In this document: piece after piece, positions 1 to 64,000 of the stretch
Layout: every line of letters begins with the position of its first letter
Numbering within the stretch: the stretch's first letter is position 1
Source of the DNA: a virus
Virus record (IMG/VR): IMGVR_UViG_3300033049_000020
Span: 88,465-152,464 of that record
Length of the DNA stretch: 64,000 nt
Strand: one strand, 5' to 3'
Made by a program: the position numbers and the translations under genes
The notes under the pieces: model-generated
The model's input: only the letters and a program-made list of their open reading frames with translations
Databases searched by the model: none
Told to the model about the DNA's origin: nothing

Positions 1-1
1 C

Positions 2-415
2 TTGTTACTTAGTATGAGCACAAAGTCTATGGGTACTATACTTAGAGAGCTAATGGCTGACGGAATGGATGAGGAAGATGCTGCGGATTTAGCTTTCGAA
101 TTAAAACATGGTATGATGTCCGAATCTAAAAAGAAAATCGCTTACCGATTACTTAATTTTGGTTGTAATGAACATTCAGTTAAAAATCCGATAACTAGAG
201 CATACTTTGAAGCTGTCAAAGAAGGTAAACTGAGAGATGTAGTTAGAGACTTCTGGAGATTCGACAGTTATATGTACCCAACTGGTAGATTTTACGATAT
301 TATCGGTACGTCTCCACAATGTGGAGACGCTATATCGGTTAAAAGAGTATTGGAAGCCGCATTGGTAGCAGTAGCCCCACAAGTAGCTCAAGAAGAGGAA
401 TACGCAAACGAATGA
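2..415 (+). CDS. Hypothetical phage protein (probably 5'-truncated)
   Basis: ORF at the window edge, coupled to the next ORF by an ATGA overlap. Confidence 0.6.
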   Translation: MLLSMSTKSMGTILRELMADGMDEEDAADLAFELKHGMMSESKKKIAYRLLNFGCNEHSVKNPITRAYFEAVKEGKLRDVVRDFWRFDSYMYPTGRFYDIIGTSPQCGDAISVKRVLEAALVAVAPQVAQEEEYANE

Positions 416-1122
416 AAAAAAATTTAAAAACATCAAAAGAGTGGGAAGAGTTAGTTCCCAAAAGATTTAAATTGCAAATCCTAGACCCAGATGGTTGGGA
501 TAGAAGTAACTATGAATTCTCCTTTCATGAGGAGTTGATTACGTGGGAGCAATTCCGTAACAGGATGTCTTATTCTACGTGCATTGTACATGCCGATATT
601 CATAAGTGGGATGGTTTAATATTTCGGGAGGAATTAGAAGAAAACGGATGGAAAGAAGAAGAAGGATTGTGGCGTCACGAAACGTTCGGTGCAGAAGGAT
701 TGATGTACGATGAGGCGGTACCAAACCTACCATCACAAAATGAAATACCAGAAGGCTGGATGGATTGGAATAATCAGTCAATGGACTTCTATGTAAGTGT
801 ACTTGGGGGGTGGCAATTCCAAAGTAGTGGAGAAGCTAAAGCTATATGCAAATTGATAGCGTTCTATGAAGCCAACAAGGATAGAGACCCAAACCGAACA
901 GAAACGGAACTATACTCAATCAAAGACGAGTGGGTGCGACATAACGCTAAAACAGATAGAGTAATTGCAGAAGGAACTAATCGTATAAATGGAATGTTCA
1001 CAATGGAAGAAGCTCAAGCGTATGTAGCTAAACAAGATGAGAGGGTAGAACTAGAGAAGTTCAACCAATATAGGTTACACTCTTTTATAATAGAAGAAAT
1101 CACCAGTAAACCATTAGTATAA
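412..1122 (+). CDS. Hypothetical phage protein
   Basis: 236 aa ORF in a tightly packed + strand run. Confidence 0.7.
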   Translation: MKKNLKTSKEWEELVPKRFKLQILDPDGWDRSNYEFSFHEELITWEQFRNRMSYSTCIVHADIHKWDGLIFREELEENGWKEEEGLWRHETFGAEGLMYDEAVPNLPSQNEIPEGWMDWNNQSMDFYVSVLGGWQFQSSGEAKAICKLIAFYEANKDRDPNRTETELYSIKDEWVRHNAKTDRVIAEGTNRINGMFTMEEAQAYVAKQDERVELEKFNQYRLHSFIIEEITSKPLV

Positions 1123-1123
1123 G

Positions 1124-1360
1124 ATGGACTTAGAAAAACAATGGAACGACTTACGTAACGATGGTAAATTATTATCATATATTGAGGATAAGTTTGACCA
1201 CTATAAAGAACTTGGCTATCAAGTAAGTGCCTTCATAAGCTCTTCTTATATTAGTATTGGAGATGAGAGTATCACAGGCAACAAATCCATGTACCACGAA
1301 TTAAAGAGTATTCATGATATGGATGCGTACTTAAAAGATAAAGAGGAAAGTCAACCATGA
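1124..1360 (+). CDS. Hypothetical protein
   Basis: Packed ORF with ATGA coupling. Confidence 0.6.
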   Translation: MDLEKQWNDLRNDGKLLSYIEDKFDHYKELGYQVSAFISSSYISIGDESITGNKSMYHELKSIHDMDAYLKDKEESQP

Positions 1361-1677
1361 ACAAACTACACGCAAGAAAAATAAGTGAAACCATACCTGA
1401 TGTTGCAATATTCAACATGCTGGAACGTGCTAAGACTGAGGTAAAGGATTGGTCGGTTCCATGTAAGGTGAATGGTCAGATAAGTAGGGGACATTTCTGG
1501 AACATGTTCGCATGTCAACTTAAAGCTCCAGATTTTGAAATCGTGAGTAGTATGGTTAAGTATAGTCTTATATATGAGTTCGGTGACCTACTTCCAAAGG
1601 AGTACCAACCACCCAAAAAGAAAAAAGGTAAGGAGTTACCATTAAACTATATTCATTCAGAACCAAAATTTAACTAA
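1357..1677 (+). CDS. Hypothetical protein
   Basis: Packed ORF with overlapping start/stop. Confidence 0.65.
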   Translation: MNKLHARKISETIPDVAIFNMLERAKTEVKDWSVPCKVNGQISRGHFWNMFACQLKAPDFEIVSSMVKYSLIYEFGDLLPKEYQPPKKKKGKELPLNYIHSEPKFN

Positions 1678-2174
1678 TGGAAACAGATGGAGATTACGAT
1701 ACTGGATGGGATGAATCAGAAGATACTGAACTAGAAGCATGGGATGTAGAAACGGATTCTGAAGACCCAGAATTTGAAACTGGTAAGGAACCAAATAAGG
1801 ATATTGATTATTTATACATTCTTGGTGAGGCTTGGCCAGTATATCCGCAAGGTATCACCACTATTTTCGAAGATAAATATGAAAGACCTCATATTGTATC
1901 TAGAGAGCAATTTGATGCTATTCACACCAAATACTCTTGTATAGATATTGATGATGAGGTAACGGCTATCGATATAGTCAAAATTGGAAACACATCTTAC
2001 GAATTTACCATTAAAGAACTTAATATCAGATGTCGCTCTAACTATCCTTGGGCATTCTTTGAGAACACTCCAGAGAATAGACCGAAAATCAATGAGTACT
2101 ATAGACAGAAAAAGAATAGAGAAGAGTTGGCTGAAATAGTTGAAGTATTAAGAAACGATATTGCACAACTATGA
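1677..2174 (+). CDS. Hypothetical protein, acidic N-terminus
   Basis: Packed ORF with TAATG coupling. Confidence 0.65.
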   Translation: METDGDYDTGWDESEDTELEAWDVETDSEDPEFETGKEPNKDIDYLYILGEAWPVYPQGITTIFEDKYERPHIVSREQFDAIHTKYSCIDIDDEVTAIDIVKIGNTSYEFTIKELNIRCRSNYPWAFFENTPENRPKINEYYRQKKNREELAEIVEVLRNDIAQL

Positions 2175-2380
2175 ACGAAGAAGTTACCCACTTCAATTAT
2201 TGTATAGCTAGACCATGGAAAAATAATCCAAATAGTCTATCCGCATACGCTTTAGGTACTCAATTATTTTATGGTACTATGGAGGAGGCTGAAGACACAA
2301 GAGCGAATATAAGTAAACGAGCTGGAAAAGAATATGAAATCTATAAGCTTGATAATCAACCACTTATGAGAAAACCTTAA
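2171..2380 (+). CDS. Hypothetical protein
   Basis: Packed ORF with ATGA coupling. Confidence 0.55.
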   Translation: MNEEVTHFNYCIARPWKNNPNSLSAYALGTQLFYGTMEEAEDTRANISKRAGKEYEIYKLDNQPLMRKP

Positions 2381-2397
2381 AATATTTTACAAAAGAC

Positions 2398-2428
2398 TTG
2401 TATTATCCAAATACTTTTCGTATCTTTG
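2398..2428 (+). promoter_or_regulatory. Bacteroidetes-type sigma-A promoter of tRNA operon 1
   Basis: TTG (2398) ... TATCTTTG (2421-2428) matches the -33/-7 TTTG/TAnnTTTG consensus. Confidence 0.8.
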
Positions 2429-2459
2429 TACTATATTTAATAGAAAGACATAAACAGTT

Positions 2460-2528
2460 ATGAGAAACTTTAACGACATATTCGAATTCAACTTTGCCGC
2501 ATTTGCGGAGGAGGATGATTGCATCTAG
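2460..2528 (+). CDS. Attenuator leader peptide MRNFNDIFEFNFAAFAEEDDCI
   Basis: 22-codon ORF (ATG 2460, TAG 2526-2528) between promoter and terminator; 5 Phe, 3 Glu, 3 Ala, 3 Asp codons. Confidence 0.8.
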   Translation: MRNFNDIFEFNFAAFAEEDDCI

Positions 2529-2530
2529 AT

Positions 2531-2604
2531 GCCAAAGGATATGTTGTAAACGAAACTCAATACGATATACAAAACCTTTGGCTAACCAGTCAAAGGTTTT
2601 TTTT
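2531..2604 (+). terminator. Attenuator: antiterminator overlapping an intrinsic terminator
   Basis: Terminator AAAACCTTTGGCT-AACC-AGTCAAAGGTTTTTTTT (2571-2604); competing helix GCCAAAGG (2531-38)/CCTTTGGC (2575-82) extended by TATGTTGTA/TACGATATA. Confidence 0.8.
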
Positions 2605-2698
2605 ATGCCTTAAAATTAAAATATGCGACCTAAGCTAACTTGGTAGAAGCACTGGCTTGAAACCCTTCTTTCTAATAGAAGTAAAACAATTAGAGTGA

Positions 2699-2710
2699 GT
2701 TCTTTGACAT
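2699..2710 (+). promoter_or_regulatory. boxA-like antitermination site (also 3447-3458, 15846-15856, 21373-21384)
   Basis: GTTCTTTGACAT / GTTCTTTGAAA resembles rRNA-operon boxA; always upstream of RNA genes. Confidence 0.6.
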
Positions 2711-2721
2711 CTTGGTTAAAT

Positions 2722-2795
2722 GGGGTAGTGGTAGAGTTGGTCAATTGCGTTCGGTTGAAGCCCGAAAGATGTAGGTTCGATTCCTACCTGCCTCA
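2722..2795 (+). tRNA. tRNA-Phe(GAA)
   Basis: Acceptor GGGGTAG/CTGCCTC; TTCGG-TTGAAGC-CCGAA; GTAGG-TTCGATT-CCTAC. Confidence 0.85.
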
Positions 2796-2859
2796 CAAAA
2801 GTTTGAACTATTTTTACACTTTTCAGTCTTTGTTGATATTTATATTAAACGATGATATT

Positions 2860-3276
2860 ATGGAAAAGAAAATTTGTACACGATGTGAAGATAGTAAAGA
2901 GTTAGACGACTTCAGTTGGAAGAGTAAAGTAAAAGGGACTAAACAGTCTAAGTGTAAAGTATGTATGCGTGAGTTGGATAAGATAAAATACGCTAATGAT
3001 ACTGAAAGGAGAAGAAGAATAAGGGAAACCGCAAAACTGGCTTATATTAGGAATCGTGATTTTGTGCGGAGAGTAAAAAGGTTGGGTAGCTGCTCTGAAT
3101 GTGTAGAAGATAGGTGGTATTGTTTAGACTTCCATCATTGTGGAGATAAAGAGTTTGAACTTAGTGATATGGTACATTCTGGGTATTCCATTATTAAGAT
3201 TAAAAAGGAAATTAGAAAATGTAAGCTTCTATGTGCTAATTGTCATAGAGAAGAACATTACCAGAATGGTTATTGA
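2860..3276 (+). CDS. HNH homing endonuclease with N-terminal Cys/Zn domain
   Basis: CxxC ... LDFHH ... C.LLCANCHREEH; likely start ATG 2860, since the track start at 2695 overlaps a tRNA. Confidence 0.8.
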   Translation: MEKKICTRCEDSKELDDFSWKSKVKGTKQSKCKVCMRELDKIKYANDTERRRRIRETAKLAYIRNRDFVRRVKRLGSCSECVEDRWYCLDFHHCGDKEFELSDMVHSGYSIIKIKKEIRKCKLLCANCHREEHYQNGY

Positions 3277-3312
3277 CGCGGTTCGAAACTGGTAGGTCGC
3301 ACCAAAACATAC

Positions 3313-3385
3313 GTGACAGTAGCTCAGTTGGTAGAGCATCGCCCTGAAGAGGCGAGTGTCGGGGGTTCGAGACCCTCTTGTCACA
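3313..3385 (+). tRNA. tRNA-Phe(GAA)
   Basis: GTGACAG/TTGTCAC; canonical D arm; TCGCC-CTGAAGA-GGCGA. Confidence 0.9.
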
Positions 3386-3549
3386 CAGCTAATATTTTAG
3401 CCAGAAATAGCTAAAATAGAGGTAAATAGTTAATATATTAGCTATTGTTCTTTGACATCTTGGTTAAATGGTGCTGTATGCAAGCGGTTCAACGCAGCAA
3501 TTTGACATTTTCTAAATGTTTAGTATATTTATATTAAAATAGATATATT

Positions 3550-4176
3550 ATGGTAAGAAAATGGAGAGAAAAGGAAATTGAGTTTTTAAAGCTTAATTAT
3601 GGTGCTAATGGTTGTAAATACGTTTGTGAAAAATTAAATAGAGGTAGAGGTAGTGTACAGAAAAAGGCTAAAGTCTTCAACCTGAAAGTAGATAGGAAAA
3701 AAATTTATTATTCAGTGGAAGTTGTTAGTAGAATAGTCAGTGAAAGTATGTCGATGAAGGATGTGGTGTTGGCATTAGGTAAAAGTGTTAGTGGTAAACA
3801 ATATAAGGTAATAAAAAAGTTTATAGATGATAATAGTATTGACGATACACATTTTAATCCTTACCACTTAAATAAAACTAATTTAAAAATTGGTAGAGTC
3901 ACATATCCAATTGACCATTGGCTTAAGAACGGTTCTAATATTAGTAGTTCTAACTTAAAGGTTAAACTATATAAAGAAGGTCTGAAGAAGAGGGATTGCG
4001 AAATGTGTGGGCAAGGTGAAGAATGGTTAGGTAAAAAAATGAGTTTAATACTTGACCATATTAATGGGGTGAATGATGATAATAGGTTGGATAACTTAAG
4101 GATTGTTTGCCCTAATTGTAACGCTACCTTGGAAACCCATTGTAGAGGTAGTAAGGGATTAAAACAACGTGCGTAA
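3550..4176 (+). CDS. HNH homing endonuclease
   Basis: CEMCG ... LDHINGVNDDNRLDNLRIVCPNCNA. Confidence 0.9.
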   Translation: MVRKWREKEIEFLKLNYGANGCKYVCEKLNRGRGSVQKKAKVFNLKVDRKKIYYSVEVVSRIVSESMSMKDVVLALGKSVSGKQYKVIKKFIDDNSIDDTHFNPYHLNKTNLKIGRVTYPIDHWLKNGSNISSSNLKVKLYKEGLKKRDCEMCGQGEEWLGKKMSLILDHINGVNDDNRLDNLRIVCPNCNATLETHCRGSKGLKQRA

Positions 4177-4250
4177 TGCAATTGGGTGCGCAACTGGGCT
4201 TTCACCCCAGCTACATTGTTAGAGAGTGGGTTCGATTCCCACACGCATGA
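4168..4250 (+). tRNA. tRNA-Glu(TTC), long variable region
   Basis: CGTGCGT/ACGCATG; CTGGG-CTTTCAC-CCCAG; overlaps the HNH stop codon. Confidence 0.75.
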
Positions 4251-4444
4251 CTATACAACCTTGTGTCTATATGACTTCGAGGGTTCGAATCCCTTCGGCA
4301 CTACATTATTGGTGTTCCAAATTGACCTAAAATTGAGTGTTTTGGAACACCAATAACCAGCCAAAACTACCTGTTTTAGGGTACATTTGGCTGGTTATAG
4401 AACGCGGAATGTACTTAAATGTGGTAGATTCCGAGAAATATCAC

Positions 4445-4517
4445 CGCCCGTTGGTCTATCGGTTAGGACGTCTGGTTTTCAACCAGAAGGTGATGGGTTC
4501 AATTCCCATACGGGTGA
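4445..4517 (+). tRNA. tRNA-Glu(TTC)
   Basis: CGCCCGT/ACGGGTG; TCTGG-TTTTCAA-CCAGA. Confidence 0.85.
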
Positions 4518-4519
4518 CC

Positions 4520-4543
4520 TTGACAATCTGGAAAGACAGATAA
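4520..4543 (+). repeat. 24-nt inter-tRNA repeat TTGACAATCTGGAAAGACAGATAA (second copy 5909-5932)
   Basis: Exact repeat; boxA-like TTGACA followed by the hairpin ATCTG-GAAAGA-CAGAT. Confidence 0.7.
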
Positions 4544-4547
4544 TTAT

Positions 4548-4624
4548 GGGGGATGGGACTGCTTTGGAGTGGTCACCTCACTTGCAATGAGGAAATCAGA
4601 TGGGTTCGAATCCCATATCCTCCA
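4548..4624 (+). tRNA. tRNA-Ala(TGC)
   Basis: G3:U70 pair; CCTCA-CTTGCAA-TGAGG. Confidence 0.85.
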
Positions 4625-4689
4625 CTCAATGTGGGACTTTGATTTACTTTTTCTCCACTTTGCGTATATTTATAATAAAGACTAAATAA

Positions 4690-5469
4690 ATGGCTAAGTG
4701 TAAGAATATTGAGTGTAAAAATAATACAGAAGGTAAACGAGTTTATTGTTCGTTACAGTGTAGGAACTATTATGTTAACAAATATATTAGGGACTACAAT
4801 AAAAATAGCAAGGGGCTTGCCAAAGACGCTAAGAAAGTTTATGAGGACAACCCTAAATATTGCTTAAACCCTAATTGCGGAGAGAAGATAACATATAAGA
4901 AAAGAAGGAACCAATATTGTAATAGCTCATGTCAGGCGTCTGTTACGGGTGTAGGTAGAATTGTTAGCGAAAGTACTAGGGAAAAGCATAGATTAAGTAG
5001 GTTAAAACAAATTGGTGATTACAAAAAGGTTGATTGTAAATGGTGTGGTTCAGAACTATTAGTTATGAATAGAAGACTATATTGTGATTCAGAATGTAGA
5101 AGAAAATATAATCGTAAGAATATGGATGAGTTCTTAATCTACAAAGCTGACACAAAATTCGGTTTTAATTTGGGTGATTATCCTAAAGAATTTAATTTTG
5201 GGCTGATAGAGGAACACGGTTGGTACTCACCAACCAATTCAAGAAAGCCTAATATTGGTGGTATAAGTAGAGACCACATGTTATCAGTTAGAGAAGGGTT
5301 TAATAGTGGGATAGACCCAAAATTATTGAGTCATCCAGCCAATTGTAAATTGATGATTCATGGTGATAATATTAGTAAGAATAAGAAATCTAGTATAACA
5401 GAAGAAGAATTAAAGGAAAGGATTAAAGAATGGAATAAGAAATATGGGGCTATGGTGACAACTGGCTAA
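4690..5469 (+). CDS. HNH-like homing endonuclease with Cys-rich repeats
   Basis: Repeated C..C...YC...C motifs; C-terminal SRDH...HPANCKLM...NISK. Confidence 0.7.
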   Translation: MAKCKNIECKNNTEGKRVYCSLQCRNYYVNKYIRDYNKNSKGLAKDAKKVYEDNPKYCLNPNCGEKITYKKRRNQYCNSSCQASVTGVGRIVSESTREKHRLSRLKQIGDYKKVDCKWCGSELLVMNRRLYCDSECRRKYNRKNMDEFLIYKADTKFGFNLGDYPKEFNFGLIEEHGWYSPTNSRKPNIGGISRDHMLSVREGFNSGIDPKLLSHPANCKLMIHGDNISKNKKSSITEEELKERIKEWNKKYGAMVTTG

Positions 5470-5519
5470 CACGTTGCTTTTGCAAGGCAGAGATGGGGTA
5501 TCGTACACCCCTAGCTCCA
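5446..5519 (+). tRNA. tRNA-Ala(TGC), atypical T loop
   Basis: GGGGCTA/TAGCTCC with G3:U70; loop TTTGCAA; T loop ATCGTAC. Confidence 0.75.
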
Positions 5520-5544
5520 CTTATTAACTTAAAAATGAAGTAAA

Positions 5545-5814
5545 ATGAGACTTACAGAGAAAAGAGAAATGCTTATGAAATTGGGTGAGAACCTAATGAG
5601 TAAAGGTGGTAAGCTAACACTTAACTTCACCAACGGTAGTATGAGGTATACGGAGCTTATAGCTTCTGAACAGTATCACTATCAAAGTGACAAACGATAT
5701 GTCGAAATATCGGCTATGGTTCATTTCAGTGAACCAAACGTCTACAGGGTAATACCTATAGGCACTAATACAATTAGTTTTGTACTGGAAACACTTCTGA
5801 GTAACTCCAAGTAA
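5545..5814 (+). CDS. Hypothetical protein
   Basis: ORF between tRNAs. Confidence 0.55.
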   Translation: MRLTEKREMLMKLGENLMSKGGKLTLNFTNGSMRYTELIASEQYHYQSDKRYVEISAMVHFSEPNVYRVIPIGTNTISFVLETLLSNSK

Positions 5815-5833
5815 CCGCTTGGCATCAGTAATT

Positions 5834-5905
5834 GGTCTTGAAGCACAATGGCTGTGCAACTCGTTGTCTGCGAGAAAGTTGCGAGTTCGAATCTCGTCAG
5901 GACCG
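5834..5905 (+). tRNA. tRNA-Asp(GTC)
   Basis: GGTCTTG/CAGGACC, G73; loop TTGTCTG. Confidence 0.8.
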
Positions 5906-5934
5906 CCTTTGACAATCTGGAAAGACAGATAAAT

Positions 5935-6017
5935 GGATATGGCGCATAACGGCTGGTGTACCTGACTGTCACTCAGGTGTGTGTAACACGTAGTGGGTTC
6001 GACTCCCATCATATCTG
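5935..6017 (+). tRNA. tRNA-Asp(GTC), long variable arm
   Basis: GGATATG/CATATCT; CCTGA-CTGTCAC-TCAGG. Confidence 0.8.
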
Positions 6018-6053
6018 CCCTTGACTTTTTGGTACTTAGCCATATTTATATGT

Positions 6054-6695
6054 ATGAGGAAACCAAAAACGATACATTACCTTTACAAGACTACTTGTAA
6101 AGTAACAAATAGGTACTATGTAGGGATGCATAGTACCAACGACTTAGAAGACGGTTATATGGGTTCTGGAAGAAGGTTACGAGCCTCAATCAGGAAACAT
6201 GGTGAAGATAACCATACCAAAGAGATATTGGAGTTCTTTGATGATAGAGGACGACTGATAGAAGCAGAGAAGGAATCTATTACCTTAGACATGATTGATG
6301 ATAAGGATTGTATGAATCTGATGGGAGGTGGAACAGGTGGTTTCATCAGCGAAGACCAACAGAGGCATCGTTCAACGATTGCAGTGGAGAAGAGAGAAAA
6401 GAAGAGAGAGGACGACCCAGAGTGGGATAAAGAGTATAGACAAGCTCAATCCCTATCATTGATGAAGCAATATGAGAGTGGTAAGCGAGTATCCAAGCTC
6501 CCAAACTGGGAAGGTAGGAAACATTCAGAAATTACTAAAGAGAAGATGAGGGAGACTAAGAAGGGACAAGGCTCTGGCGAAACTAACTCTCAATACGGTA
6601 CTTGTTGGATAACCAAAGATGGTTCCAACAAGAAGATTAAGAAACAACTTCTTGATTCATTCCTTACTGAAGGATGGGTTAAAGGTAGAAAATAA
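6054..6695 (+). CDS. GIY-YIG (Seg-like) homing endonuclease with NUMOD3-like motif
   Basis: YLYKTT...YYVGMH...YMGSG; GRKHSEITKEKM. Confidence 0.85.
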   Translation: MRKPKTIHYLYKTTCKVTNRYYVGMHSTNDLEDGYMGSGRRLRASIRKHGEDNHTKEILEFFDDRGRLIEAEKESITLDMIDDKDCMNLMGGGTGGFISEDQQRHRSTIAVEKREKKREDDPEWDKEYRQAQSLSLMKQYESGKRVSKLPNWEGRKHSEITKEKMRETKKGQGSGETNSQYGTCWITKDGSNKKIKKQLLDSFLTEGWVKGRK

Positions 6696-6742
6696 TTTGG
6701 ATAGGTCGAATATTTTACGTATCTTTTACGTATCTTTGTAGG

Positions 6743-7009
6743 ATGAAAAGATTTAAGATAGGCGATACGTTCGTCAATAATGTAGACCATAGTAAGGTTA
6801 GTTCTAAAGGATATGACCATGCAGTTAACTACCTGCCATACACTTCAGAACCAGATGAAAGTTTGGAAACTATTGGTAAAACACAAACGGTTATAGATAT
6901 TGAAGATGGTGATACTATAATCACTGATTTTGTTTTATCATCTGGAGAAACGTACTGGTTTGAAAAGGATTCCTCATACGCAGAAAGTTGTAAAAAAATA
7001 CGAATGTAA
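6743..7009 (+). CDS. Hypothetical protein
   Basis: ORF directly after a TATCTTTG promoter. Confidence 0.6.
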   Translation: MKRFKIGDTFVNNVDHSKVSSKGYDHAVNYLPYTSEPDESLETIGKTQTVIDIEDGDTIITDFVLSSGETYWFEKDSSYAESCKKIRM

Positions 7010-7112
7010 GAGCAAGCTGTCGTGAGACGCTGTATTGGGTTCATTACCCGATAAGTCTACGGTTAAAGGTGGTACCATTGTTAACTTATAGGTGCAATTC
7101 CTATTACATTCG
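7002..7112 (+). ncRNA. Expanded tRNA-like RNA, CAT anticodon
   Basis: GAATGTA/TACATTC acceptor; ATTGGG-TTCATTA-CCCGAT; ATAGG-TGCAATT-CCTAT; oversized D and variable regions. Confidence 0.5.
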
Positions 7113-7203
7113 CTAAGGTTGAATACAGCAAACAAAAATTCCGAGAGATGTGCCCACGGGCACCCTTCCCGACCAAATTCCCGAAAGGGGTCAACCTACA
7201 TTC

Positions 7204-7275
7204 CGTCCTATGGTGTAACGGCTAACATGCTACCCTGTCACGGTGGCGCTAGGGGTTCGATTCCCCTTGGGACGG
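7204..7275 (+). tRNA. tRNA-Asp(GTC)
   Basis: CGTCCTA/TGGGACG, G73; CTACC-CTGTCAC-GGTGG. Confidence 0.85.
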
Positions 7276-7739
7276 CTCTGGAACTTTTGTACCTTAGCTA
7301 TATGAGGAAACAAAATGATGGTGTTTCAAGTAGAAAATAATTTGTAAATGTCAAATAAATTTTGTATCTTTGTATTATGAGTAGATATGAAGTAAGGGTA
7401 ATATGGTACGAGGGTGCCACTCAAACTGAAATAATCACAGGTAACCTAACCATGGGTAATAATTATTATCAGATAGTTGACGAAGATTTTAAGGACTGGT
7501 TCTTCCCAATGGGAAGAACCGTAATTCAAGAACTATGAAAGGATTTATATTTTGTATATGGATGTTTATGGATGTTTATAACACTTGTACTTGTACTTAG
7601 TCTTATAGGTTTGTGGGTGGTATTACCTACCACAACACATTACGTTGAAGGTCCGCCAAACATCATTAGAAGTGACTGGATGATATTAGGTGACAAATTA
7701 CTGGAAGCGGTATTAACGGATAAGAAATAAAACTGACAG

Positions 7740-7967
7740 ATGAAACTTAAGAAATTTATAAAGAACTTAGAAGCGTTCGCAAAGAAACATCCAGAAGCAT
7801 TGGAAATGACGGTAGTAACTGCCATTGATGATGAAGGTAACGGATTCAATGAGGTGTACTTTACTCCAATATTGGGATTCTACGAAGATAGAGAATTCAT
7901 GTCTGTTGAGAATATGGAGGAGTACGAAAGACCTCCATCTGACATCAACGCTGTCTGTGTGAACTAA
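7740..7967 (+). CDS. Hypothetical protein
   Basis: Small phage ORF with a DDEGNGF motif. Confidence 0.6.
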   Translation: MKLKKFIKNLEAFAKKHPEALEMTVVTAIDDEGNGFNEVYFTPILGFYEDREFMSVENMEEYERPPSDINAVCVN

Positions 7968-8188
7968 TGGGTAATAAGAAAATAAATAGGCTGCTTATCA
8001 ACATGAAGAACAAGATTGATATTATTAACGGTTCAATCAACATGGTTCATGAGATGAGGCGAGGAGAAACGATTACGTTAAATGGAATACACCGATTGGA
8101 AGTCGGGATGTCAGAGTCTACAACCAATGACGAGTACATCGGAATAATAGACAAGTTGATTGATGAGAGAGATAACCTTCAAAATTAG
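7967..8188 (+). CDS. Hypothetical protein
   Basis: TAATG coupling. Confidence 0.55.
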   Translation: MGNKKINRLLINMKNKIDIINGSINMVHEMRRGETITLNGIHRLEVGMSESTTNDEYIGIIDKLIDERDNLQN

Positions 8189-8244
8189 TTAACCGAATGG
8201 ATGGTTAAGTACGAATAACGCTTCTCTCTGTCATATTTACATAT

Positions 8245-8661
8245 ATGACAGAGAGAAGAAAAAAACTCCATTTTATTTATAAGATTACCCATATCAAATC
8301 TGGTAAGTATTATTTGGGTATGCATTCAACATTCGATATGGATGATGAGTATATGGGTTCAGGTAAAAAGATAGTGGCATCCGTTAAAAAGTACGGAGTA
8401 GAGAAACACACTAAAGAGATTTTAGCATATGCTAAGAGTCGTAGTAGTCTGGTAAAGTTAGAAGCTGAGATGGTTACCGAAGATGTTGTGAGCGAAAAGC
8501 TTTGCCTCAACATGAAGAATGGTGGACATGGAGGTTTTGCTGGCGAGACGCATAAGAAGAGATTCATGGCCGCAGGCAGAAGAAAGAGGAGATTTAATCT
8601 TAAGAAGAAGAAAGTGAAGAAACGTATTGCAGCAAGGAAAGCAAAAGCAAGGAAAAAATGA
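8245..8661 (+). CDS. GIY-YIG endonuclease-family protein with basic tail
   Basis: FIYKITH...YYLGMHS...YMGSG; similar to 6054. Confidence 0.8.
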   Translation: MTERRKKLHFIYKITHIKSGKYYLGMHSTFDMDDEYMGSGKKIVASVKKYGVEKHTKEILAYAKSRSSLVKLEAEMVTEDVVSEKLCLNMKNGGHGGFAGETHKKRFMAAGRRKRRFNLKKKKVKKRIAARKAKARKK

Positions 8662-8844
8662 AAGAAAAAGAGAGAAACAAAAGATTGATAGAACTCATTA
8701 CTAAACTTAGGATGGAAGGTGATGATAAAGCAATTGAATTATTAGGTACAATGGTGGCTTATAATACCGAAGCGATGCAAAAGTCCTATGAAATAATGAC
8801 AACAGATAATTTCATCACAAGGATGCTTGATGAGTAAATAATAT

Positions 8845-8960
8845 TGGCGTATGGTGTAGTGGTAGCACACTTATAACGGAACCTGACCAAGGTTCTATTC
8901 AGCAACAAAAATTTCCATTTCGAGGAAGTAGCGGAGGTTCGATTCCTTCTACGTCAACCA
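8845..8960 (+). ncRNA. tRNA-like RNA whose anticodon arm is replaced by an insert of about 55 nt
   Basis: TGGCGTA/TACGTCA-ACCA; intact D arm and GGAGG-TTCGATT-CCTTC T arm. Confidence 0.6.
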
Positions 8961-9142
8961 GACATATTTATAGAGAAACATAGATATGGAAAAGAAGATT
9001 AATAGTATTAATAGTTGGAAAGCTAGAAACAAACAACGTGACAAGGTTTATATTTATGTTCGATTCGGCAAATTAACCGTATTCGAGGTTTACTTAGACT
9101 TATCCACAAAAGAATTCAGAGTAATGATACTCAATTTCGGGT

Positions 9143-9334
9143 ATGAAAGAAAATGATACATTTAAGAAGGACGTAGATTACTACATGGAAGATGGTCGGT
9201 TAGTTTTTACCGAACATTATTTAACCAAGATTAGGAAATACTGCTGCGGCAACGGCTGTAGACACTGCTGTTTCACACCAGCCAACCAAAAGGGAAACAC
9301 TCAACTGAAGAGTCAAAAAATCAAATTAAACTGA
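9143..9334 (+). CDS. DUF5522-like small Cys-rich protein
   Basis: DYY.EDG.LVFT..Y...CCGNGCRHC. Confidence 0.7.
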   Translation: MKENDTFKKDVDYYMEDGRLVFTEHYLTKIRKYCCGNGCRHCCFTPANQKGNTQLKSQKIKLN

Positions 9335-9377
9335 AATTAAATTTGGTAGTATGGATTATTTTACCTATCTTTGTAGT

Positions 9378-9662
9378 ATGAGAAATCAAAGAGAAATAGA
9401 TTTAGCAATCGCATCGATTGAAAAGGACATGGAAACTGCCCCAGAGTATAACTACTTCGGGGATAATAATCATGAGAAGATGAGACTCGGTTTGAGTATC
9501 TTACAAGGTTTGATTGATGAAGACGAACTTGACCAGATGGGGGATGATGAGGAAATTACTTCCGAGGAATATAATGATGCTTATACGTATATTGAGTATC
9601 TTAATGGTGATGTTGAATTGGTCGAGATGTTGTTCAATCCAGAAAACATCGTCACAGAGTAA
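9378..9662 (+). CDS. Hypothetical acidic protein
   Basis: ATG just after a TATCTTTG promoter. Confidence 0.6.
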   Translation: MRNQREIDLAIASIEKDMETAPEYNYFGDNNHEKMRLGLSILQGLIDEDELDQMGDDEEITSEEYNDAYTYIEYLNGDVELVEMLFNPENIVTE

Positions 9663-9664
9663 GT

Positions 9665-10021
9665 ATGGTCAACGTCTGCAAGAAAACATGTAAGGACTGT
9701 CCGTTCTCCAATCAATCTATGAAAGGGTGGCTGGCAGATTATGAAATCCAAGATTTTCAAAATTATATGTCTCGTGAAGTCAGCTTTCCTTGTCATATGA
9801 TGATGACCAAAGATAATTTGGACGCTAATGAAACCAAAGAAGCCATTACCAACGGAGAGATGAGTTTGTGTAGGGGATATGTTGAGAGTATTATTAAATC
9901 GGCTAAGATGCCGTACATGAACAAGCAACTGGTTGAGGCCATTGCTCAAGTTAAAGAAGAGGGATTATCTAACAATACAATGTCCATATTTGAATTCAGA
10001 ACTTATCATACATTAAATTGA
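9665..10021 (+). CDS. Cys-rich hypothetical protein
   Basis: CKDCPF ... FPCH ... CRG. Confidence 0.65.
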   Translation: MVNVCKKTCKDCPFSNQSMKGWLADYEIQDFQNYMSREVSFPCHMMMTKDNLDANETKEAITNGEMSLCRGYVESIIKSAKMPYMNKQLVEAIAQVKEEGLSNNTMSIFEFRTYHTLN

Positions 10022-10095
10022 ATAATAATACGTAGTAGGCTTGTTTTTCTCAATATTAATGCGTATATTTGTACTTACAAACATTACTATTAAAC

Positions 10096-10839
10096 ATGGA
10101 ACTAATAATTGGGTCAACCGCCCTTAAATACCACTTCCCCGACTTCAATCGGGAACCGAAGGACTTAGACATTGCGGTGCCAGATAGTTCTAAGTATAAG
10201 ACTTCTAGAGAGATAGAATATCTCCAAAATCCAGTAATTTTCAAGTATATAGAAGAAGGTCAAAAATACATTGACCCAAACTTGTTATTATCCTTAAAAA
10301 TGTCACACCTATTCTTTGATAATAGATGGGACAAACATATGTGGGATACTCAGTTCCTAATAGATAAAGGTTGTGAGTATGACATCAATATTATGATGGA
10401 CTTATACGAGTACTGGAAGAAAGACTATCCTAGACATAGAAGAAGTGATTTGGATATGACCAAAGATGAATTCTTCACCAATGCTATTAACTATGATGAG
10501 AATGAACATGATTACCTTCACACTCTAATCAATCCAGAGCCACTATATCGTAAGATATTGGTTGGAGGTAAAGAGGTGGAGATAAGTGAAGCCCAGTTCA
10601 ACGCTTTAGACTTTGAAACTAAGTTGGAATTGATTAGGGAAGAAGTATATGTAATGGCATTTGAAAGGTATAAGGATAAACATCATTTGGTGGCCTATTC
10701 TATAATGCTTAAGAAGTTTATCAGACAACACGCACCGATATGGATGTTTCCATTTGTGGTGGAGAATTACATTAAATTAAGTAGAGCAAAAATCAATTTT
10801 ATAACAAAAATAGAAACACAATTAAATCATGGAAATTAA
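10096..10839 (+). CDS. Putative nucleotidyltransferase-fold phage protein
   Basis: N-terminal IIGSTAL...DLD motif. Confidence 0.55.
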   Translation: MELIIGSTALKYHFPDFNREPKDLDIAVPDSSKYKTSREIEYLQNPVIFKYIEEGQKYIDPNLLLSLKMSHLFFDNRWDKHMWDTQFLIDKGCEYDINIMMDLYEYWKKDYPRHRRSDLDMTKDEFFTNAINYDENEHDYLHTLINPEPLYRKILVGGKEVEISEAQFNALDFETKLELIREEVYVMAFERYKDKHHLVAYSIMLKKFIRQHAPIWMFPFVVENYIKLSRAKINFITKIETQLNHGN

Positions 10840-11062
10840 CTTAACAGAACTTAACACAAAGCTGAAGAACTTCGGCTCACTACCTGTCGTAGAGTCACAC
10901 TCTGACGTCAACGTTGACGAAGGATACACTATCAGAAAGCTTACCGATGACTTATTCTTGAAGGTATACACCTATGAGGATTCGTATGGTGACAACGTAA
11001 CCACTGGAATCGAATTCGTTAAAGCGGTAGAATCAAAAGTAACAAATTATGAAACAATTTAA
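10829..11062 (+). CDS. Hypothetical protein
   Basis: Packed ORF. Confidence 0.6.
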   Translation: MEINLTELNTKLKNFGSLPVVESHSDVNVDEGYTIRKLTDDLFLKVYTYEDSYGDNVTTGIEFVKAVESKVTNYETI

Positions 11063-11071
11063 AAATAAAAC

Positions 11072-11464
11072 ATGGAAGACAAGAAATTAACATTTGACGA
11101 GATTATAACTATCGCTAAAGAAATGTACGGTGATGATGGTGTATCTGACTTCGCTGAAGGAATGTGGTATAGCGTCCCAGAAGACTTCGAACCACTGTCA
11201 GAAGATGCTACTGCTGAAGAAAGAAAAAGTAGACGAGAGAATTATGCAAATACACAACCATTGGGGCATACTACAGAGGTAGATAGTACTGGTGGTATGG
11301 ACGAAGGTTCTGATTGGAGTACCGTACAACACTTTACCAAGCATGATGTGTACATCCAAACATCTGGATGGTACCAGTCTCATAGTGGAGTCGAATTCTA
11401 CGATGGGTGGGAATCCTGTTCTGAGGTAACACCTAAACAAAAAACAATAACTGTTTACACATAA
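11072..11464 (+). CDS. Hypothetical protein, tandem paralog of 11469
   Basis: Shared KKLTFDEII, TQPLG, GGMD.GSDW, HDVY...SGWY.SH motifs. Confidence 0.75.
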   Translation: MEDKKLTFDEIITIAKEMYGDDGVSDFAEGMWYSVPEDFEPLSEDATAEERKSRRENYANTQPLGHTTEVDSTGGMDEGSDWSTVQHFTKHDVYIQTSGWYQSHSGVEFYDGWESCSEVTPKQKTITVYT

Positions 11465-11468
11465 AACT

Positions 11469-11891
11469 ATGGAAAATAAAAAACTAACGTTTGATGAGAT
11501 TATAGCTCTAATACAAGAAATATATGATGTTGACGAAACGGCTCAAGATGATTATGGTGGAAGTATTGAAATGTTCGCACATGAAGGTATGTACTACCCA
11601 ACCCCCCAAGACTTCGAACCGTTAGGGAGTGATTCTACCTACCAAGAAGATATTGCTAGGGATAAGCGATATGTAGATACCCAACCATTGGGTCGAACTG
11701 AGCAGATGGCTAGTAATGGTGGTATGGACAAAGGTTCTGATTGGTGGAGAATTTACCATTTTGTTAAGCACGATGTATATGTGAAGGTTAGTGGTTGGTA
11801 CGCATCTCACGATGGTACACACTTTGAAGATGGATGGGGTAGCTGTAAGGAGGTTCATCCTAACGAAGTCACCGTTATCGAATATAAATAA
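11469..11891 (+). CDS. Hypothetical protein, tandem paralog of 11072
   Basis: Same shared motifs as 11072. Confidence 0.75.
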   Translation: MENKKLTFDEIIALIQEIYDVDETAQDDYGGSIEMFAHEGMYYPTPQDFEPLGSDSTYQEDIARDKRYVDTQPLGRTEQMASNGGMDKGSDWWRIYHFVKHDVYVKVSGWYASHDGTHFEDGWGSCKEVHPNEVTVIEYK

Positions 11892-11943
11892 AAAAAATGG
11901 GAATTTATTTGTATATGTCAAATAAATTCCCTATCTTTGTTGT

Positions 11944-12402
11944 ATGAACGACTCAATATTATTTCACGGAGGGTGCCACGGATGTACTATGCAGACTGAA
12001 GGAGAAGGATTAGGCGGCTGTGTCGGCTGTAGATTTTTCGACTTCACTGCGCACTCAGATTTACCTGACCTTAATGATTCTCATCTAAAAGAAGAGGATT
12101 CTCATCTAAAAGAAGAGAATTATATGACTAAAGTTAGAGGTGAGGCAAGAGCATTAGCCGCAGGTCTAAACAACATACCAAAAGAGCCGAAGGTATCCTT
12201 GGGTGACCAACTGGATGTTGCAGTTGGAGCCGAGAACTATGAAGAGGCTGCAATTGTCAGAGACAAGATAGCGGCTGAGAAACCTTTTAAGGATGCCCTT
12301 AATGCTGCAATAGCTAAAGGTGATTATGAAGAGGCTTCTAATATCAGAGAAAAGAATAAGAAAGGTTTTTTTGGTAAACTCGGTGATTACTTCAAGAAAT
12401 AA
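11944..12402 (+). CDS. Protein with an N-terminal Cys cluster and two UVR (UvrB/C) motifs
   Basis: ENYEEAAIVRDKI and GDYEEASNIREK; 21-nt tandem duplication (DSHLKEE x2). Confidence 0.65.
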   Translation: MNDSILFHGGCHGCTMQTEGEGLGGCVGCRFFDFTAHSDLPDLNDSHLKEEDSHLKEENYMTKVRGEARALAAGLNNIPKEPKVSLGDQLDVAVGAENYEEAAIVRDKIAAEKPFKDALNAAIAKGDYEEASNIREKNKKGFFGKLGDYFKK

Positions 12403-12404
12403 AA

Positions 12405-12869
12405 ATGGGAAAATATAAAATACTTATATCATATGGTACGGGTGATAGTTTCAATAATTATGATACTACCAGTTTCATTGAATTGGAATGGGATAATCTT
12501 GACGTAGCCAAAGAGAATTTGAAGGCTATTCGAGAGCACGACAATATGTGCGAGTTAGCCAATGCTTGGAGAACTAAATTCGAGGACAAGGTTAAATATT
12601 ACCAAGATAATGAAGACAAGTTCTGGTTTGTTTCGGATAGTAAGCCTTTACACAATAAGAATAAGTGTTATCATGCTATGGCAGACTATAAGAAGTCTCC
12701 AGACGATTTCACTTTAGTGCCAGATGATTACTCTGCACAACACCTCATTAAGTTTAAAGCTGATAACGGCAACTTGATGCAAATTCAAGCTTTTTGGGTT
12801 GGTTATTTTGAAAGATTTATGGGTGCTGAAATAATCACCGATGACTCAGATATGAAATTCATTAAATAA
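12405..12869 (+). CDS. Hypothetical protein
   Basis: Packed ORF. Confidence 0.65.
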   Translation: MGKYKILISYGTGDSFNNYDTTSFIELEWDNLDVAKENLKAIREHDNMCELANAWRTKFEDKVKYYQDNEDKFWFVSDSKPLHNKNKCYHAMADYKKSPDDFTLVPDDYSAQHLIKFKADNGNLMQIQAFWVGYFERFMGAEIITDDSDMKFIK

Positions 12870-13711
12870 TGGCATTCAAAATTAAAGTATTACATATTAC
12901 GGTTGGCTTACCAGCTAGCGGTAAAACGACTTGGGCTAAAGAGCAAGCGGCTAAGGCTGGTTACTCACGTAATTTTGGTGCCATACACTTAGATGAGTGG
13001 ATGATGAGAGACCAATTCGATAGTTATTCTGACTTCATCGAGTCGACTTCATTTCGTCCATACTGTAGAGAAACAACCATCATTGATGGTTTGTTCTTGA
13101 CTGTGGCCAATATTGAGATGTTCTTGACAGCTTTGAATAAGAAGGGTATGTCATTTGAAAAGGTGGTTATTCATAAGTGGGATATTGACCGAGAATCATG
13201 TATCTGGAATGACTTATACCGTAGAGAGAAGGGTTCGGGTATTACTATTGCAAATGGTGAAATAGATATGTTCAGTAGAGAGCAACTAAAGGCTCTGAAA
13301 GATAAGTTCAATGGTACCGTATTCATTAGAGAGAAGCACTTAGTCGAGAAGAAAGAACCTTGGCAAGTATTTGCCAATCAGTACGAAATATATCACAATA
13401 GAGACGGATACGTAAAAAGCGAATCGTGGTCTGGTGGTGGTGATTGGAGAGACTGTTGGGAAGGTGGGGGCATTATTCATCCAGACTCAGAGCCTGAATA
13501 TATGAATGAGTTATATGACCTATTAAAGAAAATCGATGAGACTACTGACCACTACAAGTATAAAGTTATTCATAATTCGGTAGTATGGGAAGACGAGGAT
13601 TACGAGAACGACTACTATGGTGGTAGTGAGAAACGTATTCGGCACGTATTCTCTGTAGAGTCACTTTACAAAATGTTGGTTACTGATAAATTGATAGAAG
13701 CAATAACATGA
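12869..13711 (+). CDS. P-loop kinase (polynucleotide kinase-like)
   Basis: VGLPASGKTTWA Walker A; IIDG. Confidence 0.7.
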   Translation: MAFKIKVLHITVGLPASGKTTWAKEQAAKAGYSRNFGAIHLDEWMMRDQFDSYSDFIESTSFRPYCRETTIIDGLFLTVANIEMFLTALNKKGMSFEKVVIHKWDIDRESCIWNDLYRREKGSGITIANGEIDMFSREQLKALKDKFNGTVFIREKHLVEKKEPWQVFANQYEIYHNRDGYVKSESWSGGGDWRDCWEGGGIIHPDSEPEYMNELYDLLKKIDETTDHYKYKVIHNSVVWEDEDYENDYYGGSEKRIRHVFSVESLYKMLVTDKLIEAIT

Positions 13712-13958
13712 TTTGGATTATAGTGGAGCTAATAATACCTTAGATGGTCTTCATACCTTCGATAATAATAAGTTCAAAGCAGTGTATTTGCATAAGCATG
13801 GTGCTAACATCATGTTTAAGAGTTCAACACCAGCACACGAAGTTATTAAATTCATTGATTGCAATATTCAATTGGGGGTTAAAACCATATAAATGTTAAT
13901 AAATTACTTGTTATTGTCAATTTTTTTACGTATCTTAGCATAATCAAAACAAAAACAG

Positions 13959-14882
13959 ATGTTTAATAAATTATATGGTAAGCCAGTGGCTACAGTTGAA
14001 GAAATTCACGAAGAATTTGATTCGGCACAAGAAAGACTACTTAAAGAGTGTGATGATATTTTGAATACACTTGAAATCCCTACTGAGGGTAAAGTGGAGC
14101 GAAAAGCATCTAACTTAGAAGCGTTAGGTTTTATTAATTCAAAAACAGTAGAAGATTATAAGGACTTTAAAGAGTCAGTAAAGAACGTAGAGGAAAAAAT
14201 TGATTTTACAACCACACAAGCCACTGAAATCAGAAACTTAGCATTCAGATATCCATTCGAGAAATTCATCACTACTGACGAATTAGATAGAATCTGTACT
14301 AAGTACGACCTACTTCATGCGCCAGTAGCTAACTACATCAAAGATGTTCCAGAGAAGAATGTGTTGGAGATGAAGAATAGAAAACCTTTGGACGTAAAAG
14401 ATGCGGTTGAGGCGGTTTACGAATTATTTGGATTCGAAACCAATAGATTCATGAATCTATTGGGTAAAACGGATACTAAGTTCACTGAGTCTGAGGTAAT
14501 AGCTATCTGTGAAACATACGGAGGGCGTCCAAATACTACGATTGGACACCTTAAAAATGGTGATACTAGTTTTACCTTCGGAATTCTTTATAGTATTTTA
14601 AACGATTTTACGAAAATTAATTATAGTGATTATAATTTTACTAGTATGACCACGATAGACCAATCTGGATTACATGTTGCTGCACCAAAATCACACTTTA
14701 ACCTAAAAGGGTTAGATAAAATTACTAAATTTGGGTGGGGCGTTAAAAGAGAGGTAGAAGTTAAAGACCCAGTAGTATTTGAATACTGCCAAAATGACAT
14801 CGTAAGAATTATTACTAAATGGGGAACGGAAGACGACCAATCATATTTGGATGATGCATTACAAAACCCAACACTAAACTAA
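13959..14882 (+). CDS. Hypothetical protein, paralog of 14888
   Basis: Shared TVEEIH.EFD, YIKDVPEKN, KDP.VFEYC, KWGT.DDQSYLD motifs. Confidence 0.8.
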   Translation: MFNKLYGKPVATVEEIHEEFDSAQERLLKECDDILNTLEIPTEGKVERKASNLEALGFINSKTVEDYKDFKESVKNVEEKIDFTTTQATEIRNLAFRYPFEKFITTDELDRICTKYDLLHAPVANYIKDVPEKNVLEMKNRKPLDVKDAVEAVYELFGFETNRFMNLLGKTDTKFTESEVIAICETYGGRPNTTIGHLKNGDTSFTFGILYSILNDFTKINYSDYNFTSMTTIDQSGLHVAAPKSHFNLKGLDKITKFGWGVKREVEVKDPVVFEYCQNDIVRIITKWGTEDDQSYLDDALQNPTLN

Positions 14883-14887
14883 GAGAC

Positions 14888-15781
14888 ATGTTTAATATTT
14901 TTAACAAAGAGGTGTTTGACACCAAGAAGATAGTTACTGTGGAAGAAATCCACCAAGAGTTTGATGATGCACAAGAAAAAGTGTTAAAGGAAGCTTCAGA
15001 CATACTGGATGGTATTCCTACCAAAGATTCTAGATTAGAAAGGAAGGCACTTAAATTAGAAATTACTGGTTTCGCTAAGTCGGAATTATTACAGGAATAT
15101 TATACTAAGAATACCGAAATAGAAACTATTGCAAAAGCGGTGGAGGGTAGAAAACGTATGTTGGATAGTATTATGAAATTCATTCAGAAATATCCATACC
15201 AAAAGTTTATCACAGTTGATGAATTGGATAATATTTGTGGCAAATATGGGTTGATATATGCACCCGTCAAACACTACATCAAAGATGTTCCAGAGAAGAA
15301 TCTAGACGAAATAGTTAATAGGAAGGAGCTTCATAGTTCTGAAATAACACCAGTTGTTCATATTGTGTCAAAAATAAGTTTTTGGGACAATACACCACAA
15401 GATTATCAGGATTTTGTGAATAAGCATATCTTGAACCGAGTCTTTCCCGATAAAGAAATGACTGAACGAAACTTTGAACAAGTGATTGAAGAGCGAGGAT
15501 GGAAAGATGGTAAGTCATCCCAGTATTGGTTTAGGAAGGCAACTGTGAAGACTGAAGATAATGCTGGATTACAGGTTGCCGCTCCAGAATCACATTTTGA
15601 TTTGAAAGGATTGAAAAAGACCAAGAAATTTGGTTTCGCTAAAGTGGAATATATCGAAACTAAAGACCCAATTGTTTTTGAATACTGTAAAGACAATATT
15701 GTACGAATAATAAGTAAGTGGGGGACTGACGATGACCAATCATATTTGGACGAATCGTTGATTAATCAAAATTTAAACTAA
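14888..15781 (+). CDS. Hypothetical protein, paralog of 13959
   Basis: Same shared motifs as 13959. Confidence 0.8.
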   Translation: MFNIFNKEVFDTKKIVTVEEIHQEFDDAQEKVLKEASDILDGIPTKDSRLERKALKLEITGFAKSELLQEYYTKNTEIETIAKAVEGRKRMLDSIMKFIQKYPYQKFITVDELDNICGKYGLIYAPVKHYIKDVPEKNLDEIVNRKELHSSEITPVVHIVSKISFWDNTPQDYQDFVNKHILNRVFPDKEMTERNFEQVIEERGWKDGKSSQYWFRKATVKTEDNAGLQVAAPESHFDLKGLKKTKKFGFAKVEYIETKDPIVFEYCKDNIVRIISKWGTDDDQSYLDESLINQNLN

Positions 15782-15865
15782 AAGAAAAAGTGAAATAATT
15801 GTCCAAAGATTTGGTAGTGTGGATTATTTTACCTATCTTTGTAGTGTTCTTTGAAATGATAGATA

Positions 15866-16181
15866 TTGAAGTATTAGGATTTAAAGATTTATTTCTGCAA
15901 TTAAAAGCGAAATAACGGTTCTAAGGTACTGACAGCCGTGAAAGCGGCCTAGGGATAGTAGTGTTAGACAGAAGTTTGATGTTAACGCATTAAATGTTTA
16001 CTGCGGTAGGAAAGGCTCTTCGGAGTTACGAAAACATTACGTGCTCAGTGTTGCATATGTGGGCTGGTTCAAGGAGGTTAGACTCTCTGCCCAAAAAAAT
16101 GCAATTTATAGCGGCCATAAGCGCTCGTGGAGATGTAGTCTGCATCGAATAGAGTAATTAAATCTATATCCGATACTTCAA
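15866..16181 (+). ncRNA. Structured ncRNA of about 315 nt, family unknown
   Basis: Ends pair (TTGAAGTAT/ATACTTCAA, AGATTTA/TAAATCT); GC-rich tetraloop hairpins; preceded by promoter and boxA. Confidence 0.6.
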
Positions 16182-16202
16182 CCTTTAAAAATATTTAGGA
16201 AA

Positions 16203-17016
16203 TGCTTGGCATTAACCTGATGAGGCAATCACGAATGTAGTGGATACATTGCAATAGTAGTGATTGTAACTGGTAAGTGAGAACCAACCATGGAACGGTT
16301 ATCATAGTCTTGCCGCACGTAGAGTGCCAACATGCCTCTAAAGCATTAGATTCATACGATTGAGTGTGGGTCGTGGTTGACGGATGGTGCAAACCCCTCC
16401 CAAGACGCAAAGGAATAGTGAGAAGAGTGGTAGTTCGCCCTACTTTGTCCCCTTAAGTGGGATGCTCTTCTGGCGACATTATTCCGAGAAATTAAAGATA
16501 GATTGGAGAGTGACCTATTAGCGTAGGCGGCCTAGTTGGGGTGGAACATACTACGACACCCAACAACGTGGTTAGAGGTCATTGAAGAGTAAGTGTATGT
16601 GACGATGACACGCTCTCCTAACTGTATTGTTTACCGCAGCATCCGAGATTCAAGGTAGGACTGGGCGTTTGGTTTATCCAACGAAGAAAACTTGGGAGAA
16701 TTGGCGAGTCGATAGGGTAGATATACCTTGAATACGCGAAATAAATTGTTCAAAAGGGGCGAATCGAGAGTCGAGGTATTTGTCGTTCCAAACCGAGAAA
16801 CTCGAACTACTGGCGAGTAGATTCCACTAAAGATGAAAGCTTGTCTAGGGTGGTGAATACGTAGATGCCCCACCTGTTAAAAGGTTCCAACTACCGTTGG
16901 AGGATGGTCGTGGTCGGAGTGGTGTTCGATTAGTAGCAATGACTTGAAAAAATCAGAGGTCACTGTCATACGCTGTGAATGGGCGTATCGGTAGTCGGAC
17001 ACCGTAAGTTCTGATG
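16203..17016 (+). ncRNA. Series of self-closing structured RNAs (16203-16409, 16412-16485, 16505-16618, 16626-16940, 16952-17016)
   Basis: No credible ORF; elevated GC; terminal complementarities such as GGAATAGTG/CATTATTCC and GGAGAGTG/CGCTCTCC. Confidence 0.5.
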
Positions 17017-17212
17017 AAGGGGTGCCCATGCCCCACCTATATGGTTCGAACTACCGTTCGAACAGAGATGTGTCGACTTCCAACCGACTATATAGCATTC
17101 TCGAAAAAAACAGAGGCAAAGGGGGTACGCTGCAAATGGGCGTAATAGGTAGCTATATCCGAATAAGTATAGTAAGTCGCCAGAGACTTGGGATTCATCT
17201 CTGGCGGTAATT

Positions 17213-17297
17213 GGCGCAATAGCTCAGTTGGTAGAGCGAGGTTTAAAAATGCTACTTGTAGCGGCCTTGGTCGGTGGTTCGAATCCATCTTGCGCCA
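17213..17297 (+). ncRNA. tRNA-like RNA with aberrant anticodon arm
   Basis: GGCGCAA/TTGCGCC; canonical D and T arms; anticodon region holds an extra GCTAC-TT-GTAGC hairpin. Confidence 0.65.
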
Positions 17298-17302
17298 CAT
17301 AT

Positions 17303-17360
17303 GGGGAGGTCAGAGAGGTAGCATTAGGGCTACCCAAGGGTTCGAATCCCTAACTCTCCA
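17303..17360 (+). ncRNA. Mini tRNA-like element lacking a D arm
   Basis: GGGGAG/CTCTCC, GGGTTCGAATCCC, one internal hairpin. Confidence 0.4.
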
Positions 17361-17371
17361 CTATTATATAA

Positions 17372-17570
17372 GGTACGGTAGCTCAGATTGCGTTAGAGCA
17401 CTCTTCCTATTAGAGGTGTACAACTTGAAGTAGGAGTATTAAGATGACTGATAAGATAGTATAGTGAGATTCCCTGATGTACAAGGAGGAACGTTGCTAG
17501 AGTGAAATTGAAAGAAGTCTCGATATTAATAACATGAGAGGGGTCGGTGGTTCGAATCCCTCTAGTGCAA
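17372..17570 (+). ncRNA. tRNA-like RNA with an insertion of about 125 nt at the anticodon loop
   Basis: TAGCTCAG..AGAGCA D arm, CTCT/AGAG stem, GGTTCGAATCC; acceptor stem poorly paired. Confidence 0.45.
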
Positions 17571-17595
17571 CTAAAATATTTTAAACGAATATACT

Positions 17596-18483
17596 ATGTA
17601 TAAAGGAGATTTAAAAAATGTACCATCAGAAGTGGTGGTAGTAATCTTGGAAAGGCAGTTAGAACAAGGCAATAGAAGGGATGTAAGTGTATTTGAAGAA
17701 ACTCTATATGCCCAACAAGATGAAAATGGGTTCGATTGGGATGCTGCGCCAGAAGGCGATAATTTTTGGGAGAGAGTTTTGGAGTTTGAGGAGTGGGAAA
17801 TATTTTTCGAGAAATATCCTAGGAAGTCTTGTGGAGATTATAAGGAGGGTGATTATATTATAGTTACTGAACTTCACGGTGAGTCTAACTACTATAATTG
17901 GTTTATGCCAAATGAAGTTATAAAAGTTGGTGGTGACCGTTGGATGGGGTCTTTAAGAGAACATTTTGCGGCTATAAGTGCTAACAACTACCCAAATGGT
18001 AACGGCATGAATTATAATTTTGAAGAAAACTACAAGATAAGACATGCTACAGATTGGGAAATATTATTATCATTTTGGGGTAGTTTTCCAAAAACTAAAA
18101 TTGAGTTACAAGTAGGGGACACTTACGAGAACTCAACAGGTAAGATGATGAGGATACATTCAATGAATAACAGTATGTTATGGTACATACATGAGAATGG
18201 TACTCTGTACGAGGAAGAAAAAAATACAATATTGGAACGATTAGAAAGGAAGTTATACAAGAATTATAAATCAGTAAATAATAAATCAAAAACAATTAAA
18301 AATGAAGTACACAGAGAGAATTCAGAATCAAGGCGAACAAGCAACAAAGGTATTAGAGCAATTAGGCAAAAGGTCGAAATTGCAAGCGCAAGCAGACCTG
18401 TTGGAAGTAGAGTCTCAGATATCCGACAAAGAAACAGACCTAGAAAATCTACGATTAGCGGAAGGAGAGTATTCTTTAACTAG
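17596..18483 (+). CDS. Hypothetical protein
   Basis: 295 aa; its C-terminal ~60 codons overlap the next gene. Confidence 0.65.
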   Translation: MYKGDLKNVPSEVVVVILERQLEQGNRRDVSVFEETLYAQQDENGFDWDAAPEGDNFWERVLEFEEWEIFFEKYPRKSCGDYKEGDYIIVTELHGESNYYNWFMPNEVIKVGGDRWMGSLREHFAAISANNYPNGNGMNYNFEENYKIRHATDWEILLSFWGSFPKTKIELQVGDTYENSTGKMMRIHSMNNSMLWYIHENGTLYEEEKNTILERLERKLYKNYKSVNNKSKTIKNEVHRENSESRRTSNKGIRAIRQKVEIASASRPVGSRVSDIRQRNRPRKSTISGRRVFFN

Positions 18484-18571
18484 AGTAGCGGAATGTCAAC
18501 TTGCGTTGAACGACCTGAATGCCGTTTACAAATTGATGAATAAAGAGATGATTGCCGAATTCGGCAAGTAA
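18302..18571 (+). CDS. Hypothetical coiled-coil protein
   Basis: A-rich leader; helical composition. Confidence 0.6.
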   Translation: MKYTERIQNQGEQATKVLEQLGKRSKLQAQADLLEVESQISDKETDLENLRLAEGEYSLTRVAECQLALNDLNAVYKLMNKEMIAEFGK

Positions 18572-18611
18572 TCAAAAACATTAAGGATAACAACCTTGTG
18601 GGTTACAAAAT

Positions 18612-18921
18612 ATTATCTGCTTTAAGCAAACAGTAAACACGCTGCCCATGGAACCGTTGATAACCTATATTATAGGAAGGAGGGGCAAGGATAATGAAAG
18701 GAATAATACGTCCTTTTTAATTTACAGTCTAACCAAGACGTTGTTTGTATTAGAGGTGTAGACAGAAGTAACTGTTTTGTTACGACCACTCAACCTTTGG
18801 TGGGTTGACAGATATAATATTGAGAGTGATAGACAGCTCCTGAGTGGATACAGGGCGATTAGGACTAAGGAGAGTCATTAATGACTAGCCTCCTACGGGA
18901 ACACAACTCCGTCTAGCTCTT
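18612..18921 (+). ncRNA. Two putative structured RNAs (18612-18818, 18822-18921)
   Basis: ATTATCTG/CAGATATAAT and GAGAG..TAGAC/GTCTAGCTCTT end pairing; several hairpins; no ORF. Confidence 0.4.
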
Positions 18922-18969
18922 TTATTGTTCTCATCCAATTTGCAGAGAGCACAACATATTTATATACAC

Positions 18970-19449
18970 ATGAGAGCAATAGAGACACAAGCACCAGACC
19001 CAATAGAGAATAAAGATGGATTCTTAACAGTTTTCTTAGCTGGTTCCATTGAGATGGGAATAGCTGAAGACTGGCAGAAAGAATTAATCGGACTATTATC
19101 AGATAAACCAATTGAATTCTTGAATCCAAGACGAGACGATTGGGATTCATCTTGGATTCAAGAATTCGGTGATAATGAATTTACCGAACAAGTAGAATGG
19201 GAACTATCATCATTAGATGCGGCAGACTTAATCATCTGCTATTTCGACAAAGAAACCAAATCACCGATTACCATGATGGAACTTGGCTTACATGCTAAGT
19301 CTCAGAAGCTAATTGTTTGCTGTCCAGAAGGATTCTGGCGTAAAGGAAACGTTGATGTTATTTGTAATAAATACGGTATAACACAAGTAACAGAATTAGA
19401 AAAATTAGCCAATATATTAAGATTACGAAGTCTTATAAGTACAATTTAA
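18970..19449 (+). CDS. Nucleoside 2-deoxyribosyltransferase-like protein
   Basis: VFLAGSI...WQ...NPRR...QVEWEL...SPITMMELG. Confidence 0.85.
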   Translation: MRAIETQAPDPIENKDGFLTVFLAGSIEMGIAEDWQKELIGLLSDKPIEFLNPRRDDWDSSWIQEFGDNEFTEQVEWELSSLDAADLIICYFDKETKSPITMMELGLHAKSQKLIVCCPEGFWRKGNVDVICNKYGITQVTELEKLANILRLRSLISTI

Positions 19450-19709
19450 TTTGGTAATATCGGATATTTTTTGTATCTTTGTCTTGAATCAAAACAATTA
19501 CTATGATTAAGAACTTATTACAGGCGAGAGCCAACGGTATTATCGATAGCATGGAAGCCTTGGAAGGTAGAGATGATGAGGAGGCTAACTATGAATTTGA
19601 TGCATTGTATAAGATGGGTATATCTTTGAATATGATGGCATTACACATATTTAAGGTAGAATTAGATTAATTTGTTGAAATTCTCAGAATAAATGTGTAT
19701 CTTTGTATT

Positions 19710-19880
19710 ATGAAGAAAAATAATTACAGAAGACGAATGACCGTCTTAAACCAATTAGAAGCCCAATTGGAGTCTGGAACTAAAAATTCTGATGGGAAGG
19801 AAATCTCTCTTACTGACAAGGATAAGAAGAGAATAACGAAGGAAGTTGAGGTGTTAACTACTCGACTAAAGAGTGCATAA
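19710..19880 (+). CDS. Hypothetical protein
   Basis: ATG after promoter. Confidence 0.5.
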   Translation: MKKNNYRRRMTVLNQLEAQLESGTKNSDGKEISLTDKDKKRITKEVEVLTTRLKSA

Positions 19881-19918
19881 ATAGTTTTAGATACTATTTA
19901 TCATAAAGAATAGGAACT

Positions 19919-20398
19919 ATGGAATTTGACGATAATGAATTTGATTTCAATGGCTTTCACAATATGAAAGACCTTGGAGAACCCACCAGTGTTGAGAAAT
20001 TTACCCAAGGTGGAGTAACTTACGAACTTAAAGTATGGCAAACAGCTAACGGTGTTATTAAAACCATGGACATCATAGATGTCTCCAGCAACTTTGACGA
20101 TATAGATTTTAAGGTTGTTAAGGAAGAGGTTTCGTTTAATAAGGACGATTTAAACTCAGTATTTGATAATGCAGGTGCAATACCAATGGGCTTTTTACGT
20201 TTATTAGGTGAAGCGGCACAATTGCATGACAGTCATGCAGAACGATTCAGAGGTATGAAACCACCTGAACTCACAATAGAAGAACAAATTGAGGAACTAG
20301 AAGAAGACCTTTTAGTTGTAGTAGGCCAAGAAGATTACGAAGCTGCTGGTGACATTAAAAAGGAAATTGAAACTCTTAAGTTAAAAACTAATGGTTAA
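19919..20398 (+). CDS. Protein with C-terminal UVR motif
   Basis: QEDYEAAGDIKKEI. Confidence 0.65.
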   Translation: MEFDDNEFDFNGFHNMKDLGEPTSVEKFTQGGVTYELKVWQTANGVIKTMDIIDVSSNFDDIDFKVVKEEVSFNKDDLNSVFDNAGAIPMGFLRLLGEAAQLHDSHAERFRGMKPPELTIEEQIEELEEDLLVVVGQEDYEAAGDIKKEIETLKLKTNG

Positions 20399-20404
20399 AA
20401 ACTA

Positions 20405-20698
20405 ATGGCTAAGAAACCAGTACCATGTATAAAGTGTGGCGAAACTAAAATAGTAATCGGAGATGCAAACGAAAGCGCCTTCAACTATTTTACGGGTAAA
20501 TGTACCAATTGTGGTAATGAAGTATTTGGTGATTGTGGCATATTCCCTGAGATGGATATGATGGTTGGAACGTGGAATGCGTCTAACGACCCAAAGAAGA
20601 TACTTAAGTCTTATAAGAGTACTATTAAAGATTACGAGAAGAAGATTGACGAAGTAAAACAAAAGATAGTTGAACTTGAATTCTGGCATACCAAATGA
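20405..20698 (+). CDS. Zn-ribbon protein
   Basis: CIKC ... CTNC ... WN. Confidence 0.6.
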   Translation: MAKKPVPCIKCGETKIVIGDANESAFNYFTGKCTNCGNEVFGDCGIFPEMDMMVGTWNASNDPKKILKSYKSTIKDYEKKIDEVKQKIVELEFWHTK

Positions 20699-20817
20699 TA
20701 GATATTAAAGACCTAAGAGTAGGAAATCATATTCAACTTCATGAGGTAGATGCTGGTGAAGATAGAAAGGCAACCTTTGATTGGTTGAAGTCAAATCAAT
20801 TGAAAAGGATATGATAA

Positions 20818-21033
20818 ATGGATAAATTAGAGATAGGAACAAGAATAATATTCGTAAAGCTTTTAGATAGCCCAGCCACTGGCGACCACCCAGAATTAGT
20901 TTATGCTTATAAAGGAGACGAAGGAGAGGTAACTGGATACAATAACTTTGAAGGGTATTGGGTTAAAAGAGATAAATGGCCAGCCCCTTTCGGTGCAGAG
21001 ATAGAAACCGAATTCATCGAGTTAAAATTATAA
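20818..21033 (+). CDS. Hypothetical protein
   Basis: Packed ORF. Confidence 0.55.
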   Translation: MDKLEIGTRIIFVKLLDSPATGDHPELVYAYKGDEGEVTGYNNFEGYWVKRDKWPAPFGAEIETEFIELKL

Positions 21034-21084
21034 GACTGAAAATCAGTCACTTAAGAGAAATTTTAAAAATAATTGTACGAACAC

Positions 21085-21115
21085 TTGTTTTATTCAAAAC
21101 TATTTCGTATCTTTG
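21085..21115 (+). promoter_or_regulatory. Bacteroidetes-type promoter of tRNA operon 2
   Basis: TTG ... TATCTTTG (21108-21115); context resembles the promoter at 2398. Confidence 0.8.
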
Positions 21116-21178
21116 TACTATAATTAAAATAAACAAAGAAACTTTGCACTTTTATTAAGTGCGCTATATTTAAAAGAA

Positions 21179-21268
21179 ATGAGAAACTTTACTACGACTT
21201 ATAAAGGGAAACAGTATCCGCAAGGCACAAAGCCAAGCGCACTGAGATTGTCGTATCTTGTTTTCTAA
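21179..21268 (+). CDS. Attenuator leader peptide MRNFTTTYKGKQYPQGTKPSALRLSYLVF
   Basis: 29-codon ORF; same MRNF start as leader 1; residues 5-19 are only T/Y/K/G/Q/P. Confidence 0.8.
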   Translation: MRNFTTTYKGKQYPQGTKPSALRLSYLVF

Positions 21269-21334
21269 CTTTTTAGAATAGAAAAACACATAGATATTGC
21301 GAAAGCCTCAGTGAGAAATCACCGAGGCTTTTTT
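21240..21334 (+). terminator. Attenuator: antiterminator overlapping an intrinsic terminator
   Basis: Terminator AAAGCCTCAGTGA-GAAA-TCACCGAGGCTTTTTT (21302-21334); competing CACTGAG (21240-46)/CTCAGTG (21307-13) with inner TGTTTTCTA/TAGAAAAACA. Confidence 0.8.
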
Positions 21335-21400
21335 GTTGTTTCATATTTTGACAACGTTAAAAATAAAATATGGTTCTTTGACATCGTGGTAATAAATAAA

Positions 21401-21472
21401 TTGAGAAGTAGCTTAAACTACAAAGCTCCATCCGTGAGGGGTGGGGATGGAGGTGTAAACCCTCCTTCTCAA
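21401..21472 (+). pseudogene. Degenerate tRNA-like element, isotype unclear
   Basis: Cloverleaf with TTGAGAA/TTCTCAA and GGAGG-TGTAAAC-CCTCC; collapsed anticodon loop. Confidence 0.4.
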
Positions 21473-21479
21473 CTAATAT

Positions 21480-21558
21480 CTAGGTACTTGAGCAGTTGGT
21501 TGAACTCGCTTGCTTTGGGAGCAAGAGTATTGCGCTGGTTCGAATCCAGCTACCTAGA
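21480..21558 (+). tRNA. tRNA-Pro(TGG)
   Basis: CTAGGTA/TACCTAG; CTTGC-TTTGGGA-GCAAG. Confidence 0.85.
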
Positions 21559-21569
21559 CTTTTTAATCT

Positions 21570-21663
21570 CTAGTAATGTGCGAGTGGATTAAGCAACTGG
21601 CCTTGGAAACCAGTGAGGACTTCAAGAGGTTGTCTTCCGTAGGTTCGAATCCTACTTACTAGA
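21570..21663 (+). tRNA. tRNA-Pro(TGG), long variable arm
   Basis: CTAGTAA/TTACTAG; loop CTTGGAA; GTAGG-TTCGAAT-CCTAC. Confidence 0.75.
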
Positions 21664-21784
21664 AATGACTAAGTTAACTACTTCCACGTAGTAGTCATTG
21701 GAAACAGGTAATGCTGGCTAAAAGTTAACAAAAAATTCTGGTCACTTTCTCTGACTTGAACATATTTATATAGAAATAGATATT

Positions 21785-22132
21785 ATGGGACAATCAGAGA
21801 AACAACAATTATGGAAGAAGCAACACTACCAAGAGAACAAAGAATTTTATATTAATAAGCAACAAAAGAGGAGGAAAGAAATTAAAGAATTCATTGATTC
21901 CTTTAAAACGGAATGTGATGCATGTTATGAATATGATAAAGCGTGTTTGGACTTTCATCACCTAGATGGAGCTGATAAAGATGCGGCAGTATCTCAAGCA
22001 TTGGTAAATAAATGGGGCAATAAAAGGATTATAACAGAGATAGAAAAATGTGTTGTATTATGTTCTAACTGTCATCGTAAGTTACACGCTTATAATTTAA
22101 CAGTCGAAGAACTTAAAATTAGAATAGCATAA
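21785..22132 (+). CDS. HNH endonuclease
   Basis: CDAC...LDFHH...KCVVLCSNCHRKLH; same family as 2860 and 47356. Confidence 0.85.
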   Translation: MGQSEKQQLWKKQHYQENKEFYINKQQKRRKEIKEFIDSFKTECDACYEYDKACLDFHHLDGADKDAAVSQALVNKWGNKRIITEIEKCVVLCSNCHRKLHAYNLTVEELKIRIA

Positions 22133-22184
22133 TAATATACGGCAATTAGTTGTCGTATTTGCCGCAGAAAATGCGGCAAATAAT

Positions 22185-22259
22185 CGGGGGGTTCCGCAGA
22201 TGGATATACGGACCTGCTTTGGAAGCAGGTGTTCGTGGGTTCGAATCCCACTCTCCCGA
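22185..22259 (+). tRNA. tRNA-Pro(TGG)
   Basis: CGGGGGG/TCTCCCG; CCTGC-TTTGGAA-GCAGG. Confidence 0.85.
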
Positions 22260-22326
22260 CTAAAGGATGATTACAGCAAACAAAAACAATTTGACTCTTA
22301 ATCAAAAAAAATTCATCCTGTTATAT

Positions 22327-22412
22327 TGAGCGATATGCAAACTGGCAAGCAAACAGGTTTTGAACCTGTCGTGACGAAAGTCCAATTGTAGGTTCGAACC
22401 CTACTCGCTCAA
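22327..22412 (+). tRNA. tRNA-Gln(TTG), long variable arm
   Basis: TGAGCGA/TCGCTCA; ACAGG-TTTTGAA-CCTGT. Confidence 0.8.
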
Positions 22413-22467
22413 CCGTTTACTTTTCTGTACTTTTTAAGTACATTATACAATAACAAAAAATGATACT

Positions 22468-22713
22468 ATGGAGAATATAGAGAAATTAATAACTGAATAT
22501 GAAACCAAATATGAAGAAGGTTTCACCGATGATGAAATCAAAAACATATTAGAGAATTATCCCAACATTAACATGGATAAGTTTAATGGTGCAATGATGG
22601 GAAATACGTGTGCAATGAGAGATGGGTTACTAGTAATGTATCCTTGTGATGTAAGAGCAGCATTGTATTGTGGAATGGAGAATCGAGATTTAAATATACA
22701 GGAATGGGATTAA
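22468..22713 (+). CDS. Hypothetical protein
   Basis: ORF between tRNAs. Confidence 0.6.
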   Translation: MENIEKLITEYETKYEEGFTDDEIKNILENYPNINMDKFNGAMMGNTCAMRDGLLVMYPCDVRAALYCGMENRDLNIQEWD

Positions 22714-22721
22714 ACGTATAT

Positions 22722-22792
22722 TGCCTTGTCGTCTAGCGGCAGGACCCTCCCCTTTGAAGGGAGTGACGGTGGTTCGAATCCATCCGAGGCAA
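22722..22792 (+). tRNA. tRNA-Gln(TTG)
   Basis: TGCCTTG/CGAGGCA; CTCCC-CTTTGAA-GGGAG. Confidence 0.85.
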
Positions 22793-22819
22793 CCCTTAAC
22801 TTTTTGGTCGCTTTACTCC

Positions 22820-22890
22820 AATTATAAAAATTGTACATGACCTAATTATAAAAATCGTACATGACCTAATTATAGATATTGTACGTCACT
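22820..22890. repeat. 24-bp tandem repeat, about 3 copies (AATTATAAAAATYGTACATGACCT)
   Basis: Two near-exact copies and one degenerate copy, no spacers. Confidence 0.75.
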
Positions 22891-22910
22891 TTAGAGATGA
22901 ATAAAAATAT

Positions 22911-22996
22911 CGGTTAGATGGTAAATTGGCTAAATCAGCAGACTGTAAATCTGTCGTCTTTCGACTATGTAGGTTCGATTCCTACCTGACCGACCA
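22911..22996 (+). tRNA. tRNA-Tyr(GTA)
   Basis: CGGTTAG/CTGACCG-ACCA; GCAGA-CTGTAAA-TCTGT; variable arm. Confidence 0.9.
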
Positions 22997-23039
22997 AGCT
23001 AAGTTCACACTATAATCGCAAAGAAGAGGAAGTGTAATT

Positions 23040-23111
23040 GGGAATATGCTCAGGGTAAGTCAGACGGATTGTAACCCCGAACTGCATGGAGTTCGAGTCT
23101 CCTCATTCCCA
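23040..23111 (+). tRNA. tRNA-Tyr(GTA), short-arm, atypical
   Basis: GGGAAT/ATTCCC; loop TTGTAAC; weak D arm. Confidence 0.6.
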
Positions 23112-23224
23112 CAGCTTAGTTGGTACTATACTCGGTTGACGAGGAAGTACATTGGTTGAAGTTATAATAAACCACCCTTCTTGAAAGGGAACCCATAAAG
23201 ATGGGTTATAAATAAAACTTAGAT

Positions 23225-23307
23225 GCTTGATTAGTATAACGGAGGGGAAACCCGTATTACCTTGGCTTTGTAACCCAAAAATATCAGTTCGATTCTGATA
23301 TCAAGCT
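23225..23307 (+). tRNA. tRNA-Thr(TGT) with a hairpin inserted in the D loop
   Basis: GCTTGAT/ATCAAGC (C2:G71); loop TTTGTAA. Confidence 0.7.
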
Positions 23308-23391
23308 CTACATAGTGATTATTTGTGGTTGATGTATAACAATTAATCATTATCACTATACTTTTTGATGATAATGCTTATATTTATTATT

Positions 23392-23892
23392 ATGGAAGCT
23401 AAAATATGTAAAAATTGTGGTGAGGAAATCAAAGGTAGAGGCATTAAGTTCTGCTCTCAAACCTGTAATGGTATCTACAACAATAAAGATAGGATTAAGA
23501 AGGTAGAACGAGAATGTAATAATTGTGGTGTAGTAACAACTAATAAATTTTATTGTACGCCAGAGTGTAATCAAAAACATAAAACTCAATTAAGGTTTGA
23601 CCAGATTGAGAATGGTGACATTACATTAGATTTTAGGCAGTATAAAAAATACCTAATTAATAAACATGGTGCTAAATGCATGAGATGTGGTTGGTGTGAG
23701 GTTAATCCGACATCTGGTAATGTGCCTATAGAGTTGGAACATAAAGATGGTGACTCAAGTAATAATTCATTAGGTAATCTTGAATTACTTTGTCCTAACC
23801 ACCATTCACTAACACCAACGTATAAAGCGTTGAATAAAGGTAACGGTAGACATAAAAGGATGGAACGTTACAAAGAAGGTAAAAGTTATTAA
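23392..23892 (+). CDS. HNH homing endonuclease
   Basis: ELEHKDGDSSNNSLGNLELLCPNHHS. Confidence 0.9.
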   Translation: MEAKICKNCGEEIKGRGIKFCSQTCNGIYNNKDRIKKVERECNNCGVVTTNKFYCTPECNQKHKTQLRFDQIENGDITLDFRQYKKYLINKHGAKCMRCGWCEVNPTSGNVPIELEHKDGDSSNNSLGNLELLCPNHHSLTPTYKALNKGNGRHKRMERYKEGKSY

Positions 23893-23902
23893 ATTAATAG
23901 TT

Positions 23903-24106
23903 ATGGAAGAGACAATAATCGATGGTAGAGAAGCCATCATAACAAGAGGAGAGGGGTTAGTGGTCATAGCATCCAAAGGTAAAGGTGGTGCTGTAATATC
24001 TGATGAGAATGAAGATGTTGCTAAGGAGAAGTTTTCTGAAGCGATGAATTTGGCTGAGTCAGTTTACAAACTAATCTTTTTTGAAAAACATGGGAAATTC
24101 CCATAA
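23903..24106 (+). CDS. Hypothetical protein
   Basis: ORF. Confidence 0.55.
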   Translation: MEETIIDGREAIITRGEGLVVIASKGKGGAVISDENEDVAKEKFSEAMNLAESVYKLIFFEKHGKFP

Positions 24107-24112
24107 ACATAA

Positions 24113-24186
24113 GCGAGTAACGCATAAGTGGTGGTGCGCCAGCCTTCCAAGCTGGAATAGAGTCGGTTCGATACCGTCTACTCGCT
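24113..24186 (+). tRNA. tRNA-Gly(TCC)
   Basis: GCGAGTA/TACTCGC, U73; CCAGC-CTTCCAA-GCTGG. Confidence 0.85.
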
Positions 24187-24226
24187 CACGGACATATCGG
24201 ACTGTCCAATAAAATGTCCGATAAAT

Positions 24227-24297
24227 GCAGTATAGGTGTTACGGTAGCACATCTGGCTTCCACCCAGAAGGCGAGATTTCGACTATCTCATACTGCA
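24227..24297 (+). tRNA. tRNA-Gly(TCC)
   Basis: GCAGTAT/ATACTGC; TCTGG-CTTCCAC-CCAGA. Confidence 0.8.
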
Positions 24298-24442
24298 CAA
24301 AAGTAAGTATAGTAGCAATAACACAAAGCGCTTGTGTTATGTACCTTGCAGTGGGTGACCACAAGGAGAAGTACGTTTCGAGTAATTAACGGGATGGAAT
24401 TGGGCTAATCAGGCGAATAAACTTCTCTTACTTTTAATAATT

Positions 24443-24517
24443 CCATCGGTAGCAAATGTGGATAAGCAACTGGTTTTTACCCAGAATGGAAGACGGGTTC
24501 GACTCCCTCTTGGGGCA
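24443..24517 (+). pseudogene. Chimeric tRNA-Lys(TTT) with mispaired acceptor stem
   Basis: First 25 nt identical to tRNA 24557; 3' strand TTGGGGC does not match CCATCGG. Confidence 0.6.
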
Positions 24518-24556
24518 CTGGATTAGTTAGCACTATACTCGAAAGGAAGTGCAAAA

Positions 24557-24630
24557 CCATCGGTAGCAAATGTGGATAAGCGTTCGGTTTTTACCCGAAG
24601 TAGGAGTGGGTTCGACACCCACCCGATGGA
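24557..24630 (+). tRNA. tRNA-Lys(TTT)
   Basis: CCATCGG/CCGATGG; TTCGG-TTTTTAC-CCGAA. Confidence 0.8.
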
Positions 24631-24635
24631 CAAAT

Positions 24636-24707
24636 GGCTCTATAGTATAAGCGGCAATACACTAGTCTTGTAAACTTGAGTTCTGGCATCGATTGCCAGT
24701 AGAGCCT
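24636..24707 (+). tRNA. tRNA-Thr(TGT)
   Basis: GGCTCTA/TAGAGCC; loop CTTGTAA; atypical T loop ATCGATT. Confidence 0.7.
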
Positions 24708-24713
24708 CAATAT

Positions 24714-24783
24714 GCGATTATAGTTTAATTCAGAATACCAACCATCTAGGTTGGAGATGTTGGTGGAAACCCAGCTAATCGCT
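24714..24783 (+). pseudogene. Gly-like tRNA body with non-canonical anticodon loop
   Basis: GCGATTA/TAATCGC-T; CCAACC-ATCTA-GGTTGG lacks U33. Confidence 0.45.
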
Positions 24784-24788
24784 CATAT

Positions 24789-24876
24789 GACTCCATAGTT
24801 CAATTGGTTATCCCGAAAGGGTGTAGAATAGTTGCCTTTTAAGCTTCGGATTTGGGTTCGAGTCCCAATGGAGTCA
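24789..24876 (+). tRNA. tRNA-Lys(TTT) with D-loop hairpin insert
   Basis: GACTCCA/TGGAGTC; loop CTTTTAA; insert ATCCCGAAAGGGT. Confidence 0.7.
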
Positions 24877-24989
24877 CACAAGTTTGTACGTTTGTGCTGT
24901 AAAACGTACTTATCATGATGAATTCATGTGCAACTGGGTAACAGGTTAACCACTCTCCTGTCCTAATGTTAAAGACTAAAAGTGGATAT

Positions 24990-25064
24990 GCGAATGTAGC
25001 TCAGTTGGTTTAGAGCGTCTGGTTGCCAATCAGAAGGTCGTGAGTTCGAATCTCATCTTTCGCT
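24990..25064 (+). tRNA. tRNA-Gly(GCC)
   Basis: GCGAA/TTCGC-T; TCTGG-TTGCCAA-TCAGA. Confidence 0.9.
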
Positions 25065-25103
25065 CTCTTGACTTTTTGGTACTTCCCACCTCCCCAACAA
25101 TAA

Positions 25104-25177
25104 CCATCGATAGCAAATGCGGATATGCACTTGACTCTTAATCAAGACGGGAAAGGGTTCGACTCCCTTACGGTGGA
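25104..25177 (+). tRNA. tRNA-Lys(CTT)
   Basis: CCATCG/CGGTGG; CTTGA-CTCTTAA-TCAAG. Confidence 0.8.
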
Positions 25178-25200
25178 CTAACATTAAAATCAACATTATT

Positions 25201-25875
25201 ATGGAAGATGAATCGTATTACGTCTCTGACGTAACAGGTAATAAGTACCCCAAAGATGAGTATCATAATCATGGTTGGGGTGGGATTAAGTACAATTTTA
25301 AGGATTTACCTCATGATGAATATCCTTATTCAGTAGTAGAACCAAACATCAAAAGCGATGAGGAGTTACTGGTTGAATATATGCGAGAGGTCTTTAGTAT
25401 CCTTAAGGAACGAGAAGTGCCGAGTAAGTATGATAAAGAGTATGATGCTAGACTATACAAAGCTCTGGCTAATTGGAACATTCACGTAATACCTCACGCC
25501 TTTAAGGAGCGTGGATTGAGAGAAGAGGATGTTGCGATAATATTACCGTCAGCACGATTAAGAGAGCTGGCAGAATACGTTGAATTCACAAATTTAATTG
25601 ATTTTACCACGGGAAAGAAGGTATTGGGCGAAATGCTTGATAGTAATGAAGACGCTTGGACGGTAATGGAAAGAATGGATTTATTATACAAGGCCGAAGG
25701 TTCGGCAGTAGAAGATGCTGTTGACGCAGTATTAGCTAAATATCCAGATAAAATTATTGCCTACAAAGGTGGAAAGAAAGGTTTATTTGGAATGTTTGTT
25801 GGTGAGATAATGCGAAGCATTAAGGGTGTTAATGGGAAAGAAGTAAGTGATATATTAACCGAAAAATTAAAATAA
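25201..25875 (+). CDS. GatB/YqeY C-terminal (tRNA-binding) domain protein
   Basis: VDAVLAKYPDKIIAYKGGKKGLFGMFVGEIMR resembles the GatB tail. Confidence 0.75.
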   Translation: MEDESYYVSDVTGNKYPKDEYHNHGWGGIKYNFKDLPHDEYPYSVVEPNIKSDEELLVEYMREVFSILKEREVPSKYDKEYDARLYKALANWNIHVIPHAFKERGLREEDVAIILPSARLRELAEYVEFTNLIDFTTGKKVLGEMLDSNEDAWTVMERMDLLYKAEGSAVEDAVDAVLAKYPDKIIAYKGGKKGLFGMFVGEIMRSIKGVNGKEVSDILTEKLK

Positions 25876-26171
25876 TGATGGAACGAATAGATTTTCCAAC
25901 ATCTGGAATGCACATCAACGACTATTTAACGTCAGTTGAACGTGAAGTATCTGAATACTACTCAGATTCTATTCGTAGAATTTGGGTAAGCTATGCTAGA
26001 ATCAGCAAAGGACGTGGAGAGTATAGGCTACAAGTGACTGTATTTCCAAATGGAGTTGACTCCCCATATAGGATTATCACTGGAGAGGTTGATACTCAAT
26101 TGACTCTAGAGGGAGTCTGCGAAATGATTGATGGAGCACTTAAGGCCATCAATAATGCCTCCATGGTATAA
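25875..26171 (+). CDS. Hypothetical protein
   Basis: Coupled ORF. Confidence 0.55.
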   Translation: MMERIDFPTSGMHINDYLTSVEREVSEYYSDSIRRIWVSYARISKGRGEYRLQVTVFPNGVDSPYRIITGEVDTQLTLEGVCEMIDGALKAINNASMV

Positions 26172-26228
26172 AGGTTATTACGTGCCCTTGGTAAGGGTAA
26201 AATTCCGATTCAATTTCGGGTGGAGGCT
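26157..26228 (+). tRNA. tRNA-Thr(GGT)
   Basis: GCCTCCA/TGGAGGC; TGCCC-TTGGTAA-GGGTA. Confidence 0.8.
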
Positions 26229-26278
26229 CCCTGAACTTTTTATTTGTACATGTCAAATATTATGCGTATCTTTGTCTT

Positions 26279-26959
26279 ATGGATAAGTATGTAAAGGTAA
26301 AGTTCAATGGTAAGGTAACACCTTATTTACTTTACGTAGATGAGAATTACGTATGGACAGATGAGCAGGTAAAGTCGGAAAACGCTAAAACAGTTGAATT
26401 AGCTAAAATGGCTTTCCTTGACCACGGAGTACCATTAATACCTTTGGATTCAATATCAGATGTCTTGAGCCTTAAAGCGGCCTACACAACACCAACCAAA
26501 GATGTAGTATTACTCATTTATGAGGGTGGAAATTTCATGACACTATTACCATCTATGGAGATAGTAAAGGAACAATACTCTGAGTATTACCCAATAGAAG
26601 AAGGTTTTGCGGTTATATGTGAAAATGACCCATTCGATAAAAACGTGAGTATGACGGACTACATATTTGAGAGGATGTGCAAGGATAACTCAATAGTTGG
26701 GTATCATTATCTGTTCAGCTTCAGGAATAGATTAGAATCGGAATTGATTAAAGCATTTTCTGAAGCACCAGCGATACTATTCAATAGTTCGTATGTGGAT
26801 GTGGATTGGTGGGAATTAATGCTGAGGTGTATAATAAAGTCTAAAACCAAGGCTAAAGTCATCGGTAAGAAAAAAACTCACCCAAAAATGGTGGAGAGAC
26901 AGGATAAGTATCTTGAATTAGCCAATAAGTTTGGGGTTGAAATATCGATGATGCTATAA
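26279..26959 (+). CDS. Hypothetical protein
   Basis: ORF after promoter. Confidence 0.7.
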   Translation: MDKYVKVKFNGKVTPYLLYVDENYVWTDEQVKSENAKTVELAKMAFLDHGVPLIPLDSISDVLSLKAAYTTPTKDVVLLIYEGGNFMTLLPSMEIVKEQYSEYYPIEEGFAVICENDPFDKNVSMTDYIFERMCKDNSIVGYHYLFSFRNRLESELIKAFSEAPAILFNSSYVDVDWWELMLRCIIKSKTKAKVIGKKKTHPKMVERQDKYLELANKFGVEISMML

Positions 26960-26998
26960 TTTGCATATGTCAAATATTTTATGTATCTTTGTTCTATT

Positions 26999-27520
26999 AT
27001 GAGTAAAGAAGACAAATTCAATCCAGAGAGACTATTACGTAGTCTAGGCTTCACTAGTGTAAGTAAGGATGAAGACGGAAATTCTAAACCTAGCGATTGG
27101 GGTAGTAGTCGTTTCTACAATCATCCTCTAGGTTATCGTGTAGATATCACTTACGATGACAATACGACTAGGAAGCCTGATAATGTCCTTTACTACATGT
27201 TCAGGGATAACCAACATAGAGAAGTGGTTGAGGATTACAATAAATCATACGGACAGCATAGAACGTCAACGGAGTTTGCTAACGCTCTACACGACTTCAA
27301 TAAAGAACTCAAAGAATTTTACAAAGACAAATTAGAGGCTAATCCACTATTAAAAAAGTATGTAACAACCTTCGAATACGTAGGCTGCTCAGGATTTCAC
27401 CCTTCTCACTTTGGAACAAGGACTAAAGGTCATTTAAGTATGGACTGGTGGTTAGAAACATTCAAAAACTTAGAGTGGGATGTGGACATGATGAAAGAAG
27501 CAAAAGAAAAATCAGAATAA
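26999..27520 (+). CDS. Hypothetical protein
   Basis: ATG after TATCTTTG promoter. Confidence 0.7.
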   Translation: MSKEDKFNPERLLRSLGFTSVSKDEDGNSKPSDWGSSRFYNHPLGYRVDITYDDNTTRKPDNVLYYMFRDNQHREVVEDYNKSYGQHRTSTEFANALHDFNKELKEFYKDKLEANPLLKKYVTTFEYVGCSGFHPSHFGTRTKGHLSMDWWLETFKNLEWDVDMMKEAKEKSE

Positions 27521-27577
27521 ATTTGCATAGCTCGAATATTTTTCGTATCTTTGTAATCTAATCAAAACAAAAAACGT

Positions 27578-27940
27578 ATGATTCTAATTTTTATATTACT
27601 AGCATTAATAATACTCGGTGGGTATATAATGAACACTAGTTATAATTATGAGCCTCTTGGCTTTATGATGGTAGCTATATTCAGCATTTGGCTACTTATT
27701 CATACTATTATGTGGGGGTTAACTACTTACGATTATTATATGTTTGTAGTTAAGAGAAATGCATTTGAGCAAACGTTGAGTGACTCTAGAGAAAACGGCA
27801 ATGAATATGAGACTGCTGCAATTGTTAAAGAGGTGGCTGAGTGGAATATTAGTTTGGCCACTAGACAGTACGACAATAAGACTTTCTATCTAGACCAATA
27901 TCATGACGATAGAATAGAAGATTTAAAGCCAATCAAATAA
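27578..27940 (+). CDS. Membrane protein
   Basis: Two N-terminal hydrophobic segments. Confidence 0.65.
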   Translation: MILIFILLALIILGGYIMNTSYNYEPLGFMMVAIFSIWLLIHTIMWGLTTYDYYMFVVKRNAFEQTLSDSRENGNEYETAAIVKEVAEWNISLATRQYDNKTFYLDQYHDDRIEDLKPIK

Positions 27941-28099
27941 ATGGCCTCTAAGAATAAGTGGAATAAGATGAAGAACGCTCGTTCTAATCGTGGATTTGCA
28001 CTTAAAGAGTCTAAATTAAAAATGAAGCGAAGACTATTCTTCAACGCCTCAACAAGAAAAAATTTAAACAACCCCAAAAACTGGGATTAATTAATAACA

Positions 28100-28468
28100 A
28101 TGAAAGAATTAAAAGAATTTGCAGAGAGAATAGCCAACTTCACACCAAGTGAAGCAAAAGAGCTAAAAGAAATATTAGAAGATACTTACGGTATTGAAGC
28201 ACCTAATACTGATGTTGTGGTATTTGATAACGTTGAGGTAGAAGAAGTGGAAACTCAAACTGAGTTTGACGTGATTCTAGAGAACTCTGGCGCATCCAAA
28301 TTGGGAATCGTTAAGTTGGTTAAGCAAATGCTTGGTTTAGGGCTTAGAGAGGCTAAAACCATTGTTGATGCGGCTCCTACAGCAATAAAGGAAGCAGTTT
28401 CTGACATGGAAGCTCAGTCCCTTAAGTCTGAATTGGAAGCAGCAGGTGCGACTGTAACAATTGTATAA
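28100..28468 (+). CDS. rplL: 50S ribosomal protein L7/L12
   Basis: QTEFDVIL...KLGIVKLVK..LGLGLREAK.IVD.AP..IKE...LEAAGATV. Confidence 0.95.
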   Translation: MKELKEFAERIANFTPSEAKELKEILEDTYGIEAPNTDVVVFDNVEVEEVETQTEFDVILENSGASKLGIVKLVKQMLGLGLREAKTIVDAAPTAIKEAVSDMEAQSLKSELEAAGATVTIV

Positions 28469-28735
28469 TGACCTTTAAAAAGATTGACGTCATAAATCGA
28501 ATATTGGTTTTCTGTGATGAGGTCAAAATTTATCGTAAAGAACTTATGGTTCGTAAGCACTTTATATGCGAGTCAGAAGAATATACTGATGAGCTGTGGG
28601 AAATATTCAAAGAAATTTGGTTATCCAAACCCCTATTGTAATGTTCGATAAGATACTAGAAGAACATAAAAACTTGATGAATAGTAATCACCGTAACATA
28701 GTTATTGTGGTTATGATACTAACAATACTTATAGC

Positions 28736-29035
28736 ATGTTTATAGAGAGATACACTTCCCCGACTTCCGACCTATACCTTGATGGTGAGTTCGTGACAAC
28801 CCTCTTTAATGAGGAAGAACTTCTTAGAGTAAGACTTAAAGTGGCTCAAGAAGAACTTAAAGGTTACACAGTGGTGATTGAAGGATACGAATATAACATG
28901 TTACATGACGGCATGTTGGAGTCGGAAGATGATAAGGATGGTGAAGCGCTCAGAGAGGTATTTAATGTGTCCTTTGAATGTGTTCGGAAAATATGCTTAC
29001 TCAATCGAGAAAGAAAAGACCTTTTGAAGAACTAG
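28736..29035 (+). CDS. Hypothetical protein
   Basis: ORF followed by a hairpin terminator (29063-29087). Confidence 0.6.
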   Translation: MFIERYTSPTSDLYLDGEFVTTLFNEEELLRVRLKVAQEELKGYTVVIEGYEYNMLHDGMLESEDDKDGEALREVFNVSFECVRKICLLNRERKDLLKN

Positions 29036-29127
29036 AGTTCTTTTCCATACCACCCTGAGTACAAAGCCGAAGTTTATTTTCGGCTTTCCTTGCATTTGTC
29101 AATTATATTTTGTATCTTTGTCTCATA

Positions 29128-29403
29128 ATGAATGAAACAAGACTGAAATTAGACCATTGTCCAGCTTGCAAAAGTGAATGTGATTCTGCATCATCTTCTG
29201 ATAATAGTAATGCTAAACCAGTACCATACGATATTACAGTATGTTTTTACTGCGCAGAGACATTACAATTCGATGAGGATTTGCGATTAACATCATTATC
29301 TAGTCGAGATTTCGACATGTTGGATAAGGAGACAAGAATAGAGGTTTTGAAAGTAAAGAGGTTTGTTAAAGAGGAAATAGATAGAAAAGAAAAAAATGAG
29401 TAA
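29128..29403 (+). CDS. Zn-finger protein
   Basis: CPAC ... CFYC. Confidence 0.6.
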   Translation: MNETRLKLDHCPACKSECDSASSSDNSNAKPVPYDITVCFYCAETLQFDEDLRLTSLSSRDFDMLDKETRIEVLKVKRFVKEEIDRKEKNE

Positions 29404-29995
29404 CAAAAGTAATAAAAGTGACATATTTGTCACGAGTGACCAACATTTTGGTCATAAGAACATCATACGATTCTCCAATCGCCCGTATCGAGACGTGAAT
29501 CATATGAATGAGGAAATGATAAAGAATTGGAACGCTATCATCAGTGATAATGATGATGTTTACATGCTGGGAGATGTAAGTCTAACAAATGCAGAGAAAA
29601 CAAAGGATATAATATACCGATTAAACGGTAGATTACATCTGATTAACGGTAACCATGAGAAGAGTGTTCTTAGCAAAAGCTATAATAGAGACCGATTTGA
29701 GTGGATTAAAGATTACTACGAATTGAAGATTAATGACGAAGGCGAAAAAGCAATGTTCGTGATGTGTCATTACGCATTTAGAGTATGGAATAAAAGCCAT
29801 CATAAATCAATTCACCTTTATGGGCACTCTCACGATAGCTTAGACGCTAACGGAGAATTTTGGGGGAGAAGTATGGATGTTGGGGTTGACAGTGCCGCCA
29901 GAGTATTGGGAGAATATAGACCATTTAGACTTAGCGAAATTACGAATATAATGAAAAAACGTGAACCTAAAATTATTGACCATCATGGTAAATAA
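29396..29995 (+). CDS. Calcineurin-like metallophosphoesterase
   Basis: SDQHFGH, LGD, GNHE, GHSH motifs. Confidence 0.9.
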   Translation: MSNKSNKSDIFVTSDQHFGHKNIIRFSNRPYRDVNHMNEEMIKNWNAIISDNDDVYMLGDVSLTNAEKTKDIIYRLNGRLHLINGNHEKSVLSKSYNRDRFEWIKDYYELKINDEGEKAMFVMCHYAFRVWNKSHHKSIHLYGHSHDSLDANGEFWGRSMDVGVDSAARVLGEYRPFRLSEITNIMKKREPKIIDHHGK

Positions 29996-30060
29996 TTTGG
30001 AGTATTTCACATCAGTTATGACTTTTTGGTTATTCTACGATATTTATATTAAAGACTAAG

Positions 30061-30642
30061 ATGGAAAAAAGATGTGTAATATGTGATGACGTGAAACCAC
30101 TTAATAAGTTTCATAAAGCTTCAGATAGACCAGATGGATATAGAGGTGATTGTAAAATTTGTAGGAAAACTAAGAGGAGATTAGACCCAAACGCCACTAA
30201 ATTAAGGTGCTATACTTGCGATGAGCTAAAAGATAAAACGGACGAAAATTTCCACATATCTAAAAAGAGTAAGTATGGGTTTAGGCGTTGTTGTAAAGAG
30301 TGTCACAAAAATATACAGAGGAAGAGTCACCTAAATAGGAATTACGGTATAACACCAGAAGAGTATGAGGGTATGCTAATAAACCAAGATTATAAATGTT
30401 TAATATGTACAGAGGTTAAAAAATTGGTTGTTGACCACAACCACTTGAGTGGTGAGGTGAGAGGTCTTCTATGTGATACTTGTAATCGGGGAATCGGTTA
30501 TCTACAGGAAAGTAAGACCAACCTTTGGAACTCGATACTATATTTGATGCCAGAATTAGAGAATGTTAGATTTAGTGAAGTAAAAGACATTTTGGATAAA
30601 AGAGAAAAAAAGGTGGTAGACCACCACACAGGGAGGACTTAG
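30061..30642 (+). CDS. Endonuclease VII-family homing endonuclease fused to a remnant phosphoesterase C-terminus
   Basis: YGIT.EEY..ML..Q...C.IC...LVVDHNH.SGEVRGLLC..CN.GIG. Confidence 0.85.
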   Translation: MEKRCVICDDVKPLNKFHKASDRPDGYRGDCKICRKTKRRLDPNATKLRCYTCDELKDKTDENFHISKKSKYGFRRCCKECHKNIQRKSHLNRNYGITPEEYEGMLINQDYKCLICTEVKKLVVDHNHLSGEVRGLLCDTCNRGIGYLQESKTNLWNSILYLMPELENVRFSEVKDILDKREKKVVDHHTGRT

Positions 30643-30703
30643 ATTTGTCTTAGACAATTGTCCTCTACTATTTATAAATGAGGATAATTAAAAAAGAGAA
30701 ATT

Positions 30704-31309
30704 ATGGAAACAGTTTTCAAACTAAAGAATGGTGCATCAGTCGATGTTATCGAGCACACTAACAGCGTAATCGCTGAAAATAGAGCATTAGGATACGTAA
30801 CCAGAATCTACATTGGTACAGACTCACAAGACAGAGGTAGCAAGTCTACTTATGCTACTTGTATTTGTTACAGAAGTGGGTTCTACTTAGAACCAGCATA
30901 TGAAGGTGCAGACCCAGAATTTGTTGGTAAGGGTGTTCACTATATCTACACTAAGGAAAAGATTCCAAGGTTAAGAGACATCTGGTCAAGGTTGTACAAG
31001 GAAACTGAGTACACCATGGAAATTGCCACTTGGTTCATTGACTTGTACCCAAATGCAGATGTAACAATCGATTTGGACTATAATATCAAGCCAAGCGAAA
31101 ATAGTAACATCTTGGTAAGCGCAACCAAAGGTTGGGCAGAAAGTATGGGTATGAAGGTTAACATTAAGTTGGACTGGGAGGACGAAAATACTAAGTACCA
31201 TGTACAAGTTGCTACAAAGGCGGCTGACCGTGAATGTAGAGGTGGTGGTTCAAAAGCTGGAAACAGAAAGAAGTTCCGAAAGGAAAACAAAAAAGCCGCT
31301 AAGTCATAA
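30704..31309 (+). CDS. RNase H-like YkuK-family protein
   Basis: IYIGTDSQ ... RLYKET ... ATKAADR. Confidence 0.75.
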   Translation: METVFKLKNGASVDVIEHTNSVIAENRALGYVTRIYIGTDSQDRGSKSTYATCICYRSGFYLEPAYEGADPEFVGKGVHYIYTKEKIPRLRDIWSRLYKETEYTMEIATWFIDLYPNADVTIDLDYNIKPSENSNILVSATKGWAESMGMKVNIKLDWEDENTKYHVQVATKAADRECRGGGSKAGNRKKFRKENKKAAKS

Positions 31310-31313
31310 TTTA

Positions 31314-31342
31314 AAAAGCCCATTTATTACAAATGGGCTTTT
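31314..31342 (+). terminator. Intrinsic terminator
   Basis: AAAAGCCCATTT-ATTAC-AAATGGGCTTTT. Confidence 0.75.
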
Positions 31343-31726
31343 TATTTGCATATGTCAAATATTTTGTGTATATTTGTATTATCATTAATAAAAACTATTA
31401 ATTATGGAATGGGTAATGTTAAACATGTTTCTGGCAATAGCCAATTTTGGAGTGGGGGTACACTCTTATAATAATAAAGAGTATGGACAATATGTGGGTG
31501 TCTGGATTATGTACAATGAGTACATTTAGTCAAATTGCAAACCTTATAGTCTAATGGGAGTTCTACTATTCGTATTGTTACTCCTATTAATATTAGCGCC
31601 AGAGATACTGCTACTACTTGCAATGGTTCCAATCATACTACTTGTAGTGATATTCGAGTTCATATTGAACCTATTTGGTAAGAGCCTTGATGGTAAAGAC
31701 CTTAATAATAACTAAAATAAATAATA

Positions 31727-31999
31727 ATGAAAAGAATACTATTAGTACTTGCGGTTGCGGTGACATTTATGTTCACTATTACAAGCTGCACTGAGAACCA
31801 AAGAGCAAAGCGATTTGGTGGGAATATGACAATCAACCTACCAGCAGGTCAGAAATTGGTTGAGGCAACGTGGAAGAACGAAGACCTTTGGTATCTCACC
31901 AGAGATAGACGAGAAGGAGAAGTGGTTGAGAAATTTAGCTTCGTTGAAGAATCCTCATTTGGGATTATTGAAGGAAGTGTAACCTTTATAGAGAAATAA
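31727..31999 (+). CDS. Putative lipoprotein
   Basis: Signal peptide ending ITSC; TENQRAKRFGG. Confidence 0.7.
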   Translation: MKRILLVLAVAVTFMFTITSCTENQRAKRFGGNMTINLPAGQKLVEATWKNEDLWYLTRDRREGEVVEKFSFVEESSFGIIEGSVTFIEK

Positions 32000-32152
32000 A
32001 CCATGTCAGTATTTGCAATGAACATATTATTTGTCTTCCTTAACGGAGGAGTATCAATTTTGAATTACAACATTGGAAACCACAAGACATCATTATTTTC
32101 AATGTTTGTGGTTGGATGGTGTGCTGCCTTGGCATTTAAAGCAATCCTTTAA

Positions 32153-32467
32153 ATGACTGAGATAATCATTTGTAGTGCTGTTTGGTATAAGGACTTACCA
32201 ACGATGGTTCACTTACCTAAAAACATTGATGTTGGAACGGTAGTATGTGGTCATAGACATCACAACTGTATTCACACCGTTTTTACCCTATGTAAACTTA
32301 GAAGTGTTACTTTCGCTGAAGATGCCGCAGGTGAGGATGTACAAGGTTTCCTAACCAATACGAACAGATTTGTGGATAGGTATGATGGGATGGAAATTGC
32401 AATTGCATGTGGACAAGTGGGTGAAGAGAAAACTGGTAAAGAATTATATAGTGAAGATTTATATTAA
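32153..32467 (+). CDS. Hypothetical phage protein
   Basis: CGHRH ... QGFLT..NRFVDR ... LYSEDLY. Confidence 0.7.
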   Translation: MTEIIICSAVWYKDLPTMVHLPKNIDVGTVVCGHRHHNCIHTVFTLCKLRSVTFAEDAAGEDVQGFLTNTNRFVDRYDGMEIAIACGQVGEEKTGKELYSEDLY

Positions 32468-32880
32468 TGAGCGATAAAGCCTACATAAGGATGATTGAAA
32501 CGGCTGAGTCCATACAGAAGGGTGACTGGTTGTTTACCTGTGATATGGAACCTAAACAATTTGAGTCTTTTGACCCAGAGAAATCTCCCGATGATTGGGA
32601 GAGGGATAAATTCTCGGACAAGAATTGGGAGCAATTCTCCAAGTATGGGGACTTTACAACCATTGGAGGTGCATGTCATTCACAATCTAATTGTGGTCTA
32701 CACCCAGTATCGGAGAAGTACGCTAAGTGGTTCATCGAGAACAAATGCTGGGAAGAATATGATAAGTTGAAAGGTAGCGACATAAATTATGATTCGACAG
32801 ATAATGACATCTGGGAGGACTATGAGATACGAGTAAAGGAACGATGTGAAGAAGAAGGAATAACTTACGAAGGAATATAA
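32467..32880 (+). CDS. Hypothetical protein
   Basis: Coupled ORF. Confidence 0.65.
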   Translation: MSDKAYIRMIETAESIQKGDWLFTCDMEPKQFESFDPEKSPDDWERDKFSDKNWEQFSKYGDFTTIGGACHSQSNCGLHPVSEKYAKWFIENKCWEEYDKLKGSDINYDSTDNDIWEDYEIRVKERCEEEGITYEGI

Positions 32881-32997
32881 AACATGGAGTGGATATTGAT
32901 AGCATTAGTAATTTGGTATTTCTTCTTTCGAGAAGATGATTATTGAGAAATAAAGGCAGAGATTGTATCGCTGGGCGAAAGCCTTGAGGAATTATAT

Positions 32998-33266
32998 AGA
33001 GTGGGTAAACAGAGAATCTAACGCTGTGAATACGCTAGACGTATTCATTGAGGAAGTTCAGGGCATCTCTCCAAGAGGTAGGAGATTCGGGCTAACGTTC
33101 GGGTTGTTTGGACTACCGCAACATGGGATGCAACACCAACAGTCTTAGCAAGCGAACTTGGATTGCGATGATAGACGGGTAGTGGCACCAGTATGAAAAA
33201 CTGGATGACTTTTAGGGTCATAGATAAATGTTAGATTTAAAAACAAGACCTTGGCTATGCTCACTT
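32998..33266 (+). ncRNA. rnpB: RNase P RNA (compact, phage-encoded)
   Basis: GAGGAAGTTCAGGGC (33050-64) and ACAAGACCTTGGCTA (33243-57) match the conserved P4 strands, including the bulged U; TAGATAAATG; P1 GAGTGGGTA/TGCTCACTT. Confidence 0.8.
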
Positions 33267-33827
33267 ACCCACTCTTATGTAATTTTCTCTCTTTATTTCT
33301 CTATTTATCTTACTACACAAAGGTTGGAGGTTAGTATAGTGATTTAGGTTAATAATATCATCCTCAGTCTTACCAGATGTCGATGGTATTATGTGGTCAA
33401 TATCCCAACCGTAATCAAATTCACCATTATACTTACCATAATTATCCCAGTTCATCCATGGCTCCCAAAGGGATTCTATACGTATTTTAAATTCATTAAA
33501 CGAACAATCTAGTATTTCAGTGGCTTTAGACTTTTTGGTATAACCATTACGATATATGGTCATTCTTATTAGTCTACTAATACTGCTACGTATCTTGAAT
33601 AGGTTATCGGATTTGCGCTTAGTCTTTAGGTACTCACGTTTATACTTTCGTCTATAGTCAACATTTTTAAGTTCCCAGCGTCTACGGCCATCTTTAACCT
33701 TTTCTGGGTTATTATTACGCCATACTTTATGCTGAATACTGGTACATAGCTTACAAATACCCTTATGTTTATAGAACGTAACATTAGGTTCATACTCACC
33801 ACAATGTTTACAGGTTTTAACCTTCAT
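33261..33827 (-). CDS. HNH-type homing endonuclease
   Basis: WMNWDNYG...WDIDHIIP...LNHYTNLQPL. Confidence 0.85.
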   Translation of the reverse strand: MKVKTCKHCGEYEPNVTFYKHKGICKLCTSIQHKVWRNNNPEKVKDGRRRWELKNVDYRRKYKREYLKTKRKSDNLFKIRSSISRLIRMTIYRNGYTKKSKATEILDCSFNEFKIRIESLWEPWMNWDNYGKYNGEFDYGWDIDHIIPSTSGKTEDDIINLNHYTNLQPLCSKINREIKRENYIRVGK

Positions 33828-33960
33828 CGATATCTTTCTTTAGTAACACCCTTAGTCGTTGTGATATAGAATATCCATTATCTTTGCAGTGCTTAACGAA
33901 CGCATCCTTTAATTCTTGTTCAACCCTTACGTTGAGCATTATCTCCTTTTTATTTCCCAT
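33817..33960 (-). CDS. Small ribbon-helix-helix DNA-binding protein (not in the ORF track)
   Basis: MGNKKEIMLNVRVEQELKDAFVKHCKDNGYSISQRLRVLLKKDIDEG. Confidence 0.65.
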   Translation of the reverse strand: MGNKKEIMLNVRVEQELKDAFVKHCKDNGYSISQRLRVLLKKDIDEG

Positions 33961-34031
33961 GTAAATCAATTGCTTTACAATAAATATAATAAAAATTTGG
34001 AAAAGTCATATTAATTGTGTATATTTGTAAT

Positions 34032-34526
34032 ATGAAAGTAATAACAGGTAAAGCGAGATATAAGAAAGAGAGTAGGTTCATCTATAATACTGATGAAAAA
34101 CTTATCTTCGACATCACTAAGGTGTATATCACGACTACAGCTAAGAGTTGTGTCGGTGTATACCCAGTAGGGTCACGAGAATATCGACTTAGCTTAGTTG
34201 GTACCGAATGGGACGACTCTGATGGTAAGTATAAAAAGGATACGGTGTGTCATGATAGTGAACTGATTATACTTGAGTTGTATGAGACAGTTACACTGCC
34301 ATTGACAGATGAAGAGTGTTACAAGCTAGTCGATTTCATTAAAGAAGACTCAACTAGAGTATTACAAGATTTCTTGGATGCTAACATTAGGGTATCTAAT
34401 TTCCCAATTATTGATTTGTCAACCTCTAACTTCCCCTCAGTGAGGGAAAGCTACTTGGAGTGGGAACAAGACCCAAACGCAAGAATCATCAACGCAGACG
34501 TTGAACCTGCGCCATACGATAGATAG
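34032..34526 (+). CDS. Hypothetical protein
   Basis: ATG after promoter. Confidence 0.65.
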   Translation: MKVITGKARYKKESRFIYNTDEKLIFDITKVYITTTAKSCVGVYPVGSREYRLSLVGTEWDDSDGKYKKDTVCHDSELIILELYETVTLPLTDEECYKLVDFIKEDSTRVLQDFLDANIRVSNFPIIDLSTSNFPSVRESYLEWEQDPNARIINADVEPAPYDR

Positions 34527-34544
34527 GACTAATAGTGGAGGGGT

Positions 34545-34907
34545 ATGGGTAAGCTCACCTCCTTTATTTTAAAACCAAACAACATGGCTAAGACTAAAAA
34601 GAAACGTACAGATTTAAGGTCACTTACAGTTAACGGTGTGGAGTGGGGGTATAAGATTGGAAAGACTTGTATTGCTATTCACGACCCTAACGATAAGAGG
34701 TACTTCCCTAAGATTGACAGTTTAATCGATTCTAGCAGTATAGGTTACAGAATAACACCTGCGCTGATACTCAACTATATTAAGGTTGTGATATTGAAAG
34801 AGGAAGCGGTACATAGTACGTGTTGTGACTGTGGTATAGTGTCTAGTAATTTGGAAGTGTTAACTTTTGATGGTATTACCAGTGCGTGGTGTTATAGTTG
34901 TGTATAA
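34545..34907 (+). CDS. Hypothetical protein with C-terminal Cys cluster
   Basis: ORF followed by terminator AAAAACCACCCATTGGGTGGTTTTT. Confidence 0.6.
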   Translation: MGKLTSFILKPNNMAKTKKKRTDLRSLTVNGVEWGYKIGKTCIAIHDPNDKRYFPKIDSLIDSSSIGYRITPALILNYIKVVILKEEAVHSTCCDCGIVSSNLEVLTFDGITSAWCYSCV

Positions 34908-35026
34908 AGAATATGATTCTGAGTAAGCTCACCTTTATTTATTTTTTGAAAAACCACCCATTGGGTGGTTTTTCTCGTTTTAATATAGTATCTTTGTTGT
35001 AACCTTAAAAATAATAAACAAATAGA

Positions 35027-36316
35027 ATGAATTTAGACCCAAAGACTAAAGTATGGAACGAATCAGGAGGTAGACACTATCTACAATTCCCAACCAACAG
35101 AATGCAAGAATTAGATAAAAACTCTGTCTATGTGGTAGAGCAAGATGAATTTAAAGTGTTTTATTTATCTAAAGTATCGAATGGATATGTTTTCGATTAT
35201 AAAATTTACGGATTAGAATCAGAATTCGTTAGGAGAGTGGAGAAGAGTTATGCCGCTACAAATAGCAACTTAGGTATTCTACTTAATGGTACAAAAGGAA
35301 CTGGTAAAACTGTATGTTGTAAAACGATTGCTAACAACCTTAATCAACCAACGGTTATTATTAATGTCCCGTTTCCAGGAGTCCAATTCTTCGTGAATAG
35401 TATTCCACAGGACATCACCATTTTTGTTGATGAGTATGAGAAGATTTACGGTAATTCAAATGATATGCTTACCATTATGGATGGGGCACTTAATTCTGAG
35501 TTCAAGCGTATGTTCTTATTGACAACTAATAAGTTGTACATCGAGGACAACCTAAAACAACGACCATCAAGATTACGTTACTTGAAGACCTTCAGTGACC
35601 TATCACCAGATGTTGTCGAGGAATTGGTTGAGGACATTCTCATATTGGAGAAATTCAAAGATGAGTGCTTCAAGTTTATCAGCTCTCTAGAGATTATCAC
35701 TGTGGACATAGTGAAGGAGATTTTGAATGAAGTAAACCTTCATAATGAATCACCATTTGAATTCGCTGAAGACTTTAACGTAGAAATGCGAGAAGGTAAG
35801 TATAAGATTTTCAATGTAGACCAAAATGGTAACACGTCATTGGCTATGAACAATGCGAATATCTACCCTAGACCTAAGTTTAACGAACAACATACTCGAC
35901 ACTACGTTGAGGTTGGTGGTATAATGATTGGTGAAATAGTCAACGTGATTGATGAAGATACCATTATGATTGGTGAATGGGTGGTTGATGAAGAAACTGG
36001 TGAAAATACACCGACTCTGAGCAAGCTAATGGTATTACGACTTGAAAAGACATATACTACTCACGTTCATTACGCTTACGGTGGCTATGATGATTACGGT
36101 TTCGGTGGTAGAACTGATATTAATTCGTCAAAGATAGCAGGTGGATTCACAAATATCTTAATAGGTATGACGGCTGAAGAGCTATTGAAAATCATGAAAC
36201 TTATCAATCATAACCAGCCAACCGATGAAGGATTTGAATTCGGTGATGAGGCGGTTGCAAAGCCAAAAGCATACCAAGCTATAAGCGAAGTAGAAGTAGG
36301 AAAGGCAGAGGGATAA
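35027..36316 (+). CDS. AAA+ ATPase
   Basis: GTKGTGKT, IFVDEYEK, TTN, RPSR. Confidence 0.85.
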   Translation: MNLDPKTKVWNESGGRHYLQFPTNRMQELDKNSVYVVEQDEFKVFYLSKVSNGYVFDYKIYGLESEFVRRVEKSYAATNSNLGILLNGTKGTGKTVCCKTIANNLNQPTVIINVPFPGVQFFVNSIPQDITIFVDEYEKIYGNSNDMLTIMDGALNSEFKRMFLLTTNKLYIEDNLKQRPSRLRYLKTFSDLSPDVVEELVEDILILEKFKDECFKFISSLEIITVDIVKEILNEVNLHNESPFEFAEDFNVEMREGKYKIFNVDQNGNTSLAMNNANIYPRPKFNEQHTRHYVEVGGIMIGEIVNVIDEDTIMIGEWVVDEETGENTPTLSKLMVLRLEKTYTTHVHYAYGGYDDYGFGGRTDINSSKIAGGFTNILIGMTAEELLKIMKLINHNQPTDEGFEFGDEAVAKPKAYQAISEVEVGKAEG

Positions 36317-36336
36317 TACCCACTAATATATCAATA

Positions 36337-36371
36337 AATAAGGAAGCTGGATTAAATCCAGCTTCCTTATT
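36337..36371. terminator. Perfect hairpin terminator
   Basis: AATAAGGAAGCTGGAT-TAA-ATCCAGCTTCCTTATT. Confidence 0.7.
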
Positions 36372-36405
36372 TGCATATGTCAAATATTATTTGTATCTTT
36401 GTGGT

Positions 36406-36771
36406 GTGGATTTATTCAAGAACGGCATATTAAGTTTAAAAGATATATTCTCTTTACTTAATTCCCCTAGGGATTTAACTGAAGAAGAGTTTCATTGCCT
36501 ATCTATTTTCTGTAGTCTTAAGCCGTGGAAACATATTATTGAATCCATAGATACTCCACAAGTAGTGATAGATTGTGGAATCTCATCCACGCTTAGTGAG
36601 GTGAGAAGGATGATAAAAGCTAACGCACTATCAATCGGTAAGCGAAAGGTAAAAGACTTTAGTGATACTATCCAACCTGAAGATTTCTTTGAGACGGGTA
36701 TCGAAGGGTTAAAGTGGACAACAGTTAAACACGGAAAGAAAATTCAAGAAGTAATACTAACATGTCAGTAA
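36406..36771 (+). CDS. S4-like RNA-binding protein resembling the TyrRS C-terminal domain
   Basis: SSTLSEVRRMIKANALSI...KHGKK. Confidence 0.6.
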   Translation: MDLFKNGILSLKDIFSLLNSPRDLTEEEFHCLSIFCSLKPWKHIIESIDTPQVVIDCGISSTLSEVRRMIKANALSIGKRKVKDFSDTIQPEDFFETGIEGLKWTTVKHGKKIQEVILTCQ

Positions 36772-37301
36772 GAGGAATAACATACAATGATGGTGGAAAT
36801 CCGATTGATTACAAAGAGGTAACAATCAGCACCAGAGAAACTGGAGACCATAAGTGGAACTCTGGAGATTTCGTAAGAGATTGGTATTTCTCGACTAAGT
36901 TCATTCTAATGGGTGGGCTGAATGGAGAACACGGTTGCCATTCATCAAGTGTTGACCATTTTGTTATGGATGGTGCTCCGTATGATTCGCTTTATCTGGT
37001 TTTCGGTGAGGACGACAAACCTAGTTTAACTAATCAGTATGATTGGGATGGTGATAATATCGAACTTTTCGTACCAGAAGGAACCCAACCAACGTGGGAA
37101 GAATTAAGAGAGATGTGTGGTGACCCAGTATTAAAAGTTGGTGATATTGTTAGCTTCATGCCAGATTATGATGTAATCACTGGTATGGTTGACGAAATCA
37201 TTGATGAGGAGAAGGAAAGATTCGTGATGGTTAATTGTGTTGAGCCTGTGCAAGGTACCATAAGAATACCATTTTTGGACTTAATACGGCCAGAGAGGTA
37301 A
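36762..37301 (+). CDS. Hypothetical protein
   Basis: Packed ORF. Confidence 0.65.
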   Translation: MSVRGITYNDGGNPIDYKEVTISTRETGDHKWNSGDFVRDWYFSTKFILMGGLNGEHGCHSSSVDHFVMDGAPYDSLYLVFGEDDKPSLTNQYDWDGDNIELFVPEGTQPTWEELREMCGDPVLKVGDIVSFMPDYDVITGMVDEIIDEEKERFVMVNCVEPVQGTIRIPFLDLIRPER

Positions 37302-37594
37302 TGAAAAAACGAACTCCCTGTCAGCGATTTGATAAGGATGGCAATTTAGTACCTAAGAAGGCGTTTAATACGTTTGAGAATGCTTTAAGACGGGCTAGAG
37401 AGCTTAATTTAAGAAAAGGGGAGACCGATATGCTTACACCCTATAAGTGCCCTATATGTGCTTTATTTCACATGGGACATAATGGTGAAAAAATAACAGA
37501 TGCGTATCGCAAAGCAGTTATACCTAAGATGTTTGCCATTAAGGTTGTGGGGAAGATTGATTTAGAGGAGTTGAGTAAACGAATAAAGAAATAA
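37301..37594 (+). CDS. Zn-finger protein
   Basis: YKCPIC..FH.GH. Confidence 0.6.
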   Translation: MKKRTPCQRFDKDGNLVPKKAFNTFENALRRARELNLRKGETDMLTPYKCPICALFHMGHNGEKITDAYRKAVIPKMFAIKVVGKIDLEELSKRIKK

Positions 37595-37653
37595 TGAAAT
37601 ATAAACTAACATGTGGGTATCAATATACCAAAAGACTTTAAAATAGAAGGAAT

Positions 37654-37956
37654 ATGAGTACAATAAGAGAAGAAATATATTACGAACACTTTGGGGGTCA
37701 CCACGTATTAAGGTTTTCTGATTTACCAGAAGATATGTTACCAGACGACCAAATAGAGATGACACATGTTGAGGGATTCTATTCTGAGAATAATAGTTGG
37801 GATGCATATTCTGAGTTAAGGGTTTTCCATGTGAGAGAAACAACAGAAGAGGAAAAGGTTGAGTTGAAAGCACATTTCGCTAAACTAAAGGCTGAGAGTA
37901 AGGAAAAAAGACGACTTCAGTTTTTAAAATTACAAGAAGAATTTAAAGATGAGTGA
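37654..37956 (+). CDS. Hypothetical protein
   Basis: Packed ORF. Confidence 0.6.
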   Translation: MSTIREEIYYEHFGGHHVLRFSDLPEDMLPDDQIEMTHVEGFYSENNSWDAYSELRVFHVRETTEEEKVELKAHFAKLKAESKEKRRLQFLKLQEEFKDE

Positions 37957-38206
37957 ATTTATATTAAAGTTTAATGAGGCCAATAACTTCGACCCAGTTG
38001 GTGAGAAGTATGGAACTCTAGGAGATAGAGAGGACATAGCCAGAAACGTTGCGTGGATTATCAATTGTGCTGAATCGGCTATCGAAAAGGCTTATGGTGA
38101 TGGTGCTCCTAGAAGGGTGGAGATGTTCAAAATGTGTAATGAATTAAGAGGTCAATTGAGAAACCAATTATCTCAAGAGGAGATTGAAACGTTGAAATTA
38201 GGATAG
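37949..38206 (+). CDS. Hypothetical protein
   Basis: Packed ORF. Confidence 0.6.
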   Translation: MSEFILKFNEANNFDPVGEKYGTLGDREDIARNVAWIINCAESAIEKAYGDGAPRRVEMFKMCNELRGQLRNQLSQEEIETLKLG

Positions 38207-38233
38207 GTCAATTTAATTTTGTATATTTGTACT

Positions 38234-38674
38234 ATGGAAAAACAATTTGTACCATATGCCGAGGCTAAGGCTATGAAAGAGCTGGGATTTGATGAAACAT
38301 GTTTTGCATGTTTTTATGATGGAGTGTTAAGTTTGACAACTGACGAAGAATCTTTGGTTTATGAAATAGAAGATAATTTTTGGAGAAAGAATAGTGATAT
38401 GGATAATTCAGTCACTACACCACTATACCGACAAGCATTAGAATGGTTTAGAAAGGAACACGGATTATACTATTCAATTATACCTGAGTTCTATACTAAT
38501 GTAATACATTTTAATTGGCAATTACGTTGGTATTTACCTAAAGAAGAGTGGACTAAATATGTTATTAGTGGTGGTACATATTGGTATGGTGATGATGGTC
38601 AATATCCCACACAAGAAGAGGCAGAGTTAGCCACTTTAAGAAAAATGATTGAAAGAGTGAAACAACAAAGTTAA
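38234..38674 (+). CDS. Hypothetical protein
   Basis: FVPY..AK.MKELGFDE.C ... P...QALEWFR. Confidence 0.7.
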   Translation: MEKQFVPYAEAKAMKELGFDETCFACFYDGVLSLTTDEESLVYEIEDNFWRKNSDMDNSVTTPLYRQALEWFRKEHGLYYSIIPEFYTNVIHFNWQLRWYLPKEEWTKYVISGGTYWYGDDGQYPTQEEAELATLRKMIERVKQQS

Positions 38675-38741
38675 TATGGAAAATGGGTGAATTATATGGT
38701 GTTAGTTTGGAAACAATTAAGAATATAAAATATAAGAAGAC

Positions 38742-39863
38742 GTGGAAACATATAAAGATTTAAAAGGGAAAAGGGTCTTGTGTGCGATGTCGGGAGGATT
38801 AGATTCCACCATGACAGCGTTACTATTGCACGAGGCTGGATGTGACTGTATAGGTATCACGATGAAAACTTGGGACTATGCATCTTCTGGAGTTGCTGAC
38901 AGTAACTCCAAGACCACAGGTTGTTGCTCGTTGGATGACATCAACGATGCTAGACAACTATGTGTCGATTACGATATCCCTCATAACATCATTGATATAC
39001 GTGAAACTTTCACCGACTCAGTGGTTGATAACTTCATTGATGAATATATGGCTGGTAGGACACCCAATCCTTGTATAGTATGTAATACTCACATTAAGTG
39101 GGGTGCGCTATTAAATTATGCCGACCAATTAGGGTGCGACTATATTGCGACTGGCCATTATGCTCGTATCCGTTACGAAAATGACAGATACGTTATCTCA
39201 AGTGGTATTGATGTAACTAAAGACCAAAGCTATGTGCTATATGGGTTGAGCCAAGAGGTGTTAGCCCGTACTCTAGTTCCTATGGGTGAATACCTTAAAA
39301 GTGATATCAGGAACATGGCTAAAGAGCGTGGCTATGACGCAATTGCTACTAAATCGGAGAGTTACGAGATTTGTTTTGTACCTATTGGACACTTTAGTGA
39401 TTTCTTAAAATTTAAGAGACCAGAGTTATTGCACTTAGATGGTGGGGAAATCAGACTTAAAGATGAGACCGTAATAGGTACGCATCATGGGTATCCTTTC
39501 TACACCGTAGGACAAAGAAGAGGACTTGGGTTATCGACTGGCAATGCGGTATACGTTAATGACATAGACCCTAAGAATAATATTGTCTACGTTGGTGGTG
39601 AAGATGAGTTGAATAAGACTGTGGTATATGTCAAAGATTTTAACTACGTCAAATACCCGTCTATTGAGGATGGATTCGAATGTGTTGTTAAAATACGTTA
39701 TAAGGATAGAGGTTCCCATGCTAGGTTATACAATGCTGAAGATGGGTTAATTAGGGTAGAGTTCCTAAAAGAGGTGAAAGCCCCTACGTTAGGTCAGAGT
39801 GCAGTAGCCGTTGATTATGATGGTGACCTGATTGGTGGTGGTATAATGATTAAGCGTATGTAA
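38742..39863 (+). CDS. mnmA: tRNA-specific 2-thiouridylase MnmA
   Basis: AMSGGLDS, GRTPNPC..CN..IK, ATGHYA, KDQSY, GQRRGLG. Confidence 0.95.
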   Translation: METYKDLKGKRVLCAMSGGLDSTMTALLLHEAGCDCIGITMKTWDYASSGVADSNSKTTGCCSLDDINDARQLCVDYDIPHNIIDIRETFTDSVVDNFIDEYMAGRTPNPCIVCNTHIKWGALLNYADQLGCDYIATGHYARIRYENDRYVISSGIDVTKDQSYVLYGLSQEVLARTLVPMGEYLKSDIRNMAKERGYDAIATKSESYEICFVPIGHFSDFLKFKRPELLHLDGGEIRLKDETVIGTHHGYPFYTVGQRRGLGLSTGNAVYVNDIDPKNNIVYVGGEDELNKTVVYVKDFNYVKYPSIEDGFECVVKIRYKDRGSHARLYNAEDGLIRVEFLKEVKAPTLGQSAVAVDYDGDLIGGGIMIKRM

Positions 39864-40545
39864 ACGTAAATCCTAAATGGGTTTTACGTCTTCCACAAAC
39901 AACGTTTGATATGTACTTAACTTGGGTGTTTAACGCATTAGCGCAATGCGTTAAACTTTCCCATTTCTTGATGAATTCACCATCCTTAGTGAATTGCTTG
40001 ATTCTCTTATAGGTCTTGTGTTCTTCCTTAACTGTTTTACCGTAAAACGGGTTTTTGTTACCTAATTTAGATTTTCGTATGTTTTCTACGTGAGTTTCTG
40101 ATAATTTCTTACCTTTACGGGCTTTGCTTAATTTTAATTTAGTTTCTTCTGTAAGTGTTTTACCCTTTCTATGTGATGGTCTACCCTTTAATGATTCACT
40201 TATTTTACGTTTAGTTTCTTCACTTTGTTTAGACCCTAAACGACTTCCAGCTACAGGACAACAATTGTAGCCGAGTTTATATGTATCACCTTCATCAATG
40301 AAACTTTGTTCGATGGTTATAAGTTCTTCTATATCACATGTGGTAATAACCTCAAACTTGAAATTACTTTCACCATATTTATTCCACGCTCGTTGCAGTT
40401 TAATTGAGTGATGTTTATCACCCTTTAAGTCGTTTAGGTGTTCTCTCCACCTCACCCCAATATTAATAGCTGAACCGATGTAAACCTTACCGTTGGTAAT
40501 ATTCGTGATAGAGTAAATGCCAGATACGTTTAAATCCTCTTTCAT
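39850..40545 (-). CDS. GIY-YIG homing endonuclease with NUMOD3/NUMOD1 motifs
   Basis: SGIYSITN...VYIGSA...RW..H; SEETKRKIS repeats; start corrected to ATG 40545. Confidence 0.9.
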   Translation of the reverse strand: MKEDLNVSGIYSITNITNGKVYIGSAINIGVRWREHLNDLKGDKHHSIKLQRAWNKYGESNFKFEVITTCDIEELITIEQSFIDEGDTYKLGYNCCPVAGSRLGSKQSEETKRKISESLKGRPSHRKGKTLTEETKLKLSKARKGKKLSETHVENIRKSKLGNKNPFYGKTVKEEHKTYKRIKQFTKDGEFIKKWESLTHCANALNTQVKYISNVVCGRRKTHLGFTFTYA

Positions 40546-40697
40546 GGCTTTACTAATCCAAAATGTTGTTCCAACAACCAATTAATCAGTTGCGACTTAT
40601 TCGTACCAGTCTTGGCTAACGATTCGTAGTTCTCTGGTGAGATGGTAACACTTACCGTACTCTTTTTATCACTATCTTTTTTCTTTGGTCTTCCCAT
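40542..40697 (-). CDS. Small RHH/CopG-like protein (not in the ORF track)
   Basis: MGRPKKKDSDKKSTVSVTISPENYESLAKTGTNKSQLINWLLEQHFGLVKP; ATGA-coupled to the GIY-YIG gene. Confidence 0.65.
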   Translation of the reverse strand: MGRPKKKDSDKKSTVSVTISPENYESLAKTGTNKSQLINWLLEQHFGLVKP

Positions 40698-40758
40698 ATC
40701 TATTATTCCTTTAATATAAATATGAAGCTACTTAGTAAAAACACGATAAATATTATTT

Positions 40759-40887
40759 TTATTTATTCTTTTCGAAATATTCGGTCAGGAGTGAGTCAAT
40801 CAGTTTGGAGCGATTATAGTTACCGTCTTCAATCAGTTTGATTATCTCTGGAGATAACGTGACGCTGAGTTTAGTTTGTTTTTTCAT
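40759..40887 (-). CDS. Small RHH/CopG-like protein (not in the ORF track)
   Basis: MKKQTKLSVTLSPEIIKLIEDGNYNRSKLIDSLLTEYFEKNK. Confidence 0.6.
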   Translation of the reverse strand: MKKQTKLSVTLSPEIIKLIEDGNYNRSKLIDSLLTEYFEKNK

Positions 40888-40968
40888 ATTGGTAAATATA
40901 CACATAGTAGATGAGAAAATACATGGTAAAAACTTGTATTCTGGGAAACTTTTCCGTATCTTTGTAAC

Positions 40969-41316
40969 ATGAAGAAGTGTATCGTAACTAAACAGAACTT
41001 ATTACACACCGAAACGGTGGATAACACTAAAACTGAAATTCATATTTATGCAGATGAAGTTGAAATCATTAATCGTGATGAATTAACTATTACCATTACA
41101 GATGAAACTCTCCCATTGGCTAAACTCATAAATGATTCTTTTGAGGTTAACGATAAATTGATTCTACCGCCCAAAGAATTTGCATTCAAATTAAATGGTG
41201 AGGTGGTTGAAACCGTTGAAACGTTCCACGACTTGTCATTCCAAATATTAGAGATGGAGTTGAGTGGAGATACTGGTAAACTAATCTACCAATTTAAAAA
41301 TATGAGACCACTATAA
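40969..41316 (+). CDS. Hypothetical protein
   Basis: After promoter; TAATG-coupled to the helicase. Confidence 0.65.
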   Translation: MKKCIVTKQNLLHTETVDNTKTEIHIYADEVEIINRDELTITITDETLPLAKLINDSFEVNDKLILPPKEFAFKLNGEVVETVETFHDLSFQILEMELSGDTGKLIYQFKNMRPL

Positions 41317-44300
41317 TGACCGATAAAACCAAAGAGTTTATTCAGAAGTTAAAGGATTCGGGATACTGGAATGATGAATATGATTATTCCAAGGTTGAGT
41401 ATGTTAATAGTAAAACGAAAGTTATCATTATTGATAAGAAGTTTGGTACTGAGCATAAAATTAAACCCAATAATATATTAAGTCAGGGGTTCAAACCTTC
41501 TATTCGAAATGCCGTAGATAGAAACGAATATCTGGTAAATCAATTTAGGGAGGTTCACGGTGAGTGGTATGACTATTCTAAGGCGAATTACGTTGGAAAT
41601 GGTAAGGTAAAAACTACTATTATATGCCCAGAGCATGGTGAGTTTGAACAGTCAGTAGCTAAACATATCTTTGGTCAGGGTTGCACTAAGTGTGGTGGTA
41701 ACGAAAAGGATATAACAACGGAAAGATTTCTTCAGAAGTTAAAGGATTCGGGATACTGGAATGATGAATATGATTATTCTAAAGTAAATTATGTTAATGG
41801 TAATACCAAAGTAATTGTAATCGATATTAAGTTGGATACTGAACATCTGATTACCCCAACTAAACTATTAGTAAATAACAAATGTACCATTCAGAATGCT
41901 GTTGACCAAAATGAATATCTGATAAAACGATTCGAAGAGGTTCATGGTGGTAGGTATGACTATTCTAAGGTTGAGTATGTGAATTCGTACGATAATGTCA
42001 TTATCATTTGTCCAGAACATGGTGAGTTTGAGCAGACACCTACTAACCATAGGAGAGGCGCTGGCTGTCGTGAATGTGGGGGTAATAAACCACTTACGAC
42101 AGAAGGGGTGATTGAACAATTCAAAGAGGTTCATGGTGAGGGGTATGATTACTCTAAGGTTCGTTATAGTGGTATTGATAATAAAGTAATTATCATCTGC
42201 CCAGAGCATGGAGGATTTGAGCAGACACCTTATGACCATAGGAAAGGTGCTGGTTGCTCGATATGTAATCGTGGTTGGAATAGGGGACACTTGATTAGGT
42301 TCTTCTCGGATATGGAGAAGGGTAGAGATATTCTTCTTATGGATTCTATGGAGCTTATGAGACTTATCGAGCAAGGTAAACTACCTAGAGAGGTGCAAGA
42401 GCTTGTGTTTGAAATGGATGATACTGGTGATAACACATTGCGAGACCTTAAAGATAGGGTTCTGGGTGAAGATGGAACGGAAGAACCCACGACCCAAAGT
42501 GGTGAAACCGACACCACAACTGATACTGAAGAAGGGGTTGAAACCCCACAACGAACGCAGACTGAGGATGAAGAGGTTGGTGAGGAACCAGAACCCACAT
42601 TACCAACAATGGGTGGTATTGATGATTTGTTAGTCTTAGATAATGAGATGGTGGTAACATGTGACGATGAGACCGTTGAGTTCTTCATCTCACACCGACT
42701 GAATAAGTATTGGAACGGTGTCATCAATGGTGAGCGAGATGTGAATGAATTAATTGGTTCTGAAGGTGGTGTTAATTTCCAGACCACTAAACAGAGGTTC
42801 CTTGAAGAGTATCAAGAGGTAATGGATTACCAAGTTCCAGAAGGTTATAACTTCAGGGATAAGAATGGTAAGCTATTGCAACCATTCATGATGCAGAAAC
42901 TAACTGTTCTTAGGGTTAAGAATTATAGGAGATATGGTAATTGGTCTGGTACTGGCGCTGGCAAAACAAATGCGTTCATCATTACCTCTCGTGAGATTGA
43001 TAGTCGATTAACGTTGGTTGTTGGTCTGAACGCTACGATAAACCAATTGGGTGAGGATATTTTGAGTGTATTCCCAGATAGCGTTATCCACACTAGATAC
43101 AGTAAAGGTACTACATATGATAGAAGTAAGCATAATTACCTATTATTGAACTATGAGAAGTTCCAACAGGACTATTCCGAGGGGTTATTTCAAGACCTCA
43201 ATGATAATAATCAGATTGATTTCGTTGTAATTGATGAGGTACATAATGTTAAACAACGCACTACAGATGATGAAAGTATTAGACGTGGTACATTAATGCG
43301 TTTGGTTGGTAGAGCCGAGGAAACGAACCCTAACCTACACCTATTGGCTATGAGTGCAACACCTGTCATCAATAACTTAACCGAAGCCAAGTCATTATTA
43401 CATATGACCACTGGTGAAGAGTATAATGATATACACAATAGAAGTACTATTAGTAATGCCATAAGGGTGTTCTCACATTTAACACGTAATGGTATCAGGT
43501 ACAGACCCAACTACGACATTAAGGTTAATGAGTTGAGTGGAGAAAATACCCCACACCTTAGAATCGATGGTATGCACCTTATTGATAGATTGGTTACGTT
43601 GAGTAACACCGACTATGTTGGGGTGGAGAGGACATTACTTGATGATAAACTGAATGCAGTATTCAACGATATTGATAAGGGTACAATAATGTATAGTTAT
43701 TACACGGATGACGGTATCATTCCTAGATTGATAGCTGACCACATTAAGAGGTTAGGATTTAGTTATGGTCTCTACACTGGTGAGGTTGGTACTAGCGAAA
43801 GGGTAAGCACACTTAACGACTTCATTGATGGTAAAATAGATGTGCTAATAACGAGTGGACCTATATCAACTGGTGTTGATGGGTTACAGAAGGTTTCAAA
43901 TAAGATTATAATCACCACACTACCATGGACTGACGCAAATTACGTTCAGTTGAAGGGTAGACTACAAAGAACTGGCAGCATCTTTAAGGAGGTTGATATT
44001 ATTATACCTCAAATTCACATTGAGTATGATGGTGAGCCGTGGTCTTTAGATAGTCAGAGGTTAGCCATACTGCGAAATAAGAGAACCATTGCTGATGCGG
44101 CTGTTGATGGTGTATTACCATCCCAAAGTATGGTGACAATGAAGGGTTTACACACAGAAGCGTTTAAGTCGCTAGCAGTTATTAAAGAACGATTAGAATT
44201 AGATGGTGCCCGATTATCCCAACGTAATAAATTAACATTCCCTTTGAGACCAGAGGTTGTTGAAACCATGGGACGTAAGTTGGGTGACTTCTCTGAGATG

Positions 44301-44837
44301 AATAGGACTTGGAGTATATCTAAGTCCACCACAACACACGATAGGCTTAAGAAAGACCCTATGGAATGGTATTATTACCATACCTTATATGCTGAATCAC
44401 GTAAATCTTGGTTGGAGATACCGTTTGTTGAGATAGCTAAGAAGTTGAAAGGTAGACCTGATTGGATTGTGGGTGATTTTGGTTGCGGTGAGAACCTATT
44501 GGCTAAGGAAGTCGATAATAAGGTTCATGGATTTGACCATGTGGCTATCAATGACTCGGTAGTATCGTGTGACATAACCAACGTACCACTAGAGGATGGG
44601 GTATTAGACGTTGCGGTGTTCTCATTATCCTTGATGGGTACTAACTACAAGGGATACTTCCAAGAAGCGTATAGAACGCTTAAATCCTATGGTAATATAT
44701 TCGTATGTGAGCCAGCAGCCAAATGGGAAGGAAGAGAAGAACAACTTAAGGCTGAATTAGAAGTAGTCGGTTTCAAGTGTTTCGGAACCATAAGGAATAC
44801 TGACAAATTCATTTACGTTGATGGTGTTAAGTATTAG
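41316..44837 (+). CDS. Multidomain protein: Zn-repeat array + SF2 helicase + Rrp8-like SAM methyltransferase
   Basis: YDYSKV..CPEHG.FEQ..GC..C repeats; GTGAGKT, DEVH, SAT, GRLQR; VGDFGCGE, DVAVFSLSLMGTN. Confidence 0.85.
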   Translation: MTDKTKEFIQKLKDSGYWNDEYDYSKVEYVNSKTKVIIIDKKFGTEHKIKPNNILSQGFKPSIRNAVDRNEYLVNQFREVHGEWYDYSKANYVGNGKVKTTIICPEHGEFEQSVAKHIFGQGCTKCGGNEKDITTERFLQKLKDSGYWNDEYDYSKVNYVNGNTKVIVIDIKLDTEHLITPTKLLVNNKCTIQNAVDQNEYLIKRFEEVHGGRYDYSKVEYVNSYDNVIIICPEHGEFEQTPTNHRRGAGCRECGGNKPLTTEGVIEQFKEVHGEGYDYSKVRYSGIDNKVIIICPEHGGFEQTPYDHRKGAGCSICNRGWNRGHLIRFFSDMEKGRDILLMDSMELMRLIEQGKLPREVQELVFEMDDTGDNTLRDLKDRVLGEDGTEEPTTQSGETDTTTDTEEGVETPQRTQTEDEEVGEEPEPTLPTMGGIDDLLVLDNEMVVTCDDETVEFFISHRLNKYWNGVINGERDVNELIGSEGGVNFQTTKQRFLEEYQEVMDYQVPEGYNFRDKNGKLLQPFMMQKLTVLRVKNYRRYGNWSGTGAGKTNAFIITSREIDSRLTLVVGLNATINQLGEDILSVFPDSVIHTRYSKGTTYDRSKHNYLLLNYEKFQQDYSEGLFQDLNDNNQIDFVVIDEVHNVKQRTTDDESIRRGTLMRLVGRAEETNPNLHLLAMSATPVINNLTEAKSLLHMTTGEEYNDIHNRSTISNAIRVFSHLTRNGIRYRPNYDIKVNELSGENTPHLRIDGMHLIDRLVTLSNTDYVGVERTLLDDKLNAVFNDIDKGTIMYSYYTDDGIIPRLIADHIKRLGFSYGLYTGEVGTSERVSTLNDFIDGKIDVLITSGPISTGVDGLQKVSNKIIITTLPWTDANYVQLKGRLQRTGSIFKEVDIIIPQIHIEYDGEPWSLDSQRLAILRNKRTIADAAVDGVLPSQSMVTMKGLHTEAFKSLAVIKERLELDGARLSQRNKLTFPLRPEVVETMGRKLGDFSEMNRTWSISKSTTTHDRLKKDPMEWYYYHTLYAESRKSWLEIPFVEIAKKLKGRPDWIVGDFGCGENLLAKEVDNKVHGFDHVAINDSVVSCDITNVPLEDGVLDVAVFSLSLMGTNYKGYFQEAYRTLKSYGNIFVCEPAAKWEGREEQLKAELEVVGFKCFGTIRNTDKFIYVDGVKY

Positions 44838-45477
44838 AAGCTATGTACTTTGGGGACTTCCACAAGAAGTGATTGCTAGAACGCTATTCCCAATGGGTGA
44901 TTACTTGAAGGCTGATATTAGAAAGATGGCAGAAGATAGAGGATATAAGGCTATTGCTACTAAGTCAGAAAGTTATGAAGTTTGCTTCATTCCAGATAAT
45001 AATTATCGAGGATTCTTATCTCGAAAGAGAGAAATCAAAGGTGGTAACTTCTTGGACATGGATGGTAATGTAATGGGAACTCATGATGGGTATCCATTCT
45101 TCACCATTGGACAAAGAAGAGGATTGGGGATTGAAGGTGGCGCTGACCCGTATTTTGTTTGCGCCATTAATCCTAAGACTGGTGACGTGGTTTTAGGTAG
45201 AGAAAAGGACTTGATGCGTAAGAGTATGTTGGTGACTGATATCAACACTGTTAAGTACCCAATCGAAATGTTGGATGGTATGGAAGTACTTGCCAACGTG
45301 AGATATAGAGGCGCTAAAGTGACTGGTAAGTTGACCGATATGGGAGATGGTATATTCAGAGTAGACTTCAATCACCAAGTTAAGTCTATAACTGCTGGTC
45401 AATCCACTGTGTTCTACGATGTTAAGTATACTGACGATGTAATCGGTGGTGGACATATACATAGTGTATTAGAATAG
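44838..45477 (+). pseudogene. mnmA: Orphaned C-terminal half of mnmA (frame still open; in-frame ATG at 44821)
   Basis: SYVLWGL.QEV.ARTLFPMG...ESYEVCF...GQRRGLG...GQS...GGG; lacks the SGGxDS domain. Confidence 0.8.
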
Positions 45478-45515
45478 TATTTACATTAAGTGTCGTAAAG
45501 GTTATATTTACCTTT

Positions 45516-46169
45516 ATGACACTTAATGAATTCGCATCTGAGGCATACTGTCCTCACGATACATATGAACATTTTTTCGATTCTTTAGATTCTGGCCAAA
45601 ATACACATTTAGTTGGTTGCAGACAAAGCGGTAAATCTACCGCTTTGGCCGTTTATATGGCATATCACTTAATCACCAATACTCAAGAGAATGCTAAAAC
45701 AATTATGTTCAGCACGTTCAACTCTTCTGGTGGTAAAATACTATTAGATTTGGTTAGGACATTCGTTAAAGAGTATAATTTAAGGCATGGTGGAATGCCG
45801 TGGGATAAAGACGAAAAATTACGAGTAGTAATGGCTAATGGAAATAAAGTAGAGTATTTCGATAGCAAACGACTACAGGAATTTAGAGGTAAAAATAATG
45901 TAAGAGCGATATTATTAGACGAGTTCGGAACTATGTGGGATGCGCTTACCATATATGGCACTTTAAGATACAACGCTGAGATACTTGATGCCCAATTAGT
46001 TATCGTAGGTAAAAGACCTAAAGTGGTTCCAGACTCGACATTCAATTTTTATTCAATTCAATGGTTTGAATGTGGACTAACAAAAACGAATCTAAAGGGG
46101 GTGCCTATGATGTTTCCAGATACGGTTTTCCACTCAACATATGAAAGAATGACACCTTATTTGGGATAA
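45516..46169 (+). CDS. Terminase-like ATPase domain protein
   Basis: GCRQSGKST Walker A; FRG...ILLDEF; no nuclease domain. Confidence 0.55.
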   Translation: MTLNEFASEAYCPHDTYEHFFDSLDSGQNTHLVGCRQSGKSTALAVYMAYHLITNTQENAKTIMFSTFNSSGGKILLDLVRTFVKEYNLRHGGMPWDKDEKLRVVMANGNKVEYFDSKRLQEFRGKNNVRAILLDEFGTMWDALTIYGTLRYNAEILDAQLVIVGKRPKVVPDSTFNFYSIQWFECGLTKTNLKGVPMMFPDTVFHSTYERMTPYLG

Positions 46170-46207
46170 GGGTTGTTTTTATAAATAAAAAGTAGTATCT
46201 TTGCAGC

Positions 46208-46576
46208 ATGAAAAATATTGTAATAGTAGACATAGACACTGAAAGAACTGATGCCGTTATCGTAGGTAAGCCTGCCGATATTCCTGAACCAACTTCTCTT
46301 GAAGAAGCTAAGGTGATGGTAGATTTAGACATTAAGACGATTACGGAGGCTTTAGTAACCTTAGTAGCGGCATCACACATCAACAACTTCTCCGATAAGG
46401 ACGGGTTGATTAAGGGTATTAACAACAGACTATTGGAAGGTGTGAAACAATACACTGACATGGTTAATGCGGAACCAATTTCGCAAGTAGCCGATATAGT
46501 TGCTAACGAACCAGTAACGGAGGATGCGACAGACGAAGACGTAACCGATATAACGAACGAAGAGGCAAAAGACTAA
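46208..46576 (+). CDS. Hypothetical acidic protein
   Basis: ORF after promoter. Confidence 0.65.
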   Translation: MKNIVIVDIDTERTDAVIVGKPADIPEPTSLEEAKVMVDLDIKTITEALVTLVAASHINNFSDKDGLIKGINNRLLEGVKQYTDMVNAEPISQVADIVANEPVTEDATDEDVTDITNEEAKD

Positions 46577-46654
46577 TGAAATTAGTAATCAATATCTTTT
46601 ATTGAACATCTATTTCATTTTTACTGCATTAAGTATGTTTTAAGATGAGAAATA

Positions 46655-47284
46655 GTGACTAAGAAAAAAGAAAAGATATTATTTGCGAAAAGCGCTCTAC
46701 TAAACAAAGCAGGGTATAACAGTACTGCTGCTATTAGCGCCACTGTTATTAACGACTACGGAGACAACCCTAGTATAGAGTTACAATTGACTGATTGTTA
46801 TAAAGCAATCACTTTTGATTTTTCATTATATGAAGAAATTGACAGAGATAACACACTATACAAGTTGGACACATTATTGGACGTATTAGTGGATTTCAGA
46901 CATGCAGTTTCTGATGCGTGTGACAAAGCCAAAATAGTCCAAATAAAAAGGGAGAAAGCCAGTCGAAAAGCCAAAAAAAACGGAAAAGACGTGAACGAAA
47001 GCCAAACGTGTGAACTATGTGAACGTGAACGCACAACAACGTTCCATCACTTAGTACCTAAGAAAAGTCACAAGCGTTCAAGAGTAACCAAACTACACAC
47101 CAAGGAATACATGAATGCTATTGGTGTTGACCTATGCAAAAGTTGTCATAAGACTGTTCACAAATTTTTTACTCATATGGAATTAGCATTAGAATACTAC
47201 ACCTTAGACTTGCTCAAAGGTAATGAGAAATTAATGAAATTCGTTATATGGCTTAAAAAACAGAAGAAAGACGTTAAGGTATAA
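46655..47284 (+). CDS. Protein with C-terminal HNH (YisB-like) domain
   Basis: CELC...TFHHLVP...LCKSCH..VH. Confidence 0.7.
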   Translation: MTKKKEKILFAKSALLNKAGYNSTAAISATVINDYGDNPSIELQLTDCYKAITFDFSLYEEIDRDNTLYKLDTLLDVLVDFRHAVSDACDKAKIVQIKREKASRKAKKNGKDVNESQTCELCERERTTTFHHLVPKKSHKRSRVTKLHTKEYMNAIGVDLCKSCHKTVHKFFTHMELALEYYTLDLLKGNEKLMKFVIWLKKQKKDVKV

Positions 47285-47355
47285 CTTTATGTCACAATAA
47301 TATAAAGTTTTTACTACTTTCACATTTTAGTTCATAGTTATATCTAAACGGGATT

Positions 47356-47952
47356 ATGAAAGAATGTGTTAAATGTGATGAGATAAAATTGGATGATGAG
47401 TTTTACTTGAGGGGTTCCCCTAAAAAGTTGACTAAATATTGTAAAGACTGTATAAAGAAATCTGATAAGGAGCGAAGAATTAGGCGACTCATGAAGTCAG
47501 ACCCAAATAAGGCTAACCGAATACTAACTCTCCATAAGGAGAAAGAAGTTAGAGATAAAACTAAACGAGATGGGTGTTCTTGGTGTTACAAATGTAAAGA
47601 ACATGTCCCAAATGAAGGCTTCTCAGAGTATAATTTGGGAAATCATGGTTCGTGTAGGAATTGTTCCAATATGGATTCGATACAAAGAACTAGAAAATTA
47701 AAATTAGAGGGTATTGAATATTTAGGTGGTTGTTGTAGTATTTGTGAGTTTATAGGTCACTACTCAGCATTTGATTTTCACCATAAAGATTCATCAACTA
47801 AAGAGTTTGATTGGAGAATAGGTAGGAAGATGACATTTGAAAAAATTAAAAAAGAGTTGGATAAATGTGAACTACTTTGTGGTAACTGCCACTCAATGGT
47901 ACATAGTAAATTAAATAATAATGGTACATTAAATAATATGTACATCATCTAA
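47356..47952 (+). CDS. HNH homing endonuclease
   Basis: YLGG.C..C...FDFHH...ELDKCELLC.NCH..VH. Confidence 0.85.
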   Translation: MKECVKCDEIKLDDEFYLRGSPKKLTKYCKDCIKKSDKERRIRRLMKSDPNKANRILTLHKEKEVRDKTKRDGCSWCYKCKEHVPNEGFSEYNLGNHGSCRNCSNMDSIQRTRKLKLEGIEYLGGCCSICEFIGHYSAFDFHHKDSSTKEFDWRIGRKMTFEKIKKELDKCELLCGNCHSMVHSKLNNNGTLNNMYII

Positions 47953-48094
47953 TTGTCATAAGGCTATTCATAAAATGTATGACCACATGACTCTAGCATT
48001 AGAGTATTATACCTTAGAACTACTTAAAGGTAGTGAAAAACTAATGAAGTTCGTAACTTGGGTTAAGAAACAAACTAAAAAAGCAAAGATATGA
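47953..48094 (+). pseudogene. Orphaned 3' end of the 46655 gene
   Basis: CHKAIHKMYDHMTLALEYYTLELLKGSEKLMKFVTWVKKQ is homologous to 47144-47284. Confidence 0.8.
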
Positions 48095-48663
48095 AATTAA
48101 CTGACGCATTCAATGAAGTTGTGAATAACCCACTTAATGAGGCAAAACGAGATTACGGTTGTGTAATGTTATATTTTCCAGTATCAGACGAGTTCTGGGA
48201 TAAAATTCAAGGGAGAATTGATGATGAAGACATATCATCGGATAAGGATGAAGACGGTAAAGAGAAGAATGGTAGACAACCTGCTAATGAAGCTCATGTT
48301 ACCCTACTATATGGTATCCATGCTGACGTTACAGATGAAGACGTTGAGGCTATCATCAACCAAATTGGTAAAATGGACTTAACATTACGCAAGATTTCAA
48401 TGTTCGAGAACGATGAGTTCGATGTGTTGAAATTTGATGTAGAAGGAGATGGTTTATTCGAATACAATAAGAAATTCCGTGAATTACCACATACGACCAA
48501 CTTTCCAGACTACCATCCACACCTTACAATCGCATATATGAATAAGGGTACAATTACTGATGAGATACAGAAAGATTTGTCTAAGGACGAGACCTTGACG
48601 GTTCAAGCCAACAAGGTAGTATACTCAAAACCAGATGGTTCCAAGAAAAATTATGAGCTTTAA
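48091..48663 (+). CDS. 2H phosphoesterase, Acb1 (T4 gp57B)-like
   Basis: Two HxT motifs: AHVTLLYG and YHPHLTIAY. Confidence 0.75.
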   Translation: MKLTDAFNEVVNNPLNEAKRDYGCVMLYFPVSDEFWDKIQGRIDDEDISSDKDEDGKEKNGRQPANEAHVTLLYGIHADVTDEDVEAIINQIGKMDLTLRKISMFENDEFDVLKFDVEGDGLFEYNKKFRELPHTTNFPDYHPHLTIAYMNKGTITDEIQKDLSKDETLTVQANKVVYSKPDGSKKNYEL

Positions 48664-48968
48664 GATAGGTGACTTCATTAAATGGAAAGGTAGGGAAGTA
48701 GACTTACCATGGGTATACCTTATCCATTACATTATAGATGATGAGATATATAGTAGTCGTTTTGAAGAATATTCGGATGACCCACCAGCACCTAGAGAAT
48801 TAAAAGTATATTTCGGTAGGGGTGATACCTTATGGTACTGTTCTGAACCATCAGCGTGGCAACTGAATTGGAGGCTACCAATCGATGTGGTAGAGGATAA
48901 ATACGAACTTCTTTAAATTAATTTACTTAGGGGTTGAAACTCTCATTTATATTCGGTATCTTTGCTGT

Positions 48969-49349
48969 ATGAGACTAATATCAACACACGTTGTAAAGAC
49001 CTTAGACCTTGGAGTTCACGGAAATTTATTCGGTGGACGAATGTTAGCTTGGGCTGATGAAGCTGGGGGAGCATACGCATCAGAGGCTGCAAGGTCTACT
49101 ATGTTAGTAACCGTATCTTTAGGGTCGGTAGAGTTTAGAAAAGCGGTCAAATTAGGTCGAATAGTTAAAATATATGGAGATACCATTAAAATCGGTAACT
49201 CATCAATCACAATCAAATTAGAAGCTAGGTCGTTCAATACTTATACGGGTAAGGAGACCATTGTGTTTTCAACTGACGCTATATTCGTGAGGATTGATGA
49301 TGAAGGTTCCCCAATACCAATAGATAAAGTCAAAATTGAGAATGGATAA
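48969..49349 (+). CDS. Hotdog-fold acyl-CoA thioesterase
   Basis: DLGVHGNLFGG..L.W.DE...VTV. Confidence 0.85.
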   Translation: MRLISTHVVKTLDLGVHGNLFGGRMLAWADEAGGAYASEAARSTMLVTVSLGSVEFRKAVKLGRIVKIYGDTIKIGNSSITIKLEARSFNTYTGKETIVFSTDAIFVRIDDEGSPIPIDKVKIENG

Positions 49350-49956
49350 AAAATATGAATCAAAAGAGATAGATGCGGTAGTAGAATTATTGTGCCGAAT
49401 GATAAATACCAAGGACTTTACCTATGGTCATATGATAGACCTAATGGAGGGAGTTCAATCTAATGGTCATTTTATGGGTGAAGAATATTGTGGTAATGAC
49501 CACGAATATTGGGGTGATTATGACGAAGGTGAAATCTTTGATAATTATATGGTCACCACTTATGAGCCTGACTTAAATATGGTAATGGCCAGATATGGAT
49601 TTGTTCCTACGATTAAGGGTTTAGAACTTGAGAACTTAATAGATGAAGAGAAACATGAGTTATTGGTTAGTATAGGTAAAAAGTTTGGGTCAATACAGCA
49701 ATTGGAAACCTTTATAGGTGAAGAATTGATGAGTGAGTTTAGAGGATTCGAATATAAGAAGACGGATATAGCTAATACTGATAAGAACTGTATATGTGAA
49801 AATATTATCGAAAACGAAAACTATGAAATTGAAGGTTGTTGTCGATATAATAACAAATCATTCCATAATCAGTGGATAGGAACGGGCAAAGACGGTGATT
49901 TTTTCCAGACAGTCTGTCCATGTGGAAAAGTTTCTAAACCTTTTTTAGGTGAATAG
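49336..49956 (+). CDS. Hypothetical protein
   Basis: Packed ORF; start uncertain. Confidence 0.6.
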   Translation: MRMDKKYESKEIDAVVELLCRMINTKDFTYGHMIDLMEGVQSNGHFMGEEYCGNDHEYWGDYDEGEIFDNYMVTTYEPDLNMVMARYGFVPTIKGLELENLIDEEKHELLVSIGKKFGSIQQLETFIGEELMSEFRGFEYKKTDIANTDKNCICENIIENENYEIEGCCRYNNKSFHNQWIGTGKDGDFFQTVCPCGKVSKPFLGE

Positions 49957-49992
49957 GTTGTAAGTCTCGAATAAATTTTGTATCTTTGTAAC

Positions 49993-50385
49993 ATGCTATT
50001 AGAAACGATAAATACGGACATTAAAAATGCTATGAAAGCTAAAGAAGCTGACAAGCTTCTGACACTAAGATTCCTTAAAGGTCAAGTCCAAAGAAAATAC
50101 GACAATCCAACGGATGGTGATATAGTTAGCACAGTCAAGAAGTGTATTAACGATGTTAAAGATACTACCAATGACGCTGCTGAAATTGCTATTTTAGAAA
50201 TTTATCTACCAAAGCAATTATCTTCTGAAGACATGGGTGCATTAACATATATGTTCGTTAAGGAAAATACCCTTGAGGGTAGAGCTGGAATGGGGCAAAT
50301 TATGAAACACTTCAAGGAAAATTATGCTGGTCAATATGACGGTAAGGAATTATCTAATATTGCTAACAACGCATTAGGACTATAA
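49993..50385 (+). CDS. GatB/YqeY domain protein
   Basis: DIKNAMKAKE...LR.LK...EIAILE.YLPKQLS...MGQIM. Confidence 0.85.
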   Translation: MLLETINTDIKNAMKAKEADKLLTLRFLKGQVQRKYDNPTDGDIVSTVKKCINDVKDTTNDAAEIAILEIYLPKQLSSEDMGALTYMFVKENTLEGRAGMGQIMKHFKENYAGQYDGKELSNIANNALGL

Positions 50386-50750
50386 TGACAATCACTATAG
50401 GTTACGTACTTCTGATAGGTTTTATTCACTGGATAAGTGACTTTATTTTTCAGACTGACGATATGGCTAATAATAAAGGTAAGTCGATTAAATGGCTTTC
50501 CTTTCATGTTTTCACCTATTCCTTATTGACAACAATGGGATGGGCGGCTTTTACACAAAATCCAGAGGACTTATTCATGGTTTTCTTGATAACATTTAGC
50601 ACTCATTGGGTGACGGACTTCTTCACCAGTAAGGCCACAGGATATTTCTACTTAAAACAAGAATGGAGAAATTTCTTTAATGTAGTGGGGCTAGACCAAT
50701 TAATACATTTAACAACACTAATGCTAACATACAACTATATACTAAACTAA
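50385..50750 (+). CDS. DUF3307-like membrane protein
   Basis: HWISDF.FQ...K...H...HWVTD...GLDQLIH. Confidence 0.8.
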   Translation: MTITIGYVLLIGFIHWISDFIFQTDDMANNKGKSIKWLSFHVFTYSLLTTMGWAAFTQNPEDLFMVFLITFSTHWVTDFFTSKATGYFYLKQEWRNFFNVVGLDQLIHLTTLMLTYNYILN

Positions 50751-50755
50751 GAAAT

Positions 50756-52141
50756 ATGTCGGAAGAGAAGAATGAGAATAAGAGGAAAACGTATTTCCCA
50801 AAAGTGAATGGAGAATTAGACCCAGCTTTAGTGATTAGCGCAGAGGCTAAGACACCATCCGATACCGTACTCAAAACTATTAAAAGTCATCTTAAAATGG
50901 AAGAACAATATGAGTTCGACTCTGAATACCCATTAGAAGAAGTCGAAGAAGGAGAAGAGACAATTGGGGCTGGATTAGAGAACGGTAGAGATTTTAAAAT
51001 TAGTTGTATAGAATTAGCCATTATCAATAGGTTTTTGACTGATGTTCTATTAAAAGGATTCGAGGGTATCAAGGTTAATTCTTATGGTACAACTACAAGT
51101 ACAGGTAGATTATCATTTGGTGGTGACCTTAACGTAACTAACGGATGGTGGTATGATATTAGCATTGAGGATGATAACAATAGTTATATTTTTCAAACTA
51201 TGTCACACCTTGATAGATATGATAGATTACAAACATACTTAAGCATCTCCTCAAAAGAGGGTTTACTCTTTAACGTTTTTAAAGAAATGTTCGAAGAGTT
51301 CAAACTAATAGCATTCAACAACTCAGCATATCAAGGTAAGTGTATCGAGGTTGAAATATTTGAAGGTGTATTCCAAGGAATAGAAATCTTAGATTTGGGT
51401 GATATTGTGCATAACTTAATATTAACTGAAACTCAAGACCGATATGTAAACCACTTCATTAAAAGAGTGAGTAGAGGTAAGACGGCTAGAGTGCTGTTCA
51501 ATGGGATTCCAGGAACTGGAAAGACTGAAAGTATTCGAAAAATTAATGCGGCACTAATGCCTCATGCAACCTTCATTATACCAAGATTTGCAACAATCAA
51601 CGACCTTAGAATGGTTCTAGAAACCTGTGAGGTGTTTAACAATGGTGTCGTGATTATGGATGATATTGACTTATTCATTGGGTCTAGAGATAAAGGTAAC
51701 TACACCAACCTATTGGGTGAATTCTTATCATTTTTTGATGGGGTTAAGAAACGCAAAATTAGCCTATTAGCATCTACCAATGATAAAGGATTAGTAGATA
51801 GGGCGGCAGAGCGTCCAGGACGATTTAACTTCATCATTGACTTTGAATATCTTGATAAGGGGCAAACAATTGAAATTTGTAAAATCCATTTGGATAAGAA
51901 ATGGCAAATACAAAAAGTATATGATGCCTTAACTGGGTCAATTGATGGAAAGCCCATGAAAGTAACTGGTGCATTTATCGCAAATCTATCAGAAAACATT
52001 AGAGAGATGTCAGAAGATGCTGATGAAGAAGGAGATGTGTGGACAATTGAGGACACTATCTCGCTCATCAACTCATCTTATAAAGGATTCTATAGTAGTC
52101 AAGTAAATAATAAAAACGGTCACGTAGGATTAGTACAGTAA
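50756..52141 (+). CDS. AAA+ ATPase
   Basis: GIPGTGKT, MDDID, ASTN, RPGRF. Confidence 0.85.
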   Translation: MSEEKNENKRKTYFPKVNGELDPALVISAEAKTPSDTVLKTIKSHLKMEEQYEFDSEYPLEEVEEGEETIGAGLENGRDFKISCIELAIINRFLTDVLLKGFEGIKVNSYGTTTSTGRLSFGGDLNVTNGWWYDISIEDDNNSYIFQTMSHLDRYDRLQTYLSISSKEGLLFNVFKEMFEEFKLIAFNNSAYQGKCIEVEIFEGVFQGIEILDLGDIVHNLILTETQDRYVNHFIKRVSRGKTARVLFNGIPGTGKTESIRKINAALMPHATFIIPRFATINDLRMVLETCEVFNNGVVIMDDIDLFIGSRDKGNYTNLLGEFLSFFDGVKKRKISLLASTNDKGLVDRAAERPGRFNFIIDFEYLDKGQTIEICKIHLDKKWQIQKVYDALTGSIDGKPMKVTGAFIANLSENIREMSEDADEEGDVWTIEDTISLINSSYKGFYSSQVNNKNGHVGLVQ

Positions 52142-52204
52142 AATTAAATTTGCATATGTCAAATATTTTACTTATCTTTGTGATATCAAAACAAACTTAT
52201 TAGA

Positions 52205-53167
52205 ATGGGAGTAGAATTAAAAACAGCAGTTAACCCAGATGATTACACGTTAGGTGTAATTGTTGCGAGATTCCAAATAGACCGACTACATGAAGGTCAC
52301 ATTGCATTAATTGACTCTGTAGTTAGTCATCACAAGAAGGTAATTGTTTTCCTTGGTATTCCAGCCAAAGATAAAGGTGGTACAAGAAGCAACCCACTAC
52401 CTTATGCTGCAAGAGAAAAGATGGTTAAGGAAGCTTACCCTAATGTAGTGGTAATGCCAATACAAGACAAACGAAGTAACGAAGAGTGGAGTAAACAACT
52501 CGATACTCTAGTTAAACAACCTTTCGGAAACACTAAGTGCTTACTATATGGTGCAAGAGATTCATTCTTGAAACACTACTGCGGTAAGAATGATACAACC
52601 GAACTTACATCAGACATCTTTTATTCAAGTACAATTGCTAGGAAAGAGATTTCAGAAGAAATCCAAGGCTCCGAAGCATGGAGAGCTGGAGCAATTCATG
52701 CTATATATGACAGATACCCAGTATCTTACCCAACAGTAGACATTATTCCTTATAACGTAAACAACCAAATCCTATTGGCTCAACGTGAGAACTCTGACAA
52801 GTGGAGAATGATTGGCGGATTTGTTGACCGAACAGATAAAAACTTGGAATCTGCCGCTAAACGAGAGTTGAGCGAGGAAGCTGGAATGTGGGAAAGTACA
52901 CCAATGGAATATGTAACCAGTGGCCAAGTAAATGATTGGAGATACCGAGGTGACGAAGATGGTATTATGACCACAGTATTCAAGTGTCAACACCTTTTTG
53001 GCCGACCTGCACCAGACGATGACATTTATGCCCTTAAGTGGTTTGACATCAATGTGTTACAAGAAACACTTGAAGATATCATTGTAGAGGAGCATAAAGA
53101 ATTTTTACAAACATTTTTGGACACTCATGTAGAGATGGTCGGAGATACGAAGGGAAAAGGAGTATGA
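52205..53167 (+). CDS. nadM: Bifunctional NMN adenylyltransferase / Nudix ADP-ribose pyrophosphatase
   Basis: RFQ..LHEGH; NPL; Nudix GGF...AAKRELSEEAG. Confidence 0.9.
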   Translation: MGVELKTAVNPDDYTLGVIVARFQIDRLHEGHIALIDSVVSHHKKVIVFLGIPAKDKGGTRSNPLPYAAREKMVKEAYPNVVVMPIQDKRSNEEWSKQLDTLVKQPFGNTKCLLYGARDSFLKHYCGKNDTTELTSDIFYSSTIARKEISEEIQGSEAWRAGAIHAIYDRYPVSYPTVDIIPYNVNNQILLAQRENSDKWRMIGGFVDRTDKNLESAAKRELSEEAGMWESTPMEYVTSGQVNDWRYRGDEDGIMTTVFKCQHLFGRPAPDDDIYALKWFDINVLQETLEDIIVEEHKEFLQTFLDTHVEMVGDTKGKGV

Positions 53168-53451
53168 CACCAGAAGAATGTAGAATATTTCGTGGTCAAA
53201 ACATGAAGGTCAAAAACAAAGATGTTCGTGTGAAACTATTGGCAATGTCCCAAGAAAATATGTGGGACTATATGGACTGGCATGAGTCTGAATTGATTCA
53301 TGGGTGGAGATTGAAAGCCAATCACACAGACGAGGATATTAAAATTCTTAAGACTGCATTAGCGGAAGCCAACGAGTGTATCGAGATACAATCATATGAG
53401 TTAGATTCTAGTAACGAAAGAATCATAGAGCTGATGGAAGAGAATAATTAG
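53164..53451 (+). CDS. Hypothetical protein
   Basis: Coupled ORF. Confidence 0.55.
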   Translation: MTPEECRIFRGQNMKVKNKDVRVKLLAMSQENMWDYMDWHESELIHGWRLKANHTDEDIKILKTALAEANECIEIQSYELDSSNERIIELMEENN

Positions 53452-53461
53452 ACAAAGAACA

Positions 53462-53716
53462 ATGAAATATCGAATCAAAATAATCACGTTTAGAAATGGT
53501 AAACAAGAATTTGAACCTCAAGCAGGAGAAAACTCAATGCTACCTTGGAAGGAAACAACTTGGAATGGTGTCAATTATAAAGGTGAAGTCTTATCTGGTT
53601 TTTATGATTACGCTCCTAAATGTGATACTAGGAAAGATGCATTAAGAGCTATTGACAGGCATTATGACGGTAACACTGATGCTCATACCATTGAATTTGA
53701 ATACATCAACAAATAA
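53462..53716 (+). CDS. Hypothetical protein
   Basis: ORF. Confidence 0.55.
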   Translation: MKYRIKIITFRNGKQEFEPQAGENSMLPWKETTWNGVNYKGEVLSGFYDYAPKCDTRKDALRAIDRHYDGNTDAHTIEFEYINK

Positions 53717-53766
53717 ATTTGCATAATCGGAAATAATTCCATATATTTGTATAAAATTAAAACAAT

Positions 53767-55350
53767 ATGAGTTTACAAAGACAACTTAGACGAAACCTCA
53801 AGACAGCCTTAGAGAATAGGGATTGGGAGACCATGAACATATTAGCTCCATCATTAGACAAACTATTGGAGAAGCCTGATAATTTAGTACTTCTTGGAGA
53901 TGCTTACAAGTATTCTCATCATAAGTTTTATCTTGACAATACAAGTGTAATTGGTTCGTATATGGAATCAAGAGGGGGTCGATACTCCTCAACAGTATTC
54001 TACGGACTACAATACTTCCTTAAACGATATTTGAGTGGAGTTGCTATCCTTGCAGAAGAGGTAGACGAGGCTTATGAGTACCTAGGAACTAAATTGGGTA
54101 CATTCGGTAGAGACGATGTGTTTGACCGAAGTAAGTTTGACTACATTGTTGAGAAGCATGGTGGTAGACTACCAATCAGAATTAAGGCAGTTCCAGAGGG
54201 AACGTCAGTTAACGTTAGTAACGTTATGTTGTACATCGAGAACACTGACCCTAATTGTGCATGGTTAACCAACTTCTTAGAAACATTGATTCTACAGATT
54301 TGGTATCCAATTACAGTAGCTACTCTTTCAAGAGAGGTGAAGAAAGTAGCTAATCAAGCGTTCCTTGATACTACTGACCATGATAAAGACACTATTGATT
54401 TCTTATTGGACTTCGTATTGAATGACTTTGGTTTCCGTGGAGTGTCCAGTGTTCAATCAGCCGCAATCGGTGGCTCTGCACACTTGGTGAACTTTAGAGG
54501 TTCAGACACTACAGTAGCGTCTCAACTTATTAGAGAGAATTATAATACCGATGTTGTTTACAACCTATCAGTTCCAGCAACTGAGCACTCCATCATGTGT
54601 ATGGAAGGTAAGGAGGGTGAAGCTAAGATGATGAGACGAGTTCTTGAGCAATATCCAACAGGTATTGTAGCTTGTGTGTCAGATACTTATGGTATTATGA
54701 ATGCAATCAGAAACATCTGGGGCGATGAGTTGAAGGATTTGATTTTGTCAAGACCTGCGGAACCAGGAAATCAGTTGGTTATCCGACCTGATTCTGGCCA
54801 CGTAATCAACACATTGATTATGATTTTCGATGAGTTATTTGACATTTTCGGATACACAACCAACAGCAAAGGTTATAAGGTACTTCCATCACAGATTAGA
54901 GTAATCCAAGGTGATGGTGTCAACCCAGACGCAATTGCTGAGATTTATGACATGCTACGAGAGAGAAAAATCTCTGCCGAGAACATTGTATTCGGTATGG
55001 GTGGAAAGCTTCTTCAAGCTAATATTGATAGAGATACGCAGAATTTCGCAACCAAAGCATGCTATGCTGTGATTAATGGTAAAGAACGTAACATCGTTAA
55101 GGAGCCGATTGAAATTAATGAGAACTTCGAGGAAGTTCCATCATTCAAGAAGTCTAAGCAAGGAATGCCTAAATTGGTTAAGAATGATGATGGAACGTTC
55201 CGAACAGTTACTAGCCATATGGTCGAGTTTGACTCAGTTAAAGATGAGTTAGTGACTGTGTTTGAAAATGGTAACATTTTGGTTGATTACACTTTCGAAG
55301 AAATTAGAGAACGAGCAAGTATTCATGAAGAAACTCTGGAGCTAGTTTAA
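53767..55350 (+). CDS. nadV: Nicotinamide phosphoribosyltransferase
   Basis: DAYKYSH, DFGFRG, PATEHS, VSDTY, IRPDSG, QGDG, FGMGG. Confidence 0.95.
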   Translation: MSLQRQLRRNLKTALENRDWETMNILAPSLDKLLEKPDNLVLLGDAYKYSHHKFYLDNTSVIGSYMESRGGRYSSTVFYGLQYFLKRYLSGVAILAEEVDEAYEYLGTKLGTFGRDDVFDRSKFDYIVEKHGGRLPIRIKAVPEGTSVNVSNVMLYIENTDPNCAWLTNFLETLILQIWYPITVATLSREVKKVANQAFLDTTDHDKDTIDFLLDFVLNDFGFRGVSSVQSAAIGGSAHLVNFRGSDTTVASQLIRENYNTDVVYNLSVPATEHSIMCMEGKEGEAKMMRRVLEQYPTGIVACVSDTYGIMNAIRNIWGDELKDLILSRPAEPGNQLVIRPDSGHVINTLIMIFDELFDIFGYTTNSKGYKVLPSQIRVIQGDGVNPDAIAEIYDMLRERKISAENIVFGMGGKLLQANIDRDTQNFATKACYAVINGKERNIVKEPIEINENFEEVPSFKKSKQGMPKLVKNDDGTFRTVTSHMVEFDSVKDELVTVFENGNILVDYTFEEIRERASIHEETLELV

Positions 55351-55746
55351 TGAATAAATTTGAATCGTTGTTAGAAAAGTTTGAGCGAGAAGGGAAGGTG
55401 ACAACGTTGCCACCAAAACAAGTAAGTAAACTACATAAAGGTCTTATGAAGGATTTGGCCGAGTATAGAGCAGAGGATAAGATTCGTAGATATAAGTCCG
55501 AACAAGATATTTTAGTAACAATATTAAACGCATAATTATGAGTGATATGAAAGATTTAAAGTGGGTAGAAACCAACATTAGCAGGTGTAGACACTTTGCT
55601 ACGATAGGTAACCCCATAGCACTGCATTTGATTCAATCAGGCTTCAAGGATGAGTATGTGATGGTTGAGGAGTATGGAGAGTACGAGTCCTATGAGATGT
55701 ACATTCTTACTGGTGCAGAAGTTAAAAAAAATTATGGAATAATAGT

Positions 55747-56457
55747 ATGAGTATAGTAAGAGCATTCGAAACCGCATTTTCAGACGCTGAGAGAAAGGGT
55801 TGGGATTATATTTATGTCTTCGTGGACTTACATAGTACTGTAATTAAGCCAAATTATACTGCTGGTAACATACCATCAGAATTCTATATTGGAGCCTTAG
55901 AAGCACTTAAAATGATGAGTGATACTGACGACATGAAACTCGTTATGTATACGTGTAGTCATCCACATGAGATTGAGAAGTATATTAAGCTGTTCGAGGA
56001 GCACAATATAATATTCAATTATGTAAATGAGAATCCAGAGGTAACTACAACACCTCAAGGGTATGGTTGTTATGATATGAAGCCATATTTTAATGTAATG
56101 CTTGAGGATAAGGCAGGTTTCTATCCAGAAGAGGATTGGGAGCCAGTAAATAATTATCTAAGACTTAGATATGATGTAGGTAGTCCAGATGCATGGTTCA
56201 AAGGATTGTTGATTAATATCAAAACCAATCCTAATTTTAAGGAAGACACTATGATAAGGTCAATATCGGCTATAGATATTGACATGTGGAATGAAGAATT
56301 TCCTGAAGCCAATTTTTATAATAGTTCTTTAGATAGGAAAGAATTTTTCAGTAGAATCAAAATAGCTAGCACCAAAGGGATGTTATCCTGTGACCCATGG
56401 AAACCATTCATAGATACTATTATAGAGATACAAAAAACAAAACCAAGATTAGGATGA
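55747..56457 (+). CDS. HAD-like hypothetical protein
   Basis: FVDLHST ... YVNENPE ... KPYF...EDKAGF. Confidence 0.6.
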   Translation: MSIVRAFETAFSDAERKGWDYIYVFVDLHSTVIKPNYTAGNIPSEFYIGALEALKMMSDTDDMKLVMYTCSHPHEIEKYIKLFEEHNIIFNYVNENPEVTTTPQGYGCYDMKPYFNVMLEDKAGFYPEEDWEPVNNYLRLRYDVGSPDAWFKGLLINIKTNPNFKEDTMIRSISAIDIDMWNEEFPEANFYNSSLDRKEFFSRIKIASTKGMLSCDPWKPFIDTIIEIQKTKPRLG

Positions 56458-57227
56458 CAAAGATTAAGGGAGAAGATTTTAGAAAATTACATGAAGGTGC
56501 GTGTGGAGAATGGCAAAAAAAGTTAGAAGATTGGTTTGCCCTCGATATTGCTATATATGGCTGGGCTAATGTATCTAACTCTAACTTATCAAATATGAGA
56601 AGTGCCTCAGATTCAGCACAACGCAAAATATTAGATGATATGTTCGGTTGTCAATATGAAATTGGAGATTGGGTTACTAAAATTGATACCCCATTTTCAG
56701 ATGACACATATACTAAGAAAATCTACAATATACAGAACGATGGTTGGTTACAATTTGAAGGGGAATTAATGCCAGATAATACACTAAACGCTTTCAATCC
56801 ACGTAAAGAATATTTGCGTTTGGCAACCAATGACGAAATAGATTCGATGAAATCTAAATTTAAAATAGGTGATTGGGTTACATGGACAGGTGCCCATCCC
56901 ACTACTGCTCAGATAATGGATACTTGTAAGTATGAGTCAGATTGTTGGAATTTATTAGGTATAGGGAAAACAGGTAACTACGACTTATGTAATGAAAAAC
57001 ATTTAAAATTTGCGACTAAGAACGAAATCAAGGTAGCTAAAGAAAATAGCTGGAAAGAAGGTGAGCCGTATTTAGTGTCATTCAGGGATGAAGGGTGGAA
57101 GTTAGCATATAGCACTGACACATTTGAACATTTCTATTATGAGTCTAAAAAGAGTGGTGGTAGCTCATACTACTCAATTTACCAAAAGTTGAGCTTAAAT
57201 ATTGATTATCCCGTAAAGGACTTTTAA
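56397..57227 (+). CDS. Hypothetical protein with internal repeats (true start probably 56454)
   Basis: Two IGDWVT ... AT..EI repeats. Confidence 0.65.
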   Translation: METIHRYYYRDTKNKTKIRMTKIKGEDFRKLHEGACGEWQKKLEDWFALDIAIYGWANVSNSNLSNMRSASDSAQRKILDDMFGCQYEIGDWVTKIDTPFSDDTYTKKIYNIQNDGWLQFEGELMPDNTLNAFNPRKEYLRLATNDEIDSMKSKFKIGDWVTWTGAHPTTAQIMDTCKYESDCWNLLGIGKTGNYDLCNEKHLKFATKNEIKVAKENSWKEGEPYLVSFRDEGWKLAYSTDTFEHFYYESKKSGGSSYYSIYQKLSLNIDYPVKDF

Positions 57228-57275
57228 TTAGCAGACCTTAGCATTGTATTTATTAATATAACAGCGACATCACTA

Positions 57276-57638
57276 ATGAGCGACAAAGAAGCGTCTAAAC
57301 CAACCGATGGTAAGGCAGAAGATAAGTTACCAGTTGAACTAGAAAATCAGAAGGAACTTCTTGCATTAGAGTCACAAAGACTCGATAATTTCGACAAGAA
57401 ACTTAAGATTAAAGGTTTAACTGCTAAGAACGAATTGGAGAAATCCAAGAACGAACTAGACCTATCTAGACACTATATTGACCAGATTAATACGCTTAGA
57501 TGGTTATTATCCGACACAATGCTAGATGAAGACGCTACCCAAATTGGTAGTGAAGCGAAGTTCAAGCACCTCTTTGTAGAGAAAGACCAACAAATCATTA
57601 AAAAAAAGATAATGACACTGGTAAAAAACCTGAAATAG
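57276..57638 (+). CDS. Hypothetical coiled-coil protein
   Basis: ORF. Confidence 0.6.
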   Translation: MSDKEASKPTDGKAEDKLPVELENQKELLALESQRLDNFDKKLKIKGLTAKNELEKSKNELDLSRHYIDQINTLRWLLSDTMLDEDATQIGSEAKFKHLFVEKDQQIIKKKIMTLVKNLK

Positions 57639-57685
57639 GTTGACATTATCAATTTAATTGGGTATCTTTGTGGTAAACAACAACA

Positions 57686-58051
57686 ATGAGCTTAATAAAA
57701 TTTGAATTAACTAACGACCACTTAAAGCTGGTCAAGCAACTACGATTTACCAAGGGTAAAGGAATCACAATCAATGCAGCAGACGAGTTCGGCTCACCAT
57801 TCGGTGGGGACAATTTGTATGAAGACATGGATGTAATTCTATCTGGTAAACCAGAGGTCAACTTTGACCCATTAGGAGAGCCAGAACCATTAGATATGGA
57901 GGCTATTGAACTATACAAGAAACTATACGATGAACTTCCAACCGCGTTAGAAGTAATGTTGAACCTCAACACCTTTGAAACGGGACACTACAAACGTAAG
58001 TTCCATCAACGAGGTTACTGGAAACTATATACACCAAAGATTGAGTCGTAA
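57686..58051 (+). CDS. Hypothetical protein
   Basis: ORF after promoter; PFG...YEDM motif. Confidence 0.65.
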   Translation: MSLIKFELTNDHLKLVKQLRFTKGKGITINAADEFGSPFGGDNLYEDMDVILSGKPEVNFDPLGEPEPLDMEAIELYKKLYDELPTALEVMLNLNTFETGHYKRKFHQRGYWKLYTPKIES

Positions 58052-58388
58052 ATGTGGAGAATTAAATACTTGCTACATGATTGGTTTGGAATCAATTGGT
58101 CTAAGGATATTAGTTGTAAACATAGGTGGGTAATGAGTGAAATGTCAAAGAACATATGTCTTGATTGTGACGCTACCAGATGTCATTGTAAATGTGGATT
58201 ATATAAACACTAATTATGGATAATATACGTTGTTATTTATGTGGAAGATTTATCGGAAATAAAGACTTCGAAGCCAATAAGGTTGACGTGAAGTTCACGC
58301 CTGACACGGAATTCACGTCAGAAGATATAAAACATTATCATTCAGAGTGTATGTGCAAAATTAGTCAGAACAGTAAAAACAAAAAAAT

Positions 58389-58811
58389 ATGAGTGTAGAT
58401 TTTTATGGTTGCGAATCATGCGGCAATTCGAGATACGAAGAGTATGTAGCAGCATGTAATAAGTGTTACAATGACTTATGCGTATCATGTCTGGTTGATA
58501 AGAACACTATAGAGGTTGATTCCGACTTCGCATACGTATATGGGTATAGGTTCGACTCTAAGAACCCAGAACTAATGGAGCGTTACAAGTCAGAGGGATT
58601 CTACCTTTATAACGAGGATGGTACAACTGACTACGAAGATGGTGAAATCATCGGTGACAGTGGTATTGATAGTAAGTACTGCCCGTTTTGTGCTGGTAAT
58701 AAAATAGACAAAGTAGAAGTGTTAGGTTACCTATTAGGTAAATGTGGACTAAGCCTTGATGAGGCTTGGGAAGAAATGAAAAAATCATATCAAAAAGAAG
58801 AGAATGAGTGA
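58389..58811 (+). CDS. Cys-rich hypothetical protein
   Basis: Four CxxC pairs. Confidence 0.65.
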   Translation: MSVDFYGCESCGNSRYEEYVAACNKCYNDLCVSCLVDKNTIEVDSDFAYVYGYRFDSKNPELMERYKSEGFYLYNEDGTTDYEDGEIIGDSGIDSKYCPFCAGNKIDKVEVLGYLLGKCGLSLDEAWEEMKKSYQKEENE

Positions 58812-59286
58812 GAGAGCACCATCATACGTAATCGTAAAACAATACATCAACTCCAAAGGGGTAACGATACCAACAATACTCATTAACAATATTAGTGAGA
58901 TAATGGAATTTGATGACGAAGACAAGGCCACTAAGCTGGCCATGTTATTTGAAGCCAATTCTGATTCAGGTTGGAAATATAACGTTAAAAAAATAGGATA
59001 ATTATGGAAAAGCAAGAAGTGCAAAAAGTAAAAGTTTATCTATCGATATATGGTGATTATACCGCATTTCATGAAATATCAGTGGTTGTTGAATATGACA
59101 TTACTAATAAGAAACAAATAGGTGATATGACATTAGAAGAATGTGAAAACTTCAATAGTGATGATAGTGATTATGGTGACACTGAGTTACATGATGCAAT
59201 ATTGATTGATGGTAGGTATTACTATTCGATTTAATTTGCATATGTTAAATATATTTCGTACCTTTGTATTAAATCAAACTTAATAG

Positions 59287-60255
59287 ATGGGTAAAAAATC
59301 AATAATTTTTTCAGTAGATAATAGGTTAGACCTTAGAGATGAAGTTGTAACTTATATCAGGGGAAGACTCAAAAAGATTCATAAAGGCACGATGAAGAAT
59401 CGTGAGTTTAAGGACGGAGAAGTCAACGTTGATTTCCAAGATAGTATCAGAGGGAGACGAGTATATCTACTTTCGTCTCCCAATACATCTACAGAGCGAG
59501 AAAAATTAATGTTCGCCATTGATGCTGCTAAACGAGCATCAGCCAAAGAAATAGTTTTAATTCTACCATTCTTCCCGTATGCTCGGCAAGATAAAATGGA
59601 CCAGCCTAGAGGTGCCATCGGTGCCAAGGTATTGTCTGGTGTGTGGGAATACTTAGGATGTGATAAAATAATCACATTGGAGCTTCATGCGGAGCAGATT
59701 CAAGGTTTCTTCCAAATTCCAGTAACACACATTAAAGGTAAGTATTTATTTGCTGATTACGTAGCTGAAAAGGCTCGTGAATACGGTGGTGATGTTGTAT
59801 TAGCGGCAGCAGATGCTGGTGGTGGAAAGCGATTGGAGAAGATGGCGGCACTCGTACATAAACGTCACGGTATTGACCTACCATTGGTATTCGCGCATAA
59901 GACCCGTATCGAAGATAATAAGGTCGACAAGATGCGTATCATAGGTAAAGTGAATGATAAATACGTTATCTTCTTAGACGACATGTTAGATACTGGCGGT
60001 ACACTATGTGCCGCAGCAAGTGGAGTAATGGGTGAAGGTGCTCTAGGTTGTGAAGGTATTGTAACACACGTATTAGCGAGTGGTAATGCCGTAGAAAATA
60101 TTGAAAATTCAGATTTAAAAACCTTGATGGGTTCGAATAGTCTTATCATACCAATACACCCTAAGTTCGTTCAATTGAGTGCGGCAGGTGAGATTGGTAA
60201 AGCGATTATAGCCGAAGACTATAATCTTAGTCACAATAAGTTACAAGAGAACTAA
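59287..60255 (+). CDS. prs: Ribose-phosphate pyrophosphokinase-family protein
   Basis: FKDGE, PYARQDK, LHAEQIQGFF, DDMLDTGGTL. Confidence 0.9.
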   Translation: MGKKSIIFSVDNRLDLRDEVVTYIRGRLKKIHKGTMKNREFKDGEVNVDFQDSIRGRRVYLLSSPNTSTEREKLMFAIDAAKRASAKEIVLILPFFPYARQDKMDQPRGAIGAKVLSGVWEYLGCDKIITLELHAEQIQGFFQIPVTHIKGKYLFADYVAEKAREYGGDVVLAAADAGGGKRLEKMAALVHKRHGIDLPLVFAHKTRIEDNKVDKMRIIGKVNDKYVIFLDDMLDTGGTLCAAASGVMGEGALGCEGIVTHVLASGNAVENIENSDLKTLMGSNSLIIPIHPKFVQLSAAGEIGKAIIAEDYNLSHNKLQEN

Positions 60256-60881
60256 TGATTGATAAGAATTTCTTTTATGAAACTGAACTTAAAGCTGCTC
60301 ATGGTGGATGTCCTCACGCAATGAATAATGTGTACCTAAAGTTATATAAGGCTATGCAACCAACGGTTGAGTATCATTTTTATAATAATGCATTAGGACG
60401 AGAAATCATCCAAGATAGTATTATAAAGATATTCAAGCGTCTTGATAAAATTAATTACAAGGCAATGAGTAGATACGCTAAGAGGACGGCCAGTAATATG
60501 TGTATTGATACGCATCGTAAAAATGCCATAAAAGACCGTAAACTTGAAATTAGTATGGATAAGCCTCTAATGACTTCCTATGATGTGAGGACGTTTAAAG
60601 ACTTACTCCCAAACACAGACGATACTAGCCTTTACGATAAATATAATCCAGATATAGTCTGGGAGCAATTGTTTGAAGCTATTAACGAACTATCTCCAGC
60701 ATACAAGAGAATATTTGAGATGTTTTACTTAGACGAAATGAGTCACGAAGAAATTAGCGAAGAGCTAGGAATTTGCAAAGGAGCATCCAAATCCAACCTG
60801 TTCAAGGCTAGGAATAACATGAGAAAGAAATTAGGTTCATACAACGGAGTCTTGAAGAAAGATTTTGAACCTATATGGTAA
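60255..60881 (+). CDS. ECF-type sigma-70 factor
   Basis: EIIQDSIIKIF...N..ID..RK; LSPAYKRIF...MSHEEISEELGI..GASKSNLFKAR. Confidence 0.9.
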   Translation: MIDKNFFYETELKAAHGGCPHAMNNVYLKLYKAMQPTVEYHFYNNALGREIIQDSIIKIFKRLDKINYKAMSRYAKRTASNMCIDTHRKNAIKDRKLEISMDKPLMTSYDVRTFKDLLPNTDDTSLYDKYNPDIVWEQLFEAINELSPAYKRIFEMFYLDEMSHEEISEELGICKGASKSNLFKARNNMRKKLGSYNGVLKKDFEPIW

Positions 60882-60920
60882 ATACCGATTATTTTCGGTA
60901 TCTTTGTACAAAACAACAAT

Positions 60921-62501
60921 ATGAAATTTAAGGAACTAACGGATGAACATATCCAAGCTATACGTAATATATTTACAGATAAAAGCGTCTCTTGGGATGA
61001 GAGAATCGACCAAATTAAAGCTATTACCGATACGTCCGAAAGAACGGTTAGGAAATGGTTAATCAAATTAGGTATTTCCAAGACCAAAGAGGAAGTATCA
61101 CCTCAATACGAAACAGCTAAAAAGAAGAAAGCTGATAAGACCAAAAATGTTCTTTGTATAACATGGGGTCAATGTAATACTGATGTCCATGAACAATTAT
61201 TTACCAATATAGAATCATATGCTAAAGAGCGTAATGGTGCTATTCACGTAATCGCAGGTCGATATAAAAATCCAACTAGCTTGGAGGGTATGCACACCAT
61301 CCAACAAGGTGAGACTTGGCATTCTCGTTTAGTACCATATTTGGATGCTAATCGACATGACATTCATAAATACTTATCGATACTATCTGATATTAAAACC
61401 CAACCAACTGCTATTAATCCAATGTCGGGTATGGCAGGTGTAAGTGGTGTTAATTCGTGTATTTTCGGGTCACCTAAAGTACAAATGGAAATGATACCAG
61501 TACTTGAAGGTAATAGACCTAAAATGATGATGACTACTGGTGCCTGTACGGTTAAGAACTATACAGACAGTAAAGCTGGTAAAAAAGGTGAATTCCATCA
61601 TACGTTAGGTTTTATAGTAGTAGAAATTGAAGATAAGGATACGTTCCACCTTCGTCATGTAACTGCTGATGATAATGGTAATTTTATAGACCTATTTTAT
61701 GAGGTTAAAGACGGTGTGGTTTCGACCATTGAAGATTGTGATGCAATTGTATTGGGTGACCTTCACGTTGGCCACCACGATGAAGAGGTTCTTGTTAAGA
61801 CGTCTGACCTTATGAATAGACTTAAGCCGAAGCACACCATATTGCACGATGTGTTTGATGGTAGGTCAATAAGTCACCACGAAGCTAAAGACCCGTTCAT
61901 TCAATACGCTAAGGAATTCCATGGTCAAAATGATTTGGGAGAAGAGATTGAGGAGATGATGGGAGTTCTGAGTATGTTCAAACATAGACCAAATGTGGTT
62001 ATTGTTAGAAGTAATCACGATGACTTCTTAGATAGATGGTTGAAGCTGAATGATTGGCGTAAACAATCCACACCAAAGAACAATAAGCTGTATATGGATT
62101 TTTCTCAAAGATTGATGAACCAATATGAGAATACTCCAGACCAAGTATTAGGTGTTATTCCCGAATTGATTACTGATAGATTCCCTAAGTATAAAACATT
62201 AGGCAGGGGCGACTCTTATAAGGTAAATGGATGGGAGTTAGGTCATCACGGAGATATGGGTGCTAACGGCTCCAGAGGTAGCTTATTGAGCTTCAGGAGA
62301 CTTAATACTAAAGTAATTGTTGGTCACTACCATAGCCCACAGAGAAAAGACGGTGCTTTGGCAGTCGGAACATCAACTCACTTACGAGTAGGCTACAATA
62401 AAGGAGCTTCAGGTTGGTTGCAAAGTCACGTAATTATTCATAAAAATGGTAAGGCGCAGCATATCAATTTTATAAATGGTAAATTCACCATTATAAAATA
62501 A
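60921..62501 (+). CDS. Large-phage metallophosphoesterase-like protein with N-terminal HTH
   Basis: GDLHVG, HD.FDG, SNHD, HGD, GHYHS. Confidence 0.7.
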   Translation: MKFKELTDEHIQAIRNIFTDKSVSWDERIDQIKAITDTSERTVRKWLIKLGISKTKEEVSPQYETAKKKKADKTKNVLCITWGQCNTDVHEQLFTNIESYAKERNGAIHVIAGRYKNPTSLEGMHTIQQGETWHSRLVPYLDANRHDIHKYLSILSDIKTQPTAINPMSGMAGVSGVNSCIFGSPKVQMEMIPVLEGNRPKMMMTTGACTVKNYTDSKAGKKGEFHHTLGFIVVEIEDKDTFHLRHVTADDNGNFIDLFYEVKDGVVSTIEDCDAIVLGDLHVGHHDEEVLVKTSDLMNRLKPKHTILHDVFDGRSISHHEAKDPFIQYAKEFHGQNDLGEEIEEMMGVLSMFKHRPNVVIVRSNHDDFLDRWLKLNDWRKQSTPKNNKLYMDFSQRLMNQYENTPDQVLGVIPELITDRFPKYKTLGRGDSYKVNGWELGHHGDMGANGSRGSLLSFRRLNTKVIVGHYHSPQRKDGALAVGTSTHLRVGYNKGASGWLQSHVIIHKNGKAQHINFINGKFTIIK

Positions 62502-62722
62502 ATTTGGAAAGTTAAATAATTTTACGTATCTTTGTGATATGGAAGAGCAGGTAACAATTGTTATTGATAAGAAAGACCTAAACATATTAGCTATGGCGGT
62601 TAATAGATTTTGGGCGATGACTTATAAAGAGTCTATAGAAGATAAAACTGACTTAGGTAAAAATACGCCAAGCATGTTATGGAAAGAACTGAATTGTTGG
62701 AGAAACAATTAATATCTTTAAA

Positions 62723-63178
62723 ATGAAAACAACCTGTGGATTATTCCTTATCAATAAGGACAATGAATTGCTTTGTGTTCACCCGACTAGACATCCTATT
62801 GATGTGTGGTCAGTACCTAAAGGTATTGTGGATGAAGGGGAAAGCCATTTACATGCGGCTATACGGGAAACTTTTGAGGAAACTAGTATTACGCTGAATA
62901 CGGATGAACACATCTTTCACAGCATAGCAGTGCCGTTTATGTACCCAAGTGGTAAGAAACAGTTATCTGCTCACTTCATATTCGAAAAAGAGAATCCAGA
63001 ATTGGACTTCGGTAACTTCAACTTCAATTGTAGTTCATTTGTACCAGAGTTCTTAGGTGGGTTTCCAGAAGTGGACTCATTTGGTTGGGTAGACATAGAT
63101 TTAGCTATGGAATTCATCCACTTGACACAAGCAAAAGCACTTGATAGTTCCATTACTTTACATAAGTTTTGGCCATGA
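62723..63178 (+). CDS. Nudix hydrolase
   Basis: PKG..DEGES...AA.RETFEET. Confidence 0.85.
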   Translation: MKTTCGLFLINKDNELLCVHPTRHPIDVWSVPKGIVDEGESHLHAAIRETFEETSITLNTDEHIFHSIAVPFMYPSGKKQLSAHFIFEKENPELDFGNFNFNCSSFVPEFLGGFPEVDSFGWVDIDLAMEFIHLTQAKALDSSITLHKFWP

Positions 63179-63218
63179 GTGGTTTTTTACATATTAATTT
63201 AGTATCTTTGTACAAATA

Positions 63219-63767
63219 ATGGCAAGAAGAAACGAGAGAATTCAACCGAGAATTCAACAAAAACATAAACTTAACGACCAAATAATAGGCGATGAAGTTA
63301 GGTTAGTTGGAGATAATGTGGAGAACGGAGTGATAACTTTATCAGAGGCTAAAAGTATAGCCAAGGCGAAGGAGATGGATTTGGTATTAATTAACCCCAA
63401 CTCAGAGCCAGTTATTTGCAAAGTGATGGACTACAAGAAATTTCTCTATGAGGAAAAGAAGAAAGGTGGTCAGCCGAAGCCAAAACCGATTAAAGAATTA
63501 AGATACCGTCCTAACACGGACGACCATGACTTCGAGTTCAAGCTTAAACACGCTAAGAGCTTCTTAGATAAGGGTCATAAGGTTAAGGCATATGTCATGT
63601 TTCGAGGTAGAGAATTATCTTTTAAAGATAAGGGGGAAGCTATATTATTGAGGCTATCAGTAGAGTTAGAAGGACTTGGTGTGCCAGAGGCGTTACCTAA
63701 GTTTGAAGGGCGTAAATGTATAATGATTTTTAAGCCAATAAATGGAGATAATAAAAAAAATGGGTAA
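63219..63767 (+). CDS. infC: Translation initiation factor IF-3
   Basis: EVRLVG...DLVLI...CKVMDY.KF.YE...KE....P..D.HD..FK...FL..GHKVK..FRGRE. Confidence 0.95.
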   Translation: MARRNERIQPRIQQKHKLNDQIIGDEVRLVGDNVENGVITLSEAKSIAKAKEMDLVLINPNSEPVICKVMDYKKFLYEEKKKGGQPKPKPIKELRYRPNTDDHDFEFKLKHAKSFLDKGHKVKAYVMFRGRELSFKDKGEAILLRLSVELEGLGVPEALPKFEGRKCIMIFKPINGDNKKNG

Positions 63768-64000
63768 GAGAAGAATGGCTATCGACACCAAACGTGGTGA
63801 ACAGATAAAGGATAGTGACGATTACAAATGGACTGTCATAATAGAAGAGATTGACGGAACGGTTGTGACCAAACATGCAAATGGTCACAACTTAGAAGAA
63901 GCATTATATAGATTACAAATAATTGAGCGTAAAGATTCAATCACTAAATTCATTGATAAAGTACCTGAGTGGATACTACAAGTTGCAATATTTTCCTTAA

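Follow-up and report, generated by a model that had tools for sequence, protein, structure and literature searches.

A putative leader-peptide attenuator ahead of a Phe/Glu/Ala/Asp tRNA operon in a jumbo phage

Leader attenuators that respond to several amino acids are known from enterobacteria, among them those of ilvGMEDA (Ile/Val/Leu), thrL (Thr/Ile) and ilvBN (Val/Leu). The phage locus described here resembles them in having a short leader, predicted to be translated, with codons for several amino acids, together with protector, antiterminator and terminator helices, and we propose that here too a stall at any sensor codon results in read-through. However, the bacterial systems control enzymes of amino-acid biosynthesis, whereas the genes downstream of the phage leader are tRNA genes. 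In addition, the phage leader samples four isotypes, with as many as seven sampled in one sister operon, and is one of four channels that jointly cover all 20 amino acids. The pheM leader of the Escherichia coli pheST (phenylalanyl-tRNA synthetase) operon, which combines Phe codons with an attenuator and responds to charged tRNA-Phe, is similar in that a leader with Phe codons precedes genes of the translation apparatus, but it is chromosomal, reads a single isotype and regulates a synthetase, as opposed to four isotypes and tRNA genes in a phage. T-box riboswitches likewise attenuate transcription according to the state of one particular tRNA and have translation-related targets, but they bind uncharged tRNA directly, through one specifier codon and without a ribosome, and there is no T-box match at this locus.

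Arrays of tRNA genes interspersed with homing-endonuclease genes, as found here, are also seen in T4, T5 and other large phages, and some of these clusters have been proposed to replace host tRNAs that are cut by anticodon nucleases. In the literature searched, we found no description of a codon-matched leader or attenuator for the tRNA clusters of large phages, and no paper describing control of tRNA genes in the style of the trp operon. To our knowledge, described leader-peptide attenuators serve only genes of amino-acid biosynthesis, transport or aminoacyl-tRNA synthesis (the synthetases). The novelty of the present case is the tRNA genes as the regulated product; the mechanism itself is not different.

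The leader and the tRNA genes behind it

The window (the whole 64,000-nucleotide stretch that was analyzed) is the end of a 152-kb jumbo phage fragment. The elements between the promoter and the first intact tRNA gene are as follows:

2398..2430, + strand, host-type promoter (TTG at 2398-2400, TAnnTTTG box at 2421-2428)
2460..2528, + strand, leader ORF of 22 codons, with an ATG start at 2460 and a TAG stop
2473..2483, + strand, region 1 (protector strand), with the ACATA motif; pairs with 2537-2547 in the minimum free energy (MFE) fold
2529..2549, + strand, in-frame ATG plus six codons to TAA, abutting the TAG (alignment with the closest relative)
2531..2548, + strand, region 2, with the antiterminator strand 2531-2538 (GCCAAAGG)
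2561..2582, + strand, region 3, comprising 2561-2569 and the core of the terminator 5' arm, 2575-2582 (CCTTTGGC)
2571..2608, + strand, intrinsic terminator, a 13-pair hairpin (2571-2600) followed by a T8 tract (2601-2608)
2703..2713, + strand, putative boxA-like element GTTCTTTGACA

The promoter, which we take to be Bacteroidota-like by comparison with the Bacteroides consensus, has a core (GTATCTTTGTA) with 27 occurrences in the window (26 on the + strand) versus 2.4 expected. Transcription probably starts near 2436, about 24 nt 5' of the start codon of the leader ORF. Re-reading of this ORF reproduced exactly what the initial annotation had reported, with Phe, Glu, Ala or Asp at 14 of the 17 positions from residue 4 to residue 20; these sensor codons (2469-2519) comprise 5 Phe, 3 Ala, 3 Glu and 3 Asp. 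The same four amino acids make up 14/21 residues of the leader (binomial p = 3.6e-5), and when 565 small ORFs were scored for in-set runs the four leaders of this genome ranked 1, 2, 3, and 6. A chance origin of the leader composition is excluded. Among the leader codons left unmatched by the initial annotation, those for Asn and Ile are part of an RNA motif shared by the whole family, ACATA at codons 5-7, which lies in region 1 of the switch. The annotation's suggestion that the ATA codon might have a partner in an odd CAT tRNA at 7002 did not hold, as no tRNA was detected there (Rfam, E <= 1).

Behind the terminator there are nine tRNA genes, which by Rfam and ARAGORN are for Phe, Glu, Ala, and Asp only, with no further isotype, in agreement with the original gene assignments:

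2722..2796, + strand, tRNA-Phe (GAA), Rfam 57.8 bits; ARAGORN
3313..3386, + strand, tRNA-Phe (GAA), Rfam 64.4 bits; ARAGORN
4168..4251, + strand, tRNA-Glu (TTC), Rfam 39.5 bits; ARAGORN
4445..4519, + strand, tRNA-Glu (TTC), Rfam 62.1 bits; ARAGORN
4548..4624, + strand, tRNA-Ala (TGC), Rfam 38.2 bits; anticodon by ARAGORN
5446..5519, + strand, tRNA-Ala (TGC), Rfam 40.9 bits; anticodon by ARAGORN
5834..5907, + strand, tRNA-Asp (GTC), Rfam; ARAGORN
5934..6020, + strand, tRNA-Asp (GTC), long form, Rfam 41.5 bits; ARAGORN
6720..6740, + strand, internal host-type promoter, leaderless, with an exact GTATCTTTGTA at 6730
7204..7276, + strand, tRNA-Asp (GTC), Rfam 53.3 bits; ARAGORN

The split Phe gene that had been proposed is real, its 5' half (2626-2666) and 3' half (3277-3304) having complementary acceptor arms. 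The second tRNA-Ala gene overlaps the 3' end of the ORF at 4690-5469. All genes behind the attenuator are tRNA genes and homing-endonuclease ORFs, with none having a role in amino-acid biosynthesis, transport or as a synthetase.

Alternative helices and the proposed switch

The three helices of the leader RNA, all of which were recovered as originally drawn, are mutually exclusive. Helix 1:2 pairs ACGACATATTC (2473-2483) with GGATATGTTGT (2537-2547) in 11 pairs, including two G-U; as a duplex it has p = 0.02 versus shuffles, and it is contained in the MFE fold of 2436-2612 (-45.1 kcal/mol, z -4.8). Helix 2:3 pairs GCCAAAGG (2531-2538) with CCTTTGGC (2575-2582; dG -14.2, p = 0.007) and is lengthened by an inner helix, 2540-2548:2561-2569, with which it folds at -16.7 kcal/mol (z -4.7). 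Positions 2537-2548 of region 2 thus have region 1 or 2561-2569 as alternative partners. The antiterminator strand begins 2 nt 3' of the TAG stop, as claimed, and the 3:4 terminator stands ahead of the first tRNA gene and is the only terminator-like site on the + strand of 2300-7500.

We consider ribosome-mediated attenuation, with each tRNA operon in negative feedback from its own products, to be the best reading of this arrangement, and quite a probable one. Host RNA polymerase would start at the promoter near 2430 and a ribosome would translate the 22-codon leader. When tRNAs for Phe, Glu, Ala, and Asp are plentiful, the ribosome would reach the end of the ORF and sit on or pass GCCAAAGG, and with the antiterminator strand occupied the terminator hairpin would form and transcription would stop at the T tract. 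If any of the four tRNAs is scarce, the ribosome would stall within codons 4-20 and cover region 1, so that regions 2 and 3 (2531-2538:2575-2582 and 2540-2548:2561-2569) would pair, the terminator would be prevented and the polymerase would read on into the Phe/Glu/Ala/Asp tRNA genes, eight or nine in number. The new tRNAs would relieve the stall, which would place each operon under negative feedback from its own products. With no ribosome, helix 1:2 would hold region 2 and the terminator would form. Since the leader consists of matching codons and is followed by a switchable stop, these tRNAs are probably made only when ribosomes run short of them. The elements, their statistics, conservation and co-variation are read directly from sequence; we infer that the leader is translated, that stalling takes place on it, and in which direction and how strongly transcription responds.

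Models of the switch spoke partly for and partly against attenuation. A footprint model, in which the ribosome is assumed to reach 12 nt 3' of the A-site codon and whose outcome depends on this footprint, changed the antiterminator from free to blocked at codons 17-21 in all 27 leaders of the family (described below), which is where the in-set run ends. An equilibrium model of the leader at 2460 gave a terminator probability of 0.98 without a ribosome and <=0.3 with a ribosome on most of codons 3-14 (~0.4-0.6 at codons 10-11), while stalls from codon 15 on failed to prevent the terminator; the Glu and Asp codons (16-20) are near the switch point. When the terminator was included in full, roughly half of the 27 leaders terminated in this model whatever the position of the ribosome, so the switch would have to be kinetic.

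Relative to its family, the TAG of this leader is premature. By alignment with the closest relative, 2529..2549 corresponds to the tail and stop codon of homologous leaders, the homologous stop being the TAA at 2547-2549, 21 nt farther 3', and therefore reinitiation or read-through of the TAG is possible. The terminator is 46 nt from the TAG and 25 nt from the TAA, compared to a family range of 22-36 nt. A ribosome terminating at the TAG would cover the antiterminator strand only marginally, which counts against attenuation.

Conservation and co-variation in related phages

Homologous leader ORFs were found in nine further genomes, and the set that was compared consisted of 27 leaders from nine related IMG/VR genomes (46-68% marker-protein identity), with the later addition of four leaders of the Phe/Glu/Asp/Ala type, one of them a duplicate. 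The layout is kept in 27/27 leaders, each with a terminator 22-36 nt past the stop, and all 27, as well as the four additions, stand before arrays of matching isotypes. Counting against attenuation, the leader is missing or truncated on the 5' side in some relatives. In its favor, a relative that is more distant carries 11 isotypes in one mixed tRNA cluster and has a leader with a different composition, in which 23/31 residues are within the set of that cluster.

Exchanges in the core columns of the leaders stay within the operon's own set in 46-64% of cases versus 15-31% by chance, for example A/E, A/D, and E/F in the Phe/Glu/Ala/Asp type and Q/Y and G/T in the Pro/Gln/Tyr/Thr/Gly/Lys type, and by BLOSUM62 they score below zero on average in three of the four leader types. 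Judged by these alignments, selection is on tRNA identity and not on peptide chemistry. Different synonymous codons are used at 217/772 identical aligned residues, and in the Phe/Glu/Ala/Asp type 50% of nucleotide differences are at codon position 3. Counting against attenuation, a separate measure of synonymous-codon diversity in the leaders was not above expectation (227 vs 220 +/- 5.8). The ACATA motif is at codons 5-7 in 22/27 leaders (background 6.6%), and the ACATA/TATGT motif pair occurs across the family.

The least probable of the alternatives is a ribosome-independent switch in the leader RNA, for instance one that binds tRNA directly as a T-box does. In its favor, the RNA is highly structured, as its z score indicates, and the operon's tRNAs have anticodons complementary to the leader codons. 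However, no T-box or other Rfam family matched 2380-2720 and the T-box covariance model had no match in 2380-7420 (both E <= 1). Moreover, the leaders keep their start codon and reading frame while changes are in excess at third codon positions, which also supports, indirectly, that the leader is translated, and there is no known ribosome-free reading of a run of 14-17 different codons.

Returning to attenuation, the ORF tails of 19/27 leaders contain a complement of the terminator 5' arm at p < 0.05; in the other 8/27 the antiterminator was not significant. Helix 1:2 is weaker across the family than here, being significant in only 7/27. When arms and leaders were compared matched versus mismatched, the terminator arm preferred its own leader at rank 1 in 11/27 and at rank <=3 in 17/27 (mean 4.3 vs 14), the leader at 2460 ranking 1 of 27. 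Compared with the closest homolog there are compensatory changes, GCCAAAGG/CCTTTGGC here being TCCGAAGG/CCTTCGGA there. The ORF tail, as read from these comparisons, co-varies with its own terminator arm.

This co-variation makes sense only for a switch and so bears on another alternative, that promoter, small ORF and terminator are a self-contained peptide gene or small RNA and that the tRNAs are transcribed from phage-specific promoters farther downstream. In its favor, TTGACA-type motifs and GTTCTTTGACA are located between the terminator and the tRNAs, and there is the leaderless promoter at 6730, which precedes the ORF at 6743-7009 and the last Asp gene (7204). The GTTCTTTGACA element occurs seven times on the + strand of the genome, 6/7 within tRNA operons, and is also present 3' of the attenuators of relatives; the form GTTCTTTGA[AC]A, which may be akin to the rrn-type boxA, is found mostly in tRNA operons. 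Such boxA elements lie just downstream of a promoter or attenuator and are bound by NusB/NusE. We regard a self-contained unit as very improbable, because the composition of the peptide is kept even though the exchanges in it are chemically non-conservative and because the unit is always directly ahead of a matching array in nine genomes. The promoter at 6730 nevertheless counts against attenuation, as one Asp gene is also behind it.

Four leaders for twenty amino acids

The tRNAs of this genome are arranged in four attenuator-headed operons that jointly cover all 20 amino acids, and every one of the four has its own leader composed of its own amino acids. The start shared by the two leaders in the window, ATGAGAAACTTT, was found there twice as reported, at 2460 and 21179. 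The initial annotation had further predicted that tRNA clusters outside the window would have isotype-enriched leaders starting with ATGAGAAAC; the enrichment was borne out but the start was not. Outside the window, a leader rich in Leu/Val/Cys, headed by a promoter near-identical to that at 2398-2430, precedes the Cys/Val/Leu array, and one rich in Ser/His/Ile/Asn/Trp/Arg/Met precedes an array holding those tRNAs. The own-set shares of residues 2-20 are 0.86, 0.56, 0.63, and 0.86 for the four leaders (backgrounds of 0.29, 0.15, 0.24, and 0.31), and the leaders are mostly depleted in the sets of the other operons. Two additional tRNA stretches are directly behind a leaderless promoter: one has Cys and two CTA suppressors, and the other, which lies within the His/Trp/Ser/Asn/Arg/Ile/Met array and follows an internal promoter there, has Met/Asn/Arg.

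The same attenuator could respond to amino-acid starvation or to the general translational state of the host rather than to particular tRNAs, the tRNA operons being switched as a group when translation slows, through uncharged tRNA or translation shut-off. A stalled ribosome senses aminoacyl-tRNA whatever caused the shortage, and since stalling reports charged tRNA it cannot by itself separate tRNA shortage from starvation. In a truncated-transcript model, antiterminator formation needed no ribosome in most leaders (mean 0.69), so loss of translation would open the operons too. We nonetheless think this unlikely, since it has no need for four non-overlapping codon sets that each match an array, nor for substitutions confined to the array's own set, and extra tRNA does not cure amino-acid starvation.

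Under attenuation by particular tRNAs, the regulated product is the tRNA itself, and the loop would therefore close directly, with the speed of codon reading controlling the synthesis of the tRNA that reads it. It is rare for a sequence to reveal function so clearly, and the leaders, if they act as proposed, would provide synthetic biology with compact, modular sensors of natural origin for the availability of single tRNAs. For these phages it would explain the sorting of tRNA genes by isotype into separate operons, and it would mean that phage tRNA arrays are expressed conditionally, not constitutively, with a testable link to tRNA-cleaving host defenses and to host range. We suggest, tentatively, that the four attenuators may together be a complete sensor, in four channels, of the decoding capacity for all 20 amino acids, by which a jumbo phage would recognize the host tRNAs depleted through an anticodon-nuclease defense, host shut-off or a mismatch in codon usage in a new host, and would replace these alone, channel by channel. 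Such a sensor would be an inducible counter-defense and host-range device.

The leader and the tRNA operon behind it

The initial annotation described a leader peptide rich in Phe, Glu, Ala and Asp codons at the head of a tRNA operon for the same amino acids, and interpreted it as a classical three-way attenuator in which a ribosome finishing the peptide would block the antiterminator. The observation was confirmed overall, the sequence of the 22-codon leader ORF being exactly as first given, and the interpretation is supported by our analyses. The leader is preceded by a copy of the motif GTATCTTTGTA, which lies ahead of many genes (the window has 27 copies versus 2.4 expected, with 26 on the + strand) and which fits the Bacteroidota -7 box. 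The hairpin that follows the leader is the sole + strand terminator-like site within 2300-7500.

Features of the leader region and tRNA operon (window positions; tRNAs as called by ARAGORN)
2420-2430, + strand: promoter core (motif copy)
2460-2528, + strand: leader ORF, 22 codons
2571-2600, + strand: terminator hairpin of 13 pairs, with a T8 tail (terminator scan)
2722 and 3313: tRNA-Phe
3550-4176: homing-endonuclease-type ORF (HNH) between tRNAs (family match)
4168 and 4445: tRNA-Glu
4548 and 5446: tRNA-Ala
4690-5469: ORF without family match, overlapping the tRNA-Ala at 5446
5834, 5934 and 7204: tRNA-Asp
6054-6695: homing-endonuclease-type ORF (GIY-YIG/NUMOD3) between tRNAs (weak family match)

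Rfam identified nine tRNAs in 2380-7420 and no other notable match; a CAT tRNA that had been proposed at 7002 was undetectable by Rfam in this interval. The promoter core recurs at 6730, upstream of both an ORF (6743-7009) and the last of the Asp genes, so that the attenuator would not be the only control on this Asp gene. The split tRNA-Phe gene named in the initial annotation was recovered as a 5' half (2626-2666) and a 3' half (3277-3304) with complementary acceptor arms, the break falling after the anticodon. The insert of ~610 nt, which had no Rfam match to a group I intron, contains an ORF rich in Cys (2860-3276) and an intact tRNA-Phe gene (2722-2796), and looks like a mobile cassette carrying its own replacement tRNA. 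A TATATTTATA-like motif precedes each of the ORFs at 3550-4176, 4690-5469 and 6054-6695.

The + strand of the contig has seven copies of another motif, GTTCTTTGA[AC]A, with six at or near tRNA operon starts, often right after the attenuator (window 2703-2713, 3447-3457 and 21373-21383; genome 48140, 56997 and 80737; all +), and it also occurs in relatives. We presume that it resembles the boxA of rRNA operons and it may be an antitermination or processing signal; a literature search on the boxA motif returned unrelated matches only. Two unusual tRNA-like genes are located outside the operons (window 17213-17298 and 8845-8957), one with an Rfam score of 53 bits and a four-base anticodon, AAAA, by ARAGORN, the other a 113-nt match of 43.6 bits that may harbor an insertion. 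Weak Rfam tRNA matches (28-38 bits), for which ARAGORN gave no normal fold, lie outside the window at genome 59554-59942 and 64674-64863.

Matched leaders and arrays on the contig and in related phages

The window is the final 64 kb of one 152,464-bp contig (G+C 36.5%) which has nearly all its genes on the + strand and carries 44 tRNA genes (ARAGORN) and one tmRNA. Relatives in IMG/VR, found via a 710-aa marker protein, are contigs of up to 380 kb, several with direct terminal repeats and an estimated completeness of 100%, which makes the contig a jumbo phage fragment. The ORF immediately upstream of the leader yielded no relatives, and an exact search of IMG/VR with the promoter core retrieved promoters of a generic Bacteroidota type only, none of them followed by tRNAs. 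Searches of deposited phage genomes (megablast, tblastn with the marker, blastn with the leader) yielded no relative, and no cultured representative was found. The window also encodes an MnmA-like tRNA 2-thiouridine synthase (Pfam E 7e-68) and a nicotinamide phosphoribosyltransferase (38742-39863 and 53767-55350); the substrates of MnmA are the Glu, Gln and Lys tRNAs.

The tRNA genes of the contig are grouped in sorted clusters, and the initial annotation had predicted further leaders ahead of clusters it had not seen. Two clusters outside the window are indeed headed by a leader and terminator, each leader being enriched in its own operon's isotypes: a Leu/Val/Cys-rich leader heads a Cys/Val/Leu array, and another with abundant Ser, His, Ile, Asn, Trp, Arg and Met heads an array of the same isotypes. 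With the leader at 21179 (Pro/Gln/Tyr/Thr/Gly/Lys type) included, the four leader sets have no overlap and jointly comprise all 20 amino acids. When 565 contig ORFs of 20-35 codons were scored for runs of in-set residues (those matching the operon's own tRNA isotypes), the four leaders ranked 1, 2, 3, and 6; the leader at 2460-2528 has 14 of 21 residues in-set (p = 3.6e-5). Leaderless promoters directly precede two tRNA stretches on the contig, one consisting of Cys and two CTA suppressors, the other of Met/Asn/Arg after an internal promoter inside the His/Trp/Ser/Asn/Arg/Ile/Met array. The tmRNA and the two amber-suppressor tRNAs (anticodon CTA) are behind a plain leaderless promoter outside the window (genome 44751-45125 and 47335-47483).

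Our comparisons were based on 27 leaders from nine genomes; a pattern search, three of whose seven matches were unrelated sequence, added four Phe/Glu/Asp/Ala-type leaders, one of them a duplicate. An array of matching isotypes lies behind every collected leader, and the in-set share of residues 2-20 is 0.86, 0.56, 0.63, and 0.86 in the four types, against backgrounds of 0.29, 0.15, 0.24, and 0.31, respectively. Core exchanges between homologous leaders are 46-64% in-set versus 15-31% by chance, and they are chemically non-conservative, as with Ala/Glu, Ala/Asp and Glu/Phe in the Phe/Glu/Asp/Ala type (mean BLOSUM62 -0.76). Such a pattern would not be produced by the evolution of a functional peptide, but would be by that of a codon list for a given tRNA set. 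Nucleotide differences fall at codon position 3 in 42% of cases overall and 50% in the Phe/Glu/Asp/Ala type, an excess that is a trend with no formal probability because the sequence pairs are not independent. Different codons are used at 217 of 772 identical aligned residues, and the synonymous-codon diversity of the sensor codons was not above expectation.

In a more distant genome (46% marker identity), 11 isotypes share one mixed cluster behind a single leader (locus L114:539-690 and downstream; Trp, Arg, Ala, Val, Gly, Thr, Glu, Asp, a questionable Tyr, Gln, and Cys), and this leader, whose different make-up is correspondingly mixed, has 23 of 31 residues in-set. Two tRNAs in the cluster have odd anticodon loops and were unassignable by ARAGORN. 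In some relatives the 5' end of the leader is cut by an inserted promoter, or the leader is absent. A complete 353-kb relative has two leader types (His/Trp/Ser... and Pro/Gln/Tyr...) that are 5'-cut by an identical 48-nt promoter cassette (L110:480-640 and L112:690-870); the start codon and region 1, the protector strand, are lost while the tail and terminator are retained, and these may be a natural constitutive variant. The leader is missing from the Phe/Glu/Asp/Ala array of another complete relative (369 kb), where a promoter and an ORF of ~60 aa are found instead (L130:650-1075). Several relatives have a conserved protein of 56-62 aa between the attenuator and first tRNA of the His/Trp/Ser-type operon (L107:1759-1929, L110:667-840, L114:692-880, and L122 678-840 on the - strand).

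Competing RNA structures and the predicted switch

For the transcript 2436-2612, the predicted fold has an energy of -45.1 kcal/mol (z -4.8; 0 of 200 shuffles as good) and includes the terminator together with the helix 1:2 (2473-2483 with 2537-2547) that had been proposed initially. Folding of 2521-2588, the stretch expected to be free 3' of a stalled ribosome when the terminator 3' arm is not yet made, gave a two-helix antiterminator of -16.7 kcal/mol (z -4.7; 2531-2538:2575-2582 and 2540-2548:2561-2569), in which the strand GCCAAAGG (2531-2538) pairs with CCTTTGGC in the terminator 5' arm (2575-2582). Compensated helix changes separate this leader from its closest homologue. The three structures are mutually exclusive because the 3' half of region 2 (2531-2548) serves both helix 1:2 and helix 2:3, in agreement with the three-way architecture of the initial annotation.

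In each of the 27 leaders a U-tailed hairpin follows the stop by 22-36 nt, and a complement to the terminator 5' arm, located in the ORF tail at 8-40 nt upstream of the stop, was significant against dinucleotide shuffles (p < 0.05) in 19 of the 27, where 1.35 would be expected. When arms were matched against all 27 leaders, the own leader was best for 11 arms and in the top three for 17, with a mean rank of 4.3, a value reached in 0 of 100,000 draws, versus 14 under the null. In addition, ACATA is found at codons 5-7 in 22 of the 27 leaders, in all four types (background 6.6%), and the complementary T[AG]TG[TC] adjoins the antiterminator strand in 17 (background 4.8%); the pair is the predicted protector helix. 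Its ACATA strand explains the Asn and Ile codons of the leader, which, as noted initially, have no clear partner tRNA in the operon, and replaces the link to a CAT tRNA tentatively suggested for the single ATA codon.

In a model whose ribosome footprint extends 12 nt past the A-site codon on the 3' side and which forbids pairing across the ribosome, the terminator arm is predicted to pass from sequestered to free at codon 17-21 in all 27 leaders, coinciding with the end of the in-set codon run. Equilibrium folding with the full terminator gave, for the leader at 2460-2528, a modeled terminator probability of 0.98 without a ribosome, which dropped to ≤0.3 with one at the majority of positions in codons 3-14 but only to 0.4-0.6 at codons 10-11, as expected for a switch, and stalls from codon 15 on (Glu, Asp codons) are predicted to fail to prevent the terminator at 2571-2600. 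The expected profile was also obtained for roughly half of the other leaders; the rest are predicted by this model to terminate at every ribosome position, making the profile uninformative there and implying that the decision would have to be kinetic. In the truncated-transcript model without a ribosome, the antiterminator is often predicted to form.

The leader stop codon and known attenuation systems

The TAG of the leader (2526) is 21 nt upstream of the stop used by homologues, and the stop-to-terminator gap is 46 nt from this TAG and 25 nt from the TAA at 2547-2549. An in-frame ATG lies immediately 3' of the TAG, followed by six codons equivalent to the tail of the homologues. The ribosome could thus be brought across the antiterminator strand, as happens by the predicted layout of the relatives, either by reinitiation or through suppression of the TAG by the two phage CTA suppressor tRNAs. 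Reassignment of TAG was considered and rejected: TAG terminates 17 of 152 long + strand ORFs, their in-frame extensions are short with one exception, and the fragment has no sign of recoding, TAG being otherwise an ordinary stop.

T-boxes have a logic in common with the phage leader but a different mechanism, and neither the leader nor the operon had an Rfam match to a T-box. In full-text literature searches, no account of tRNA genes controlled by a leader peptide was found. Among known systems, the pheST leader and the multivalent leaders of ilv and thr come closest, and the phage device differs from them in the genes controlled. The Phe/Glu/Ala/Asp device qualifies as a leader-peptide attenuator on every sequence-level criterion.

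Follow-up and report, generated by a model that had tools for sequence, protein, structure and literature searches.

Why does a gene for an HNH endonuclease, preceded by a complete tRNA-Phe(GAA), lie between what read as the two ends of another tRNA-Phe(GAA)? The question is raised by the head of a tRNA array in a 152-kb IMG/VR viral contig (36.5% G+C, 43% complete according to CheckV), positions 88465-152464 of which form the window, the whole 64,000-nt stretch of DNA analyzed here. ARAGORN detected 43 tRNAs and a tmRNA in the contig. In the array headed by the split tRNA-Phe, the only tRNAs are those for Phe, Glu, Ala and Asp, and four endonuclease genes are scattered among them (Table 1). 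Its first tRNA, the split or outer tRNA-Phe, begins 20 nt past the terminator of a leader ORF; four syntenic loci share this leader ORF and terminator, which are kept in the related loci L013, L022, and L024. Many orphan T-arm fragments and odd tRNAs were also seen across the contig, and the arrays are mosaics with repeated leaders.

Table 1. Features at the head of the tRNA array (window coordinates).
Feature	Position	Strand	Basis
Intrinsic terminator of the upstream leader ORF	2571-2604	+	Terminator-like hairpin and T-run
5' half of the outer, dead tRNA-Phe(GAA), tRNA positions 1-40/41	2625-2665	+	Homology and direct reading
Left end of insert: 34-nt spacer and 24-nt boxA-like/TTGACA leader	2666-2723	+	
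boxA-like/TTGACA 24-mer	2700-2723		
Complete nested tRNA-Phe(GAA), very unlike the outer tRNA-Phe	2722-2796	+	ARAGORN; Rfam tRNA, 57.8 bits
Promoter-like element before the HNH gene	2813-2849	+	Sigma-70-like match
HNH homing-type endonuclease gene P0001, 138 aa, apparently intact (endonuclease gene 1 of the array)	2860-3276	+	PHROG 2255, E = 1.8e-28
3' piece of the outer tRNA-Phe	3277-3304	+	Read directly; acceptor complement of 2625-2631
Third, intact tRNA-Phe(GAA)	3313-3386	+	ARAGORN; Rfam, 64.4 bits
Exact repeat of the 24-mer	3448-3471		
Candidate 5' fragment of a second split tRNA (acceptor GGTGCTG and D-arm)	3470-3497	+	
Promoter-like copy before the second endonuclease gene	3502-3538		
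HNH gene P0002 with tRNA-Glu(UUC), whole unit	3550-4251	+	Pfam HNH; PHROG 10822
HNH gene P0002 (endonuclease gene 2 of the array)	3550-4176	+	
Complete long-variable-arm tRNA-Glu(UUC)	4168-4251	+	
Orphan T-arm and acceptor CGGCACT, candidate 3' fragment	4279-4303	+	
Promoter-like copy before the third endonuclease gene	4643-4679		
HNH-like ORF of the array	4690-5469		
GIY-YIG/NUMOD3 gene of the array, separate from P0001	6021-6695		

The initial annotation of this DNA ended the 5' half of the outer tRNA-Phe just after the anticodon loop, and this was borne out by direct reading (the acceptor strand GCGACCT, the D-arm, the 5' strand of the anticodon stem, the loop TTGAAAC and two or three further C) and by homology. 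In a megablast search of 50,697 phage records, 34-46 nt of the half matched annotated intact tRNA-Phe genes at 94-100% identity, and nhmmer additionally gave a partial match to positions 5-41 of the tRNA profile. The matching genes belong to Pseudomonas phage PPSC2 and its relatives and to Cellulophaga phage Calle, phages unrelated to the source. We conclude from such matches that the outer tRNA-Phe is apparently of a type otherwise seen in unrelated phages.

The half with T-arm, acceptor, and CCA was said to resume right after the HNH stop codon, and it does so, reading CGCGG (3277-3281, junction or T-stem remnant), the T-loop TTCGAAA (3282-3288), CTGGT (3' strand of the T-stem, 3289-3293), the acceptor strand AGGTCGC (3294-3300), A and CCA. 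Its acceptor strand pairs with GCGACCT of the 5' half at 7/7 positions, all Watson-Crick (chance ~6e-5 at a fixed position). CCA is encoded in only 5 of the 43 tRNAs of the contig, and both the 3' piece and the PPSC2 homologue have it. The homology of the 5' half to tRNA-Phe, the acceptor match, and the encoded CCA thus support the assignment of both flanking pieces to one tRNA-Phe gene, split by the insert. Nucleotides have been lost from this gene, as the initial annotation held, but they number about 10-13 (positions 41 to 50-53), more than the few that it mentioned, and just three of the five T-stem pairs are still possible. With these nucleotides gone, the outer gene appears to be dead and not restorable by splicing.

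The insert is 611 bp long and consists of a spacer, a boxA-like leader, a tRNA-Phe(GAA), a promoter-like site, and the HNH gene. A boxA, a complete and very different tRNA-Phe(GAA), and an HNH gene had been proposed between the halves, and ARAGORN and Rfam agreed on the tRNA and PHROG on the HNH gene; the coordinates and content of that inventory stand, but it omitted the third, intact tRNA-Phe(GAA), which starts 9 nt downstream of the 3' piece of the outer tRNA. The spacer and leader are identical at 58/58 positions in L024 and 76% identical in L013, with the same starting nucleotide. The 24-mer of the leader was considered as a sigma-70 promoter and rejected, no usable -10 element being present at 16-18 nt spacing. 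Duplication of an integrase-type att site was rejected as well, the orphan 3' piece (TTCGAAACTGGTAGGTCGCA) being unlike the 3' end of the nested tRNA (TTCGATTCCTACCTGCCTCA); no integrase ORF was found within positions 1-8000 of the window.

The 25-mer of the anticodon arm of the nested tRNA was detected in seven metagenome loci and in L013 (nine loci counting the window), and an HNH gene follows the nested-type tRNA-Phe in only three of the nine, namely the window, L013, and L022. We conclude that the nested tRNA is the tRNA-Phe conserved in this phage group. Rather than cargo, it may have been a bystander, flanking DNA carried along in homing. Because the third tRNA-Phe(GAA) is next door, rescue by the nested copy would not be needed to keep the function.

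The P0001 profile matches the HNH motif of McrA (PDB 6ghc). Eight homologues all keep residues C78, C81, H93, C121/C125, N127, C128, H129, and H133 unchanged (Cys4, His, Asn, and His columns), and P0001 has the His...Asn...His arrangement and the CxxC zinc ligands by which HNH proteins are recognized. Pfam alone gave no P0001 match at E <= 0.01, and no match to GIY-YIG was obtained, so that by sequence P0001 is not a SegB/GIY-YIG family member. The ORF lies outside any intron or intein and has its own promoter-like site, as is characteristic of a free-standing endonuclease; homologous copies of this site precede the next two endonuclease genes. Database homologues are few (34-62% identity), and all six contexts fetched are in tRNA clusters, beside tRNA-Phe or tRNA-Arg. 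The HNH nuclease of the cultured phages SUSP1, Pectobacterium DU_PP_I, Yersinia fHe-Yen9-03, and E. coli phage I14.1 also sits in tRNA clusters, where inspection of these four phages revealed no obvious matching halves.

The split outer tRNA-Phe is not an intron case, since nucleotides are missing, no ribozyme core is present, and the joined halves give no tRNA. Rejoining of the halves by splicing, which the initial annotation had named as one outcome that would contradict its reading, was checked in silico: none of 279 joins of the outer halves was called as a tRNA by ARAGORN, and the folded joins formed no cloverleaf, while the same procedure applied to the tRNA-Arg case described below yields many tRNA calls. 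ARAGORN in intron mode, with introns up to 1000-3000 nt, found nothing, and Rfam searches at E <= 10 detected neither a group I nor a group II intron, in agreement with the earlier remark that no group I core is visible. Only 194 nt of the insert are not part of the ORF, and the nested tRNA takes up 75 of these. At the 5' junction the preceding nucleotide is C rather than U, and the junction is placed at position 40, in the anticodon stem instead of the loop. Co-folding of the insert ends shows only the acceptor stem as a helix, with an energy ~2 sd below shuffles. The CCAG at 3261-3264 was tried as the missing 3' side of the anticodon stem, with a variable arm of 13 nt after it, and rejected: it is inside the HNH coding sequence and the join gives neither a tRNA call nor a cloverleaf. 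The L013 homologue reads TAAA where the window has CCAG, which by itself excludes nothing, as L013 is without the outer gene.

The useful relative loci came from a metagenome scan with a nested tRNA-Phe pattern. Exact-pattern scans of viral contigs for the intact outer tRNA-Phe or for close relatives returned nothing or only unrelated phages, and a protein scan and one metagenome scan with the same targets gave no match. Comparison with relatives, the check proposed with the initial annotation, yielded the L024 locus without HNH and an unbroken, other tRNA in L022, but an intact outer tRNA-Phe was absent from every relative of the source phage compared.

L013 carries the same module (604 vs 611 bp) in the same order of spacer, leader, tRNA-Phe, promoter, and HNH, ending at the same stop codon, with the HNH protein 62% identical in amino acids. 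L013 lacks the 5' half, and its module runs directly into the T-loop of another tRNA's 3' end. This 3' end shares 88% identity with that of the intact first tRNA of L022 and 59% with the 3' piece in the window; the former identity supports the reading of the L022 first tRNA as unbroken at the same locus. In L022 this tRNA is followed by a 5' fragment of the third tRNA-Phe of the window, by the leader, by a nested-type tRNA-Phe, and by another HNH gene (32% identical). Identity between L024 and the window is 89% as far as the final base of the nested tRNA (93% in the 5' half), and L024 has neither HNH gene nor 3' piece. Isoacceptor pairs are also present in relatives that have no endonuclease gene, as in L024, so that duplication is not always nuclease-linked. 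The presence of HNH at the locus thus varies, from the P0001 type in L013 to none in L024 and another HNH in L022.

These comparisons support the cassette as a discrete unit, whose two ends apparently coincide between two different flanks. An assembly artefact can be dismissed as the source of the layout, since the left junction is found in the independent contig L024 and the cassette itself in L013. The right-hand junctions fall at the T-arm in two different tRNAs, those of the window and of L013.

We consider that the locus is probably the scar of an insertion driven by a homing endonuclease, with the 611-bp module placed inside an older tRNA-Phe(GAA) gene. The older gene would have been the first after the array leader and terminator, and its positions 1-40 and ~51/54-76 would now flank the module. 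The HNH enzyme or a close relative would have cut the resident tRNA-Phe, its presumed target, between the anticodon arm and the T-arm, and the break would have been repaired by copying the nuclease gene and the neighboring tRNA from a donor, the first insertion possibly using non-homologous or microhomology joining. The leftover halves would be exon-like without splicing and would act as short homology arms for homing into intact copies in other phages, and tRNA-Phe function would continue from the nested copy and the third copy next door. That the nested copy resists cleavage is likewise presumed, as is the sequence in which these events would have taken place.

Several observations speak against a one-step form of this explanation. 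For L024, where 5' half and nested tRNA are present but HNH and 3' piece are missing, later recombination or deletion has to be assumed; a plausible course would be recombination in the leader and tRNA that both loci share. For L013, with no 5' half, another deletion or a left junction of a different kind has to be assumed. The homology arms would be just ~25-40 nt long. The nested tRNA-Phe type is mostly found together with no HNH at all. The intron-less homing cassette of the initial annotation holds in part: the insert is free of an intron, is seen as a discrete unit in L013, and recurs with tRNA-Arg, but L024 has the nested tRNA without the HNH gene.

This recurrence was detected in the same contig, outside the window (contig positions 57701-58423), where a 5' fragment is followed by tRNA-Arg(UCU), a hairpin and promoter, the HNH gene P0011, and a 3' fragment. 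The 5' fragment has the acceptor GCCTCCA and the D-arm; the 3' fragment, flush with the P0011 stop codon, has the UCU loop, the T-arm, and the acceptor TGGGGGT, with 7/7 pairs. The two fragments joined in silico produce tRNA-Arg calls. P0011 is a paralogous HNH, 31% identical to P0001, with 393 homologues, and in every context read the gene follows tRNA-Arg (UCU or ACG). In L029, the tRNA before the HNH gene is an irregular tRNA-Arg(UCU)-like sequence. Matching halves are present on both sides in L027 (GCCCCCA/TGGGGGT), L029 (GCCCCTA/TAGGGGT), and L033 (GGTTCCA/TGGAATC), on one flank only in L028 and L031, and on none in L038; the Arg and HNH pairs of L031 and L033 lie outside tRNA arrays. As judged from these halves, the nesting of nuclease and tRNA recurs in four contigs, this one included, with tRNA-Arg and the paralogous HNH as partners.

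The acceptor halves match 7/7 in all six two-sided cases, and in every one of them the insert carries a tRNA of the same isotype. The acceptor pair 6-67 changes from C:G in L027 to T:A in L029. The orphan T-stems are 96% paired, with two of the five pairs changed on both sides, and the covariation score is 0.56 vs 0.18 in shuffles (attained in 4 of 500 shuffles). The covariation suggests that the halves were captured from different, then-functional alleles or that selection still acts on the hairpin; some function of the covarying orphan T-arm hairpins may have been retained, for instance in transcript processing or as an immune half-site. The tRNA 3' fragment is found within ~10 nt of the HNH stop codon in the window, L013, the contig Arg locus, L027, L028, and L033, and at ~15 nt in L029.

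The second HNH gene of the array with its tRNA-Glu is a candidate for another nested cassette in the window. The fragment at 3470-3497 resembles the 5' part of the long-variable-arm tRNA-Glu of L024 and L022, and the acceptor of the orphan T-arm downstream, CGGCACT, pairs with GGTGCTG (3470-3476) at 7/7 positions, five of them Watson-Crick and two G-U, which is weaker than in the Phe case. The joins called as tRNA carry only an implausible Thr anticodon. L042 has an orthologous unit of P0002 and tRNA-Glu and only the 5' fragment, in the same position.

An explanation by two events, which we regard as unlikely, would have the leader and tRNA-Phe enter or truncate the outer gene without a nuclease, and the HNH gene insert later downstream, removing a few more nucleotides. 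Free-standing endonuclease genes commonly insert on their own, and homologous HNH genes adjoin intact tRNAs in L014 and L016. L024 has the 5' half, spacer, leader, and nested tRNA and no HNH, and it looks like the clean empty site of the different HNH gene that L022 has at the same spot, downstream of its nested-type tRNA. However, the whole module is found in L013 with the same two ends and a different flank; tRNA-Arg and HNH occur nested together in no fewer than four contigs and stay paired even outside arrays; no nested tRNA was seen without a nearby endonuclease trace except in L024, which is explicable by recombination within the shared tRNA.

We find it improbable that the nuclease had no part in the process, with illegitimate recombination at conserved tRNA segments scrambling the array, the layout a chance product, and the HNH gene a bystander. 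The abundance of orphan T-arm fragments and odd tRNAs in the contig, its mosaic arrays, and the repeated leaders are consistent with such scrambling, but it does not account for the close spacing of the 3' fragments to the stop codon of HNH genes of one family in the window, L013, and the Arg loci, nor for the same-isotype tRNA and the complete acceptor match in all of the two-sided inserts. That the outer gene is still functional, its 611-nt insert being removed from the RNA (as a self-splicing, enzyme-cut, or tRNA-shaped intron) or its halves being assembled in trans as in split archaeal tRNAs, would fit the perfectly complementary acceptor strands and the covarying acceptor and T-stem pairs of related loci, but is very improbable given the absent positions 41-50/53, the failed joins, folds, and Rfam searches, the junction after C in the anticodon stem, the lack of a helix between the insert ends beyond the acceptor stem, and the loss of one half in L013 and in L024.

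Insertion driven by the homing endonuclease, the explanation that we prefer, has its closest known system, by analogy, in SegB of phage T4. The DNA motif recognized by SegB, GGTTCRANTCC, lies in the T-psi-C stem-loop of tRNA genes, and the enzyme drives the inheritance of nearby tRNA genes (PMC2330249); it also amplifies a unit of tRNA-Tyr and segB (PMC13096335). As in the T4/T6 case, an intron-free nuclease gene lies here among phage tRNA genes and is present or absent among relatives (PMC2330249; PMC13096335). In T4/T6, SegB is inherited with neighboring tRNA genes and can duplicate a unit of tRNA and nuclease, and the right-hand junctions of the window and L013 also lie at the T-arm. SegB is a GIY-YIG enzyme, whereas the enzyme of the window is an HNH (PHROG 2255). 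SegB homing is a clean replacement via flanking homology, whereas here the target would have been left as two dead halves around a module with a same-isotype tRNA.

Mobile group I introns with homing endonucleases, found in tRNA anticodon loops and phage genes, likewise place a nuclease gene inside a tRNA gene, with the flanking parts as possible homology arms (PMC3984707). Unlike them, the insert of the window has no ribozyme and no exact exon ends at the loop, 10-13 nt are missing, and the function would come from another gene copy. In "fractured genes", where an endonuclease gene lies between split-intein halves, a free-standing nuclease also splits a host gene and the element keeps the function (PMC2677866); there the function is kept via protein trans-splicing, whereas here the split RNA gene appears to stay dead and a complete second gene in the insert would compensate. 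In the intronless homing and trans-homing of the T4 seg and mob genes (PMC2790892; PMC2988022), free-standing nucleases cut a conserved neighbor in nuclease-less genomes with co-conversion of flanking DNA, and phage nuclease genes mark mosaic or exchange boundaries (PMC10448857). The seg and mob cases leave the neighbor intact by allele replacement, whereas here the target tRNA gene would be broken, with a nested same-isotype tRNA inside. No description of a nested same-isotype tRNA inside a broken target was found in the searchable literature.

What the locus seems to display is a means, free of introns, by which a homing nuclease takes up residence in tRNA genes. We advance more tentatively, as a possibility that falls short of being probable, that the module is a distinct mobile element, an intron-free, self-compensating homing cassette for tRNA genes. 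Its nuclease would cut a resident tRNA gene of one isotype, and the module, with an uncut same-isotype tRNA, would be copied into the break and use the dead halves as homology arms. The turnover and duplication of tRNAs in large phage arrays, and their fragment litter, would then be driven by successive rounds of such insertion.

Two modes of survival are generally ascribed to homing endonucleases, hiding in a self-splicing intron or intein and residence between genes. We propose to read this locus as a third route for a homing nuclease, which would break a dispensable RNA gene and bring along a working copy. With the matching, covarying halves as a simple sequence signature, such cassettes could be cataloged in metagenomes, together with the genes that they targeted in the past. 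If the cleavage is confirmed, it would explain why the arrays of giant phages contain several very different tRNAs per anticodon, together with their fragment litter and the mosaicism between relatives, and it would tie these arrays to the evidence that tRNA-linked nucleases help phages to renew tRNAs attacked by host defences (PMC13096335).

We detected a clear second nested case upstream on the same contig, in which a 5′ fragment is followed by a complete tRNA-Arg(UCU), the HNH gene P0011, paralogous to P0001, and a 3′ fragment bearing the UCU loop. Matching layouts were found at the tRNA-Arg and HNH loci of other contigs (L027, L029 and L033). A tRNA-Arg locus was also compared between phage SUSP1, which carries a canonical tRNA-Arg(UCU), and E. 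coli phage vB_EcoM_I14.1, in which the same locus holds a tRNA-Arg-like gene whose parts are in an unusual order, the anticodon hairpin preceding the D-type motif, and an HNH gene directly 3′ of it. No leftover tRNA halves were seen by inspection at this vB_EcoM_I14.1 locus.

Scattered orphan T-arm and acceptor pieces, or tRNA-like genes uncalled by ARAGORN, are numerous in all tRNA arrays, and several of them lie directly 3′ of endonuclease ORFs. Long variable arms were detected on many tRNAs with anticodons other than Leu, Ser and Tyr, namely Glu, Asp, Pro and Gln, and upstream of the window also Met, Asn and Cys. Relatives carry a tRNA-Phe with a D-loop insertion of ~16 nt. Such long-arm or D-loop-insertion tRNAs often adjoin a canonical tRNA whose anticodon they share, including at sites that lack an endonuclease gene. 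One tRNA-like gene in the window has good acceptor, D and T arms, with 53 nt replacing the 11-nt anticodon-arm core; the insert holds a GAACC/GGTTC hairpin and could be an intron or a remnant, or the gene could encode a tRNA-like RNA.

Coordinates of the tRNA-related features and array leaders
Feature	Window	Contig	Other locus
Nested tRNA-Arg(UCU) case	-30763 to -30041	57701-58423	L026:2202-2924
Canonical tRNA-Arg(UCU), SUSP1			L043:438-511
tRNA-Arg-like gene, vB_EcoM_I14.1			L046:707-~790
Orphan T-arm and acceptor pieces or uncalled tRNA-like genes	17336, 17539, 23066	57096, 57345, 59593, 59698, 59911, 62357, 64718, 64834, 83248, 83630	
Long-variable-arm tRNAs	4168-4250, 5935-6017, 21569-21664, 22327-22414, 24789-24876		
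Long-variable-arm or D-loop-insertion tRNAs, relatives			L022:2019-2112, L024:2899-2991
tRNA-like gene with 53-nt insert	8845-8957		
Leader ORF and terminator	2460-2604		
24-nt repeat	4520-4543, 5909-5932		L013:901-924, L024:3554-3577
tmRNA and tRNA(CUA) genes		44751-45125, 47335-47483	
Outer tRNA-Phe 5′ half, matched part	2632-2665		
tRNA-Phe of Calle_1, as read			L002, about 31972-32045
tRNA-Phe of Calle_1, as annotated			L002, 32025-32097

The Phe/Glu/Ala/Asp tRNA array is headed by a terminator and a leader ORF with a high content of Phe, Glu, Ala and Asp, and both are kept in the relatives L013, L022 and L024. The perfect 24-nt repeat TTGACAATCTGGAAAGACAGATAA, found twice in the window and also in L013 and L024, lies directly 3′ of a canonical tRNA and directly 5′ of the next tRNA, which is non-canonical in the window. 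This repeat is a second conserved leader type, comparable to the 24-mer preceding the nested tRNA-Phe.

Upstream of the window, the contig encodes a tmRNA and two adjacent amber-suppressor-type tRNA(CUA) genes; despite the latter, the table 11 ORFs of the window look normal.

Unrelated phages of Pseudomonas (Otagovirus) and Cellulophaga (Callevirus) have tRNA-Phe genes that match the 5′ half of the outer tRNA-Phe, with its unusual D-arm GCTAACTTGGTAGAAGC, at 100% identity across 31-36 nt (L001, L002, L010-L012). In the Cellulophaga phage Calle_1 (MT732432.1), the tRNA-Phe sequence was read ~50 nt from the annotated feature, an apparent shift in the record's annotation. The outer tRNA-Phe type may itself travel between phages.

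Follow-up and report, generated by a model that had tools for sequence, protein, structure and literature searches.

An array of about seven folded RNA modules outside known families occupies a protein-free stretch of a large uncultured phage genome

What occupies a stretch of about 1.4 kb that carries no credible open reading frame, differs in base composition from its flanks and lies directly behind a promoter in the genome of a large uncultured phage? In the window analyzed here (the whole 64-kb stretch of that genome, 64,000 nt), the protein-free region extends from 15782 to 17595, between genes at 14888-15781 and 17596-18483. The first-pass annotation had described about 1.4 kb without a credible ORF and with raised GC, and both observations stand. 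The longest ORFs in 15782-17595 are 80-81 aa, and none is kept in the homologous block of L043, a metagenome contig from JGI 3300024262 (labels of the form "L0xx" denote related contigs that were compared with the block). GC in 15900-17400 is 0.41-0.48 compared to about 0.29-0.38 in the flanks, placing the block about 10 points above the genome background. No plus-strand intrinsic terminators were found in 15600-18700, and no iterons or AT-rich unwinding element were found inside the block. The proteins encoded beside the block gave no functional clue, and none of nine ORFs from the window was present in the protein collection in which they were looked up. The comparisons reported here lead to the conclusion that the 1.4-kb protein-free stretch is an array of about seven folded RNA modules outside known families.

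Two signals head the array, and both had already been noticed in the first-pass annotation.

15810..15841, plus strand: Bacteroidetes-type promoter, with TTTG at 15810-15813, a 20-nt spacer and TATCTTTG at 15834-15841
15844..15857, plus strand: boxA-like leader motif GTGTTCTTTGAAAT, with GTTCTTTGAAA at 15846-15856

The promoter is an exact fit to TTTG (-33) and TAnnTTTG (-7) spaced 19-21 nt apart, a consensus which we take to be the Bacteroidetes -33/-7 type of sigma-A promoter. It is nearly identical to a copy at 9342-9373 and is one of 22 copies of the pattern TTTG-N19-21-TAnnTTTG in the window (19 on the plus strand), where 1.44 would be expected by chance. As a boxA-like leader sequence would, the motif GTTCTTTGA[AC]A heads every stable-RNA operon of the phage, seven in its genome, and on the plus strand it heads tRNA arrays at window coordinates -40324, -31467, -7727, 2699, 3447 and 21373. 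Since the motif also heads tRNA arrays that lie behind attenuators, its role would belong to the RNA leader, as opposed to the promoter. The related string TTTGYAGTGTTCTTTGAAAT is present in 14 IMG/VR phage contigs, located 2 nt ahead of an Rfam tmRNA in five of the 14 and directly before tRNA genes in several others. We take the motif of the block to resemble the rrn boxA (GUGUUCUUUGAAAU vs. UGCUCUUUAACAA in E. coli), and on this resemblance its assignment as an rrn-type boxA recruiting NusB/NusE is putative; string searches of the literature for the motif returned nothing useful.

Behind this leader, the block was resolved into modules U1 to U5 and two tandem copies (u1 and u2) of a module u, followed by three tRNA-like elements.

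15858..16200, plus strand: U1, module of about 340 nt, closing helix 15866-15880 / 16168-16181
16220..16410, plus strand: U2, module of about 190 nt, recognized by homology to L043, invariant 26-mer at 16327-16352
16370-16376 / 16400-16406, plus strand: acceptor-like stem around the T-loop hairpin at the U2 3' end
16383-16387 / 16395-16399, plus strand: stem of the U2 T-loop hairpin, loop TGCAAAC at 16388-16394
16412..16485, plus strand: U3, module of 74 nt, outer and second stems of 7 bp each and two hairpins (one with loop CTTAAGT)
16505..16618, plus strand: U4, module of 114 nt, four-way junction with closing helix GGAGAGTG/CGCTCTCC
16625..16866, plus strand: U5, module of about 240 nt that opens with an invariant 35-mer (16625-16659)
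16867..17027, plus strand: u1, first tandem u copy, without the last hairpin
17028..17210, plus strand: u2, second u copy, multibranch, hairpins at 17043-17062 (loop TACC), 17152-17173 and 17178-17206
17213..17298, plus strand: X1, tRNA-like, normal acceptor, D and T arms, a hairpin replacing the anticodon loop
17303..17360, plus strand: acceptor/T-arm minihelix of 58 nt with G3:U70, pairing read from the sequence
17372..17571, plus strand: X3, a tRNA 5' half and a tRNA 3' half with about 125 nt between them, acceptor strands unpaired

A search of 15600-17700 against Rfam 15 with cmscan, a check that the first-pass annotation had proposed, returned no family in 15858-17210 at E<=10 and likewise none at gathering thresholds, in agreement with its statement that no family could be assigned. 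The best matches inside the block are at chance level (e.g., sR30 with 16.9 bits against a 38-bit cut-off), and no riboswitch, ribozyme, 6S, RNase P, group I/II intron, HEARO, OLE or raiA was detected there at E<=10. The suggestion of either GOLLD/ROOL relatives or new classes held for its second half: GOLLD (RF02032) and ROOL were rejected, as neither was listed by cmscan of 15600-17700 at E<=10, and with this kinship removed, new classes are the fitting alternative. The same library at gathering thresholds recovered a real GOLLD (284.6 bits) in the tRNA array of related contig L030. The modules would be new RNA families, distinct from GOLLD and ROOL. A tRNA assignment (RF00005) was rejected for 15858-17210, where neither Rfam nor ARAGORN gave a match and where an acceptor-like stem with a T-loop hairpin occurs at the U2 3' end only; a rewired-tRNA reading of the block was also rejected, as an acceptor stem and T-arm enclosing an anticodon arm is present in none of the units. 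A tmRNA (RF00023) origin was rejected, the block having no match in Rfam at E<=10, ARAGORN or an nhmmer profile of five phage tmRNAs. Finally, a hammerhead at CTGATGAG (16218) was rejected because this string is not conserved in L043, which has TCAATGAG.

Comparison with related phages provides evidence that the modules are separate units. Searching the region with blastn against 50,697 phage records yielded no match. Contigs L021 and L023, found via the downstream gene, have the promoter, boxA, X1, X3 and that gene in common with this phage and contain none of the block modules, and an ORF look-up from L021 brought out L043 and L044. True homologues of U2, U5 and u are present in L043 at 73-83% identity, with a single u copy and without U3 and U4. 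In L044, U5 is joined straight to a tRNA-like gene. L040, L043 and L044 have further common modules, M1a and M1b, in differing orders, and two contigs beyond L043 contain the block and other modules reordered between tRNA-like elements. Across four related contigs, modules have come and gone, been duplicated or changed position independently, and their separate presence or absence in relatives identifies them as separate units. On the identity scale, the neighboring protein gene reaches 70-75% in the comparison with L040, a relative other than L043. The upstream gene (14888-15781) has homologues of at most 45% identity, with a non-coding block beside it in none of three long contigs. Viral, metagenome and genome collections were scanned with exact patterns from u motifs, X1, X3, U5 and U2, which yielded L023 and otherwise chance matches; a Psychromonas match was rejected as one of chance, residing inside a coding sequence. 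Searches at the DNA level and with R1, the covariance model of the u module, across whole related phage records, all of the related loci and the phage's own genome returned only the three training copies. A MITE or repeat-element reading was rejected, as the 152-kb genome holds no further copies.

As the homologues comprise one full example (L043) and one fragment (L044), the covariation rests on two to three sequences, among which 8 of 40 pairs in the u module are changed on both sides, a count as high in none of 500 shuffles (slid controls, 0-2). The alignment-shuffle z of u is -6.6 on the plus strand and nearly as strong on the minus strand (-5.8), and the single-sequence fold of u2 transferred to L043 with P = 0.0004. 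This second copy is 83% identical to L043:1584-1773 and shares 69% identity with u1 over 132 nt, and u1 scores 134 bits with R1. U2 is 73% identical to L043:1145-1344, and the two share 43 consensus pairs with five compensatory changes and none broken, a covariation count (5/43) that was reached in 16 of 500 shuffles; its alignment-shuffle z is -4.0 on the plus strand and -1.7 on the minus strand. The hairpin at the U2 3' end keeps the U-N-C-R-A-A-Y T-loop with two compensatory stem changes, and its L043 counterpart is a textbook T-arm, GGG-TTCGAAT-CCC. In this phage, the U2 T-stem has one mismatch. U2 also has a 15-nt match to the 1071-aa gene. U5 together with u1 aligns to L043 at 73% identity in a single 397-nt BLAST alignment (16625-16999 to L043:1340-1723), and the U5 3' end is 82% identical to L044:1-54. 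U5 is internally repeated, its two similar halves both ending in TGGCGAGT[CA]GAT. Covariation in U5 is weak (2 compensatory changes in 52 consensus pairs), with an alignment-shuffle z of -2.3 on the plus strand and -0.6 on the minus strand, and the transfer of its single-sequence fold was not significant. Judged from these alignments, u and U2 qualify as candidate conserved structured non-coding RNAs in the generic sense, with compensatory changes beyond chance and no conserved ORF, and U5 does so weakly.

U1, U3 and U4 are confined to this genome in the present comparison: no U1 homologues were found by blastn, among the related contigs or by a U1 ORF search, and U3 and U4 are absent from L043 with no homologue found. 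Their folds are predicted from thermodynamics, with modest z-scores for the MFE folds: -2.1 for U1, -2.9 on the plus strand and -2.1 on the minus strand for U3 (the MFE structure making up 22% of the ensemble), and -2.9 and -1.1, respectively, for U4. Two hairpins stand out within U1, one with a GAAA tetraloop (15935-15948) and one with UUCG (16016-16025).

The six self-closing units of the first-pass annotation are retained in the main, the exceptions being two of the six boundaries and a long-range helix. Units 15866-16181, 16412-16485 and 16505-16618 correspond to U1, U3 and U4, and their closing helices are present in the MFE folds. For the unit drawn at 16203-16409, the T-arm-like GG-TGCAAAC-CC hairpin is real, but homology starts at 16220 and conservation does not extend to the 5' strand of the closing helix. 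Units 16626-16940 and 16952-17016 were redrawn as U5, u1 and its paralogue u2. The fold of 16620-16945 as originally drawn has a z of -0.4, no better than shuffles, and the proposed long-range helix ATTCAAGGTA/TACCTTGAAT has two uncompensated mismatches in L043; in its place a local pairing, TTCAAG/CTTGGG, with TCGAG/CTCGA in the second half, covaries by eye. Homologue collection with covariation analysis, likewise suggested at the outset, thereby yielded compensatory changes in U2, in u and weakly in U5, and no homologues for the other three modules.

The elements downstream of u2 complete the layout. X1 would belong to the block transcription unit; it matches the Rfam tRNA model with 53 bits and a 23-nt insert, ARAGORN reports it with "anticodon aaaa", and L023/L040 match it at 97% identity over its 3' half. 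The 58-nt minihelix has a weak Rfam tmRNA match at the model ends only (16 bits, E 6e-4). The 3' end of X3 resembles X3 of L023 (83%), and its 5' half resembles, by eye, a complete tRNA-like gene at about L043:1776-1888. Taken with the T-stem mismatch in U2, the two-half chimera of X3 suggests that part of the operon is decaying. The junctions U3/U4, U4/U5, U5/u1 and u1/u2 are without a tRNA-like element.

Together, we consider it probable that the block forms the main part of a stable-RNA operon of the phage, led by boxA and composed of independent, recombining cassettes with tRNA-like handles. Transcription would proceed from the Bacteroidetes-type promoter with a start near 15845, and the boxA-like motif in the first transcript bases would recruit NusB/NusE, the antitermination machinery of the host, and thereby allow about 1.75 kb of heavily folded RNA that is not translated to be made without premature termination. 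This transcript would comprise about seven structured modules (U1-U5, u1, u2) and then the three tRNA-like elements. In evolutionary terms, the modules would be separate genes, of which related phages carry differing sets in differing orders, always between tRNA-like handles. RNase P and tRNA 3'-end enzymes may recognize the U2-end minihelix, X1, the G3:U70 minihelix and X3, and cutting at these handles would release and cap the modules, as in mitochondrial tRNA punctuation and engineered tRNA scaffolds. U2, U5 and u are, from sequence comparison, very probably working RNAs, since related phages carry them in other arrangements and with mutations that preserve base pairs. Given the setting among tRNA, tmRNA and aminoacyl-tRNA-synthetase genes, the likeliest field of action for the released RNAs would be the machinery of the host for translation or tRNA targeting, where they might, for example, decoy or bind tRNA-directed enzymes. 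A broader proposal is speculative and, in our judgment, possible though doubtful: the lineage may keep a library of recombining structured-RNA cassettes in one antiterminated operon, in which tRNA-like handles unable to decode (minihelices with a T-loop and tRNAs lacking an anticodon) act as natural scaffolds on which each cassette is cut out, capped and stabilized, homing endonucleases shuffle the cassettes between phages, and the cassettes bind or decoy tRNA-directed or defense proteins of the host.

Other readings of the block were weighed against a modular operon. A single large composite RNA, in which the 1.4 kb folds as one ornate GOLLD/ROOL-like molecule with the units as its domains, would fit the single promoter, the absence of internal terminators, the self-closing of every unit (as is seen in large-RNA domains), the occurrence of large ornate RNAs where related phages have their tRNA regions (as with GOLLD in L030) and the inter-hairpin pairing that RNAalifold suggests in U2, e.g., CAACCAT with GTGGTTG. 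This is unlikely, however, as the independent gain, loss, duplication and reordering in four contigs is hard to fit to one co-folding molecule, GOLLD, ROOL and other large-RNA models have no match at E<=10, and tRNA-like elements reside between modules and at module ends. Quite unlikely is a functionless, perhaps transcribed graveyard of decaying tRNA/tmRNA genes and recombination debris from homing-endonuclease traffic. X3 with its two non-matching tRNA halves, X1 without an anticodon loop and a 58-nt minihelix that resembles a tmRNA cut down to its tRNA-like domain all point in that direction, as do the full tmRNA directly after the same promoter-boxA in five related phages, the frequency of GIY-YIG (Seg-like) genes (this genome contains six or more paralogues of the L043 ORF of this type) and the lack of homologues for U1, U3 and U4. 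Debris would nevertheless not be expected to show compensatory pair changes with conserved-structure z-scores of -4.0 and -6.6, a 26-mer and a 35-mer invariant within modules that are 73% identical, or GC held 10 points over the genome background, and no tmRNA remnant was found in the block by Rfam or by the HMM from five phage tmRNAs.

A long regulatory 5' leader of gene 17596-18483, such as a riboswitch-like or protein-binding control region, is very improbable. No terminator separates the block from that gene, and the homologous gene in L023/L040 also follows a long non-coding region, but that region contains none of the block modules, the same modules in L043 precede a different gene (the GIY-YIG-like ORF), tRNA-like elements intervene between block and gene, and no riboswitch family matches. 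We regard as similarly remote a DNA-level element (an origin of replication, a site of packaging or a hot spot for recombination) with hairpins acting in DNA, to which the tandem duplication of u1/u2 and the strong conserved-structure scores of u on both strands would lend themselves. U2 and U5 fold clearly better on the plus strand than on the minus strand, which indicates G-U pairs and hence RNA; in addition, a promoter and an RNA-leader motif lie immediately upstream, the T-loop and tetraloop hairpins are RNA motifs, and the block is without iterons or an AT-rich unwinding element.

Phage tRNA islands harbor large RNAs such as GOLLD and ROOL, whose function is unknown. The layout of this locus differs in that a single promoter with a boxA-type leader precedes several small structured RNAs unrelated to one another, with modules separated or ended by tRNA look-alikes unable to decode and exchanged as cassettes among related phages. 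If the handles direct processing, the locus would provide a natural precedent for the tRNA-scaffold expression of recombinant RNAs and would bring three or more new RNA families (U2, U5 and u) with comparative support. It supplies concrete targets of short length (70-240 nt) that could be taken up in structure probing, cryo-EM and screens for binding partners. Around the translation module, accessory genes of RNA, besides those of protein, may be an investment of some phages, and were the cassette-library proposal true, it would constitute an RNA counterpart of protein anti-defense "accessory islands".

Four known systems come closest. The same promoter-boxA precedes tmRNA in five related phages, L043 has at that place an RNA of about 140 nt with a G3:U70 acceptor stem and T-arm, and a G3:U70 minihelix lies downstream of the block, whereas the block itself is without tmRNA features. 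As in rrn-type boxA operons (NusB/NusE), a boxA-like motif is predicted to open an untranslated multi-RNA transcript with tRNA-like genes, but the cargo here is neither rRNA nor tRNA. The non-decoding tRNA-like structures that flank or end block modules recall tRNA punctuation and scaffolds (mitochondrial transcripts, MALAT1-mascRNA and engineered constructs), although several module junctions have no such element and cleavage here is putative. Finally, the block has in common with GOLLD and ROOL that structured, protein-free RNA resides beside phage tRNA genes; those are each one conserved large fold, whereas the block is a string of independently recombining modules of 70-340 nt.

The virus record spans 152,464 nt in IMG/VR at an estimated completeness of 43% and therefore belongs to a very large phage; the window is its final 64 kb, with abundant tRNA genes, all on the + strand. 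The pattern TTTG-N19-21-TAnnTTTG, which we take to be the Bacteroidetes -33/-7 promoter consensus, was observed at 22 sites vs 1.4 expected. In the region 15782-17595, between flanking genes at 14888-15781 and 17596-18483, no open reading frame exceeds 81 aa, and GC rises to 0.41-0.48 vs about 0.30-0.38 in the surroundings. Rfam scans of 15858-17210 matched no family under either gathering thresholds or E<=10, ARAGORN detected no gene there, and no intrinsic terminators were found on the + strand from 15600 to 18700. Read from its sequence, this block is predicted to be an operon in which a boxA-like leader precedes independent cassettes of structured RNA, here named U1 to U5, u1 and u2.

Features of the locus (+ strand coordinates)
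15810-15841, +: promoter of the block by sequence pattern (TTTG at 15810-15813, 20-nt spacer, TATCTTTG at 15834-15841)
15844-15857, +: boxA-like leader motif GTGTTCTTTGAAAT, directly after the promoter
16370-16376 with 16400-16406, +: stem at the U2 3' end, enclosing a 5-bp hairpin with a 7-nt loop
16412-16485: module U3
16505-16618: module U4
16867-17027 and 17028-17210: tandem modules u1 and u2
17213-17298: X1, an odd tRNA-like gene with its anticodon loop replaced by a hairpin; the earliest feature of recognised type past the promoter
17303-17360: 58-nt G3:U70 acceptor/T-arm minihelix
17372-17571: X3, two non-pairing tRNA halves, last of three look-alikes spanning 17213-17571

No relatives were obtained through the block's own sequence or the upstream gene. 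The downstream gene led to two contigs of a single phage (L021/L023), which have the promoter, boxA, X1 (97% in the 3' half), X3 and the downstream gene in common with the window; their non-coding blocks gave no alignment to the window's block. A spurious ORF (P0210) called within the L021 block was used as a protein-collection query and yielded contigs L040, L043 (JGI 3300024262, 2,517 nt) and L044, with module limits set by alignment breakpoints between contigs.

Alignments of the block to relatives
16220-16420 to L043:1145-1344, 73% identity
16625-16999 to L043:1340-1723, 73% identity
17019-17208 to L043:1584-1773, 83% identity
16813-16867 to L044:1-54, 82% identity

Module order (P, promoter plus boxA-like motif; M1a to M3, other modules)
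Window: P-U1-U2-U3-U4-U5-u1-u2-X1-minihelix-X3
L043: P-TLD-like RNA-M1a-U2-U5-u-tRNA-like-tRNA-like
L040: P-M1a-M1b-X1-M2-X3-M3
L044: ...U5-X1'-M1b-X1''-minihelix

U3 and U4 are missing from L043, where U2 adjoins U5 and the u unit is a single copy vs the tandem pair in the window (u1 and u2 are 69% identical). A tRNA-like gene lies directly 3' of U5 in L044, and the two modules forming the L040 block are found again apart, M1a 5' of U2 in L043 and M1b between two tRNA-like genes in L044. As module sets and orders differ among the four layouts, every module is thus its own unit of inheritance. A GIY-YIG/SegE-like ORF, with Pfam scores below cut-off, lies 3' of the RNA array at L043:2006-2515 and has at least six paralogues dispersed in the window phage's tRNA region (window 6042-6340 and 8238-8488; in the phage's own genome, G000:C1, about 56290-56620, 58940-59030, 60550-60880, 81000-81100 and 82510-82865), which makes it plausible that homing-endonuclease traffic drives the shuffling. 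Separately, non-coding positions 18642-18737, 3' of the gene at 17596-18483, match L040:71-169 and L043:437-535 at 67% identity across 104 nt, both of these stretches being part of a separate ORF-free block 5' of the relatives' promoter, and may be an additional conserved RNA module.

These alignments redraw part of the first-pass annotation, which had recognised six or more structured RNAs. Homology of its second unit begins at 16220 rather than 16203, and the proposed closing strand 16203-16212 is not conserved in L043; the units drawn at 16626-16940 and 16952-17016 become U5, u1 and u2, and the long-range helix ATTCAAGGTA/TACCTTGAAT carries two uncompensated mismatches in L043. Local U5 pairings (TTCAAG/CTTGGG in the first half, TCGAG/CTCGA in the second) show, by eye, compensatory change between halves and between phages.

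RNAalifold, given pairwise or triple alignments, predicted 43 pairs in U2 (5 compensatory, 0 broken), 52 in U5 (2 compensatory) and 48 in u (7 compensatory). Because RNAalifold picks pairs that fit, three controls were added. Against column-shuffled alignments, z on the + and - strands was -4.0 and -1.7 for U2, -2.3 and -0.6 for U5, and -6.6 and -5.8 for u. When a structure predicted from one sequence alone was imposed on the other, the u2 fold transferred to L043 (P = 0.0004), the U2 fold gave P = 0.04 in one direction and 0.22 in reverse, and U5 reached no significance. Both sides had changed in 8/40 u pairs (0/500 shuffles as high; slid controls 0-2) and in 5/43 U2 pairs (16/500; slid controls 0-1). 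Among the helices, the hairpin at 17152-17173 in u2 stands out most clearly, as four consecutive pairs vary across three sequences with pairing kept in all, and a G:C to C:G swap occurs in the TACC-loop hairpin (u2 17043-17062; u1 16885-16902). In addition, an invariant 26-mer (16327-16352) and 35-mer (16625-16659) lie inside modules 73% identical overall, uneven conservation as in functional RNAs. On this comparative evidence, U2 and u are probably functional structured RNAs, and U5 is a less secure candidate than either. U1, U3 and U4 are candidates supported by single-sequence folding alone (z -2.1, -2.9 and -2.9 on the + strand), and U3 and U4 have weaker z-scores on the - strand; U1 contains UUCG and GAAA tetraloop hairpins.

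Two short matches were also recorded. The U1 22-mer AAAAATGCAATTTATAGCGGCC (16095-16116) is 86% identical to the hairpin in the X1 anticodon arm (17245-17266), at a borderline E of 0.04. The invariant, single-stranded-looking U2 segment ACATGCCTCTAAAGC (16330-16344) is a 15-nt perfect complement of the + strand at G000:C1:5991-6005, within a 1071-aa ORF without known function (G000:C1:5156-8371); across the tested segments, the expected number of such matches is about 0.01, and the complementarity could reflect an sRNA target or chance.

Several known identities were rejected for the block. GOLLD or ROOL gave no Rfam match at E<=10, with the GOLLD RNA of contig L030 scoring as positive control, and a tRNA or tmRNA was not matched in Rfam, ARAGORN or a tmRNA profile search. 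The hammerhead-like CTGATGAG is not kept in L043, a repeat element would have further copies, which are absent from the genome, and a coding sequence is opposed by the lack of any ORF common to the window block and L043. A tie to the downstream gene is likewise rejected, as a different gene occupies that place in L043.

tRNA-like parts recur between the modules. The U2 3' hairpin has the form of a textbook T-arm in L043 (TTGGG-TTCGAAT-CCCGA), where it stacks on an acceptor-like stem of 7 bp; the window version has the loop TGCAAAC and a stem with two compensatory changes and one mismatch, and the loops therefore keep a U-N-C-R-A-A-Y pattern. A tRNA-like gene at about L043:1776-1888, itself well paired, shows the same TGCAAC-type loop. 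X1-type genes, with GGGG-NAAAN-CCCC instead of an anticodon arm, occur again in L023, L040 and L044. No acceptor stem is possible between the X3 5' half (GGTACGG...) and 3' half (...AGTGCAAC), so X3 is chimeric, derived from two tRNA-like genes. X1, the minihelix and X3 are unable to decode, and their recurrent placement suggests processing or stabilising handles.

The leader motif recurs more widely. GTTCTTTGA[AC]A heads other stable-RNA operons of this phage on the + strand (window coordinates -40324, -31467, -7727, 2699, 3447 and 21373), and as several copies sit 3' of an attenuator terminator rather than a promoter, it is therefore an RNA-leader signal. The 20-mer TTTGYAGTGTTCTTTGAAAT is present in 14 other IMG/VR phage contigs; in five, a tmRNA recognised by Rfam at 69-109 bits begins 2 nt later (L036:3942-4346, L029:2060-2465, L034:868-1273, L033:1724-2156 and L028:460-892), and the motif would therefore be the tmRNA's short 5' leader; several more have tRNA genes close behind. 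In L032 (IMGVR_UViG_3300033463_000032), a complete phage of 128 kb that has terminal repeats, the same promoter-boxA (4582-4601, - strand) is followed by about 1.36 kb without an ORF of >=70 aa, tRNA or Rfam family; this stretch has no sequence kinship to the block in the window and may represent a further candidate RNA array. The phage of L030, which shares the promoter-boxA motif, is a complete 207-kb phage carrying its GOLLD RNA (285 bits) at 8203-8609 (-) within a tRNA array.

At least three cassettes, U2, U5 and u, appear from these comparisons to be conserved RNA families, recombined among the large, marine-type phages of one narrow clade; they are absent from Rfam 15, and no description was found, short of a targeted literature search. 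From context, we would guess that they work either against the host's tRNA-directed machinery or together with it. The leader motif resembles rrn boxA (E. coli boxA, UGCUCUUUAACAA), and the chances that the operon would combine antitermination with handle-directed processing seem evenly balanced. Right behind the promoter and boxA-like motif of L043, in the slot that holds a full tmRNA in five other phages, lies a roughly 140-nt RNA (L043:756-896) with no recognisable tag frame or pseudoknots; with its acceptor stem GGGCGUA/UACGUCC (G3:U70, A73) and canonical T-arm, it may be a shrunken tmRNA.
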